Positions 1 to 32,000 of a DNA stretch of 32,000 bases are shown here, one piece after another (position 1 is the first letter of the stretch; each line of letters starts with the position of its first letter). The stretch lies in contig VGRY01000036.1 of NCBI GenBank assembly GCA_016875195.1, forward strand, positions 8,889 through 40,888. The letters run 5' to 3'. The notes beneath the pieces were generated by a model that was not told the DNA's origin, searched no databases, and saw only the letters and a list, made by a program, of their open reading frames with translations. Made by a program: the position numbers and the translations under genes. Source of the stretch: Deltaproteobacteria bacterium (GTDB lineage Bacteria; Desulfobacterota; BSN033; UBA1163).

Positions 1-2303
1 ATCCCAGGACCTCCCGATCCTCTGCCCTCGCCTCCAAAGCAACGGGTTTCCCCATCGCCCTTATCTCTTCAAAGTTAGCTGCCGGCTTGACTCTGGACGA
101 AATCCCTTACTGGAGAGAGGGGACGCTGGAAAAGTACACTCCATCAGGAGAATATGTGGTGGTTAAATTTGCCCGGTGGGCATTTGAGAAATTTAAGAAT
201 TCCCAAGATAAACTCGGCACCCAGATGCGCGCCGTGGGTGAAGTCATGAGTATTGGAAAAACTTACAAGGAAGCCCTTCAGAAAGCGATCCGGTCTCTTG
301 AAACCGGTCGCTATGGACTTGGCTTTGCTAAAGATTTTCATCAAAAGAGTCCTGATGAACTCATGGCCCTTTTAGCCGAACCTTCGAGTGAAAGGCAGTT
401 CATCATGTATGAGGCTCTCCGCAAAGGCGCAACCGTAGAGGACCTTTACAATAAGACCTATATAAAACCCTATTTTATAGAGCAGATGAAAGAATTGGTG
501 GAACTGGAAGAAAAGATCCTTAAGTATAAAGGCAAAACCCTCCCAGACCAATTGTTGATTAAGGCTAAGAAAGATGGCTTTGCAGACCGTTATCTCTCGA
601 AACTCCTCGGTCTCTCTGAGAAAGAGATCAGACAACGGCGCATCTCTTTGGGTGTGGTTCAGGGATGGGAATCTGTGCCAGTCAGCGGTGTCGAAAACGC
701 CGCCTATTATTTCTCAACCTATAATGCTCCGGATCAGGTAAAGGTCAGTAACAAACCAAAAATCATGATCCTGGGAGGAGGGCCAAATCGTATCGGACAG
801 GGAATTGAATTCGATTATTGCTGTGTCCATGCCGCCTTTGCACTGCGCGATCTCGGATATGAGACCATTATGGTTAACTGCAATCCGGAGACCGTTTCAA
901 CGGACTATGACACCTCCGACAAACTCTATTTTGAACCGCTTACCGTGGAGGATGTTTTAAGTATCTATGAAAAAGAAAAACCGGAAGGGATGATTGTTCA
1001 GTTCGGAGGTCAGACTCCCCTCAATCTTGCGAATGAATTGGCGGAGGCCGGAGTCAAGATTATCGGGACATCACCCGAGACGATTGACCTCGCAGAAGAT
1101 CGCGATCACTTCCGTCAGATGATGGCCAATTTAAGGATTCCAATGCCCGAATCAGGTATGGCCAGCAATCTCGAGGATGCGATTTCGGTGGCTGAGAGAA
1201 TTGGCTATCCTCTCATGGTCAGGCCGTCTTATGTCCTTGGAGGACGGGGCATGGAAGTGGTTCATGATGAGGAGATGCTCAAACAGTATGTGTCAGCGGC
1301 TGTGGGCATAACACCGGAGCGGCCGATCCTGATTGATAAATTTTTGGAAAACGCCATCGAGGCCGAGGCAGATGCCATCTCCGATGGAACGGGTGCCTTT
1401 GTCCCGGCAGTGATGGAGCATATCGAGCTCGCCGGCATCCATTCCGGAGATTCTGCCTGTGTCATCCCGCCCATTAGCATCCCGCCCAAACATTCTGAAA
1501 CCATCTATGACTATACGAAGAAGATCGCCATCAAACTCAATGTCATCGGGTTAATGAATATCCAGTATGCGATTGCCAACGATCGGGTTTATGTACTTGA
1601 AGCCAACCCCCGTGCTTCACGCACGGTTCCCATCGTTTCGAAGGTCTGCAACATTCAGATGGCACGACTCGCCACCCAGTTGATGCTCGGTAAAAAACTG
1701 GGCTCTCTCAATCTCAAACCGAAATTCATCAGACACTTCGGCGTCAAAGAATCGGTCTTCCCTTTCAATATGTTTCCCGAGGTGGACCCCGTTTTAGGCC
1801 CAGAGATGCGTTCCACCGGAGAGGTATTAGGGATGGCAGATTCCTTTGGCCTCGCTTTTTTTAAGGCAGAAGAAGCAGCCCAGCAGGTGCTTCCTTCCGA
1901 AGGGACGGTTTTAATCACGGTTTCACAAGAGGAGAGACCGGCAGTTCTCGATGTCGCTCAGGAATTTTACAGATTGGGTTTTAAAATAAGAGCAACCAAT
2001 GGCACCCACAGGTTTCTCGCAGAACACGGGATCGAATCCGAACCTATCCTCAAGATGCATGAGGGACGTCCCAACATTGTCGATGGAATTATGAACCGGG
2101 AGATTCAGCTCGTCATCAATACGCCAAGCGGTAAGCTCAGTAAGGAGGATGATTCCTATATTCGAAAGGCAGCGATCAAATATAAGATCCCTTACATCAC
2201 CACGTTAGCCGCAGCCATTGCGGCTGCCAAAGGCATTGATGCATGCCGCAGGGGAAAAGGAATCGTCCGCTCCCTCCAAAGCTACCATGCGGACATTCAT
2301 TAG
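1..2303 (+). CDS. carB: carbamoyl-phosphate synthase large subunit, C-terminal part (5' end outside window)
   Basis: Listed ORF 87..2303 stays open upstream in the same frame from nt 3 (PRTSRSSALASKATGFPIA...). Second ATP-grasp half (GGGPNRIGQGIEFDYC, YFEPLT, EANPRASRTVP) plus MGS-like tail. Confidence 0.95.
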   Translation, partial: PRTSRSSALASKATGFPIALISSKLAAGLTLDEIPYWREGTLEKYTPSGEYVVVKFARWAFEKFKNSQDKLGTQMRAVGEVMSIGKTYKEALQKAIRSLETGRYGLGFAKDFHQKSPDELMALLAEPSSERQFIMYEALRKGATVEDLYNKTYIKPYFIEQMKELVELEEKILKYKGKTLPDQLLIKAKKDGFADRYLSKLLGLSEKEIRQRRISLGVVQGWESVPVSGVENAAYYFSTYNAPDQVKVSNKPKIMILGGGPNRIGQGIEFDYCCVHAAFALRDLGYETIMVNCNPETVSTDYDTSDKLYFEPLTVEDVLSIYEKEKPEGMIVQFGGQTPLNLANELAEAGVKIIGTSPETIDLAEDRDHFRQMMANLRIPMPESGMASNLEDAISVAERIGYPLMVRPSYVLGGRGMEVVHDEEMLKQYVSAAVGITPERPILIDKFLENAIEAEADAISDGTGAFVPAVMEHIELAGIHSGDSACVIPPISIPPKHSETIYDYTKKIAIKLNVIGLMNIQYAIANDRVYVLEANPRASRTVPIVSKVCNIQMARLATQLMLGKKLGSLNLKPKFIRHFGVKESVFPFNMFPEVDPVLGPEMRSTGEVLGMADSFGLAFFKAEEAAQQVLPSEGTVLITVSQEERPAVLDVAQEFYRLGFKIRATNGTHRFLAEHGIESEPILKMHEGRPNIVDGIMNREIQLVINTPSGKLSKEDDSYIRKAAIKYKIPYITTLAAAIAAAKGIDACRRGKGIVRSLQSYHADIH

Positions 2304-2369
2304 AAAAAGGGAGGGGCACTCGGAGAGATATCTTCCAAGGGGTAAGATTGCTGATTGGTCCGTTTTACC

Positions 2370-2699
2370 TCATTGACTTAATTTTGAACTGGCAAGGCGG
2401 TTTAGACTGACTCCCGACTCGGCTGCTTGGATTGCAAGTTTTCGATGGACTTGGGGGGGAATCCGAATAATGAATTTTCCACTATAATGCCTGCAAGCGA
2501 TTGGTTCAGGTATAGCTTCATTTCCTTTTTGCATATCGTTTACAACATCATTTACTAACTTGCGGATTCCTTTGAGAGCGACTTCTGGTTTCTTGGCCAG
2601 CCAACTCAGGCTAGGAAATTCAGCACACAACCCAACATAGTCATGATCGTCTTCTGACCAAGTTACCCGATAAGTATACTTATCATTTTTCAGGGCCAT
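2370..2699 (-). CDS. hicB: HicB-family antitoxin with C-terminal RHH-like DNA-binding tail
   Basis: 109 aa. YTYRVTWSEDDHDYVGLCAEFPSLSW ... YSGKFIIRIPPQVHRKLAIQAAESGVSLN is the typical HicB pattern. Overlaps the upstream toxin gene by 17 nt. Confidence 0.8.
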   Translation of the reverse strand: MALKNDKYTYRVTWSEDDHDYVGLCAEFPSLSWLAKKPEVALKGIRKLVNDVVNDMQKGNEAIPEPIACRHYSGKFIIRIPPQVHRKLAIQAAESGVSLNRLASSKLSQ

Positions 2700-2949
2700 G
2701 ATTTACCTCCAACCGCTCGATAGCCAGCAGCACTTGCTTCACCTGGTATGCTTTGGCCTTTCCTTTATGGTTTTGAATATTGATGCGGGGATCACCCTGC
2801 CACGGGGTTTTATAAATTCGATGACTGCTCCCGCTTTGGCGGGGTTCTCCAAAAAAATGATTGCACACTTTGCACAAATCGCTAAACCGGACATTTCTGG
2901 GATTCCCCTTCATTTGTGCGAGGATATCATCTATATTAGCCATATCCAT
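2683..2949 (-). CDS. hicA: HicA-like mRNA-interferase toxin
   Basis: 88 aa. GSSHRIYKTPWQGDPRINIQNHKGKAKAYQVKQVL resembles the HicA/YcfA fold motif. Operonic with hicB. Confidence 0.7.
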   Translation of the reverse strand: MDMANIDDILAQMKGNPRNVRFSDLCKVCNHFFGEPRQSGSSHRIYKTPWQGDPRINIQNHKGKAKAYQVKQVLLAIERLEVNHGPEK

Positions 2950-3053
2950 TATAGTATCATTAATGGTATCATTGTCAAGAGCTGTTTTGGAAAATATCTT
3001 TGGAGTGATTGCCTATTGAAAACCTGCATGGGGGAACAACTCAAGCAACCCTT

Positions 3054-4061
3054 TTAAACCTTAGGAAGGTAGCCGGTTTCTCTGAGCCACTGCTCGGTCA
3101 GCTTCATTCCCTCTTCCAGAGAAAAACGGGGTTGATATTCCAGTTCTCGTTTCGCTTTCTCAATGCTAAAGTGAGATTGGCGGGTCAGGTATCTGACTGC
3201 TTCGCGCGAGATTTTGGGTGGCTTGCCCGAAAATTTTGAAGTCAATTCCATCCCTAATGCAATAATCCATGCAACTCCTTCGGGCACGGATTTAATTTTA
3301 GACTTCCCAGCCATCCGGGCATAGTATCCAAAAAACTCCTTCCACATCACGGGATTCCCATCACTGACCAAATAGGCCTGCCCTATGGATTGGTCGTTTT
3401 TCGTTGCCGCCAGTGTAGCATCGATGAGATGATCGATATAGACATAGTTGCAAAGGCCAATTCCACCATTGATGAGGATCATTTGCCCCGAATTGACCAG
3501 TTTGATGGGACGGATAGTCCATGGGTTCGAATTTGGACCATACACATTGGCGGGTTGCATGACAACAACAGGAAGCCTTCCCTCCTGATGAGATGCCCAT
3601 ACCGCCTTCTCTCCGGCGATCTTTGTGTCGCAATAGAGATTCCCGCAGGGTTGATAGGGAGTCGTTTCATCCACCTGTTCCGGTGGATTCATCCCATAGA
3701 CAGCCACACTGCTGATGTGGATCAATTTTTTAACTCCAGCCTCGCCCGAAACCTTCAGAATATTTTCCGTACCTTCCACGTTAGTGCGAAAGAACTCATT
3801 CCGGTCTCCAGTCTCACGGACAATGGCAGCACAATGAAAGACAAGATCGCATCCGTTAACGGCATTCTGTAACGAACCAAGATCGAGGAGATCGGCTTGA
3901 ACAACCTCAAGTGGAAGCTTTCGCAGTCGCTCTGCTTTCTTCACATTCCGAACCATCGCTCGAACGTGCACTCCCTCTTCAATAGCCAGCCGCCCTGCCA
4001 AACGGCCCCCAATGAAACCAGAGCTACCCGTCACCAGCGCAGAAAGTCCCCGAATCTCCAT
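3054..4061 (-). CDS. NAD-dependent epimerase/dehydratase (extended SDR family)
   Basis: 335 aa. N-terminal Rossmann motif VTGSSGFIGGRL and catalytic YxxxK (YCDTK). GGAG RBS 10 nt upstream of the ATG. Confidence 0.85.
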   Translation of the reverse strand: MEIRGLSALVTGSSGFIGGRLAGRLAIEEGVHVRAMVRNVKKAERLRKLPLEVVQADLLDLGSLQNAVNGCDLVFHCAAIVRETGDRNEFFRTNVEGTENILKVSGEAGVKKLIHISSVAVYGMNPPEQVDETTPYQPCGNLYCDTKIAGEKAVWASHQEGRLPVVVMQPANVYGPNSNPWTIRPIKLVNSGQMILINGGIGLCNYVYIDHLIDATLAATKNDQSIGQAYLVSDGNPVMWKEFFGYYARMAGKSKIKSVPEGVAWIIALGMELTSKFSGKPPKISREAVRYLTRQSHFSIEKAKRELEYQPRFSLEEGMKLTEQWLRETGYLPKV

Positions 4062-4152
4062 TGTGCTTTTCTCCAGGTAAATTATAATAATATTATTGTT
4101 TGGGTATTGAGTGGGTAACCTCCCCTTGTATCCCTCTTTTACACATCTATAT

Positions 4153-4222
4153 TAACCCCACCCAGCCTCCCCTTACATTAAGTCGTTGCGACTCGAAACC
4201 GAGGGGAGGTGGGGAGGGGTTA
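4153..4222. repeat. G/C-rich imperfect palindrome between nifS stop and epimerase start
   Basis: TAACCCCACCCAGCCTCCCC (4153-4172) is the imperfect reverse complement of GAGGGGAGGTGGGGAGGGGTTA (4201-4222). Inner mini-hairpin GTCGTTGCGAC. Confidence 0.7.
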
Positions 4223-4271
4223 CAAAGGAATGCACCCTCTCCTAAAACTGGAAGAATCGATTATTTTAAAT

Positions 4272-5453
4272 TTATTTCTTTCCTTGGCTCTTTAGGTAGT
4301 CTTTCCAGAAGGGAGAGATATCCCTCAACCTCTGAATGATGGGGGGGAGATGTTCGATGATATAGTCCATCTCCTCTTTGGTGTTATAGATGGAGAGGCT
4401 GAAACGGATGGAGCCGTGAGCGGCTGTAAACGGAACGCCCATCGCCCTTAAGACATGAGAAGGCTCGAGTGAGCCTGAAGTGCAGGCAGAACCCGATGAG
4501 GCACAGATCCCCAAATCAGAAAGAAGAAGAAGGATCGATTCTCCCTCCACATATTCAAAACTGACGCTCACCGTATTGGGAAGCCGGTTCTTCGAATCCC
4601 CATTGACCAATGTATTCGGAATCTTCTCCAGAATTTTCGATTCGAGATAATCCCTCAATGCCCGGACCCGCGTATTCTCATCTTCGAGATGCTTCTTCGC
4701 CAGTTCGCATGCTTTCCCGAGGCCGATGATATAGGGGACATTCTCCGTCCCTCCCCTTCTACCTTTTTCCTGATGGCCGCCGATCATGAAGGGAGAAAAC
4801 TTGGTTCCCTTTCGAATATAAAGAACGCCAATCCCTTTGGGGGCATGGAGTTTATGGCCGGAGATGGAAAGCAGATCCACAGTTGACTTCTTCATATGGA
4901 GTGGGATCTTTCCTGCGGCCTGGACTGCATCCGTGTGGAAGGGGATTCCATTGGACTTCACAATCTGGCCGATCTCATCAATGGGAAAGATCACTCCAGT
5001 CTCGTTGTTTGCATACATGAAGGAGACAATCACGGTATGATCTGTAATCGCTTCCTTCAATTCATCGAGATCCAATCGTCCCTCTCGATCGACAGAGATG
5101 TCTGTGGTTCGGTATCCCTTTCGGCTCAAATAGGAGGATACATTCATCACCGCAGGATGCTCCACGCGGGAGGTGATGAAATGACGTTTTTCAGGATAAG
5201 AATCCAGCGTCCCGAAGATGGCTGCATTATCGCTCTCGGTTCCGCAGCTCGTGAAGACGATCTCCGAAGGGTCCGCTCCCAAAAAATCAGCAACTTTCTC
5301 CCTCGCTTCATTCACCTGCTTTTGAACCTGTCCTCCGAAGAAATGCATGCTTGAGGGATTTCCATAAAACTCCGAGAAGTAAGGCAACATCGCTTCTAGC
5401 ACTTCGGGAGCTACTTGAGTCGTCGCATTATTATCCACGTAAACAGTCTTCAC
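4272..5453 (-). CDS. nifS: cysteine desulfurase NifS (class V aminotransferase)
   Basis: 393 aa. PLP-lysine motif SGHKLHAPKGIG and active-site loop SSGSACTS. 4-nt overlap with nifU. Confidence 0.93.
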   Translation of the reverse strand: MKTVYVDNNATTQVAPEVLEAMLPYFSEFYGNPSSMHFFGGQVQKQVNEAREKVADFLGADPSEIVFTSCGTESDNAAIFGTLDSYPEKRHFITSRVEHPAVMNVSSYLSRKGYRTTDISVDREGRLDLDELKEAITDHTVIVSFMYANNETGVIFPIDEIGQIVKSNGIPFHTDAVQAAGKIPLHMKKSTVDLLSISGHKLHAPKGIGVLYIRKGTKFSPFMIGGHQEKGRRGGTENVPYIIGLGKACELAKKHLEDENTRVRALRDYLESKILEKIPNTLVNGDSKNRLPNTVSVSFEYVEGESILLLLSDLGICASSGSACTSGSLEPSHVLRAMGVPFTAAHGSIRFSLSIYNTKEEMDYIIEHLPPIIQRLRDISPFWKDYLKSQGKK

Positions 5454-6292
5454 GGTTTGACCTCCTCCACCACAAGATCATCGCTCACAAACTCTTTCAG
5501 TTTCGATTCAACATACTGTTTCAATGTAAATTCTGAGCTGGGGCAGAAAGAGCATTTTCCCCTTAATGCGACATAGACCTTGCTCCCATCTATATCGATC
5601 AGATCGATATCTCCTCCATCTGCTTTCAACGCAGGAACGATCTCTCTTCCCAGCGTCTCTTCGATCAGTTTGATCTTCTGAATGTTCGTCAGCTTCCTCT
5701 TCTCAGGCTTGGGGGCAAGCCCTTCTTTCTCCATCTCCTTTCTCACTTGTTCGATGATGGCTTCGATCTTCGGATGGCATTGTGCACATCCGCCGCCTGC
5801 CTTCGTATAATAGGTCACCTGCTCCACGGTTTTCAGGTCGTTCTCCTGAATCGCCTTGATGATCTCTCGATCTGTCACACCAAAACATTTGCAGACGATC
5901 TCAAAATCTTCTTTGACGACCTTCTGCCCCCGATAGTTGGCAATGGCGGATTCAAGTGCTTCCCTTCCCATCACCGAGCAGTGCATCTTTTCTTCGGGAA
6001 GTCCCCCTAAGTAATTAGCAATATCTTGATTGGTGACTTTTTCTGCTTCTTCAAGCGTCATCCCTTTGATAATTTCCGTCAGGGCAGAGGATGAAGCAAT
6101 GGCGCTGGCGCAACCAAAGGTCTTAAACTTTGCCTCTTTGATTTTTTTCTGCTCATCCAGCTTAAAGCTGAGTCTCAGGGCATCCCCGCAAGCAAGAGAC
6201 CCCACTTCACCCGTCCCATCCGGGTTCTCAACTTCTCCCACATTCCTTGGATTCAAGAAGTGATCTTTAACCTTCTCTGTGTAGTCCCACAT
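5450..6292 (-). CDS. nifU: Fe-S cluster assembly scaffold NifU (full-length three-domain type)
   Basis: 280 aa. N-terminal IscU-like region (GSLACGDALRL, FKTFGCASAIASSS, KMHCSV), central BFD-like 2Fe-2S region (GGGCAQC), C-terminal NifU domain (CSFCPSS). Confidence 0.93.
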   Translation of the reverse strand: MWDYTEKVKDHFLNPRNVGEVENPDGTGEVGSLACGDALRLSFKLDEQKKIKEAKFKTFGCASAIASSSALTEIIKGMTLEEAEKVTNQDIANYLGGLPEEKMHCSVMGREALESAIANYRGQKVVKEDFEIVCKCFGVTDREIIKAIQENDLKTVEQVTYYTKAGGGCAQCHPKIEAIIEQVRKEMEKEGLAPKPEKRKLTNIQKIKLIEETLGREIVPALKADGGDIDLIDIDGSKVYVALRGKCSFCPSSEFTLKQYVESKLKEFVSDDLVVEEVKP

Positions 6293-6993
6293 AAAAAAAC
6301 CCCCAGAATTTTTTTAGAGAGCTTTAAAAAACTACTTTTCGCTCTCTGATTAACATGATTTTAAAAACAGATTTCACAGATTTTTATCAAATTTCAATAC
6401 AATCTAATCGGTGTAATCAGAGATTTCTGGTCTTTTCAGAAATCGTATTAATTATAAATTCAATTCTTTCATACCGTCAACTCTTATTCAAAATTTAAAT
6501 TGATCCTTTGTTAATATGTCTCCTCAGCAAACCCCGTTAGAAGAACTTTCCCCTTTCTAACGTGAAGGCTCACACTCCGATAGAAACAGTGCTTCGCACG
6601 GAGAAAGCAGCAGGGCTTTCTAACAGGGTAAATATAAGATAATGTTCCATTGCAGTTTTGTCACCCTCCAACAATGGAATATAGCTAAACCCCTCCTCCA
6701 TTACCCTCTCCATGCGTATGGGATATTTAACCCGCTAAGCAGATAGGATCCATTTTAAGGTAACAGAAAGGAAAATCAGACGAATATAAAAATAATTTAT
6801 ATGCATATTAATTATATCCATTAAATATGTAATTACTTTAATAAGTTATGGAATAACCATAAAAACGTACCTCGGATAATGCATAATTTAAAAATACATT
6901 AAGTCATAAATATAATTTTTTTCATTTATATATTATTTTAAAAAATTTAATAAAATCAAAGTATTATAAAATTTATTCTAAAAATGTTAACGT

Positions 6994-7009
6994 TGGCATT
7001 TAGAATGCA
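6994..7009 (+). promoter_or_regulatory. sigma-54 (-24/-12) type promoter candidate
   Basis: TGGCATTTAGAATGCA. The GG (6995-6996) and GC (7007-7008) have the canonical spacing of TGGCAC-N5-TTGCA. Lies 47 nt upstream of the ATG at 7056. Bracketed by inverted repeat GTTAACGT (6986-6993) / ACGTTAAC (7023-7030). Confidence 0.5.
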
Positions 7010-7055
7010 ATATAAAAGAGTGACGTTAACAAAAATCAAAAAGGAGGAATAAGAG

Positions 7056-7334
7056 ATGAGAACAAGAGAGATGGTAAAAACAGGAATGGTAGGAGTTTTG
7101 ATGGCACTTATTGCTACACCGGCGTTTGCTCGGACCGTTGAGTTTAAAGAGGCTGGAGCTGCACTCTGGGTCTTCGTGGCCATTGGTGCGGTGATCATTC
7201 TTCTTCAACTGATTCCAGCGGCAATCCTTTTCTTCAGCTTCATCGGGACGACAGTCTCGATGGGATTAAAGAAAGAGAGAGTTGAAGAAGAGGTCGTGGT
7301 CACTGGTATGGAGCCCGTGCCTGTAAAGAAATAA
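7056..7334 (+). CDS. small membrane/secreted protein, unknown function
   Basis: 92 aa. Strong RBS AAAGGAGGAA. Signal-like N-terminus ending AFA, then one hydrophobic helix and an acidic tail. Confidence 0.6.
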   Translation: MRTREMVKTGMVGVLMALIATPAFARTVEFKEAGAALWVFVAIGAVIILLQLIPAAILFFSFIGTTVSMGLKKERVEEEVVVTGMEPVPVKK

Positions 7335-7433
7335 GTTCAAAGGGAATTCCGAGTTTTGATAGACGGGCTACCTGTTAGATTCGACACAAATGAAACATTC
7401 ATTTCTGTCATCCCTTAGACAAAGGAGGAAGCC

Positions 7434-7655
7434 ATGAATATCAAATTGAGTGCCGCTAACATAGTGAGTATCATTATCTTGATGTGCATCCTGGCAGCCA
7501 TGGTCTCTATCGCCGTGATGCAGGTCGTACGGACGGTCGAAGACATAGGCCCAAGCATTTATGTTGTCGGGGGAGCCGTTGTCGTTGTAGGAGCAATCAT
7601 CCCCTTAATGCTCATCATCCTCGTTAAACATTTAAAGAAATATAGCCAAGAGTAG
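7434..7655 (+). CDS. small two-helix membrane protein, unknown function
   Basis: 73 aa. RBS AAGGAGGAAGCC before the ATG. Two hydrophobic segments. Confidence 0.6.
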   Translation: MNIKLSAANIVSIIILMCILAAMVSIAVMQVVRTVEDIGPSIYVVGGAVVVVGAIIPLMLIILVKHLKKYSQE

Positions 7656-7672
7656 AAAGCCTCGCTTCTTGG

Positions 7673-7700
7673 TTGACAATCTCTTATTCCCACCTATATA
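7673..7700 (+). promoter_or_regulatory. sigma-70 type promoter candidate upstream of ABC ATPase
   Basis: TTGACA (7673-7678), 16-nt spacer, TATATA (7695-7700), inside TATATATAAAA. Confidence 0.45.
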
Positions 7701-7739
7701 TAAAAAGAGTAGGGATATACCCCCTGCTCTTTTTTGTTT

Positions 7740-8426
7740 ATGGGAAAAGAACCTTTTATTGAACTTATCGAAGTTACAAAAACCTACCGCTTGGATGCCA
7801 ATGCGGTCGTCGCTCTCGATCATGTCAATCTAAGTATTGCAAGGAATGAATTCTTAGCCATCACCGGCAAAAGCGGCTGTGGAAAATCGACCCTGATCAA
7901 TATGATCGGAGGATTGGATTCGCCCGACCAGGGCAAGGTGATTATCGATGGTGAAGATCTCTCTGCGATGGACGACCGGAGTTTAACCCTATTCCGCCGA
8001 AATCGTATCGGCATCATCTTCCAATTTTTTAACCTTCTCCCCATTCTCACCCTCGAAGAAAATATCGCCCTCCCCCATCTCTTAAAAGAAGGAGCCAATT
8101 CGTTAAACGAAAAAATCGATCGCCTCCTTGTTGAAATGGACCTCACTCAGCGGAGGCATCATAAACCCCACGAACTTTCCGGTGGGGAGATGCAGAGGGT
8201 CGCCATCTGCCGCGCCCTGATCAATGATCCGGACCTGATTCTGGCTGATGAACCCACCGGTAATCTCGATTCCGTTTCCGGAAGGCAGGTTTTAGAGATT
8301 CTCCGCAGGTTGAAGGAGGAACAGGGTAAAACCATCATCCTCGTCACCCATAGCCCGGAAGGGGCAGCCATGACAGATCGGATTTTGAGAATGAAAGATG
8401 GAAGAATCATTGTGGACCAACCTTAA
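7740..8426 (+). CDS. ABC transporter ATP-binding protein (MacB/LolD-like)
   Basis: Walker A GKSGCGKST, signature LSGGEMQR, Walker B LILADEPT. The listed ORF starts at TTG 7734; the ATG at 7740 is preferred. Confidence 0.9.
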   Translation: MGKEPFIELIEVTKTYRLDANAVVALDHVNLSIARNEFLAITGKSGCGKSTLINMIGGLDSPDQGKVIIDGEDLSAMDDRSLTLFRRNRIGIIFQFFNLLPILTLEENIALPHLLKEGANSLNEKIDRLLVEMDLTQRRHHKPHELSGGEMQRVAICRALINDPDLILADEPTGNLDSVSGRQVLEILRRLKEEQGKTIILVTHSPEGAAMTDRILRMKDGRIIVDQP

Positions 8427-8434
8427 TCCCGTTA

Positions 8435-8577
8435 ATATCGAAGCACGAAACCCGAAGCTCGAAACAATATCGAATGACCAAAATCCAAAATTCAAAACAG
8501 ACAATTTAAAAGTTTAGGTCATTGTAAATTTGAAAATTCGAATTTGTTTCGAAATTCGATATTCGGATTTCGAATTT
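8435..8577. repeat. approx 140-bp imperfect palindromic element (cgaaa/ttcgaa oligomer arms), copy 1
   Basis: Left arm atcgaagcacgaaacccgaagctcgaaacaatatcgaat pairs with right arm attcgaatttgtttcgaaattcgatattcggatttcgaa. Homologous to 27336-27494 in inverse orientation (shared 22-nt cgaaacaaattcgaattttcaa). Confidence 0.85.
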
Positions 8578-8589
8578 TAGGCTCAATGG

Positions 8590-11148
8590 ATGGCTCTGAT
8601 TCACCTCCTCAAAACCATCACCCCTAAGCATCTTGCCCTGAATAAGGGGCGGACATTCCTCTCCATCGTTGGAATCTGCCTCGGTGTCAGTGTCTTTGTC
8701 AGCGTTCAGATGGCCATCCACACTGCCATTGAAGCCTTTAACGACAGCGTGGACCATGTCTCAGGGAAGGCACAACTCCAGGTCACCTCTTCCGGAAGGG
8801 GTTTCCCCGAGGAGTTTTACCTCAAGGTCAAAAAGGTGGCTGGGATCAAGGCCGCCACACCCATCATCCAGTTCATTTCAAAGATCGACCAACCCGTTGG
8901 GGAACCCCTCTACCTTCTCGGGATTGATATCTTCAGCGATCAGCCCTTCAGAGATTATCAGTTTTATGGATCCTCAGAAGAGGATCTCCAGTTTTTGAAA
9001 GACCCCAATGCCATTGCCATCACAGAAAAACTGGCCAACCGGCACAGGATGAAGAAAGGGGATTCATTGCCCATCATCTTCGGCTCAAAGAAGGTCACCC
9101 TCCATATTACACATCTCCTGAAAATGGAAGGACCGGCAAAGTCTCTGGAGGGAAATTTCGGCCTCATGGATATTGCCGCTGCACAGGAGGCGCTTGAGAA
9201 GGTGGGACTCATCGATCGGATCGATCTCCTGGTCGATCCATCGGTCTCTTTCGACGAAGTGGAGAAAGGGTTGAAAAAAGTGATTCCTCCGGGCACCGAA
9301 CTCCGCCGTTCCGATACCCGTAGCGGTCAAATCGAAAAGATGGTCTCCGCTTTTCATCTCAATTTAACTGCCCTCAGTCTCATCTCTCTCGTGGTTGGTA
9401 TGTTTCTAATTTACAACGCCATATCCCTCTCGGTCATTCAGAGAAGACGGGAGATCGGAATCCTCCGGTCCATCGGCGCCACCCGGCAGCAGGTTCTCAG
9501 CCTTTTCTTATGCGAGGCAGGGCTGATCGGAGGGTTAGGAAGTCTCCTCGGGATAGGAGCGGGAATCGGTCTGGCAAAAGTAATGCTCTATTTCGTCTCA
9601 AGAACCATCACCTCGCTCTATATTCTGGTGAGAACAGAAGACTTGATCATCTCCCCTGCCCTTCTCATCGCAGGATGGCTCTTAGGATGTCTCGCTTCGG
9701 TCCTTTCTGCAATCGGTCCTGCAAAAGAGGCTTCGGAGATTTCACCCAAAGAAGCTTTCTCTCTCGGAACGCTTGAAAGAAAGGTTAAGATTCGCCTCCA
9801 ACTCCTCAACCTCATTGGCCTTGGCCTCCTCATCCTCTCGCTGATCTTCGCTCTTCAGAACCCCATTGATCAGAAACCTATCTTCGGTTTCTTGGCTGCC
9901 CTTCTCATCGTCATCGGGATATCTTTTCTGGTCCCTTCTCTCACCCTTCTGTTCAGCCGGTTTCTTTCACCCCTTCTCAATCTTCTGTTCGGCGTGAAGG
10001 GCAATCTTGCCAACCGGTATCTCAGGGACTCCCTGGCAAGAACAATGATCACGATCGCTGCACTGATGACCGCCCTCTCCATGCTTGTCAGCATCTCCAT
10101 CATGATCCTCAGTTTCAGAAAGACAGTCGATCTCTGGGTGGAGCAGTCGCTCAATGGCGATGTCTTCATCTTCCCGGGTTCCTATTCTCTGACAGGCTAC
10201 TCCGCCCTTCTTCCCATCGAGGTTTCAAGGGCACTGCCTTCTCTTCCCGGGGTTAAAGCAGTCGATTCCTTCAGGGCACTGGAGGTTGAATACCAGAGCC
10301 AACCCGCTCTGATCGCCTCTGTCAATGGTGAGGTCTTTCTCGATCTGAAAATAATCCGCTTTACCCACGGAGATTCTAAAACGATTCTGAACCAGTTTGC
10401 CTCAGGCCAATCCATTCTGGTGACAGAAAGTTTTTCGCTCCGGCATCGGGTCGATGCCGGCGACCGGATCAAAATCAACACCCCACAGGGGGGGAGGGAT
10501 TTTTTAATCTCCGGTGTCTTCTACGATTATTCCTCCGACTGGGGAATGATTCTCATGGAAAGGCGCATCTTTCAGCCCCTCTGGAATGATGAAACGTTCC
10601 ATAGCGCGGGAATCTACTTGAATGAAGGGGTTTCTCTTGACTCATTTAAAGAGGTGATCCGCGAAAGATTCTCCAAACCCTATCAACTCTTTGTGGCTTC
10701 TCATCGCGAGTTGCGAAATGAGATCCTCAAGATCTTTGACCAGACCTTCACCATCACCTATGCCCTCGAATTGATCGCCATCTTCGTGGCCATCCTGGGA
10801 ATCATCAACTCTCTCAATGGACTGGTGATCGAAAGGCAGCGTGACATAGGAATCCTCAGATCCATTGGCGGCCTCCGGAGCCAGATCCATAAGACCATCC
10901 TGATCGAGGCGGGGTTGATCGGTTTCTTCAGCATCCTCTTTGGCCTTATCTGCGGTTTTCTCCTCTCCATCCTCCTCATCTATGTGATCAACAAACAATC
11001 GTTTGGCTGGACCATCCAGTTCACCATCCCTGTGATGAGGCTGGTCGAGTTCTGGGTGATGGTGATGGCAGCTTCACTGATTGCAGGCTTTATCCCTGCC
11101 CGAAGGGCTGCCCGAACAAACCCGGTAGACTCATTGAGGATGGAATAA
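8590..11148 (+). CDS. ABC transporter permease with two FtsX domains (YbbP/AttFG-like)
   Basis: 852 aa. Two repeats of the FtsX pattern (RRREIGILRSIGATRQQV and RQRDIGILRSIGGLRSQI), each followed by 3 TM helices. Large periplasmic inserts. Confidence 0.88.
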   Translation: MALIHLLKTITPKHLALNKGRTFLSIVGICLGVSVFVSVQMAIHTAIEAFNDSVDHVSGKAQLQVTSSGRGFPEEFYLKVKKVAGIKAATPIIQFISKIDQPVGEPLYLLGIDIFSDQPFRDYQFYGSSEEDLQFLKDPNAIAITEKLANRHRMKKGDSLPIIFGSKKVTLHITHLLKMEGPAKSLEGNFGLMDIAAAQEALEKVGLIDRIDLLVDPSVSFDEVEKGLKKVIPPGTELRRSDTRSGQIEKMVSAFHLNLTALSLISLVVGMFLIYNAISLSVIQRRREIGILRSIGATRQQVLSLFLCEAGLIGGLGSLLGIGAGIGLAKVMLYFVSRTITSLYILVRTEDLIISPALLIAGWLLGCLASVLSAIGPAKEASEISPKEAFSLGTLERKVKIRLQLLNLIGLGLLILSLIFALQNPIDQKPIFGFLAALLIVIGISFLVPSLTLLFSRFLSPLLNLLFGVKGNLANRYLRDSLARTMITIAALMTALSMLVSISIMILSFRKTVDLWVEQSLNGDVFIFPGSYSLTGYSALLPIEVSRALPSLPGVKAVDSFRALEVEYQSQPALIASVNGEVFLDLKIIRFTHGDSKTILNQFASGQSILVTESFSLRHRVDAGDRIKINTPQGGRDFLISGVFYDYSSDWGMILMERRIFQPLWNDETFHSAGIYLNEGVSLDSFKEVIRERFSKPYQLFVASHRELRNEILKIFDQTFTITYALELIAIFVAILGIINSLNGLVIERQRDIGILRSIGGLRSQIHKTILIEAGLIGFFSILFGLICGFLLSILLIYVINKQSFGWTIQFTIPVMRLVEFWVMVMAASLIAGFIPARRAARTNPVDSLRME

Positions 11149-11157
11149 AGAGCAGTT

Positions 11158-11335
11158 GTGAGTTATGAATGATAAGTTATGAGTTATGAATTCTGAATTA
11201 AGAAGCGAGGCGAAAATAACCAAATAATCAAATTCCAATGGCTGTTATTAAATGTATTTTTATTTTGGTTATTTGGTCATTGATGATTGGAGCTTATTTG
11301 GAATTTGGGATTTGGTGATTGGAATTTAAATCAAC
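11158..11335. repeat. low-complexity intergenic element: tandem AGTTATGA units plus ccaaat/atttgg palindrome
   Basis: gagttatgaatgataagttatgagttatgaa, followed by aaaataaccaaataatcaaattccaa ... ttttggttatttggtcattgatgattgg ... ttggaatttgggatttggtgattgg. Confidence 0.7.
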
Positions 11336-11358
11336 GCCCTTTTTTTAGAGAGGTAAAC

Positions 11359-12453
11359 ATGGAAGAAAATATCTATCAACAATTAGCGAAACACCTTGCT
11401 TCTTTGGGTATGGGTTATCCTGAAAAAGAGGAACTTCTTGATATCCTCAAGGAGAATTTCACTCCACAGGAAGCAGAGGTAGCTTTAGCTATTCCCACGA
11501 AGACGATCCCTTTTGAGCCCGCCCCCGTGTCAAAGATCGCGCCCCATCTGAACATCCCGCAGGATCAATTGGACCAGATTCTATCCAATTTAGCTCAGCG
11601 GGGACTTCTTTATTCCAAACGGTTGCAGAATGGGGAAATGGGGTATGCCCTTCAGCAATTCGGGTATGGTTTTCCCCAGACCTTTTTCTGGCAAGGTCTC
11701 GACGCCCCAAATGCAAAAAGGATGGCGGAACTGATCAGCAAATATGCCCGCAATGAGGAACTCCGGAAAGCCTATGGAGAGACCGAGACAAAGGCATTTC
11801 GTTATGTCCCTGCAACCCCATCCTTTGAACCCGAAAGCCATGCGGTATTCCCATTCGAGATGATGGAAGAGTTGATTAAGAAGGTCCGCAAAATCGCCCT
11901 GGTCAACTGCCCTTGCCGGGCAACCGCCCAGTTGCTGGGGAAGAGACAATGTAACCACTCCCTCGAGAACTGTATCAAGTATGATGAGCTGGCAGAATAT
12001 CTGATTGAGAAAGGGATTGGAAAAGAGATTACCAAACAGGAGGCCCTCGATATTATCAGGAAAGCAGAAGAAGCAGGCCTGGTTCACATGGTTGACAATG
12101 CCCGTGAAGGGATCAAACATACGTGCAACTGCTGCGGGTGTTGTTGCTGGTCCGTAGGGACGATCCGAAGAAAGAAAATTCCGAGGGATGTCCTGATGGC
12201 CACCTACTTTCTCAGGGATACGGATCAGGAACTGTGCACAGGGTGCGGGGCGTGCGTGGATATTTGCCCGGTCAAAGTGATCCGGATGGAAGGTGATTTC
12301 CCGGTCGTCGATCAGCAGTGGTGTATCGGTTGCGGGGTCTGTGCGGTCCCCTGCTCCTTCGGGGCGGCAAAACTGGTAAGAAAGTCTGATGCCATCCCTC
12401 CAAAGGATTTCAAGGAATTGCACCAGCAAATTCTAAGAGAAAGAAAATCCTAA
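11359..12453 (+). CDS. 4Fe-4S dicluster domain protein, unknown function
   Basis: Start moved to ATG 11359 (RBS AGAGG); the listed 11287 start lies in the repeat. Cys clusters CPCR..C, CNCCGCCCW, CTGCGACVDICP, CIGCGVCAVPC. Confidence 0.8.
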   Translation: MEENIYQQLAKHLASLGMGYPEKEELLDILKENFTPQEAEVALAIPTKTIPFEPAPVSKIAPHLNIPQDQLDQILSNLAQRGLLYSKRLQNGEMGYALQQFGYGFPQTFFWQGLDAPNAKRMAELISKYARNEELRKAYGETETKAFRYVPATPSFEPESHAVFPFEMMEELIKKVRKIALVNCPCRATAQLLGKRQCNHSLENCIKYDELAEYLIEKGIGKEITKQEALDIIRKAEEAGLVHMVDNAREGIKHTCNCCGCCCWSVGTIRRKKIPRDVLMATYFLRDTDQELCTGCGACVDICPVKVIRMEGDFPVVDQQWCIGCGVCAVPCSFGAAKLVRKSDAIPPKDFKELHQQILRERKS

Positions 12454-12793
12454 GTGATCAAAATTGGGTCCCGGCAATCACTAAGATTTGGGTATTAAAT
12501 CGATGGGTTGCCTTGGTCCGACCCACAATTCTCATCCTCCTATTTGAGTTTAGATGCTGTGGACGATACATATCTGATTAAAAGGTCCACTTAGATATGT
12601 CCCCCGAGTGTAATTCTTCCGGGCAAAATTTCTTGACAGACTATCCTCTTTGTTATATACCCGACTTATCACAAATCATTTCCGAACCTCAATAGGGCCA
12701 CAAAAAAACTAAGGGTTCAGCGGTTTTTCCCAAAGGAATTTCTCTGGCCACCCACTTGGTCTGTTCGGCGATCGGCGGGAAAGGAGACGGCAT

Positions 12794-13603
12794 ATGCCAA
12801 ACGATTTTATCGGAAATCTTCCGGAGGAAAGACTTTTTGACCTCGTAAAATCCCTGGTGTGCGGAAAGAAGTCCGGTATGGTGATCATCAGGGGAAAGGC
12901 CAAGGCGGAGCTCTATTTAGAGGGAGGCAGCATCGTCCACGCCAAAAACGACAACGTGGTTGGAGAAGAAGCACTCAATGCCATCATGGATATTGATGAC
13001 GGCCGAGTCACATTCAACTGGCAGTTGTCGCCGGAGGAAAGAACCGTGTCCACGCCTACTGATCGATTGATGTCCAATTGGGCTCATCGGGAAGGGAAAT
13101 GGGTGGAGGTTAAGAAGGTGGTGACTTCTTCCGACGGGATGTTTTCAATAGTTGTGGACAACGGTGGGGCCGATAGGACCATTCTGGCCAAACAGTGGGG
13201 CGTGCTCGCACTATGCAACGGAACACGCTCTGTCTCCGATATTGCCGACCTGCTTGGGCGGAGCGTGCTCGACGTATCGATCACAATTTGCGAGATGGTT
13301 GGCATGGGTTTACTTGAGAAAGCAGAAGGCACCGAAACTCCAGAAGCTCAGCTGGGGGGGAATGTGGACGAGACCTTCTTCGTGACCGTAGAGACAGAGC
13401 TCAAGAAGGTGCTGGGTCCGATTGCGCGGGTCATCATGAACGATACGCTGGCGGCGTTTGAGGAATCTCGGGATGCGTTCCCCAAACGCCGTGTGATGAG
13501 TTTCATAAGGACGGTAAGTGATCAAATTGCAGAGGAACAGAAGCGCGATCAGTTTGACAAGGCCATGTATTTTGCCTGGCTTCCCGTAATCGAAAACGTT
13601 TGA
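12794..13603 (+). CDS. DUF4388 (PATAN)-domain protein
   Basis: 269 aa. RBS AAAGGAGA. N-terminal pattern LFDLVKSLVCGKKSGMVIIRG..AELYLEGGSIVHA...GEEALNAIM is typical of DUF4388. Confidence 0.7.
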   Translation: MPNDFIGNLPEERLFDLVKSLVCGKKSGMVIIRGKAKAELYLEGGSIVHAKNDNVVGEEALNAIMDIDDGRVTFNWQLSPEERTVSTPTDRLMSNWAHREGKWVEVKKVVTSSDGMFSIVVDNGGADRTILAKQWGVLALCNGTRSVSDIADLLGRSVLDVSITICEMVGMGLLEKAEGTETPEAQLGGNVDETFFVTVETELKKVLGPIARVIMNDTLAAFEESRDAFPKRRVMSFIRTVSDQIAEEQKRDQFDKAMYFAWLPVIENV

Positions 13604-13629
13604 ATCGTTGGGAATAGGAGGATCTGTCC

Positions 13630-14637
13630 ATGATAGATAAACAGAAACAGAGGTCAGGTTTTTTCCACAGGATGAAGACATCACTCAGGCAGCGAATGAA
13701 CCAGCTGGGGTTACAGGAGAAGCTCATGATTGGAATCTTCGTCCCCATCCTTGTCGCCTTCCTTATCATCACTGCTTTGCTCTTCGTAAGCGTGGGGCCA
13801 TTTGTCAGCATCAGGGCTCTCGGGTCAGACAGTTTGAAGGAACTGGGCTCAGCGAGCGTGAGAGAATCTGCCGCTTCTCTCAACAAACTGGGGGAACAGA
13901 TTATTCAGGCAAGAGCTGAGAGCGTGGCCAAGCAGATCGAAATCTACCTCGAACTGTCCCCTGGCCTGACGGGTGCTTCCCTGATCAACGATCCGCGCCT
14001 CAAAGAGATCGCGGTTCAGAGAGTGGGGGAAACTGGGTATACCGCAGTTCATAACGACAAGGGCATCAATTATTTTCATGTCAACCCAAAGATCGTGGGG
14101 ACCGATTTGCACGGCCTCGCCAACAAACTGCCAGACTTTGTGAAGGTCCTTGACGCGGGGCTGCGCAAGCCAGCCGGCGGCTACTACGACTGGACGGACG
14201 TCGACGGGAAGGTGCGCCCGAAGTATATGTTCAGCGTCCCGGTGGAAGGGACGAACTTAGTCGTGGCCGCTACCACTTACATCGACGAATTCGGGAAACC
14301 AGCAGGTACGATCCTGAGCAAGGTAGGCCAGATGCAGGAGGCGTATTCAACGCGTTACAGAAACCGGTTCTTGCTTTTCCTGGTCATCGTGCTTGCCAAC
14401 CTTGGCGCGCTTCTCAGCGTCATTTACGCATATTCATCCTCGGCCATTAGGCCGATCCGCCTTCTGTCGGACGTGGCCGACCGAATCAGCATGGGCGATC
14501 TCGATGTGACCGTCAATGTGGAAGGAGAAGTTGAGGTTGCCAGGCTGGCCCGGTCGATCGAAAGGATGAGGACAAGCATGAAGACCGCCATAGAGCGGTT
14601 CGAGGGCACAAGAAGACATGTTGTCGTGCGTGAATAA
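13630..14637 (+). CDS. membrane sensor-like protein: TM, periplasmic Cache-like region, TM, HAMP, with no output domain
   Basis: 335 aa. RBS AGGAGG. Two TM helices flank about 200 aa. HAMP-like IRPIRLLSDVADRISMGDLDVTV...VARLARSIERMRTSM is followed by about 20 aa and the stop. Confidence 0.7.
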   Translation: MIDKQKQRSGFFHRMKTSLRQRMNQLGLQEKLMIGIFVPILVAFLIITALLFVSVGPFVSIRALGSDSLKELGSASVRESAASLNKLGEQIIQARAESVAKQIEIYLELSPGLTGASLINDPRLKEIAVQRVGETGYTAVHNDKGINYFHVNPKIVGTDLHGLANKLPDFVKVLDAGLRKPAGGYYDWTDVDGKVRPKYMFSVPVEGTNLVVAATTYIDEFGKPAGTILSKVGQMQEAYSTRYRNRFLLFLVIVLANLGALLSVIYAYSSSAIRPIRLLSDVADRISMGDLDVTVNVEGEVEVARLARSIERMRTSMKTAIERFEGTRRHVVVRE

Positions 14638-14650
14638 AAGGAGGAACGTT

Positions 14651-15283
14651 ATGAAATGGTGTAACGTGCCAGTGCGAGCTATATCCTTATTCAGTCTGGT
14701 CGTCCTCCTGTTTTTACCGTGCAACAGGGTTTTTGGTCAGGGCACCCCAACGGGAACTCCGGATGCCCGGCAGGAGTCCGTGACCACAACGGACCAGACA
14801 CCGCCCCTTCCCGTAGCACAGCCTGAGGTCATCCCGGAGTATATCCTGACCATCGGAAGGACAGGAAATGGATTTGGAAAGGTAACGAATTCGCCCGCGG
14901 GAATCCGTTTCAAAAAGGGGACGTCTGTGACGATTGATGCGCTTCCCGAGGTCAATTCGATTTTCACGGGCTGGAGCGGAAGCTGTTCAGGATCCTCGCG
15001 GACCTGTTTGGTCACGATGACGGCGGACAAGACGGTCACTGCCTCGTTCTCGCTGAAAACTTATACGATACGTGTCCCCTTTCCCGTGAACGGGGTCATC
15101 CATCCTTCAGGGACGATCAAAGCCTTCCACGGCGAGAAGAGGAGGTTCCAGATTATCCCACTTCCTGGGTACCGTGTTTCCGAAGTCCTGGTAGACAAGG
15201 TGTCGGTGGGCGCGCTGAACTCTTACACGCTCAACAATATCACAAGTGATCACGTAGTAGAAGCGATCTTTACAAAGGAATAA
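14651..15283 (+). CDS. secreted protein with InlB-B-repeat-like (bacterial repeat) domain
   Basis: Start moved to ATG 14651 (RBS AAGGAGGA). Signal peptide. YILTIGRTGNGFGKVTNSPAGI...FTGWSGSCSGSSRTCLVTMTADKTVTASF is the characteristic repeat. Confidence 0.7.
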   Translation: MKWCNVPVRAISLFSLVVLLFLPCNRVFGQGTPTGTPDARQESVTTTDQTPPLPVAQPEVIPEYILTIGRTGNGFGKVTNSPAGIRFKKGTSVTIDALPEVNSIFTGWSGSCSGSSRTCLVTMTADKTVTASFSLKTYTIRVPFPVNGVIHPSGTIKAFHGEKRRFQIIPLPGYRVSEVLVDKVSVGALNSYTLNNITSDHVVEAIFTKE

Positions 15284-15458
15284 GAAAACCTGACTGTTAA
15301 CGGCAGTGTCAAATCTATGGCTATGGGTAGAGTAGAGTACGGTCAGGCAACGGAAACACGGTATTTCTTTTTTCCTCCCTGACCACAATTTTTCTTGTGC
15401 ACTTTAATGGTTTTTCAAATAGTTTATCCTCTTGAACAAACTTTTCAACTTTAATGAT

Positions 15459-15545
15459 CCCGCCAACCACAAGGTACTTAACGCCGTGTGAGTTCAGCAG
15501 TCTCAAGAAATCTTTGAAGTCTGGATGTAGTTCTATCTGTGCCAT
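15459..15545 (-). pseudogene. truncated nucleotidyltransferase-like gene remnant (cassette C10)
   Basis: MAQIELHPDFKDFLRLLNSHGVKYLVVGG matches the N-terminus of a small nucleotidyltransferase-like family. The similarity stops after VVGG (about 15459) and the rest of the ORF is low-quality sequence. Confidence 0.45.
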
Positions 15546-15687
15546 AAACCATCCTTCGATATATCTCGATTGCATTCAAGCGGTCAGCCTTTCCACGGGA
15601 CAGCCAATATTGTTCTTCTTCCGTAAATTCATCAAGGGAAGAGACAGTAAGTCGCGTTTTATCCAGACGAGGCATCTCAGTATCCAT
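15478..15687 (-). CDS. small conserved hypothetical protein (cassette C10)
   Basis: 69 aa. RBS GAGAGGAA. The pattern LDKTRLTVSSLDE..EEQYWLS....RLNAIE..R...YG....TSRLQRFLE recalls a widespread 60-70 aa family. Its 3' end overlaps the NTase-like frame. Confidence 0.5.
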   Translation of the reverse strand: MDTEMPRLDKTRLTVSSLDEFTEEEQYWLSRGKADRLNAIEIYRRMVYGTDRTTSRLQRFLETAELTRR

Positions 15688-15712
15688 ATCTCTTTATTCC
15701 TCTCATTTTTCC

Positions 15713-15775
15713 CATAACGGATAGGCTCACCGGGAGCCGGATTTCTTAGCGATCCAGTGGTACCGCTTGTTAAGC
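15713..15775 (-). other. attC site of cassette C9 (63 bp)
   Basis: CATAAC-GGATA-GGCTCAC ... GTGGTACC-GCTT-GTTAAGC. R/L box layout with 5-nt spacers. Related to the attCs at 16377 and 19782 (shared GGGAGCCGGATTT core). Confidence 0.75.
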
Positions 15776-16054
15776 CCTCCTTTTCTCTATTAAATACCCC
15801 GACACATATTTATGAATGATGCTGGATATCAGCGTTTGGTAAGGAATCCCCTCTTGAGCAGCAATAACCTGTACTTGATCCAAATCTCTTGATGCCATTC
15901 GAATATTTATTCTCTTGTCTTTTTGCAGTGTATTCCTTGCATACTCTCGAAGTTTTCTAATTTCTGCCCTTGGATTCTTAATAGATTTCCATTCCCCACG
16001 TTCGTATGACTCTAATATATCTTTTTCTTCCTCATCTAACATTGTCTTTTTCAT
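15770..16054 (-). CDS. brnA: BrnA-like (CopG/RHH) antitoxin
   Basis: 94 aa. INIRMASRDLDQVQVIAAQEGIPYQTLISSIIHKYVSG is the typical BrnA C-terminal motif. Lies 1 nt downstream of brnT. Confidence 0.75.
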   Translation of the reverse strand: MKKTMLDEEEKDILESYERGEWKSIKNPRAEIRKLREYARNTLQKDKRINIRMASRDLDQVQVIAAQEGIPYQTLISSIIHKYVSGYLIEKRRA

Positions 16055-16055
16055 T

Positions 16056-16328
16056 TTATTTCCTCACATATTTGTTGGTGGCTTTTCTACTTGGGATGAT
16101 AGTCTTCAAAAATATCTCATCCCCTTCTTGCATATAAGGAACGAGATAGGCATAATCACCAATCTTCACTGTTGCGATTTTTTGCCCTGGATACTTATCT
16201 TGATTTGGGTGGTTAACTATTTCGAGAACGTCTTCCCGTTCCAGCAAGATAACGACTTCTTCAAAACATACTGCTCTGTTTTCCTTCAACCATTCATTCT
16301 TCGCGTTATCCCATTGAAAGACCTTCAT
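16056..16328 (-). CDS. brnT: BrnT-like (DUF497) toxin
   Basis: 90 aa. FQWDNAKNEWLKENRAVCFEEV ... FLKTIIPSRKATNKY matches the BrnT/DUF497 pattern. Confidence 0.7.
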   Translation of the reverse strand: MKVFQWDNAKNEWLKENRAVCFEEVVILLEREDVLEIVNHPNQDKYPGQKIATVKIGDYAYLVPYMQEGDEIFLKTIIPSRKATNKYVRK

Positions 16329-16334
16329 ATGAAG

Positions 16335-16363
16335 AAATTACGACATTGTGTGCCTTTTGTCAA
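16335..16363 (-). promoter_or_regulatory. cassette-internal sigma-70 promoter for brnTA
   Basis: Minus strand TTGACA (16363-16358), 17-nt spacer, TAATTT (16340-16335). The -10 ends 6 nt before the brnT ATG and there is no SD, implying a leaderless or near-leaderless mRNA. Confidence 0.55.
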
Positions 16364-16376
16364 TATGTTTTTTGTG

Positions 16377-16440
16377 GCTTAACACTACGGCTCACCGGTT
16401 GCGGGTTTATTGGCAATCTGGTGGAGCCGCTTGCTAGGGC
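16377..16440 (-). other. attC site of cassette C8 (64 bp), degenerate core
   Basis: GCTTAAC-ACTAC-GGCTCAC ... GTGGAGCC-GCTT-GCTAGGG. The right-hand core reads GcT instead of GTT. Extra G in the right L box (GT[G]GAGCC). Confidence 0.7.
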
Positions 16441-16629
16441 TTATTTTATTGGGTCAATTCCAAGGTCTTTGCATATCTTTCTAGCAAGACCTTCATCGAT
16501 CTCTGTGTGGCGTGGTACGGATGAGCGTTTGTTCAGGCTTCGATTTCCCCACCATGAATGCCGGGAGCCTTCTCTGATGAATTCGCAGCCATGTGCTCGA
16601 AGGTGTTTGAGAAGTTCAGTTCTCTTCAT
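16441..16629 (-). CDS. hicA: HicA-family toxin
   Basis: 62 aa. LLKHLRAHGCEFIREGSRHSWWGN...SSVPRHTEIDEGLARKICKDLGI is the classic HicA pattern. Confidence 0.85.
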   Translation of the reverse strand: MKRTELLKHLRAHGCEFIREGSRHSWWGNRSLNKRSSVPRHTEIDEGLARKICKDLGIDPIK

Positions 16630-16844
16630 GCAGGTACGGCTATCTTCTCTTCAGCGTATTCCGCCCCAGCGGAGGCGATTGCATCTTGGCGATTAAATTC
16701 AATTGCTTCCTTCAAGGTTATCCGCAAGGTTTCGACCAATTCCTGACGGGTACGTTCCTGGCAGTTTACACCTGGAACCTCCTCTATCCACCCTATCCAC
16801 CAATCGCTTTCTTGTTTTATTATTGCGGTATATTCTGTGGCCAT
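16626..16844 (-). CDS. hicB: HicB-family antitoxin (short UPF0150 type)
   Basis: 72 aa. YTAIIKQESDWWIGWIEEVPGVNCQERTRQELVETLRITLKEAIE. RBS AAAGGAGAA. 4-nt overlap with hicA. Confidence 0.8.
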   Translation of the reverse strand: MATEYTAIIKQESDWWIGWIEEVPGVNCQERTRQELVETLRITLKEAIEFNRQDAIASAGAEYAEEKIAVPA

Positions 16845-16865
16845 AGATTGTTCTCCTTTGATTCC

Positions 16866-16893
16866 ATTATAACGGATATTCAGAAATGTTGAA
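16866..16893 (-). promoter_or_regulatory. cassette-internal sigma-70 promoter for hicBA
   Basis: Minus strand TTCAAC (16893-16888), 16-nt spacer, perfect TATAAT (16871-16866), then RBS and the ATG at 16844. Confidence 0.55.
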
Positions 16894-16910
16894 ATATATT
16901 CTTATTCATG

Positions 16911-16999
16911 CCCCAACGATAGAAATAAGGCGCGGGGGCAACCACCCCAACAAAAGGCGACGGGGCCTATCCCCCGTCGCCTTGATTGATTGGTTATGC
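16911..16999 (-). other. attC site of cassette C7 (89 bp) with internal GC-rich hairpin
   Basis: CCCCAAC-GATAG-AAATAAGGCG ... CGCCTT[G]ATTGATTG-GTTATGC. Inner 12-bp stem AAGGCGACGGGG (16954-16965) / CCCCGTCGCCTT (16972-16983). Close relative of the attC at 18578. Confidence 0.8.
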
Positions 17000-17380
17000 G
17001 ATGTTTTCCCTTGTTTTGTTCTCTGGTGAGATCCTTAGAATCAGCAGATGTAAAGCAATAAAGACCATTAATCCGATAAACGATGAACCGAGTAAGAGTG
17101 CCAGACGCTGGACGTTTAGATCTGCTTTCACAACAACGAGGGGTATCATAAAGAACCAGACGATTGTGCCAGAGAACCAATAGACTACGATCCGTTTCCA
17201 TTTTTTCTTTACGTCTTCTAATTCCGTAATATGAGCTGCCGGAATAGTAAATGCAATCACGAATGACAAGGCATCGACCAAATGCACTCGCATTGGAGCG
17301 CCGGACAGTATCAGCGATAAACCAAAGAAGCCTATCGAAAGAGCTACTGATGAGGTAATATGTCTTTTCATTTTTTGCAT
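16994..17380 (-). CDS. small integral membrane protein (about 4 TM), unknown function (cassette C7)
   Basis: The frame of listed ORF 16994..17407 has strongly hydrophobic segments. The start is trimmed to ATG 17380 because upstream codons lie in the neighbouring cassette's attC. No obvious SD. Confidence 0.55.
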   Translation of the reverse strand: MQKMKRHITSSVALSIGFFGLSLILSGAPMRVHLVDALSFVIAFTIPAAHITELEDVKKKWKRIVVYWFSGTIVWFFMIPLVVVKADLNVQRLALLLGSSFIGLMVFIALHLLILRISPENKTRENIA

Positions 17381-17466
17381 AATGAATTGCATAACCTGCG
17401 CGGGCAATCAGCATTGCCCAAGACCTGACGCGGCTAATCCGCGTCAGGTTGATGCTGTTGTTATGT
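17377..17466 (-). other. attC site of cassette C6 (90 bp), branched, with mutated crossover base
   Basis: GCATAAT-GAATT-GCATAAC ... GTT[G]ATGC-TGTT-GTTATGT. Same box design as the attC at 20451. Two internal hairpins (GGGCAAT/ATTGCCC; CCTGACGCGG/CCGCGTCAGG). Left core is AAT, not AAC. Confidence 0.7.
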
Positions 17467-17874
17467 GCTGATATTTATTCTGTAAATATAGGAGTCTTCG
17501 ATAAAGGTCCCATTTATGGTGTTTTTCGAGAATCGAATTCCCGTAATTCCCCTCCCTGTAGATATCGCAATCCTAAGTACGTTGATTAAGGGATTAGAAG
17601 TATCTGCGACCTTGATATCATTCAATGAAATGATTGACTCCGACTCGTCGGCATTCTTGTTCGCTTCCAAAATGCGCTTATAAAAGCTTCTTGGCCCATC
17701 AGTTTTCACCAAAGGTGAAATTACTATCATTTCCCATGTTTTTTCTTCTGGCAGAAATACCCAAAGCGCAGCTTGAACATTTGACAGTGATTCATCAAGC
17801 CGTTCAACAAGCTTCGCCCCAGCATCAATCATCTGCTCCGACAAAACGTCTCTTACCACCAATTCTTTACCCAT
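17461..17874 (-). CDS. conserved hypothetical protein, partner of the HEPN-like gene (cassette C6)
   Basis: 137 aa. AALWVFLPEEKTWEMIVISPLV..DGPRSFYKRI ... RIAISTGRGITGIRFSKNTINGTFIEDSYIYRI. I recall an uncharacterised family of about 120-140 aa with this pattern but no named domain. 22-nt overlap with the upstream gene. Confidence 0.6.
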   Translation of the reverse strand: MGKELVVRDVLSEQMIDAGAKLVERLDESLSNVQAALWVFLPEEKTWEMIVISPLVKTDGPRSFYKRILEANKNADESESIISLNDIKVADTSNPLINVLRIAISTGRGITGIRFSKNTINGTFIEDSYIYRINIST

Positions 17875-18269
17875 AATAAAATCCCCGATCTATTATTTGT
17901 GATTGCTTCAAAAAAGTCCTTTACCGTGGATTCCTCAATGGTATGCTCGTATCTTGCATCTTCAGACCACCGATTTGCCACAGCCCAATTGAGTTTGAAG
18001 TCTTCATCAGTTTTTTCCTTCTCCTGCAACTTCTGCTTTAGGCCTGCCACACCCAATAAATCACTTAACTTATGCGTGTAGGAGGCATTAGCGAGCTGCT
18101 TGTCTGGAAAGTCATGCTCCCTTACCTGCTTAGCGATGCAGGCCTTGATTGCGCATTCCAGCGCATATCCTAGCAAATAGTATGCTCCTTCGTAACATTC
18201 ATTGTCGAGGAGCAATTTTGCTTCCTTAACCCTAACATCCACGAGGGCTTCGAGATCGCTCTTGTTCAT
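17853..18269 (-). CDS. HEPN-like all-alpha protein (cassette C6)
   Basis: 138 aa. GAYYLLGYALECAIKACIAKQV...YTHKLSDLL ... NRWSEDARYEH resembles COG2250/PF05168-type HEPN proteins (assignment from pattern memory). Confidence 0.55.
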   Translation of the reverse strand: MNKSDLEALVDVRVKEAKLLLDNECYEGAYYLLGYALECAIKACIAKQVREHDFPDKQLANASYTHKLSDLLGVAGLKQKLQEKEKTDEDFKLNWAVANRWSEDARYEHTIEESTVKDFFEAITNNRSGILLWVKNWW

Positions 18270-18296
18270 ATTGTTTGACTTACCTTACATTCTTGA

Positions 18297-18379
18297 CATA
18301 ACGCATAAAATCAGGCGTGGGCTACAGGCGACCCCCGATCTGATAGACATCCACCATCGCCTGAATTGCTTAGTTATGT
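18297..18379 (-). other. attC site of cassette C5 (83 bp)
   Basis: CATAAC-GCATA-AAATCAGGCG ... CCA[T]CGCCTGAATT-GCTTA-GTTATGT. Bulged T on the right arm. Identical to the attC at 20170 except for the neighbour-derived left core. Confidence 0.8.
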
Positions 18380-18390
18380 GGGGTTTTATT

Positions 18391-18582
18391 ATGAGTAAAA
18401 CTACTCCGTTTGGATATCACAGATGTCCTAATTGTAAAGAATACGGATCTCATTTTGTCCCACCATCAATGGGAGAACCTGGATTCTTTTATTGCAAGAA
18501 AAACGAGAAGCAACCATGTCCTACTCATGGATATAAGTATGAGCAAGGCTGCGTTGTTTGTGATAAATACTTGTCCACATAA
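18391..18582 (+). CDS. 63-aa zinc-ribbon-like protein, copy A (cassette C5, antisense to the array)
   Basis: MSKTTPFGYHRCPNCKEYGSHFVPPSMGEPGFFYCKKNEKQPCPTHGYKYEQGCVVCDKYLST, with CxxC ... C-x8-C-x2-H ... CxxC. The minus strand of this cassette has only ORFs of 29 aa or less. An alternative ATG lies at 18376 inside the R box. Confidence 0.55.
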   Translation: MSKTTPFGYHRCPNCKEYGSHFVPPSMGEPGFFYCKKNEKQPCPTHGYKYEQGCVVCDKYLST

Positions 18583-18665
18583 CGCTAGAAATAAGGCGCG
18601 GGGGCACTGACCTCCACTAAAAGGCGACGGGACTATTCCCCGTCGCCTTGATTGAGTTGTTAGGG
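18578..18665 (-). other. attC site of cassette C4 (88 bp) with internal GC-rich hairpin
   Basis: CATAAC-GCTAG-AAATAAGGCG ... CGCCTT[G]ATT-GAGTT-GTTAGGG. Inner stem AAGGCGACGGG (18621-18631) / CCCGTCGCCTT (18639-18649). Confidence 0.8.
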
Positions 18666-18716
18666 AATCAATACTCCTTGTGTCCTTTTAGTATCTTCAA
18701 CTGACCCGCGACGGAA

Positions 18717-19772
18717 TTAACGACTTACCTCTCCTTTGGAGGAGAAGAAGAACACCTTAAGGTCCCTTTCCGGGACGAAGTTCCTAACCCGTGACTCGTA
18801 GCGGTTGTTTCCAGTTAGGCGGATTCTCGGATCGAAACAGGTGCTGACCTCTTCATCTGCTTTCTTCTCAATGGTCAGACGAAAGTCTTTTATCGGCCCA
18901 TGCCAGTTATTAGCGGTAGTCAAAATGTAGGAGACCCAAAATCCCCAAGGGCAATCACTACCCATAGCGCCGTTCTTTCTCATCCAAGAGACAAAGCTTT
19001 CGTTGATGCAGGCATGCCTGCGCAAGAACTCTATATCATCACTTTCGCGCGCACAGAACGAACGAAATCCGGCATATGGACCGTAGGAGTGCTTTATAGT
19101 CAACGTTTTGTTAGCGGGGAATCGCTGGGTCCAATGGTATTTAATCGATACTGTCCAATCGGGAAATACAACGTCTGGTTCCGCTTCTATAAAAGCCCTG
19201 AGAATTCCTAAGTCTATCAGTGTCTTCTTATCCGTAGGTTTAAGACGGTCAACAAAGGTGACATAGCGTCTTTTCATGACAGGGTCGAAACCAGATTCGT
19301 ACTTCCCAAAGTCGACAATAGAAATATTCATGTCTGTGAGAATTTGGGTACAGTCCTTTCCTCTTGCGAACGCTTTTACCTCTCGTTTGTAGGGCTCCTT
19401 TTTCCCATCGACCTCTACGATGAAATCGGAGAAGTTTGTCACCGATCGTCCAAGTAGTGCCCACTTATACTCTGGGATAGGAAATGCCACTTCTGTAACG
19501 ATGTCGCTCGTTGACTGGTTCCTAAAATGACAGATCACTTCAACCCTGTCCCTGCTTATGCTTAGTTCTTCTTTGTCAATCGAGATGTCTTTTATGGACT
19601 TGAATTGGAGGCCTGATGGGGTAACTTCTACTGCTGAATCATTGGCACGGGTAGGCTGGCTGAGTGGCATATAGAGGATGAGGAAAGTGGCGCATAATGT
19701 GCAGAAACGAAGAAAGCTAATCTTTTCAGGTAATGGTAATGCAATACCAAATAGGAAAATATGCTTCTTCAT
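18717..19772 (-). CDS. DUF4424-like secreted protein (cassette C4)
   Basis: 351 aa. Signal/TM N-terminus, then ANDSAVEVTPSGLQFKS..DISIDKEELSIS.DRVEV..HFRN.S..D..TEVAFPIP and WTVSIKYHWTQRFPANKTLTIKHSY, as I recall for DUF4424. Confidence 0.6.
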   Translation of the reverse strand: MKKHIFLFGIALPLPEKISFLRFCTLCATFLILYMPLSQPTRANDSAVEVTPSGLQFKSIKDISIDKEELSISRDRVEVICHFRNQSTSDIVTEVAFPIPEYKWALLGRSVTNFSDFIVEVDGKKEPYKREVKAFARGKDCTQILTDMNISIVDFGKYESGFDPVMKRRYVTFVDRLKPTDKKTLIDLGILRAFIEAEPDVVFPDWTVSIKYHWTQRFPANKTLTIKHSYGPYAGFRSFCARESDDIEFLRRHACINESFVSWMRKNGAMGSDCPWGFWVSYILTTANNWHGPIKDFRLTIEKKADEEVSTCFDPRIRLTGNNRYESRVRNFVPERDLKVFFFSSKGEVSR

Positions 19773-19781
19773 TATTATATC

Positions 19782-19844
19782 CCTAACGATAAGCTTCAGT
19801 GGGAGCCGGATTTATCGGCGATCCACTGGAAGCCGTTGTTCTGT
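19782..19844 (-). other. attC site of cassette C3 (63 bp)
   Basis: CCTAAC-GATAA-GCTTCAG ... CT[G]GAAGC-CGTT-GTTCTGT. The C3 ORF stop codon lies inside the site. Confidence 0.8.
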
Positions 19845-20159
19845 GGCTTTCTTGATCTTGAATGATGACTGCCCAAAGAATATCCAACCCACTTGGCCCT
19901 TTTCACCTTGGACCTTTATGGCCATGTAATCCTTCCCATGGCGAATCCGTCTTACTTTCGCGTTAGTGTTGGCCGCAAGTGTAAATATCGGTTTCATTTG
20001 TTTTGTTGGATACGTTTTCCAATCGGTGTAGGCCAGAACTGATTCTTCGGTGAACACGACGTGTTGCCGGTCTTGAACGATGTCGTAGCCAACGAAGGCC
20101 GCGATTCCAACCACTGGAAGTACTACCACTACAATCAATATTGCCCAAATAATCTTCAT
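19812..20159 (-). CDS. membrane-anchored small protein, unknown function (cassette C3)
   Basis: 115 aa. N-terminal TM helix, then a beta-rich domain (KDYMAIKVQGEKGQVGWIFF is SH3b-like by eye). The last ~8-9 residues (from about LPVDRR) are encoded by the attC. Confidence 0.55.
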   Translation of the reverse strand: MKIIWAILIVVVVLPVVGIAAFVGYDIVQDRQHVVFTEESVLAYTDWKTYPTKQMKPIFTLAANTNAKVRRIRHGKDYMAIKVQGEKGQVGWIFFGQSSFKIKKATEQRLPVDRR

Positions 20160-20169
20160 TTAATCGTCA

Positions 20170-20252
20170 CAGAACGCATAAAATCAGGCGTGGGCTACAG
20201 GCGACCCCCGATCTGATAGACATCCACCATCGCCTGAATTGCTTAGTTATGT
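20170..20252 (-). other. attC site of cassette C2 (83 bp)
   Basis: CAGAAC-GCATA-AAATCAGGCG ... GCTTA-GTTATGT. From 20175 onward it is identical to 18302 onward. Confidence 0.8.
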
Positions 20253-20263
20253 GGGGTTTTATT

Positions 20264-20455
20264 ATGAGTAAAACTACTCCGTTTGGATATCACAGATGTC
20301 CTAATTGTAAAGAATACGGATCTCATTTTGTCCCACCATCAATGGGAGAACCTGGATTCTTTTATTGCAAGAAAAACGAGAAGCAACCATGTCCTACTCA
20401 TGGATATAAGTATGAGCAAGGCTGCGTTGTTTGTGATAAATACTTGTCCACATAA
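20264..20455 (+). CDS. 63-aa zinc-ribbon-like protein, copy B (cassette C2, antisense to the array)
   Basis: Peptide identical to copy A. Both alternative reading frames in the ORF track are also identical between copies, showing nucleotide identity. Confidence 0.55.
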   Translation: MSKTTPFGYHRCPNCKEYGSHFVPPSMGEPGFFYCKKNEKQPCPTHGYKYEQGCVVCDKYLST

Positions 20456-20524
20456 CGCTCCGCATAACCGGCTGGCAATGGAGCGCAGCGGAATTACCAG
20501 TCCGAGTTGATGCGGTTGTTGGGC
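20451..20524 (-). other. attC site of cassette C1 (74 bp)
   Basis: CATAAC-GCTCC-GCATAAC-CGGCTGG ... CCAG[T]CCG[A]GTT[G]ATGC-GGTT-GTTGGGC. All three single-base bulges (T20501, A20505, G20509) are on the right arm of the + strand, so the + strand is the recombinogenic bottom strand and the array reads leftward. Confidence 0.85.
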
Positions 20525-20554
20525 GGCATACCGTTGATGCCACGGACCGATGAT

Positions 20555-20899
20555 TCAGCCGATGGCCCGCTCTTTACCCAATAAAAGGATCTTGGCATCA
20601 CCTTTCGCCTGGGCGCTGGCCCAAAACAGATACGGCGCCAAGAACATCATTCCGCCGAAGAAAGCCACAACACCCAGCGCAATTCCTCTACCGGTAAACT
20701 GGTGACGCCAAGCCACCCAGATACCTGAAAGCCCCAAGAAGGTCATAAAATCTAAGTTGAATTGGCCAGACCAAGTCATTTCAGCGATGTTAGAGAAAAA
20801 GACGGGAAGAAGGTTCCATCCATGATTGCTGCCAACAAAAAGCGTGTAACCGGTCAAGCACACAAAAGCCACGACAAGGTAGATGCGGAACACTTTCAT
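20555..20899 (-). CDS. small integral membrane protein (about 4 TM), unknown function (cassette C1)
   Basis: Start set at ATG 20899 (RBS AAAGGAGAG 6 nt upstream); the listed ORF starts at TTG 20917. Hydrophobic throughout. Confidence 0.6.
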   Translation of the reverse strand: MKVFRIYLVVAFVCLTGYTLFVGSNHGWNLLPVFFSNIAEMTWSGQFNLDFMTFLGLSGIWVAWRHQFTGRGIALGVVAFFGGMMFLAPYLFWASAQAKGDAKILLLGKERAIG

Positions 20900-20949
20900 T
20901 TCATACTCTCCTTTCAATTATGTACGGCATTGGGGGATATGCCGCCCAA

Positions 20950-21060
20950 CAATTAATAGACGCAATTCGTATTTTCTGGGAATTGGATCTTCTAATCTTA
21001 GCTTTTTACTCCTTTTCCCTGCTTTTGTCTACGAAATTCTGCAAAAACCGCACAAAATTA
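20950..21060. other. attI region (attI/cassette junction at 20949|20950)
   Basis: Minus strand reads ...G|TTGGGCGGCAT at the junction, the exact partner of C1's R'' box. A possible weak cassette promoter on the minus strand lies further right: TTGCAA (21131-21126), 16 nt, TGCAAT (21109-21104). The extent of attI is not defined. Confidence 0.55.
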
Positions 21061-21089
21061 TTGACCTAATTTCGCGTTTTCCCTATAAT
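21061..21089 (+). promoter_or_regulatory. sigma-70 promoter for intI
   Basis: TTGACC (21061-21066), 17-nt spacer, perfect TATAAT (21084-21089), about 45-55 nt upstream of the intI start. Confidence 0.65.
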
Positions 21090-21133
21090 AGCATAAAATA
21101 CGCATTGCATATATCATCGGTATTTTTGCAAAT

Positions 21134-22438
21134 TTGGAGCCCGAAGTGCCAAATAGGATATTACCCGAGTTTCAGGACTTTCTTATTTCCCGTTCTCTCG
21201 TATCTGCAAAAAATGCGCCTTTTTACGCTCACTGGGTAAGTAGATTCTTTGCATTCTCAAATATCAATCAAGAGCTCGGGTTCAATCTGAAGGTTCAAAA
21301 ATTCTTAAACCAGTTGAAATCTCAAAAGAAAATTGCTGATTGGCAGATCAAACAGGCTGAGGAGGCTCTTCGATTATATTTTCATCATTTTCTGAATGGT
21401 AAAACCTCTACCCTCTCTCCTGAAGAACCACAAAAAAGGGCCATTGATGCCTCCAAGGCTCTTTGTGACATGCGTCAAGCCCTACGTATCAAACATTATT
21501 CTTACAGAACAGAGCGTTCCTATCTTGAATGGGTTGAAAGGTTCTTCGATTACACATCAAAAATAAAGAAAAAGGATGTTCGAGCTGCCGGCTTGGACCC
21601 GGACGATGTAAGAGATTTTCTGAGTTATCTTGCTATGACAAAAAAAGTTTCATCCTCAACACAGAACCAGGCTTTTAATGCACTTCTGTTTCTCTTCAGG
21701 GATGTCCTTAAAGCTGAGCTTGGTGACATGAGTAAAACAGTAAGGGCAAAGCGCGGACAGAAACTTCCGGTTGTTTTATCTCCAGAAGAGATTCAATCTT
21801 TGTTTAAACATATAAAAGGTTTGAATCTTCTGGTTCTTCAGTTACTTTACGGGTCGGGGCTCCGTCTTTTAGAGCTTGCCCGTTTGAGAGTTAAAGACAT
21901 AGATTTCGACCAAAACCTGGTTTTTGTAAGGGGAGGCAAGGGAGATAAGGACAGAACGACAATTTTACCCCAGACCGTAAAGGGCATGCTTAAGAAACAC
22001 CTTGATGAAGTCAAGCAACTTCATGATAAAGATCTTTCTGGAGGATACGGGGAAGTCTATCTTCCAGATGCCCTGGAACGGAAATATCCAAATGCTGTAA
22101 AGGAATGGGGATGGCAGTATGTGTTCCCATCATCAAAGCTTTCTGTTGACCCAAGGAGTGGGAAGATAAGGCGACATCATATCTCCGAAAAGACGATTCA
22201 GAATGCCGTGAAAGAAGCGGCTCAGAAAGCAGGCATTGTCAAGCATGCATCCGTGCATACTCTCAGACACAGCTTTGCCACACACCTTTTGATGAATGGA
22301 GTGAATATCAGGGAGATACAGAATTTACTGGGTCATAAACATGTGGAGACAACGATGATCTACACCCATGTGATAAGGGATATGATCAGTGTTCCCCAAA
22401 GCCCCCTTGATAGCCTTTACAATAAAAAACCACTCTAA
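21134..22438 (+). CDS. intI: integron integrase (tyrosine recombinase) with extended N-terminus
   Basis: 434 aa. Start is TTG 21134, or GTG 21146 after GGAG. Contains the IntI-specific insertion [53 protein letters not shown], colinear with IntI1 [22 protein letters not shown]...DPRSGVVRRHH. Catalytic [12 protein letters not shown] and [16 protein letters not shown]. C-terminal SPLDSL. Confidence 0.93.
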   Translation: [434 protein letters not shown]

Positions 22439-22478
22439 ATATGTTAATTCTCTTTAGTATTAGTGAGGGTGGTTTGTC

Positions 22479-23603
22479 ATGAAAAAAAGAGAAATTATCA
22501 TTTCAGGATTGCTCTTTATTCTTCTTTTATCTCCTGTAAAGATATGTTCTGAGGAGTTCAAACGGGCGCTGCCGGGAAGAACTTTTTCGTTTCCTCAAGA
22601 CCACTATTCACATCCCGAATTTAAAACCGAATGGTGGTACTACACCGGCCATCTTCAGACTCAAGATAAAAAGTCTTTCGGCTATCAGCTTACCTTTTTC
22701 AGGACAGGTTTGAGAAAGGAGAGGAATGATAAAAAATCGAAGTGGGCCATTCAGGATCTCTATTTTGCACATCTCGCCCTCACCGATGAATCGAAGAATC
22801 ATTTTGAATACAGGGAAAAGATGAGCCGGGGCAGTCTTGGCGAAGCCGGCGCTTCAATCTACGGAAGTAAAGAACCCTTTCGGGTATGGATAGAGGATTG
22901 GTTAGTTGAGTTGAAAGGGTATCAATCGCAGAATCACTTTTTAAAGGCCGGAGGCAAGGACTTCGGAATCGAACTTCTGCTCACACCCGGGAAAAGCTCA
23001 ATCATTCATGGACAAAACGGGATCAGTCAGAAAGCCGAAGGGGAAGGATTTGCATCTCACTACTATTCGATCCCCCGTTTAGCAACCGAAGGAAGGATTT
23101 TTTTAAGGGGAAAAGAGCTCGCTGTCCTGGGAATGAGCTGGATGGACCATGAATTCGGTTCAAGCCAGCTCCGTCAATATCAGGTCGGCTGGGATTGGTT
23201 CAGTATTCAGCTCGATAACGGAGTGGATTTAATGCTCTACCAGATCAGGCATAAAGATGGAAAACCTGATCCTTATTCCAGTGGAACGGCCATCTTTCCT
23301 GATGGAAGAAGTGAACACCTTCCCCTTAAAGAATTCCGGATTGAAATCCTGAGTCATTGGAAGAGTCGTAAGAGCAATGCAGTTTATCCTTCACGGTGGA
23401 AGGTCCACCTTCCCCGTTACGGAATCGAATTGACCTTGTCTCCTACAGTGAAGGATCAGGAGTTGATCACCAACGCCTCAACACGGGTGACTTACTGGGA
23501 AGGAAGTGTTAAGGTTGAAGGAAAATACCAGGGCCATTCCATCAAAGGAAAAGGTTATGTGGAATTGACCGGCTATGCCGAAGCCTTTTCGAAGGGAATA
23601 TGA
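22479..23603 (+). CDS. AttH/CrtC-like lipocalin-domain protein (carotenoid 1,2-hydratase family), secreted
   Basis: 374 aa. Signal peptide. FSFPQDHYSHPEFKTEWWYYTGHL...FGYQLTFFR is the hallmark AttH/CrtC N-terminal motif. Confidence 0.8.
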   Translation: MKKREIIISGLLFILLLSPVKICSEEFKRALPGRTFSFPQDHYSHPEFKTEWWYYTGHLQTQDKKSFGYQLTFFRTGLRKERNDKKSKWAIQDLYFAHLALTDESKNHFEYREKMSRGSLGEAGASIYGSKEPFRVWIEDWLVELKGYQSQNHFLKAGGKDFGIELLLTPGKSSIIHGQNGISQKAEGEGFASHYYSIPRLATEGRIFLRGKELAVLGMSWMDHEFGSSQLRQYQVGWDWFSIQLDNGVDLMLYQIRHKDGKPDPYSSGTAIFPDGRSEHLPLKEFRIEILSHWKSRKSNAVYPSRWKVHLPRYGIELTLSPTVKDQELITNASTRVTYWEGSVKVEGKYQGHSIKGKGYVELTGYAEAFSKGI

Positions 23604-23607
23604 GAAT

Positions 23608-23791
23608 TCCCCTCACCCTTTCCCTCTCCCCTTAGGCTGTGTCGTAATGTCATTGCAAGGGAGTGAAACGACCGAAGCAATCTCATAACGTATTGATAAT
23701 CCTGAGATTGCCACGCTCCCTCCGGTCGCTCGCAATGACGAAAAGGGGATTGTGACACAGCCTCCATGGGGAGAGGGTGGGGTGAAGGGGA
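23608..23791. repeat. approx 185-bp nested long palindrome
   Basis: Outer arms TTCCCCTCACCCTTTCCCTCTCCCCTTAGGCTGTGTC / GACACAGCCTCCATGGGGAGAGGGTGGGGTGAAGGGGA. Inner arms GTCATTGCAAGGGAGTGAAACGACCGAAGCAATCTCA / TGAGATTGCCACGCTCCCTCCGGTCGCTCGCAATGAC. Confidence 0.85.
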
Positions 23792-23805
23792 TGGGAGGAT
23801 TATTC

Positions 23806-25875
23806 ATGCAACAGCTTTTTTATCCGAAATCGGTAGTGGTGATCGGCGTTTCTGATAGGCCGGATAACCTTGCGAGAAATATTGTTGAAAACCTCTTCGA
23901 ATTTAAATTCGATGGCGAAATCTTCTTTCTGGGAAGGAAAGACAGTGTCCTTTTCGGACGAAGAATCCTCACCTCCGTCGATCAACTTCCCGATGGCATT
24001 GATGTGGCCGTGATCCTCACCCCTGCTCAAACTGTGCCTGACCTGATCGAGGCCTGTGGTCGTAAGAGGATCTCCTGGGCCATCATCGAAACCGGGGGCT
24101 TCAGGGAATATTCGGAGGAAGGGGCAGAGCTTGAGAGAACCGTCCATCAGACGGCAAAGAAATGGGGAATCCGGGTCGTGGGGCCAAATGGCATCGGAAT
24201 CACCAATGTCCATAATGGCTTTGTCGTTCCTTTTGTCAAGATGAGAAGAGGACCAGTGATAAAAGGAAAATTTTCCCTTCTGGCCCAAAGCGGTGGTGTT
24301 CTTCTCACGTATGCAAACCTCATGATTAGCGCCAATGTCGGGCTTTCTAAGATCGTGAGCATGGGAAACAAATTAGACCTCAATGAGGTCGATTATCTGA
24401 AGTATCTCATCGAAGATTCTCAGACCGAGATCATCGGCCTCTATCTCGAAAGCCTCGAGCGGGGAAAAGAGTTGATGGAGATTGCCCGATCCACATCCAA
24501 ACCGATCATCATCCACAAAGCCAACACCGGAGAAGGAAGCCGCCAAATTGCAAAGCTTCACACCGCAGCACTGGCCAATGATGACAGTGTGGTGGATGCC
24601 GCCCTGAAACAGGCTGACATCATCCGCGCAAAGGATTTCCGGTCCTTTGTAAACGCAGTTAAGATTCTCTCTTTGCCACCCTGCAAAGGGAAAAACCTGG
24701 TGATCATTTCTCGCTCCGGAGGAATTGGAGTGGTGGCCGCTGATTCGGCGGAACGGCATGGATTCCGTCTTCTCCCTCCAGATCCAAAACTTCAGGAACA
24801 GTTTCATAGCCTTTTCCGGGCAAAGGTGATCCAGCCCACCAACCCGCTCGATCTTGGAGATCTCTTCAATTTCGACCTCTACACCAATATTCTCGAACAA
24901 GCTTTAAGATTTCCGGTGGTCCATTCAATCCTTTTTATGCACGGTGCCACAGCAGAGGAAAAAGAACCTTCCCGCAAGTTCGTCCAGGCTGTAAAAGACC
25001 TCTCTTTCCGTTATCAGAAACCGGTTGCCCTCCAATACAACACCGATGAGGAAGAACTGGCTTATATCAAGAGAACAATTGACTTCCCCATCTTCACAGA
25101 ACCTGAGGACGCCTTAACCGCCCTCGCCATCTCAAGTGACCACTACCGAAGACTGACAACATCGAGGGAAGAACCTCTTTTTTATCCCGTTGATAAGAGT
25201 CGCGTTTCTATGATTTTTCAAAAAGCAATCGAGGACAAAAGGGATCCATTCCTTCCGGAAGCCATAGAAATACTTCAAGCATACGGCATTCCCGTTGCCG
25301 ACTATCAGGTGGTTTATAGAAAGGATGATTTGAAACAGGCCCTCGGGAAAATAGGATTTCCGATGGCAATGAAAGTCATCTCTTCGGAGATCTCTCACAA
25401 ATCAGATGTGGGAGGAGTGATGCTCCATATCGACTCCCTGAAAAAAGCGGAAGAAGCCTATGATAGAATGATGAACCTGTCTCCGGGGAATAAAACAGGT
25501 GTGTTCCTTCAAAAGATGATTTTCAATGGAAAGGAAATCATCCTGGGAGCGAAACGGGATCCCTCTTTTGGACCGGTTGTTCTTTTCGGCCTGGGGGGAA
25601 TCTATGTGGAGGTGCTGAAGGAAAGTTCCCTGCGGGTGGCTCCTATCAATCGCTCAGAAGCAGCGGAGATGATCTCTGAATTGAAAGGAGCCAGCATCCT
25701 CAAGGGAGTGCGGGGAGAACGACCATCAGACATCGACGCAATTGTGGAGATGCTTCTCAGGCTCTCTCAGTTGATGGTCGATTTCCCTGAAATCGGGGGG
25801 ATTGATATTAACCCGGTGATAGCCCTTGAAAAAGGAGCTATCGCAGTGGATGTACGCATCCTTTTGACCGAGTAG
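23806..25875 (+). CDS. ADP-forming acetyl-CoA synthetase (acetate--CoA ligase, fused alpha/beta)
   Basis: Start moved to ATG 23806 (RBS GGGAGGA); the upstream 18 codons are palindrome-encoded. CoA-binding N-terminus (KSVVVIGVS), succinyl-CoA-synthetase-like middle, C-terminal ATP-grasp (ISHKSDVGGV). Confidence 0.85.
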   Translation: MQQLFYPKSVVVIGVSDRPDNLARNIVENLFEFKFDGEIFFLGRKDSVLFGRRILTSVDQLPDGIDVAVILTPAQTVPDLIEACGRKRISWAIIETGGFREYSEEGAELERTVHQTAKKWGIRVVGPNGIGITNVHNGFVVPFVKMRRGPVIKGKFSLLAQSGGVLLTYANLMISANVGLSKIVSMGNKLDLNEVDYLKYLIEDSQTEIIGLYLESLERGKELMEIARSTSKPIIIHKANTGEGSRQIAKLHTAALANDDSVVDAALKQADIIRAKDFRSFVNAVKILSLPPCKGKNLVIISRSGGIGVVAADSAERHGFRLLPPDPKLQEQFHSLFRAKVIQPTNPLDLGDLFNFDLYTNILEQALRFPVVHSILFMHGATAEEKEPSRKFVQAVKDLSFRYQKPVALQYNTDEEELAYIKRTIDFPIFTEPEDALTALAISSDHYRRLTTSREEPLFYPVDKSRVSMIFQKAIEDKRDPFLPEAIEILQAYGIPVADYQVVYRKDDLKQALGKIGFPMAMKVISSEISHKSDVGGVMLHIDSLKKAEEAYDRMMNLSPGNKTGVFLQKMIFNGKEIILGAKRDPSFGPVVLFGLGGIYVEVLKESSLRVAPINRSEAAEMISELKGASILKGVRGERPSDIDAIVEMLLRLSQLMVDFPEIGGIDINPVIALEKGAIAVDVRILLTE

Positions 25876-25907
25876 GTCAAAAGGAAAATTCGAAACAAGG
25901 TTTGGTG

Positions 25908-26041
25908 GTTATCAGGATATCAGAATATCAGGAAGTGGATATCAGGCCATTCGGGCATCAGGTTAAAAATTTTTTATCTTATGTCTTCCTGATTATCCAG
26001 ATACCCTGATATCCTGCCCCCTGATACCCTGGTAACCTGAT
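25908..26041. repeat. approx 130-bp imperfect palindrome built of atcagg/cctgat oligomers
   Basis: ggttatcaggatatcagaatatcaggaagtggatatcagg ... cctgattatccagataccctgatatcctgccccctgataccctggtaacctga, around an A/T loop. Sits between convergent stops. Confidence 0.8.
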
Positions 26042-26044
26042 TCC

Positions 26045-26686
26045 CTAAATTCCCAACTGTTCTCCTACCAGAATCACCAACACATCGGTGCGCACTGGCT
26101 TTTTCGCCAGGGTGACATAGATATTGCAGATTCGTTCGGGTGATTTACAATCCGCACATACCCCTGTTTCAACGCAGGGGGTCTTCCGACCGAGCCGTTT
26201 TGCATTCTGGGGAGCAACCCATTCCTTAACCCGTTTCTCTGCGGCGTCTAAATCCTTAACGATCTTATTAACGCCAGTGACAATGATCGTCTTCCTGGGG
26301 CCGATGAACATCGCGCCCACCCGGTTGCCTGTAGCATCTACGTTAAATAACTTTCCATCTTCGGTTACTGCATTCGTGCCCGATAGAAAGACATCTGCCG
26401 AAAAAGATTTTCGTATCAGGTCAAAAATTTCACCCGGTGTTTTACCCTGGCGTATAGGCCAGATAAGCTGGATATTCCGACTTGCCAGCGCCTCCGGCAA
26501 TCCCGCCTGGATCAGAGTGACCGAACCTCCCACGCCAACGGTCGCTCCATCCGGTATCTGCTTCAGCACCTCTTCACAGGCGGCTTTGGAATCCGGGACA
26601 AAGACGGCCTCGAAGTTATTCTTCTTCAATGCATTGATCGTTCTCTCAACCTGTTTCTCCTGAAACCACTGCTGCCACTGCTCCAT
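26045..26686 (-). CDS. LUD-domain (DUF162, LutC/YkgG-like) protein
   Basis: Start moved to ATG 26686 (RBS AGGAGGAAAT). NFEAVFVPDSKAACEEVLKQIPDGATVGVGGSVT... and a C-terminal Cys cluster CVETGVCADC. Confidence 0.7.
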   Translation of the reverse strand: MEQWQQWFQEKQVERTINALKKNNFEAVFVPDSKAACEEVLKQIPDGATVGVGGSVTLIQAGLPEALASRNIQLIWPIRQGKTPGEIFDLIRKSFSADVFLSGTNAVTEDGKLFNVDATGNRVGAMFIGPRKTIIVTGVNKIVKDLDAAEKRVKEWVAPQNAKRLGRKTPCVETGVCADCKSPERICNIYVTLAKKPVRTDVLVILVGEQLGI

Positions 26687-26738
26687 ATCTATTTCCTCCT
26701 TTTTAGGTATTGTTCCGATAATTAGTGAATGATTCACC

Positions 26739-26764
26739 GGTAATCCCGCTTTTCGCGGGACCCT
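26739..26764. repeat. 26-nt hairpin motif GGTAATCCCGCTTTTCGCGGGACCCT, copy 1
   Basis: Stem TCCCGC/GCGGGA. Same motif with 1 mismatch at 28580-28605. Confidence 0.8.
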
Positions 26765-26816
26765 TATCATTAATAAATGGCTACGTTTATTCTATCTTAA
26801 TCTTTTATACGCAACC

Positions 26817-26869
26817 CTAACCCCCCCCCTCATCCCCCCTTATATTAAGGGGGGAATATAGGGGGGTTA
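26817..26869. repeat. C/G-run nested palindrome
   Basis: TAACCCCCCCCCTCATCCCCCCTTATATTAAGGGGGGAATATAGGGGGGTTA. Confidence 0.75.
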
Positions 26870-27100
26870 TCGATTTTCTTGGTTTGATGGTGACTCCCCA
26901 CCCATGAGGAATTGTAATAAGAAACGTATTTATATTTCTAAACCGATTATTGATTTAAGTCAATGATTCGTCATAATATGGATGATATATTAAAGGATAG
27001 AGGAAACCGCCTTTCAGCCATCCATTCTTTTACTGGATGGACAACTTTCGGATCGAATGTTACGATAAAATATAGGGAATTTTTTAAAGGGAGGCGCCTG

Positions 27101-27316
27101 ATGGCTGAATATCAAAAGGATGAAAAGGTCGCTTTCAACGGGAAAAAGGTGGAGATTTTAGGCTCTACTTTTGAGGAAGGAAAACCCGAAACTCCGATGA
27201 ACTGGAGGGGAAAAATGAGAAGCCGGGAAGAGATGCTCGCCTATCTCAAGACCGGGGAACGTTACTGGTTCAGTGACGAATGGTTTGGAAGTGAAAAAAG
27301 GAAAACAAAGGCCTAG
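27101..27316 (+). CDS. 71-aa hypothetical protein upstream of the CODH/ACS genes
   Basis: Start moved to ATG 27101 (RBS AAGGGAGG). MAEYQKDEKVAFNGKKVEILG... No family recognised. Confidence 0.45.
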   Translation: MAEYQKDEKVAFNGKKVEILGSTFEEGKPETPMNWRGKMRSREEMLAYLKTGERYWFSDEWFGSEKRKTKA

Positions 27317-27335
27317 TCCGGCACAGCCGGAACTA

Positions 27336-27494
27336 AGCTCGAATTTCGAATATCGGGCGAAGCGTCCTCTTAGGACCAATCCGAAACAAATTCGAATTTT
27401 CAAAACTTATGTTCTATAAACTATTTTTTTTGGAATATTTTAAAATTTGGACATTTGAGATTGTTTCGAATTTCGGATTTCGTGCTTCGGATTT
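27336..27494. repeat. approx 160-bp imperfect palindromic element (cgaaa/ttcgaa arms), copy 2
   Basis: The reverse complement of the right arm (tccgaagcacgaaatccgaaattcgaaacaatctcaaatg) aligns with the left arm of 8435-8577. The left arm shares a 22-nt exact match (cgaaacaaattcgaattttcaa) with the reverse complement of copy 1's right arm. Confidence 0.85.
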
Positions 27495-27574
27495 AGATCA
27501 AAGTATAACGACGATCTTTTTTGCGGAAGATTTTTTTATAAAGGATTAGGCACGATAAAACGGAGGTAAACCCC

Positions 27575-28522
27575 ATGCCATTCGAGATGCCCGAGATTAA
27601 CTATACGGGGATGATCAAAGAGGTCACCCTTGGAAATGGACCAAAAGCAGTGACCATTGGAGGAGGAACCTCCTATCCCTTTTATCTCTTCGAGGGAGAG
27701 ATGCCTCATCCTCCCCGAATCGCCATGGAGGTTTATGACACTCCTCCTGAAGACTGGCCGGAGACCGCCCTTGAACCCTTCAAGGATGTGGTCAATGATC
27801 CAGTGGCCTGGGCGAAGAAATGTATTGATACCTACGGCGCAGAACTGATCACCCTCCAACTTGTCAGCACCGATCCGAACGGTCTGAACCGGTCTGCGGA
27901 AGAGGCCGCGGCAACTGTTAAAAAAGTGGCTACTTCGATCAATGTCCCTTTGATCGTATGGGGAAGCTCAAATGCCGAAAAGGATGGAGAAGTCCTTCGA
28001 AAGGTCGCTGAGGTATGTGATGGGTTGAACCTTATTATCGGCCCCGTAGTTGAAAGCAATTACAAGCAGGTCGGTGCAGGAGCAATCGGATACAAACATG
28101 CTGCCATCGCCTCTTCTCCCATCGACATCAACCTTGCTAAACAGCTCAATATCCTCCTCGGAAATTTGGGAATTCCTGACGGCCAGATCGTTGTTGACCC
28201 GACCACAGGTGGATTGGGATATGGAATCGAATATACCTATTCCGTCATGGAAAGGGACAGGATGGCTGCCCTCACCCAGCAGGACGAGAGGCTCCAGTTC
28301 CCCATCATCTGCAATTTGGCGAAAGAGGTATGGAAGACGAAGGAGGCAAAGGCATCGGCTGAGGAGGCCCCTTCTTTAGGTGATCCCCAAAAGAGGGGCA
28401 TCCTGATGGAAGCCATCACAGCCACTATGCTTCTCCTGGCAGGGGCGGATGTTTTGGTGATGAGACATCCCGACGCGATAAAACTGGTCCGGGAGATGAT
28501 TTCAGATTTGAAAAGAAAGTAA
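27575..28522 (+). CDS. acsD: corrinoid iron-sulfur protein small subunit (acetyl-CoA decarbonylase/synthase delta)
   Basis: 315 aa. TIM-barrel type AcsD/CdhD pattern (VTLGNG...TIGG, PLIVWGS, DPTTGGLGYGIEYTYSVMER). Confidence 0.85.
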   Translation: MPFEMPEINYTGMIKEVTLGNGPKAVTIGGGTSYPFYLFEGEMPHPPRIAMEVYDTPPEDWPETALEPFKDVVNDPVAWAKKCIDTYGAELITLQLVSTDPNGLNRSAEEAAATVKKVATSINVPLIVWGSSNAEKDGEVLRKVAEVCDGLNLIIGPVVESNYKQVGAGAIGYKHAAIASSPIDINLAKQLNILLGNLGIPDGQIVVDPTTGGLGYGIEYTYSVMERDRMAALTQQDERLQFPIICNLAKEVWKTKEAKASAEEAPSLGDPQKRGILMEAITATMLLLAGADVLVMRHPDAIKLVREMISDLKRK

Positions 28523-28544
28523 GTTATCGGTTTTTAATAAACAT

Positions 28545-28640
28545 TTAAAATCCCTCCCCGCCTCCCTTTGCCAAAGGGAGGTAATCCCGCATTTCGCGGG
28601 ACCCTCTTTTGACAAAGGGGGATAAAGGGGGATTAGAGTG
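28545..28640. repeat. cluster of G/C-rich hairpins including copy 2 of the 26-nt motif
   Basis: CCTCCCTTTGCCAAAGGGAGG; GGTAATCCCGCATTTCGCGGGACCCT (28580-28605); CCCTCTTTTGACAAAGGGGG. Outer arms AATCCCTCCCC / GGGGATAAAGGGGGATT. Confidence 0.8.
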
Positions 28641-28655
28641 AACTAGGAGGAATTC

Positions 28656-30608
28656 ATGTCTGATATAGAAAAGAAGAGTATTGATCCGGCGACGATTCAT
28701 ATGCTGAAAAAGGCACAGGCGGATGGTTGTGAAACCATTTTTGACAGGGCCGATGCCATGAAACCCTGCCCCATCGGAGCAGAAGGAAGCTGCTGCAAAA
28801 ACTGTGTGATGGGACCCTGTCGTGTTCCCAAAAAGAAGGGGGACGAAAAGGCCAAGAGAGTCGGGCTCTGTGGCGCTACTGCAGAAACGATCTCTGCCCG
28901 TAACTTTGCGCGGATGGTGGCCGCGGGGACAGCCGCTCACTCCGACCACGCACGAGGGGTGACGGAACTGTTTTTATCCACAGCCAAAGGCAAGGTTCCG
29001 GGGTTCGAAATCAAGGACGAGCAGAAACTCTACCAACTGGCCATGGACCTCGGGGTTGAGATCGGAAATCGATCTGTTAAGGAGGTTGCCATTGATGTGG
29101 GTCAGAAGGCTCTATCTGAATTCGGGAGACAGGATGGTGAAATCCTCCTTGCAAAGCGAGCCCCCCTCAAAAGGCAGCAGATCTGGAGAAACTTAGGGAT
29201 TACTCCACGGGGGATCGATCGGGAAGTGGTGGAACTCCTCCATCGAACCTGCATGGGAGTCGATCAGGAATATCAGGACCTTCTCTATTCCGCGGCCAGG
29301 TGTGCTCTGGCTGATGGATGGGGAGGCTCCATGATCTCCACCGAGCTCCAGGACGTTCTTTTCGGAACCCCTGTTCCTGTCTATGGGAAGATCAACCTCG
29401 GCGTACTTAAAAAGGATGAAGTAAATCTGGTCATCCACGGACACGAACCTGTTCTACCTGAGGTCATTGCCACCGTAATACACGACCCCCAGATTCAGAA
29501 GGCTGCCCAAGCCGTGGGCGCAAAAGGGATCAATCTCACGGGAATGTGCTGCTCCGCCAATGAGGTCTTGATGCGCCATGGAATTCCAGTGGGAGGAAAT
29601 TTCCTGCAGCAGGAATTGGCCATTGTCACCGGCGTCGTCGATGCTATGGTGGTTGATGTCCAGTGCGAAATGCAGTCGTTAGCGCAGGTGGCTAAATGTT
29701 ATCACACCAAATTGATCACCACTTCCCCAAGGGCCAAGATTGAAGGAGCTGTTCATATCGAATTCGATGAACACCGCGCTCCCGATATAGCTAAGAGGAT
29801 TATTCTGGAGGCCGTCGAGAACTTTAAGAATCGCAAACCGAATGTGGACATCCCTTCCGAGACAACCGATACGGTCGTGGGATTCAGCCATGAGACGATC
29901 AATTACCTTTTGGGTGGTATGTTCCGTGCCTCTTACCGGCCCCTCAACGACAATATCATCAACGGTCGGATTCGCGGGATTGCGGGTGTGGTTGGCTGCA
30001 ACAACGCCCGCGTCACTCACGACGATCCCAACTTCACCCTTATCAAGGAGCTGATCAAAAACGATGTGATCTGTCTGGTCACTGGTTGCAGTGCCATGTC
30101 CGCAGGCAAAGGCGGTCTCCTTACGCCGGAGGCTGCAAGGCAATATGCCGGAGACGGTCTGGCTTCAGTCTGTGAGGCGGTCGGTCTCCCACCCGTTCTT
30201 CACATGGGCGCCTGCGTGGACAACAGCCGGATCCTGATGGCAGCCACTGCCGTAGTAAAAGACGGAGGCCTGGGAGATGATATCAGCGACCTTCCTGCAG
30301 CCGGGGCCGCACTCGAGTGGATGAGCGAGAAGGCGCTTGCCATTGGCCACTATTTCGTCGCCTCAGGCGTCTTCACCGTATTCGGTGTGACCTGGCCAAC
30401 CTCAGGAAGCGATGTGGTGACGAAACATCTCTTCGAAGAATTTGAAAACAGTGTAAAAGGGAAATGGGGGTTTGAACCCGATCCTGTAAAAGCCGCAAAA
30501 TTGATGATCGAGCACATTGACAAAAAGCGTAAAGCCCTTGGCATTGACAAGGCCAGAGATCGGGTCCTCTTCGATATGGCCAAACGAAGAGAACTGGATG
30601 CCGCATAA
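28656..30608 (+). CDS. cooS: anaerobic Ni-Fe carbon monoxide dehydrogenase catalytic subunit
   Basis: 650 aa. N-terminal D/B-cluster cysteines (KPCPIGAEGSCCKNCVMGPCRV, GLCGA). C-cluster region (HGHEP, GMCCSANE, VGCNN, GCSAM, MGACVDN). Confidence 0.93.
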   Translation: MSDIEKKSIDPATIHMLKKAQADGCETIFDRADAMKPCPIGAEGSCCKNCVMGPCRVPKKKGDEKAKRVGLCGATAETISARNFARMVAAGTAAHSDHARGVTELFLSTAKGKVPGFEIKDEQKLYQLAMDLGVEIGNRSVKEVAIDVGQKALSEFGRQDGEILLAKRAPLKRQQIWRNLGITPRGIDREVVELLHRTCMGVDQEYQDLLYSAARCALADGWGGSMISTELQDVLFGTPVPVYGKINLGVLKKDEVNLVIHGHEPVLPEVIATVIHDPQIQKAAQAVGAKGINLTGMCCSANEVLMRHGIPVGGNFLQQELAIVTGVVDAMVVDVQCEMQSLAQVAKCYHTKLITTSPRAKIEGAVHIEFDEHRAPDIAKRIILEAVENFKNRKPNVDIPSETTDTVVGFSHETINYLLGGMFRASYRPLNDNIINGRIRGIAGVVGCNNARVTHDDPNFTLIKELIKNDVICLVTGCSAMSAGKGGLLTPEAARQYAGDGLASVCEAVGLPPVLHMGACVDNSRILMAATAVVKDGGLGDDISDLPAAGAALEWMSEKALAIGHYFVASGVFTVFGVTWPTSGSDVVTKHLFEEFENSVKGKWGFEPDPVKAAKLMIEHIDKKRKALGIDKARDRVLFDMAKRRELDAA

Positions 30609-30619
30609 AACATAAAAAA

Positions 30620-30692
30620 CGTGACCGTTTTCCGTGACCGTGACCGTTAATAAATTTTTGTATACGGACACGTGACACGAGACACGGACACG
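30620..30692. repeat. imperfect palindrome of gtgaccg/cggacac oligomers
   Basis: cgtgaccgttttccgtgaccgtgaccg, then an A/T loop, then cggacacgtgacacgagacacggacacg. Confidence 0.75.
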
Positions 30693-30713
30693 ATCATTAT
30701 AGGGAGGTTATCC

Positions 30714-32000
30714 GTGTCGAAGATCATAGCATCTGCTGCCATTCGGGGAGCTCATAAGATTGTCGAAAGGGCTGAGAAGAAATACGAAGAGGCTCTTCAG
30801 AAATGGGGGCCCGATCAGGAGGTCGGTTTTCCCAATACGGCCTATTATCTCCCCATTATCTACGCCATCCTCGGAACTCCTATCAAGAAATTGGGAGATG
30901 TGAAACCCGTTCTTCAAAGAACGAGATCCCTTCTGCCACCTCTGGTCAAAGAGAAGGTCCACCTCCCTTACTTGGGCCCTGCCCTCGATGCGGGAATGGC
31001 AACCTTCTTCGCAGAAGAGATCATCGAGGCCATCCGCTACTTAGAGAACCCGAACTTCTACACGAAGCAGGAAGACCCTCTGCCCGACAATATCTGGCTG
31101 GGCGCAGCTGATGACGTCATCTTTCGTAAACGCGGGGTTGAATTCGTAGATGGCACAGCGCCGGGATTTGCCGCCATCGTGGGCGCTGCTCCCTCGCCTG
31201 AAATTGCAAAAAAGATCGCCACCGAGCTTCAGGAAAAAAACCTCTATATTTTTATGTGCGCCGAATACGCAGGGAAACGATTTTCTGAACAGTTGGTTGA
31301 GGGAGGAGTCCAGATCGGGTGGCCTACGAGGCTGGTCTCTTTTGGGCCTGATGTTTCGGCTGCTGTCTTTGCCATTGGTTTTGCCTGCAGGGTGGCCATG
31401 GCGTTTGGTGGAGTCAAACCCGGCGACTTTCGAAAAAACCTGATCTACAACAAGGACCGGACCTTTGCCTTTGTCATGCCTCTTGGATTCGTCACGGATG
31501 AATGGTACGCCAACGCCGCCGGCGCCATCAACTGGGGATTTCCTACGATCGCCGATACGCCCATCCCCGAGATTCTGCCCACCGGTGTCTGCACCTATGA
31601 GCATGTCGTCTCAAACGTCCCTCATGATCAAATCGTCCAGAGAGCCGCAGAGGTGAGGGGGTTAAAGGTGGCAGTCGCCGAAGTCCCGATTCCGGTCTCT
31701 TATGGCCCCGCCTTTGAAGGGGAGAGAGTCAGGGGCGAAGATATCGCAGTGGAATGCGGAGGAGGACGAACCCACGCCGTGGAATGGGTGACCTCCAAGC
31801 CTATGGATGAAGTGGAAGACGGAAGGGTGGAGCTCATCGGACCCGATCTGGATCAGGGTGGACCTTCCGGACGGCTTCCCATTGCCATCGTCGCCGAAGT
31901 TGCAGGCCGGCAGATGCAGGAAGACTTTGAACCGATTCTCGAGCGTCAGATCCACCACCTCATCAACTACGCCCAAGGAATAATGCATATCGGCCAGAGG
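30714..32000 (+). CDS. acsB: CO-methylating acetyl-CoA synthase (bacterial AcsB type), N-terminal 429 codons; 3' end outside window
   Basis: Not in the ORF track because there is no stop in the window. GTG start 6 nt after AGGGAGG. My translation VSKIIASAAIRGAHKIVERAEKKYEEALQKWGPDQEVGFPNTAYYLPIIY ... GPAFEGERVRGEDI ... FEPILERQIHHLINYAQGIMHIGQR is colinear with Moorella AcsB (GPAFEGE, FEGVLERRIHDFINYGEGLWHTGQR). Confidence 0.9.
   Translation, partial: MSKIIASAAIRGAHKIVERAEKKYEEALQKWGPDQEVGFPNTAYYLPIIYAILGTPIKKLGDVKPVLQRTRSLLPPLVKEKVHLPYLGPALDAGMATFFAEEIIEAIRYLENPNFYTKQEDPLPDNIWLGAADDVIFRKRGVEFVDGTAPGFAAIVGAAPSPEIAKKIATELQEKNLYIFMCAEYAGKRFSEQLVEGGVQIGWPTRLVSFGPDVSAAVFAIGFACRVAMAFGGVKPGDFRKNLIYNKDRTFAFVMPLGFVTDEWYANAAGAINWGFPTIADTPIPEILPTGVCTYEHVVSNVPHDQIVQRAAEVRGLKVAVAEVPIPVSYGPAFEGERVRGEDIAVECGGGRTHAVEWVTSKPMDEVEDGRVELIGPDLDQGGPSGRLPIAIVAEVAGRQMQEDFEPILERQIHHLINYAQGIMHIGQR

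Follow-up and report, generated by a model that had tools for sequence, protein, structure and literature searches.

A predicted HEPN-type ribonuclease gene and an uncharacterised partner gene form a recurrent, overlapping two-gene module carried in an integron cassette

Results

A HEPN-type gene and an uncharacterised gene share one attC-bounded cassette

We examined a 32,000-nt stretch of DNA from a Deltaproteobacteria bacterium (GenBank assembly GCA_016875195.1, contig VGRY01000036.1, positions 8,889 to 40,888), hereafter the window, in which two overlapping genes had been proposed, from the sequence alone, to encode an all-alpha HEPN-like protein and a partner with no minimal-nucleotidyltransferase (MNT) signature, packaged together as one mobile cassette at 17383-18301. 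Both open reading frames were present as described (Table 1), and the proposed limits matched those of the cassette, so that the observation made in the original prediction is confirmed.

Table 1. Features of the two-gene cassette and its surroundings, in window coordinates.
Feature	Position	Strand	Description
HEPN-T-type gene	17853..18269	-	138 aa; predicted toxic or effector RNase
Partner gene	17461..17874	-	137 aa; uncharacterised alpha/beta protein, predicted antidote or regulator
Gene overlap	17853..17874	-	22 nt coding both the HEPN C-terminus (WVKNWW, then stop) and the partner N-terminus (MGKELVV)
Shine-Dalgarno-like GGGGA	17882..17886	-	Inside the HEPN gene, 7 nt upstream of the partner ATG
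attC-like site	17390..17466	-	Closes the cassette immediately after the partner stop
attC-like site of the preceding cassette	18296..18378	-	Marks the 5' boundary
Integron integrase gene	21134..22438	+	Divergent from the cassette array

The two attC-like inverted repeats have pairing ATAAC...GTTAT cores and are predicted to fold, the element after the partner gene at -24 kcal/mol (z = -5.3) and that of the preceding cassette with z = -2.6. Repeat families resembling attC occur in the array, and the integrase matched TIGR02249 at 437 bits against a cut-off of 265, together with PF00589 and PF13495, identifying the pair as an integron gene cassette. The neighbouring cassettes look HicAB-like and BrnTA-like, although this rests mainly on our reading of the sequences, as NCBIfam gave only a weak BrnA match. 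Only about 30 nt separate the preceding attC-like site from the HEPN ATG, leaving no space for an RNA gene, and we found no Rfam match between 15000 and 21200. No sigma-70-like promoter stood out upstream of the HEPN gene, and no promoter of its own was recognised in the cassette.

The upstream protein belongs to the HEPN-T family but lacks the canonical motif

To verify the identity of the first protein, we compared it with curated profiles and solved structures. It scored above the Pfam gathering threshold for HEPN (PF05168; 26.3 bits against 22, E = 9e-6) over residues 14-136, and several of its homologues carry precomputed PF05168 hits. Its AlphaFold2 model was all-alpha (pLDDT 90.7), and the top nine Foldseek hits in the PDB were all HEPN proteins (1wol, 4nqf, 2q00, 2hsb, 1o3u, AbiV 9bj6 and 1ufb), with TM scores up to 0.63 and probabilities up to 1.0, albeit with weak E-values (at least 0.14).

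Across 127 homologues, R13, E38, H66, R106 and Y107 were invariant, and K42 was kept in 126. The canonical Rx4-6H motif was absent: no conserved His lies at positions +4 to +6 from R106, and H109 of the window protein, at +3, was present in only 21 of 127 homologues. The retention of R106 together with H66, a second strongly conserved His N-terminal to it, agrees by sequence with the alternative active site proposed for AF0298-type HEPN-T proteins and AbiV (PMC3710099).

The partner represents a large family without annotated relatives

We next sought to assign the partner to a known family. Searches of Pfam, NCBIfam and PADLOC gave no hit, even across 28 and 43 family members at permissive E-values, and PDB profile searches returned only chance hits such as muskelin and pyruvate oxidase. 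The AlphaFold2 model (pLDDT 91.5) had no significant Foldseek match in the PDB or BFVD. The family nonetheless comprises 109 clusters at 90% identity and 2,737 representatives at 50% identity. The motif that had been picked out as conserved-looking, GITGIRFSKNTINGTFIEDSYIYRI, lies at residues 109-133 and is indeed conserved, with R114, D127 and Y131 kept in at least 95% of 127 homologues.

To determine whether the partner could be an MNT, we scanned 28 and then 10 family members for NTP_transf_2 at permissive E-value limits (10 and 0.1) and found no hit. Neither the G[SG] motif nor the DxD carboxylates were found, and D27 and D127 were the only conserved acidic residues. Weak Foldseek hits included MNT antitoxins and a Sulfolobus nucleotidyltransferase (7ae2_B, 7aer_A and 2rff; TM 0.32-0.40), but none was significant (E at least 0.08), and BolA, uS3 and ferredoxin-like folds scored equally well. 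Fusion of the partner domain to DUF3800 at first suggested a modular adaptor, but was confined to Deinococcus, with only 2 relatives.

The pairing and the 22-nt overlap are conserved

The absence of conserved pairing elsewhere had been named beforehand as grounds for rejecting the module. We searched for the pair from both sides. In a partner-anchored scan of GTDB species genomes, 69 of 76 evaluable loci had a full HEPN gene directly upstream on the same strand. In a HEPN-anchored scan of metagenomes, 67 full partners and 3 variant partner ORFs were found among 70 evaluable loci, none of which lacked a partner, while 10 further loci were cut by contig ends. The pair thus recurs in about 145 independent loci, in many bacterial phyla and one archaeal genome bin, far beyond chance, and the order was HEPN then partner in all of them. 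The overlap was 22 nt in 65 of 65 scorable metagenome pairs, a start codon lay 22 nt before the HEPN stop in 144 of 145 pairs, and the same overlap is annotated by PGAP in E. coli. GG at -11/-10 from the partner start was conserved in 100% of pairs, and a Shine-Dalgarno-like tetramer was present in 135 of 145.

Where one gene had decayed, it was always the HEPN gene. Eight loci carried an intact partner beside a broken HEPN gene, which was a 5'-truncated remnant in five, an N-terminal stub in one and interrupted by a frameshift or stop in two; in a ninth locus HEPN was gone and the partner itself had lost its N-terminus. The contrast between the two scans was 7 of 76 against 0 of 70 (Fisher p = 0.014), although they used different collections (genomes against metagenomes) and the counts are small. 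The partner evolved faster than the HEPN protein in 95% of 8,001 pairwise comparisons, and the two co-diverge (r = 0.76).

The pair occurs on several kinds of mobile element

The pair was present in 190 of 5,426 complete E. coli genomes (3.5%; HEPN protein, for example, WP_001038620.1, and partner WP_000520499.1). The two copies inspected lie in lambdoid prophages between replication gene P and ybcN-ninE-rusA; accessory and defence genes sit in the comparable replication-to-antirepressor slot of lambdoid prophages (PMC13043305). We also found the pair in Klebsiella phage Kp4864-1, in a 4.1-kb tRNA-Ser integrative islet in Shewanella, and inserted inside unrelated metabolic operons. Only 5 IMG/VR contigs carried it, indicating that it is not a common phage gene; an alignment of distant partner homologues proved too divergent for a viral-contig scan. 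A crude attC detector found no attC directly downstream of the pair in 140 other loci, but this is uninformative, since it also missed most attC sites in the window itself.

Other HEPN systems were considered as identities and rejected

The HEPN family is not, by sequence, the integron cassette HEPN family of Anantharaman et al. (PDB 3jrt), as no PDB chain matched the HEPN profile at E <= 1 and 3jrt was not among the fold hits. Nor is the pair DS-28 of DefensePredictor (a HEPN nuclease plus a 252-aa protein), for which the hhalign probability was 0.1% for both proteins. Esos, the single-gene HEPN-like cassette of V. cholerae, was likewise rejected, without a direct sequence comparison. We found no paper describing the pair, and the E. 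coli accessions appeared in none of the papers searched nor in the DefensePredictor supplements.

Discussion

The original prediction went on to suggest a novel toxin-antitoxin or defence module, and this interpretation is supported in every element that could be examined: the HEPN identity, the non-MNT partner, the gene order reversed from the canonical MNT-HEPN arrangement, the single attC-bounded cassette among addiction-type cassettes, and the near-obligate pairing elsewhere. The function remains an inference, as was said at the outset, now backed by asymmetric decay and by mobile and prophage contexts. One refinement is needed, in that without Rx4-6H any RNase activity, if it exists at all, must use the alternative R/H site.

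We consider it somewhat more likely than not that the cassette carries a self-contained toxin-antidote module of the toxin-antitoxin or abortive-infection kind. In this view, the upstream gene encodes a predicted metal-independent RNase whose non-canonical active site would be made of R106 and H66, helped by R13, E38 and K42, and the downstream gene, starting from the internal Shine-Dalgarno site, would allow both proteins to be made from one mRNA. The partner, of a previously undescribed family, would most likely neutralise the HEPN protein by direct binding (type II-like) and not by nucleotidylylation. Its loss or inactivation, possibly triggered by loss of the element, shut-off of host expression or a phage factor, would free the HEPN RNase and arrest growth, which would stabilise the mobile element, abort phage infection, or both. 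The asymmetric decay is as expected if HEPN is toxic without its partner and the partner is harmless alone, and the pair has the generic arrangement of a type II module, being two small, co-oriented, co-translated genes with a patchy, mobile distribution. Against this, the canonical Rx4-6H motif is absent, toxin-first order is the minority arrangement for type II systems, and no member of the AF0298/TM0613-type HEPN-T group is known to have a demonstrated RNase activity. The lack of a recognised promoter in the cassette and the small number of IMG/VR contigs that carry the pair also count against it. Our analysis establishes the gene pair, the HEPN identity, the conserved residues, the obligate synteny and overlap, the asymmetric decay and the mobile contexts, whereas RNase activity, toxicity, neutralisation by binding and the nature of the trigger are inferred.

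The leading alternative, which we regard as unlikely, is a sensor-effector defence pair in which the HEPN protein is auto-inhibited and harmless by itself, as HepS and Tha are, and the partner is a phage sensor or activator. The prophage slot, where the solo HEPN defence HepS sits, the faster evolution of the partner, as seen for sensors, and the relation of the HEPN protein to the defence candidate PDC-M28A would all fit; however, decay should then hit either gene, and an orphan sensor would have no reason to be retained. A type VII-like system, with the partner a highly derived MNT-like enzyme covalently modifying the HEPN protein, possibly at Y107, appears very unlikely: HEPN-T proteins usually pair with MNTs (PMC3710099) and a Tyr follows the invariant Arg, but the weak fold hits are not significant, the motifs and profile matches are missing, and the gene order is reversed.

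We give still less weight to a reversal of roles, in which the partner would be the toxic effector and the HEPN protein a non-catalytic antitoxin or RNA-binding regulator. The missing canonical His and the antitoxin-first order of most type II operons would favour this, yet the partner persists intact without HEPN in at least 8 loci, so it is not toxic alone, HEPN was never found intact without a partner ORF in the metagenome scan, and the HEPN protein keeps six invariant or near-invariant charged or polar residues typical of an active site. It is similarly improbable that the pair is a housekeeping or regulatory RNA-metabolism pair riding on mobile elements by chance; some copies do sit inside metabolic operons, but the single copies are patchily distributed across phyla, the pair occurs in prophages, an integron cassette, a tRNA islet and a phage genome, and pseudogenisation is frequent.

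HEPN proteins are among the commonest effectors of prokaryotic conflict systems, and the known ways of controlling a small stand-alone HEPN toxin are an MNT enzyme (type VII), an RNA (AbiV, type III) or auto-inhibition (HepS, Tha). If our reading is right, this module would add a fourth, a dedicated protein of an unannotated family, and would show that the non-canonical R/H site of HEPN-T proteins is functional. A bolder possibility, which we hold to be unlikely, is that the pair is a new anti-phage abortive-infection system, found in bacteria and in one archaeal genome bin, whose partner defines a new protein fold or family and would both cage a non-canonical HEPN-T RNase and sense infection; such a system would be common enough to protect 3.5% of E. 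coli strains from within their lambdoid prophages and to circulate as a single integron cassette, and would give the first functional handle on the large, biochemically silent AF0298/TM0613-type group. The pair is compact (about 0.8 kb) and present in E. coli prophages, and can thus be tested genetically at once. Its presence as a single cassette supports the view that integrons stockpile miniature toxin-antitoxin and defence systems, and the strictly conserved overlap with an internal Shine-Dalgarno site is a clean case of dual coding and translational coupling that could be studied in its own right.

Among HEPN-T proteins of PF05168, ST0689 (1wol), AF0298 (2hsb), TT1696 (1ufb) and TM0613 (1o3u) were the best structural matches (TM 0.42-0.63), and the AF0298-type feature of an absent Rx4-6H His with an upstream conserved His is shared (PMC3710099). 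Those proteins are mostly archaeal or thermophile and neighbour MNT genes, while the present family has a dedicated non-MNT partner and a fixed 22-nt overlap. All 24 HEPN family members tested matched the PADLOC model PDC-M28A (best E = 1.2e-10; window protein, a distant E = 1.6e-7), but PDC-M28, itself an unvalidated candidate, is a three-gene cassette (M28A-B-C), and no partner homologue matched any PADLOC model. In AbiV of Lactococcus, a HEPN RNase is held in check by the product of the adjacent gene, with an anti-phage outcome, and sequence similarity to it was weak and below the curated cut-offs (TIGR04498, E = 0.002, 18.5 bits against 27; PF18728, E = 0.013, 16.1 bits against 27.1). AbiV is 201 aa with an active R91/H97 motif, and its antitoxin is the upstream non-coding RNA abiV2 (10.1101/2024.05.05.592566), whereas here the partner is a conserved downstream protein. 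HepS (Gifsy-1) and Tha (S. aureus) are likewise HEPN effectors carried in the accessory slot of temperate prophages, but are single proteins with a canonical Rx4-6H motif and no partner, activated by tail proteins. The HEPN-MNT (HepT-MntA) type VII systems (Shewanella SO_3166/SO_3165, Aphanizomenon, Legionella) also place a small stand-alone HEPN protein of about 130-140 aa, the presumed toxic RNase, in a two-gene operon with a partner of similar size, and are widespread, mobile and common in environmental bacteria. The present pair differs from them in its non-MNT partner, its reversed gene order, a HEPN protein of PF05168 rather than DUF86 that lacks the RX4HXY motif, including the Tyr that is AMPylated, and a neutralisation predicted to proceed by binding and not by oligoAMPylation.

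Identification of the two-gene cassette

To determine whether the two overlapping genes proposed in the original prediction exist, we first examined the open reading frames and repeats of the region (table below). The observation held: both ORFs are real, they encode proteins of 138 and 137 aa, and they overlap by 22 nt within a single integron cassette. This cassette is closed by an attC-like hairpin with ATAAC/GTTAT cores (folding z = -5.3), while the attC of the preceding cassette ends about 30 nt before the HEPN start codon, and further attC-like repeat families punctuate the array. A bona fide integron integrase lies divergent from the array (TIGR02249, 437 bits against a cut-off of 265). 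The integrase ORF is 434 aa when read from a TTG codon, but the TIGR02249 match starts near residue 110, so that the true start is probably well downstream. No Rfam family matched the array. The partner protein is 100% identical to a hypothetical protein of a Deltaproteobacteria genome bin (MAG).

We also examined the neighboring cassettes. Two of these look like BrnT/BrnA-type and HicA/HicB-type toxin-antitoxin pairs, although this rests on our reading of the sequences, since NCBIfam gave only a weak BrnA hit (E = 0.0015) and nothing for the HicAB-like pair. A large cassette encodes a 351-aa DUF4424 protein (E = 5e-60) with an N-terminal hydrophobic segment. A 296-nt stretch is duplicated at 99% identity, so the same cassette occurs twice in the array; it encodes a 68-aa Cys-rich protein (CPNC...CVVC, zinc-ribbon-like) in the orientation opposite to the other cassette genes. 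A crude search for attC-like elements (TAAC...GTTA cores with complementary arms) also flagged a 70-nt inverted repeat far outside the array.

Positions of the cassette features and of related loci in other genomes
Sequence	Position	Strand	Feature
Window	4153-4222		attC-like inverted repeat outside the array
Window	15.3-20.5 kb		Cassette array with attC-like repeat families
Window	15770-16328 and 16441-16844	-	BrnT/BrnA-like and HicA/HicB-like cassettes
Window	17390-17466		attC-like hairpin closing the cassette
Window	17461-17874	-	Partner ORF
Window	17853-18269	-	HEPN ORF
Window	18291-18586 and 20164-20459	+ (Cys-rich ORF)	Duplicated cassette
Window	18296-18378		attC of the preceding cassette
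Window	18717-19772	-	DUF4424 cassette
Window	21134-22438	+	Integron integrase
L022, Shewanella saliphila	363-4615		tRNA-Ser islet
L054, Nitrospirales MAG	3609-4402 and 7641-8399		Two copies of the pair
L170, Deinococcus sp. AB2017081 plasmid NZ_CP140099.1	3600-5368		HEPN gene and partner-DUF3800 fusion
L172 and L173, E. coli chromosomes	9001-9797		Prophage copies of the pair

The first protein is a HEPN-T-type domain with a non-canonical site

We next compared the 138-aa protein with known families. It scored above the Pfam cut-off for PF05168, was weakly similar to AbiV models (below their cut-offs), and was distantly similar to the PADLOC candidate PDC-M28A. An AlphaFold2 model (pLDDT 90.7) was all-alpha, and its top nine PDB fold matches were all HEPN proteins (ST0689, 4nqf, PaREP1-like 2q00, AF0298, TM0613, AbiV and TT1696), with TM reaching 0.63, although the Foldseek E-values were weak. 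Across 127 homologues, R13, E38, H66, R106 and Y107 were invariant and K42 was kept in 126, while no His was conserved 4–6 residues after R106; the H109 of the window protein lies at +3 and was present in only 21 of 127. This is the situation that Anantharaman et al. describe for AF0298-type HEPN-T and AbiV, in which the motif His is lost and a conserved upstream His is proposed to rebuild the site (PMC3710099). Catalysis is therefore plausible, but remains a prediction.

The partner belongs to a large unannotated family

The 137-aa partner had no match in Pfam, NCBIfam or PADLOC, and this held when 28 close and 43 distant members were scanned individually. It also had no sequence relative in the PDB. 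An AlphaFold2 model was confident (pLDDT 91.5), with elements in the order helix, two strands, two helices, strand, helix, two strands, but had no Foldseek match at E ≤ 0.001 in PDB or BFVD. The family lacks the GS and DxD motifs of nucleotidyltransferases, and its best-conserved residues are G19, W38, W47, G60, Y65, R114, D127 and Y131. It is a large family, with 2,737 representatives at 50% identity with E ≤ 0.001.

The pairing is near-obligate and its architecture is fixed

To determine whether the two families occur together elsewhere, we performed a partner-anchored scan of one genome per GTDB species, which returned 80 loci from Desulfobacterota, Gammaproteobacteria (Shewanella, Vibrio, Photobacterium, Methylomonas), Chlorobiaceae, Bacteroidales, Acidobacteriota, Chloroflexota, Planctomycetota, Nitrospirota, Verrucomicrobiota and one Aenigmatarchaeota MAG. 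In 69 of the 76 evaluable loci, a full-length HEPN gene of this family lies directly upstream on the same strand. In one of the loci (L054), two diverged copies of the whole pair lie 4 kb apart on one contig. We then performed the reciprocal, HEPN-anchored scan of JGI metagenomes, which returned 80 loci, down to 43% identity. Of these, 67 have a full partner, 10 are cut by the contig end with the partner just starting, and 3 have variant but open partner ORFs, such that none lacks a partner. Among the partner variants with open reading frames on metagenome contigs (L137, L160 and L150), two carry an insertion of about 20 aa, and one has lost the GISGIRFS..NTING segment while keeping the terminal (D/E)xxIY(R/F)L strand; the motif that the original prediction had pointed to as conserved-looking is therefore not indispensable in every lineage.

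The overlap was exactly 22 nt in 65 of 65 scorable pairs from the metagenome scan, and over 145 pairs, a start codon sits 22 nt before the HEPN stop in 144. GG at -11/-10 is invariant; these bases belong to the codon of invariant Gly129 and give an SD-like GGAG or GGGG in 135 pairs. On this sequence evidence, the partner is therefore initiated from inside the 3′ end of the HEPN gene on the same mRNA.

Disruption affects the HEPN gene

We next sought to determine which of the two genes is damaged when the module decays. Every disrupted module found has a damaged HEPN gene next to an intact partner, with 5′-truncated HEPN remnants in loci L001, L007, L053, L067 and L070, an N-terminal stub in L020, and a frameshift or stop in L049 and L084. 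In one further locus (L167), HEPN is deleted and the partner itself has lost its N-terminus. The contrast between 7 of 76 disrupted HEPN genes given an intact partner and 0 of 70 missing partners given an intact HEPN gene is significant (Fisher p = 0.014), with the caveat that the two samples come from different collections. This pattern is as expected if HEPN is toxic when unprotected and the partner is harmless alone. The partner also evolves faster than HEPN, with a mean pairwise identity of 40% for the partner and 52% for HEPN. HEPN is the more conserved in 95% of comparisons, and the two co-diverge (r = 0.76). Such faster evolution is usual for antitoxins and for sensors.

Genomic contexts of the pair

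The pair is present in 190 of 5,426 complete E. coli genomes, always on the chromosome, where PGAP annotates it as “HEPN domain-containing protein | hypothetical protein” with the same 22-nt overlap. In the two genomes inspected (L172 and L173), the pair (WP_001038620.1 with WP_000520499.1 or WP_000520500.1) lies in DLP12-like lambdoid prophages, between the replication genes (P, ren) and ybcN-ninE-ybcO-rusA. The upstream morons differ between the two (a TagO-like gene in one, a P22AR C-terminal domain gene in the other), suggesting a variable accessory slot, and the HepS paper describes the comparable slot after the replication genes as the usual place for accessory and defence genes in lambdoid prophages (PMC13043305). 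The pair also occurs in Klebsiella phage Kp4864-1, but in only 5 IMG/VR contigs, all with both genes.

In Shewanella saliphila (L022), tRNA-Ser is followed by a 481-aa integrase-like ORF, a 304-aa unknown ORF and the HEPN-partner pair, and a repeat of the tRNA 3′ end closes the element, making this a 4.1-kb integrative islet whose only recognizable cargo is the pair. Elsewhere, the pair interrupts unrelated metabolic operons. On a Deinococcus plasmid (L170), a family HEPN gene (43% identity) overlaps by 22 nt a 460-aa protein in which the partner domain is fused to DUF3800, an RNase H-like domain known from type VII retrons and Cas12a2 loci. Only two relatives were found, both in Deinococcus, to which the fusion is confined.

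Proposed mechanism and alternatives

We propose a toxin-antitoxin-like or abortive-infection module, in which the HEPN-T protein would be the RNase toxin, using R106 and H66, and the co-translated partner would neutralize it by direct binding. Release of HEPN, which could follow loss of the element, expression shut-off or a phage trigger, would arrest growth. We consider this reading somewhat more likely than not. The existence of the pair, its conservation, the overlap, the asymmetry of decay and the contexts are demonstrated by our analysis, while RNase activity, toxicity, binding and the trigger are inferred. The original prediction had interpreted the cassette as a candidate toxin-antitoxin or defence module, and that interpretation is supported, with function remaining an inference.

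Of the alternatives, a sensor-effector pair without classical toxicity is possible but unlikely; the faster evolution of the partner is usual for sensors and for antitoxins. We regard an MNT-derived modifying enzyme as improbable, the partner family lacking the nucleotidyltransferase motifs, and a non-conflict RNA-metabolism pair as about equally improbable. Reversed roles for the two proteins appear the least likely of these readings, given that it is the HEPN gene that is damaged beside an intact partner.

Comparison with known systems

The finding is a real, widespread and apparently uncharacterized two-gene HEPN module. Many such candidate modules exist, and the concept of a toxin-antitoxin or abortive-infection module with a HEPN effector is not new; the partner family is large and unannotated. 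The pair is easy to test in E. coli, and a positive result would add a new mode of HEPN control and give a function to the AF0298-type HEPN-T group. No paper in the literature searched mentions the E. coli accessions. The pair is unrelated to DS-28, and it does not appear to be the single-gene Esos cassette. PDC-M28 is a three-gene candidate that shares only a distant HEPN. The module resembles AbiV in HEPN type but scores below the AbiV cut-offs, and AbiV also uses an upstream RNA antitoxin, for which this cassette has no room. In the mechanism that we propose, it would work like HEPN-MNT, but it fails the defining features of that family, in that it has no MNT, its gene order is reversed, and its HEPN protein has no RX4HXY motif.

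What the first reader, a model, noticed from the sequence alone, without database searches (positions are those of the whole stretch)
18302..20455. Identical 281-bp cassette at array positions 2 and 5, carrying a zinc-ribbon ORF antisense to the array
18302-18582 and 20175-20455 are identical by eye, and both overlapping reading frames in the ORF track give identical peptides. The identity starts at the C of the AAC crossover triplet and ends at the AA of the next one, so this is site-specific cassette duplication, not a transposon or segmental duplication. That argues for recent IntI activity. The only plausible ORF (63 aa; CxxC..C-x8-C-x2-H..CxxC) lies on the + strand, opposite to every other cassette gene and to any attI-side promoter. 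The attC polarity (bulged T18357 on the right arm) matches the rest of the array, so the ORF really is inverted within its cassette. I could not find a convincing promoter for it.
Basis: seen in the sequence. Interest (0 to 1): 0.7.

Follow-up and report, generated by a model that had tools for sequence, protein, structure and literature searches.

The report
Duplicated integron cassette with backwards phage gene
A 281-bp integron gene cassette sits twice, letter for letter, in the cassette array of an uncultured deltaproteobacterium; it carries a real but never-annotated small zinc-binding gene of a phage-borne family that points against the array. This is a well-documented example of known integron behaviour rather than a new kind of system.

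Summary
Window 18302-18582 and 20175-20455 are 281/281 identical. Identity runs only 2 bases (AA) and 4 bases (CGCT) further, inside the conserved core sites.

The setting is a chromosomal integron. IntI (21134-22438, +) scores 437 bits on TIGR02249. The attI crossover is at 20949|20950, and at least 9 cassettes run on the minus strand. The repeat occupies positions 2 and 5.

Two independent public assemblies each hold both copies.

The 63-aa plus-strand ORF is a real gene:
- It has 156-269 homologue clusters with invariant C12, C15, H21, P25 and C35.
- pN/pS against the closest homologues is about 0.25.
- No Pfam, NCBIfam or PHROG family covers it.
- All examined homologues lie in phage contexts and none lies next to an IntI.
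- The ORF has never been called as a gene in public data.

The attC has the same polarity as the rest of the array, so the ORF is inverted inside its cassette. The whole cassette has not been flipped.

No convincing promoter was found.

Best reading: IntI-mediated "copy-and-paste" of a cassette with a well-folding attC, carrying a probably silent gene of likely phage origin. Both the duplication and antisense cassette genes are known phenomena, so this is a new member of a known kind and of modest interest.

The parts
18302..18582 (-). Cassette copy at array position 5 (281 bp). On the array strand it reads TTATGT, antisense ORF, attC ending in G.
   Evidence: Identical to 20175-20455. Boundaries at the AA|C crossovers. 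Its 5' hexamer is complementary to its own R'' box.
20175..20455 (-). Cassette copy at array position 2 (281 bp).
   Evidence: Both copies are present in the independent contigs L027 and L028.
18296..18379 (+). attC of copy 1, written as the bottom strand. R' is ACATAAC (18296-18302) and R'' is GTTATGT (18373-18379). T18357 is bulged and A18364/5 is the likely second extrahelical base.
   Evidence: Inverted repeat I2. DNA folds. pfold 0.95. Orientation test.
20169..20252 (+). attC of copy 2. R' is the hybrid box ACAGAAC and T20230 is bulged.
   Evidence: Inverted repeat I3. Fold and pfold 0.78.
18391..18582 (+). 63-aa ORF, copy 1: MSKTTPFGYHRCPNCKEYGSHFVPPSMGEPGFFYCKKNEKQPCPTHGYKYEQGCVVCDKYLST. 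The stop codon TAA is the last three bases of the cassette.
20264..20455 (+). The same 63-aa ORF, copy 2.
   Evidence: offset 1873.
18380..18383 (+). GGGG, a possible Shine-Dalgarno element 7 nt before the ATG and directly after the attC hairpin. The same element lies at 20253-20256.
   Evidence: Read from the sequence; inference only.
18284..18311 (+). Weak sigma-70-like match CTTACA-16-TAAAAT. The -10 lies inside the attC and the -35 lies in the neighbouring cassette, so only copy 1 has it.
   Evidence: 9 of 12 matches. The region has fewer such matches than shuffles (7 against 12.2), so this is not evidence of a promoter.
18583..19786 (-). Cassette 4 (DUF4424 protein, 18717-19772), lying between the two copies.
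19787..20174 (-). Cassette 3 (115-aa membrane-anchored protein, 19812-20159), lying between the two copies.
20456..20949 (-). Cassette 1 (114-aa membrane protein, 20555-20899). It was inserted at attI after copy 2.
20944..20950 (+). attI crossover GCCCAA|C. This is GTTGGGC on the array strand.
   Evidence: Sequence. It is complementary to the R'' box of cassette 1.
21134..22438 (+). Integron integrase intI. Public gene calls start at 21146, giving 430 aa.
   Evidence: TIGR02249 437 bits, and Pfam Phage_integrase plus Phage_int_SAM_4.
21061..21089 (+). PintI-like promoter TTGACC-17-TATAAT.
   Evidence: 11 of 12 matches.
17395..18301 (-). Cassette 6 (HEPN protein plus a 137-aa partner), downstream neighbour of copy 1. 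It shares the 5' hexamer TTATGT with the zinc-ribbon cassette.

Best explanation
The 281-bp unit is a genuine integron gene cassette in the sedentary chromosomal integron of an uncultured deltaproteobacterium.

Duplication. The cassette was duplicated by the integron integrase in a 'copy-and-paste' event. The folded bottom strand of the cassette was excised from one sister chromosome after replication. The circle was then re-inserted at attI of a chromosome that still held the original. A later insertion, cassette 1, pushed the new copy to position 2. The result is c1 - Zn - c3 - c4 - Zn - c6.

Cargo. The cassette carries a 63-aa two-site zinc-binding protein. Site 1 is C12/C15/H21/C35 and is invariant in the family. 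Site 2 is C44/H47/C56/C59 and is lineage-specific. The protein belongs to an uncharacterised family otherwise found in the early or replication regions of uncultivated phages. The gene is therefore most likely of phage origin.

Orientation. The gene lies antisense to its own attC and to the array. Pc-driven transcription would therefore make only its antisense RNA. With no recognisable promoter of its own, the gene is most likely silent or weakly expressed stored cargo.

What is shown: the identity and its boundaries, the integron context, the attC polarity, the reality and phage distribution of the gene family, and the absence of a consensus promoter.

What is inferred: the copy-and-paste route, the phage origin, and silence in situ. 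A nucleic-acid-binding role for the protein is a guess, based on the basic or zinc-ribbon character of the family and its sub-threshold similarity to bL32.
For: - Exact 281-bp identity, bounded within the core sites.
- IntI above the curated threshold.
- Every cassette starts with TT and ends with G on the array strand. Cassettes 1-7 and 9 each have a 5' hexamer complementary to their own R'' box; cassette 8 departs at two positions.
- Both copies occur in two independent assemblies, and other contigs break about k-1 bases into the repeat.
- Bulged bases lie on the arm opposite AAC in the Zn attC and in attC c1, c3 and c8, as expected for bottom strands (PMC5027507).
- The same-orientation alignment beats the flipped one, 278 vs 195, as it does for every control attC.
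- The Zn attC has the highest in-situ predicted folding probability in the array: 0.95 and 0.78, against 0.00-0.82 for the others.
- Gene family: 156 clusters, 269 with a profile, invariant C/C/H/P/C, pN/pS 0.25-0.28.
- Phage contexts of homologues include DNA polymerase A, AAA_24, DUF3310, PDDEXK, HNH and QueC/PTPS/GTP cyclohydrolase I, in tight co-directional small genes. There are 13 IMG/VR loci and a RuvC/ligase/transglycosylase region in L006.
- No IntI lies in any homologue locus.
- Only 1 hit was found in 185,579 species-representative genomes.
- GC3 of the ORF is 0.30, against 0.53-0.62 for four flanking chromosomal genes.
Against: - No homologous cassette was found elsewhere, so selection on the ORF in a cassette context could not be measured.
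- The closest phage homologues share only 66-77% identity over about 40 residues. The phage-to-integron direction of transfer is therefore plausible but not shown.
- Promoter scanning used an E. coli-type consensus, which may not fit this organism. In vibrios, in-silico promoter prediction for cassettes correlated poorly with measured activity (PMC11014356). Silence is therefore unproven.
- The upstream partner site needed to excise copy 1 alone (attC of c4) has a low predicted folding probability (0.01 in situ). This does not favour single-cassette excision from the present array.
- All assemblies are short-read. The two-copy path is the minimal path through the junctions, not a single-molecule observation.
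Confidence: 0.72

Rival explanations
1. The whole cassette is upside down. It was a normal cassette (ORF followed by its attC) that IntI inserted through the top strand of its attC, flipping gene and attC together.
For: Top-strand recombination gives exactly this gross layout: antisense ORF followed by an attC at the 3' end of the unit (geometry worked out from Fig. 1D of PMC5027507). The R boxes of this site are perfectly symmetric (ACATAAC/GTTATGT). Both strands fold equally well: MFE -13.9 vs -13.8 kcal/mol and pfold 0.95 vs 0.94.
Against: The bulged T18357, and the further unpaired bases of the stem, lie on the arm opposite the AAC of the + strand, as in the other attCs of the array. In the given orientation the site aligns better to 6 of 7 other attCs (278 vs 195), which is the same behaviour as the controls. 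The arms resemble those of attC c4/c7 position by position, with A at the place of their extrahelical G (read from the sequence).
Confidence: 0.08
2. The two copies arose by insertion of a multi-cassette circle, not by single-cassette copy-and-paste. The circle (Zn-c3-c4 or c3-c4-Zn) entered either at attI by IntI or by RecA-dependent homologous recombination within the Zn cassette (Campbell-type).
For: The end product would be identical, with identity ending at cassette boundaries. attC c4 folds poorly in situ (pfold 0.01), which makes excision of copy 1 on its own less likely than excision of a larger block. Direct repeats of 281-287 bp are adequate RecA substrates (established knowledge).
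Against: Nothing discriminates against it in the sequence. The circle itself still has to be made by IntI, so integrase activity is still implied. Experimentally observed duplications were single-cassette attI x attC events (PMC8024014).
Confidence: 0.25
3. The duplication is an assembly artefact or a mixture of strains, and no single chromosome carries two copies.
For: All available assemblies are short-read metagenomes. Several contigs end inside the repeat, which shows that assemblers struggle here.
Against: Contigs from two different samples carry c1-Zn-c3-c4-Zn (L028/L035) and Zn-c3-c4-Zn-c6 (L027). The four junctions c1>Zn, Zn>c3, c4>Zn and Zn>c6 cannot be placed on one linear chromosome with a single copy.
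Confidence: 0.05
4. The antisense gene is expressed and functional in situ. This could be from a promoter spanning the attC and junction (-10 TAAAAT at 18306-18311) or from a non-sigma-70-type promoter. Its duplication would then reflect selection for its product or for its effect on neighbouring cassettes.
For: The reading frame is intact with all family-invariant residues in both copies. A GGGG lies 7 nt before the ATG. Antisense promoters exist in cassettes of Vibrio superintegrons and can silence neighbours (PMC11014356). Toxin-antitoxin cassettes carry their own promoters (PMC13108822).
Against: No consensus promoter is shared by both copies; the only match has its -35 outside the cassette and is at noise level. 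Two identical young copies say nothing about selection. GC3 of 0.30 suggests poor adaptation to the host.
Confidence: 0.25
5. The ORF is a chance open frame, and the cassette is 'gene-less', acting through its sense strand as a promoter, terminator or small RNA.
For: There is no ORF longer than 29 aa on the sense strand. A weak terminator-like hairpin lies on the - strand at 18530-18514. Gene-less cassettes with promoter activity are known (PMC11014356).
Against: The + ORF has hundreds of homologues with invariant zinc ligands and pN/pS of about 0.25. DNA similarity to homologues starts exactly at the ATG. Terminator-like hits are at background frequency (7 against 5.6 expected). Rfam finds nothing.
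Confidence: 0.04

Closest known systems
'Copy-and-paste' cassette duplication in integrons (Escudero et al. 2015 as cited in, and experimentally observed by, Souque et al. 2021, eLife, PMC8024014)
   Same: An identical cassette is present twice in one array, with the new copy on the attI side and other cassettes between the copies (aadB-blaVEB-1-dfrA5-aadB compared with Zn-c3-c4-Zn). Boundaries fall at the attC crossover. [quoted passage not shown]
   Different: This case is in an environmental deltaproteobacterial chromosomal integron. One further cassette was inserted afterwards. No selection for the duplicated gene is apparent, and the event is inferred rather than observed.
Cassettes whose genes do not depend on Pc: toxin-antitoxin cassettes with their own promoter, some in reverse orientation, in the Vibrio cholerae superintegron (Richard et al. 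2024, PMC13108822)
   Same: The gene is not aligned with, or does not depend on, Pc, and sits within a canonical cassette in a sedentary chromosomal integron.
   Different: It is a single small gene with no toxin-antitoxin partner and no promoter was recognised. That some TA cassettes are reverse-oriented is partly my own recollection; the paper text seen only says orientation is shown in its Fig. 1B.
Cassette insertion in the wrong orientation by top-strand recombination (Nivina et al. 2016, PMC5027507)
   Same: The gene faces the promoter, and the gross layout of antisense ORF followed by attC is the same.
   Different: In that case the attC polarity would be flipped as well. Here the polarity matches the array, so this mechanism is not supported.
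Gene-less or promoter cassettes of Vibrionaceae superintegrons (Blanco et al. 2024, PMC11014356)
   Same: A short cassette with no ORF on the sense strand. An antisense transcription unit could interfere with neighbours.
   Different: This cassette does hold a conserved protein gene on the antisense strand, and no promoter activity has been shown.
Generic zinc ribbons, bacterial ribosomal protein bL32 in particular
   Same: CPxCGE...H knuckle. The profile hits bL32 chains at E about 1e-3. Five of 33 family members hit Pfam Ribosomal_L32p at E of 0.007 or weaker. One member is auto-named 'ribosomal protein L32' by JGI. Many members have a lysine-rich N-terminus.
   Different: All scores are below the curated thresholds and the window protein itself does not hit. 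The second knuckle is replaced by PPS-x-GE-x-GFF-x-C. The genomic context is phage, not a ribosomal operon. This is a resemblance, not membership.

Membership tests
Integron (platform) | An integron-type tyrosine recombinase (IntI) with the IntI-specific additional domain | tested here: met
   TIGR02249 integron integrase scores 437.2 bits against a cut-off of 265 and covers model positions 2-315 of 315. Pfam Phage_integrase and Phage_int_SAM_4 also match.
Integron (platform) | attI next to intI, with a divergently oriented array of cassettes separated by attC sites | tested here: met
   The attI crossover GCCCAA|C lies at 20944-20950. Nine delimitable cassettes run down to 15718 and all other genes are on the - strand. 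attC hairpins have RYYYAAC/GTTRRRY boxes. Sites were delimited by hand, because no attC covariance model was available and Rfam has none.
Integron gene cassette (the 281-bp unit) | Bounded by the G|TT (AA|C) crossovers, with one attC at the 3' end and a 5' hexamer complementary to its own R'' box | tested here: met
   On the array strand the unit begins with TTATGT and ends in an attC (ACATAAC...G). Duplicate identity is bounded by the core sites.
Integron gene cassette (the 281-bp unit) | attC bottom strand on the same strand as in the rest of the array (extrahelical bases on the arm opposite 5'-AAC-3') | tested here: met
   T18357 is bulged on the 3' arm of the + strand, as in c1, c3 and c8. 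Criterion from PMC5027507. Orientation alignment test 278 vs 195.
Integron gene cassette (the 281-bp unit) | Usual feature, not strictly defining: a promoterless ORF in the same direction as Pc | tested here: not met
   The only conserved ORF is on the opposite strand, and no sense ORF exceeds 29 aa.
IntI-mediated copy-and-paste duplication | Excision of the bottom strand, replication, and re-insertion at attI by the integrase | not testable with these tools
   Only the product is visible. It is compatible with this route and also with insertion of a multi-cassette circle.
Unnamed phage CCHC zinc-ribbon family (this report, alignment A1) | C-x2-C-x5-H-x3-P-x9-C core with G28, G31 and F32 (consensus RCPNCGEYGxHFVPPSxGEPGFFxC) | tested here: met
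   The window protein has all invariant and near-invariant residues. phmmer E-values reach 7e-14.
Unnamed phage CCHC zinc-ribbon family (this report, alignment A1) | Actual zinc binding and a zinc-ribbon fold | tested here: inconclusive
   The AlphaFold2 model has mean pLDDT 68.5, with residues 11-40 at about 80-89. Foldseek against PDB and BFVD gives nothing below E=1. Metal binding is not testable here.
Ribosomal protein bL32 (Pfam PF01783) | Score at or above the Pfam gathering threshold | tested here: not met
   The window protein has no hit. Five of 33 relatives hit only at E>=0.007. PDB profile hits have E of about 1e-3.
Toxin-antitoxin cassette | Two adjacent genes (toxin and antitoxin) within the cassette | tested here: not met
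   A single 63-aa gene fills the cassette, and there is no TA family hit.

The most novel reading that the evidence does not exclude
The backwards gene is not dead cargo. It would be a phage-type zinc-ribbon protein that the host keeps and expresses from the attC or junction region (or that phage infection switches on), acting against or in response to phage. Alternatively, its convergent transcription unit would work as a roadblock that tunes expression of the cassettes behind it. A related reading is that the cassette is a 'selfish', highly recombinogenic cassette that multiplies within arrays. In addition, because its relatives sit in ordinary phage genomes, it would offer a rare before-and-after pair for asking how an attC becomes joined to a gene, here in the 'wrong' orientation.
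Probability: 0.12. Interest if true: 0.6.

Novelty: new member of a known kind. Interest (0 to 1): 0.35.

Why it matters
The finding is a clean natural example of integron "copy-and-paste" in an uncultured environmental bacterium, and it is reproducible across samples. It also shows that a cassette can carry a gene antisense to its own attC.

It brings out a widespread family of small phage zinc-binding proteins that is absent from Pfam, PHROGs and NCBIfam. The family has hundreds of clusters. The member here has been missed by every gene caller in public data.

If cassette-borne relatives closer to a phage progenitor were found, the pair could inform the unsolved question of how cassettes are made. 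On present evidence it does not change how integrons are understood.

Tried and rejected
- Rfam scan of the whole window: no family at gathering score.
- tblastn of the protein and of a family consensus against 50,697 GenBank phage records: no match, even at E=1.
- blastn of the cassette against PLSDB plasmids: no match.
- Foldseek of the AlphaFold2 model against PDB and BFVD: nothing below E=1.
- PHROGs: no family for the zinc-ribbon core. Only fused C-terminal domains of two relatives hit.
- The first related-loci run, with the broad alignment, failed for lack of a conserved stretch. It was repeated with a core alignment.
- Neighbourhood clustering around 12 of the 25 homologue loci (the script located the homologue ORF in only these): no gene family is shared beyond near-duplicate contigs, so synteny gives no functional clue.
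- A home-made attC finder (core boxes plus constrained folding) missed most true attCs of the window and called hairpins in phage loci. I discarded it as neither sensitive nor specific. A covariance model from only 8 heterogeneous sites was judged not worth building.
- Purine skew of the attC was uninformative (purine fraction 0.50-0.51).
- Exact look-ups of the 63-aa and 68-aa products: not on record.
- The upstream in-frame ATG at 18376 (68 aa) was rejected as the start, because homologues begin at MSKT.
- The overlapping 66-aa TTG frame (18410-18610) was rejected. It runs out of the cassette into the next attC, and I did not search it for homologues.
Full report
**1. The observation**

The two stretches 18302-18582 and 20175-20455 are identical at all 281 positions. 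The longest exact run is 18300-18586 against 20173-20459, which is 287 bp. The repeat finder reports the pair as the only long repeat of the window.

The two extra bases on the left (AA) and the first extra base on the right (C) are the conserved AAC triplets of the flanking recombination sites. The remaining GCT on the right is three bases, and AACG also occurs in most other sites of this array. Outside these bases the flanks are unrelated. Identity therefore ends within the 7-bp core sites on both sides, and the two copies lie in two different contexts.

**2. The setting**

ORF 21134-22438 (+) is an integron integrase. It scores 437 bits on TIGR02249 against a cut-off of 265, over the full model, and carries the Pfam catalytic and SAM-like domains. 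An 11/12 sigma-70-type promoter lies before it at 21061-21089.

Cassettes run from the attI crossover (GCCCAA|C, 20944-20950) towards lower coordinates, with their genes on the - strand. I set boundaries at every AA|C (G|TT on the array strand):

| Cassette | Coordinates | Content |
|---|---|---|
| c1 | 20456-20949 | membrane protein |
| c2 | 20175-20455 | zinc-ribbon cassette |
| c3 | 19787-20174 | 115-aa protein |
| c4 | 18583-19786 | DUF4424 protein |
| c5 | 18302-18582 | zinc-ribbon cassette |
| c6 | 17395-18301 | HEPN protein plus partner |
| c7 | 16917-17394 | membrane protein |
| c8 | 16383-16916 | HicB/HicA |
| c9 | 15718-16382 | BrnT/BrnA-like |
| c10 | ends at 15717 | decayed tenth unit |

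These assignments rest.

Every unit starts with TT and ends with G on the array strand. Cassettes 1-7 and 9 each have a 5' hexamer complementary to their own R'' box, which is what a circularised cassette requires. Cassette 8 departs from this at two positions. "Positions 2 and 5" is therefore correct.

**3. Is the duplication real?**

The window comes from an NCBI metagenome-assembled genome labelled "Deltaproteobacteria bacterium" (protein accessions MBM4340204, MBM4340217 and MBM4340221; 50.6-kb contig). The same locus occurs in several JGI samples.

- Contig Ga0194126_10011648 carries intI-c1-Zn-c3-c4-Zn and stops at the far edge of the repeat.
- Contig Ga0194113_10001792, from another sample, starts at the edge of the repeat and carries Zn-c3-c4-Zn-c6 and onwards.
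- Both contigs hold two full, identical copies.
- Other contigs stop about 28 or 123-125 bases into the cassette, as de Bruijn assemblers do at repeats.

An artefact is therefore unlikely, although no single long read has been seen.

**4. The ORF**

The 63-aa + strand ORF (18391-18582 and 20264-20455) is the only sizeable frame in the unit, and the sense strand has nothing above 29 aa. An exhaustive phmmer search found 156 cluster representatives at E<=1e-3, with a best E-value of 7e-14. A profile search found 269.

The alignment has invariant C12, C15, H21, P25 and C35, and near-invariant G28, G31 and F32. The consensus is RCPNCGEYGxHFVPPSxGEPGFFxC, followed by highly variable tails. In the window protein the tail adds C44-x2-H47 and C56-x2-C59, a probable second metal site. 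Some relatives (P0007, and the L008 protein) have a comparable second site.

DNA similarity to the two closest relatives begins exactly at the ATG and is absent from the attC. Over the first 36 codons, pN/pS is 0.25-0.28 with pS of 0.63-0.77. The frame is therefore a real gene under purifying selection at family level. The 68-aa start (ATG at 18376) is not supported, because relatives start at MSKT.

No Pfam, NCBIfam or PHROG family covers the core. The only resemblances are sub-threshold hits to generic zinc ribbons and to ribosomal protein bL32. The AlphaFold2 model is confident only for residues 11-40 and finds no structural neighbour.

The exact product is not on record in any public gene call. 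The NCBI accession numbering appears to leave no slot for it (my inference).

**5. Where the family lives**

The three closest relatives on long contigs lie in tightly packed, co-directional blocks of small genes. Their neighbours include DNA polymerase A, AAA_24, DUF3310, PD-(D/E)XK nuclease, HNH, Lar-like and queuosine-pathway genes.

Thirteen further loci come from IMG/VR viral contigs. The single hit among 185,579 species-representative genomes is a region encoding RuvC-like, transglycosylase and DNA-ligase proteins, at the end of a contig of a Nitrosotalea MAG.

No homologue locus encodes an IntI, and no neighbour gene is conserved across loci. GenBank phages and PLSDB plasmids hold no detectable member.

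GC3 of the window ORF is 0.30, against 0.53-0.62 for four flanking chromosomal genes. The gene is thus most likely of phage origin. The direction of transfer is inferred.

**6. Orientation: inverted gene or inverted cassette?**

This is the crux, because insertion through the top strand of an attC also yields "antisense ORF followed by attC". Only the polarity of the attC's unpaired features tells the two cases apart.

According to Nivina et al. 2016, extrahelical bases of the recombinogenic bottom strand lie on the arm opposite its 5'-AAC-3' (PMC5027507). With the R boxes constrained to pair, the + strand of the Zn attC has T18357 (and further unpaired bases deeper in the stem) on the 3' arm and none on the AAC arm. 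The + strands of attC c1, c3 and c8 show the same pattern.

Counting from the outer end of the R'' box, T18357 is base 23 and A18364 is base 16 (my count, from the sequence). The paper describes extrahelical bases G16 and T23 in attC-aadA7; whether the two numbering schemes coincide is my assumption.

The Zn site aligns better to 6 of the 7 other attCs in the given orientation than flipped (arm scores 278 vs 195). Every other attC behaves the same way as a control.

**7. Expression**

The consensus scan finds no promoter common to both copies. The one + strand match (CTTACA-16-TAAAAT, 18284-18311) has its -35 in the neighbouring cassette and is at background level, with 7 matches in the region against 12.2 in shuffles.

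A GGGG lies 7 nt before the ATG, immediately after the attC hairpin.

Transcription from Pc would produce the antisense strand of the gene. Silent or weak expression is therefore the most likely state, but it is unproven. Consensus scans are a poor guide for cassettes even in vibrios (PMC11014356).

**8. Mechanism of duplication**

The array Zn-c3-c4-Zn has the same form as the experimentally observed "copy-and-paste" product aadB-blaVEB-1-dfrA5-aadB. That product arises because only the bottom strand is excised and a replication step preserves the donor array (PMC8024014). Cassette 1 must have entered at attI afterwards.

As a proxy for recombinogenicity, I computed the probability that each bottom strand pairs its AAC and GTT triplets. 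The Zn attC scores 0.95 (copy 1) and 0.78 (copy 2), the highest in-situ values in the array. The others score c6 0.82, c1 0.67, c3 0.11, c9 0.10, c8 0.08, c4 0.01 and c7 0.00.

This fits the cassette being the mobile one. However, the low value for attC c4, the partner needed to excise copy 1 alone, leaves room for movement as part of a larger block or for a Campbell-type homologous insertion of a multi-cassette circle. These routes give the same product and all require the integrase at some step.

Zero differences in 281 bp point to a recent event or to gene conversion. IntI differs by one residue between some of the public contigs and the window, while the cassettes do not differ.

**9. Comparison with what is known, and verdict**

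Cassette duplication in chromosomal integrons, cassettes with genes independent of Pc, and antisense transcription units in cassettes are all described.

Three things are new here:
- this particular cassette;
- the recognition of an uncharacterised, unannotated phage zinc-ribbon family;
- the demonstration that the gene is antisense to its own attC, rather than the cassette being flipped.

This is a new member of a known kind, of modest interest (0.35). The most novel reading still open is that the antisense gene is expressed and functional, or that the cassette is a self-amplifying element. I put that at about 12%.

Noticed in passing
window 16917-17394 (cassette 7): The longest ORF here (16902-17414, 170 aa, - strand) runs across both flanking attC sites and looks spurious. 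A hydrophobic membrane-protein frame (about 16994-17371, - strand; a 132-aa product in JGI calls) fits inside the cassette.
   Followed up: partly
window 16377-16439 (attC of cassette 8): The R'' box reads GCTAGGG where GTT is expected (GTT to GCT), and predicted folding probability is low (0.08). This may be a decaying site that welds the HicAB cassette to its neighbour.
   Followed up: partly
window 15718-18301: Three of the distal cassettes carry toxin-antitoxin or defence-like pairs, all on the array strand: HEPN plus a 137-aa partner (c6), HicB/HicA (c8) and BrnT/BrnA-like (c9). Cassette 6 has only 32 bp before its first gene, so any promoter for it would have to lie in the zinc-ribbon cassette upstream or be Pc.
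   Followed up: no
window 15290-15717: The last unit of the array looks decayed. It has an 84-aa frame (15321-15575, -) with a nucleotidyltransferase-like motif (my reading, no family search run), further coding-like sequence upstream in another frame, and only a short, poor attC-like end near 15297-15335.
   Followed up: no
window 20956-20978 and 21092-21114: A 23-nt inverted repeat (83% complementary, 113 nt apart) brackets the attI-PintI interval. It could be a binding site pair for IntI or for a regulator.
   Followed up: no
window 21134-21450 (IntI residues 1-105): IntI has an N-terminal extension of about 105 residues before the region matched by TIGR02249. Pfam reports two stretches of the SAM-like domain, which suggests a duplicated N-terminal domain.
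   Followed up: no
window 16915-16996 vs 18581-18662, and 15705-15771 vs 19774-19840: The attC sites fall into sequence subfamilies (c4/c7 at 79% identity; c3/c9 at 72%, with c8 similar). The c4/c7 type has an internal competing hairpin and very low predicted probability of the recombinogenic fold in situ.
   Followed up: partly
L027, L028, L031-L038 (public contigs of the same locus): Public short-read assemblies of this organism break at the repeated cassette, about 28 or 123-125 bases into it. IntI differs by one residue between some of the public contigs and the window, while the cassette copies are invariant.
   Followed up: partly
L006 9923-10111 (Nitrosotalea MAG JAHEYD010000003.1): This is the only family member found in 185,579 species-representative genomes. 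It lies in a phage-like block (RuvC-like, lytic transglycosylase, ATP-dependent DNA ligase) at the end of a contig binned to an ammonia-oxidising archaeon. It could be a provirus or a mis-binned phage.
   Followed up: partly
P0001, P0003, P0162, P0184, P0230 (relatives): The zinc-ribbon core is fused to diverse C-terminal modules in different phages (phrog_10600, phrog_2384, PF18066, PF15891, PF08797). This suggests a portable binding or targeting domain.
   Followed up: no
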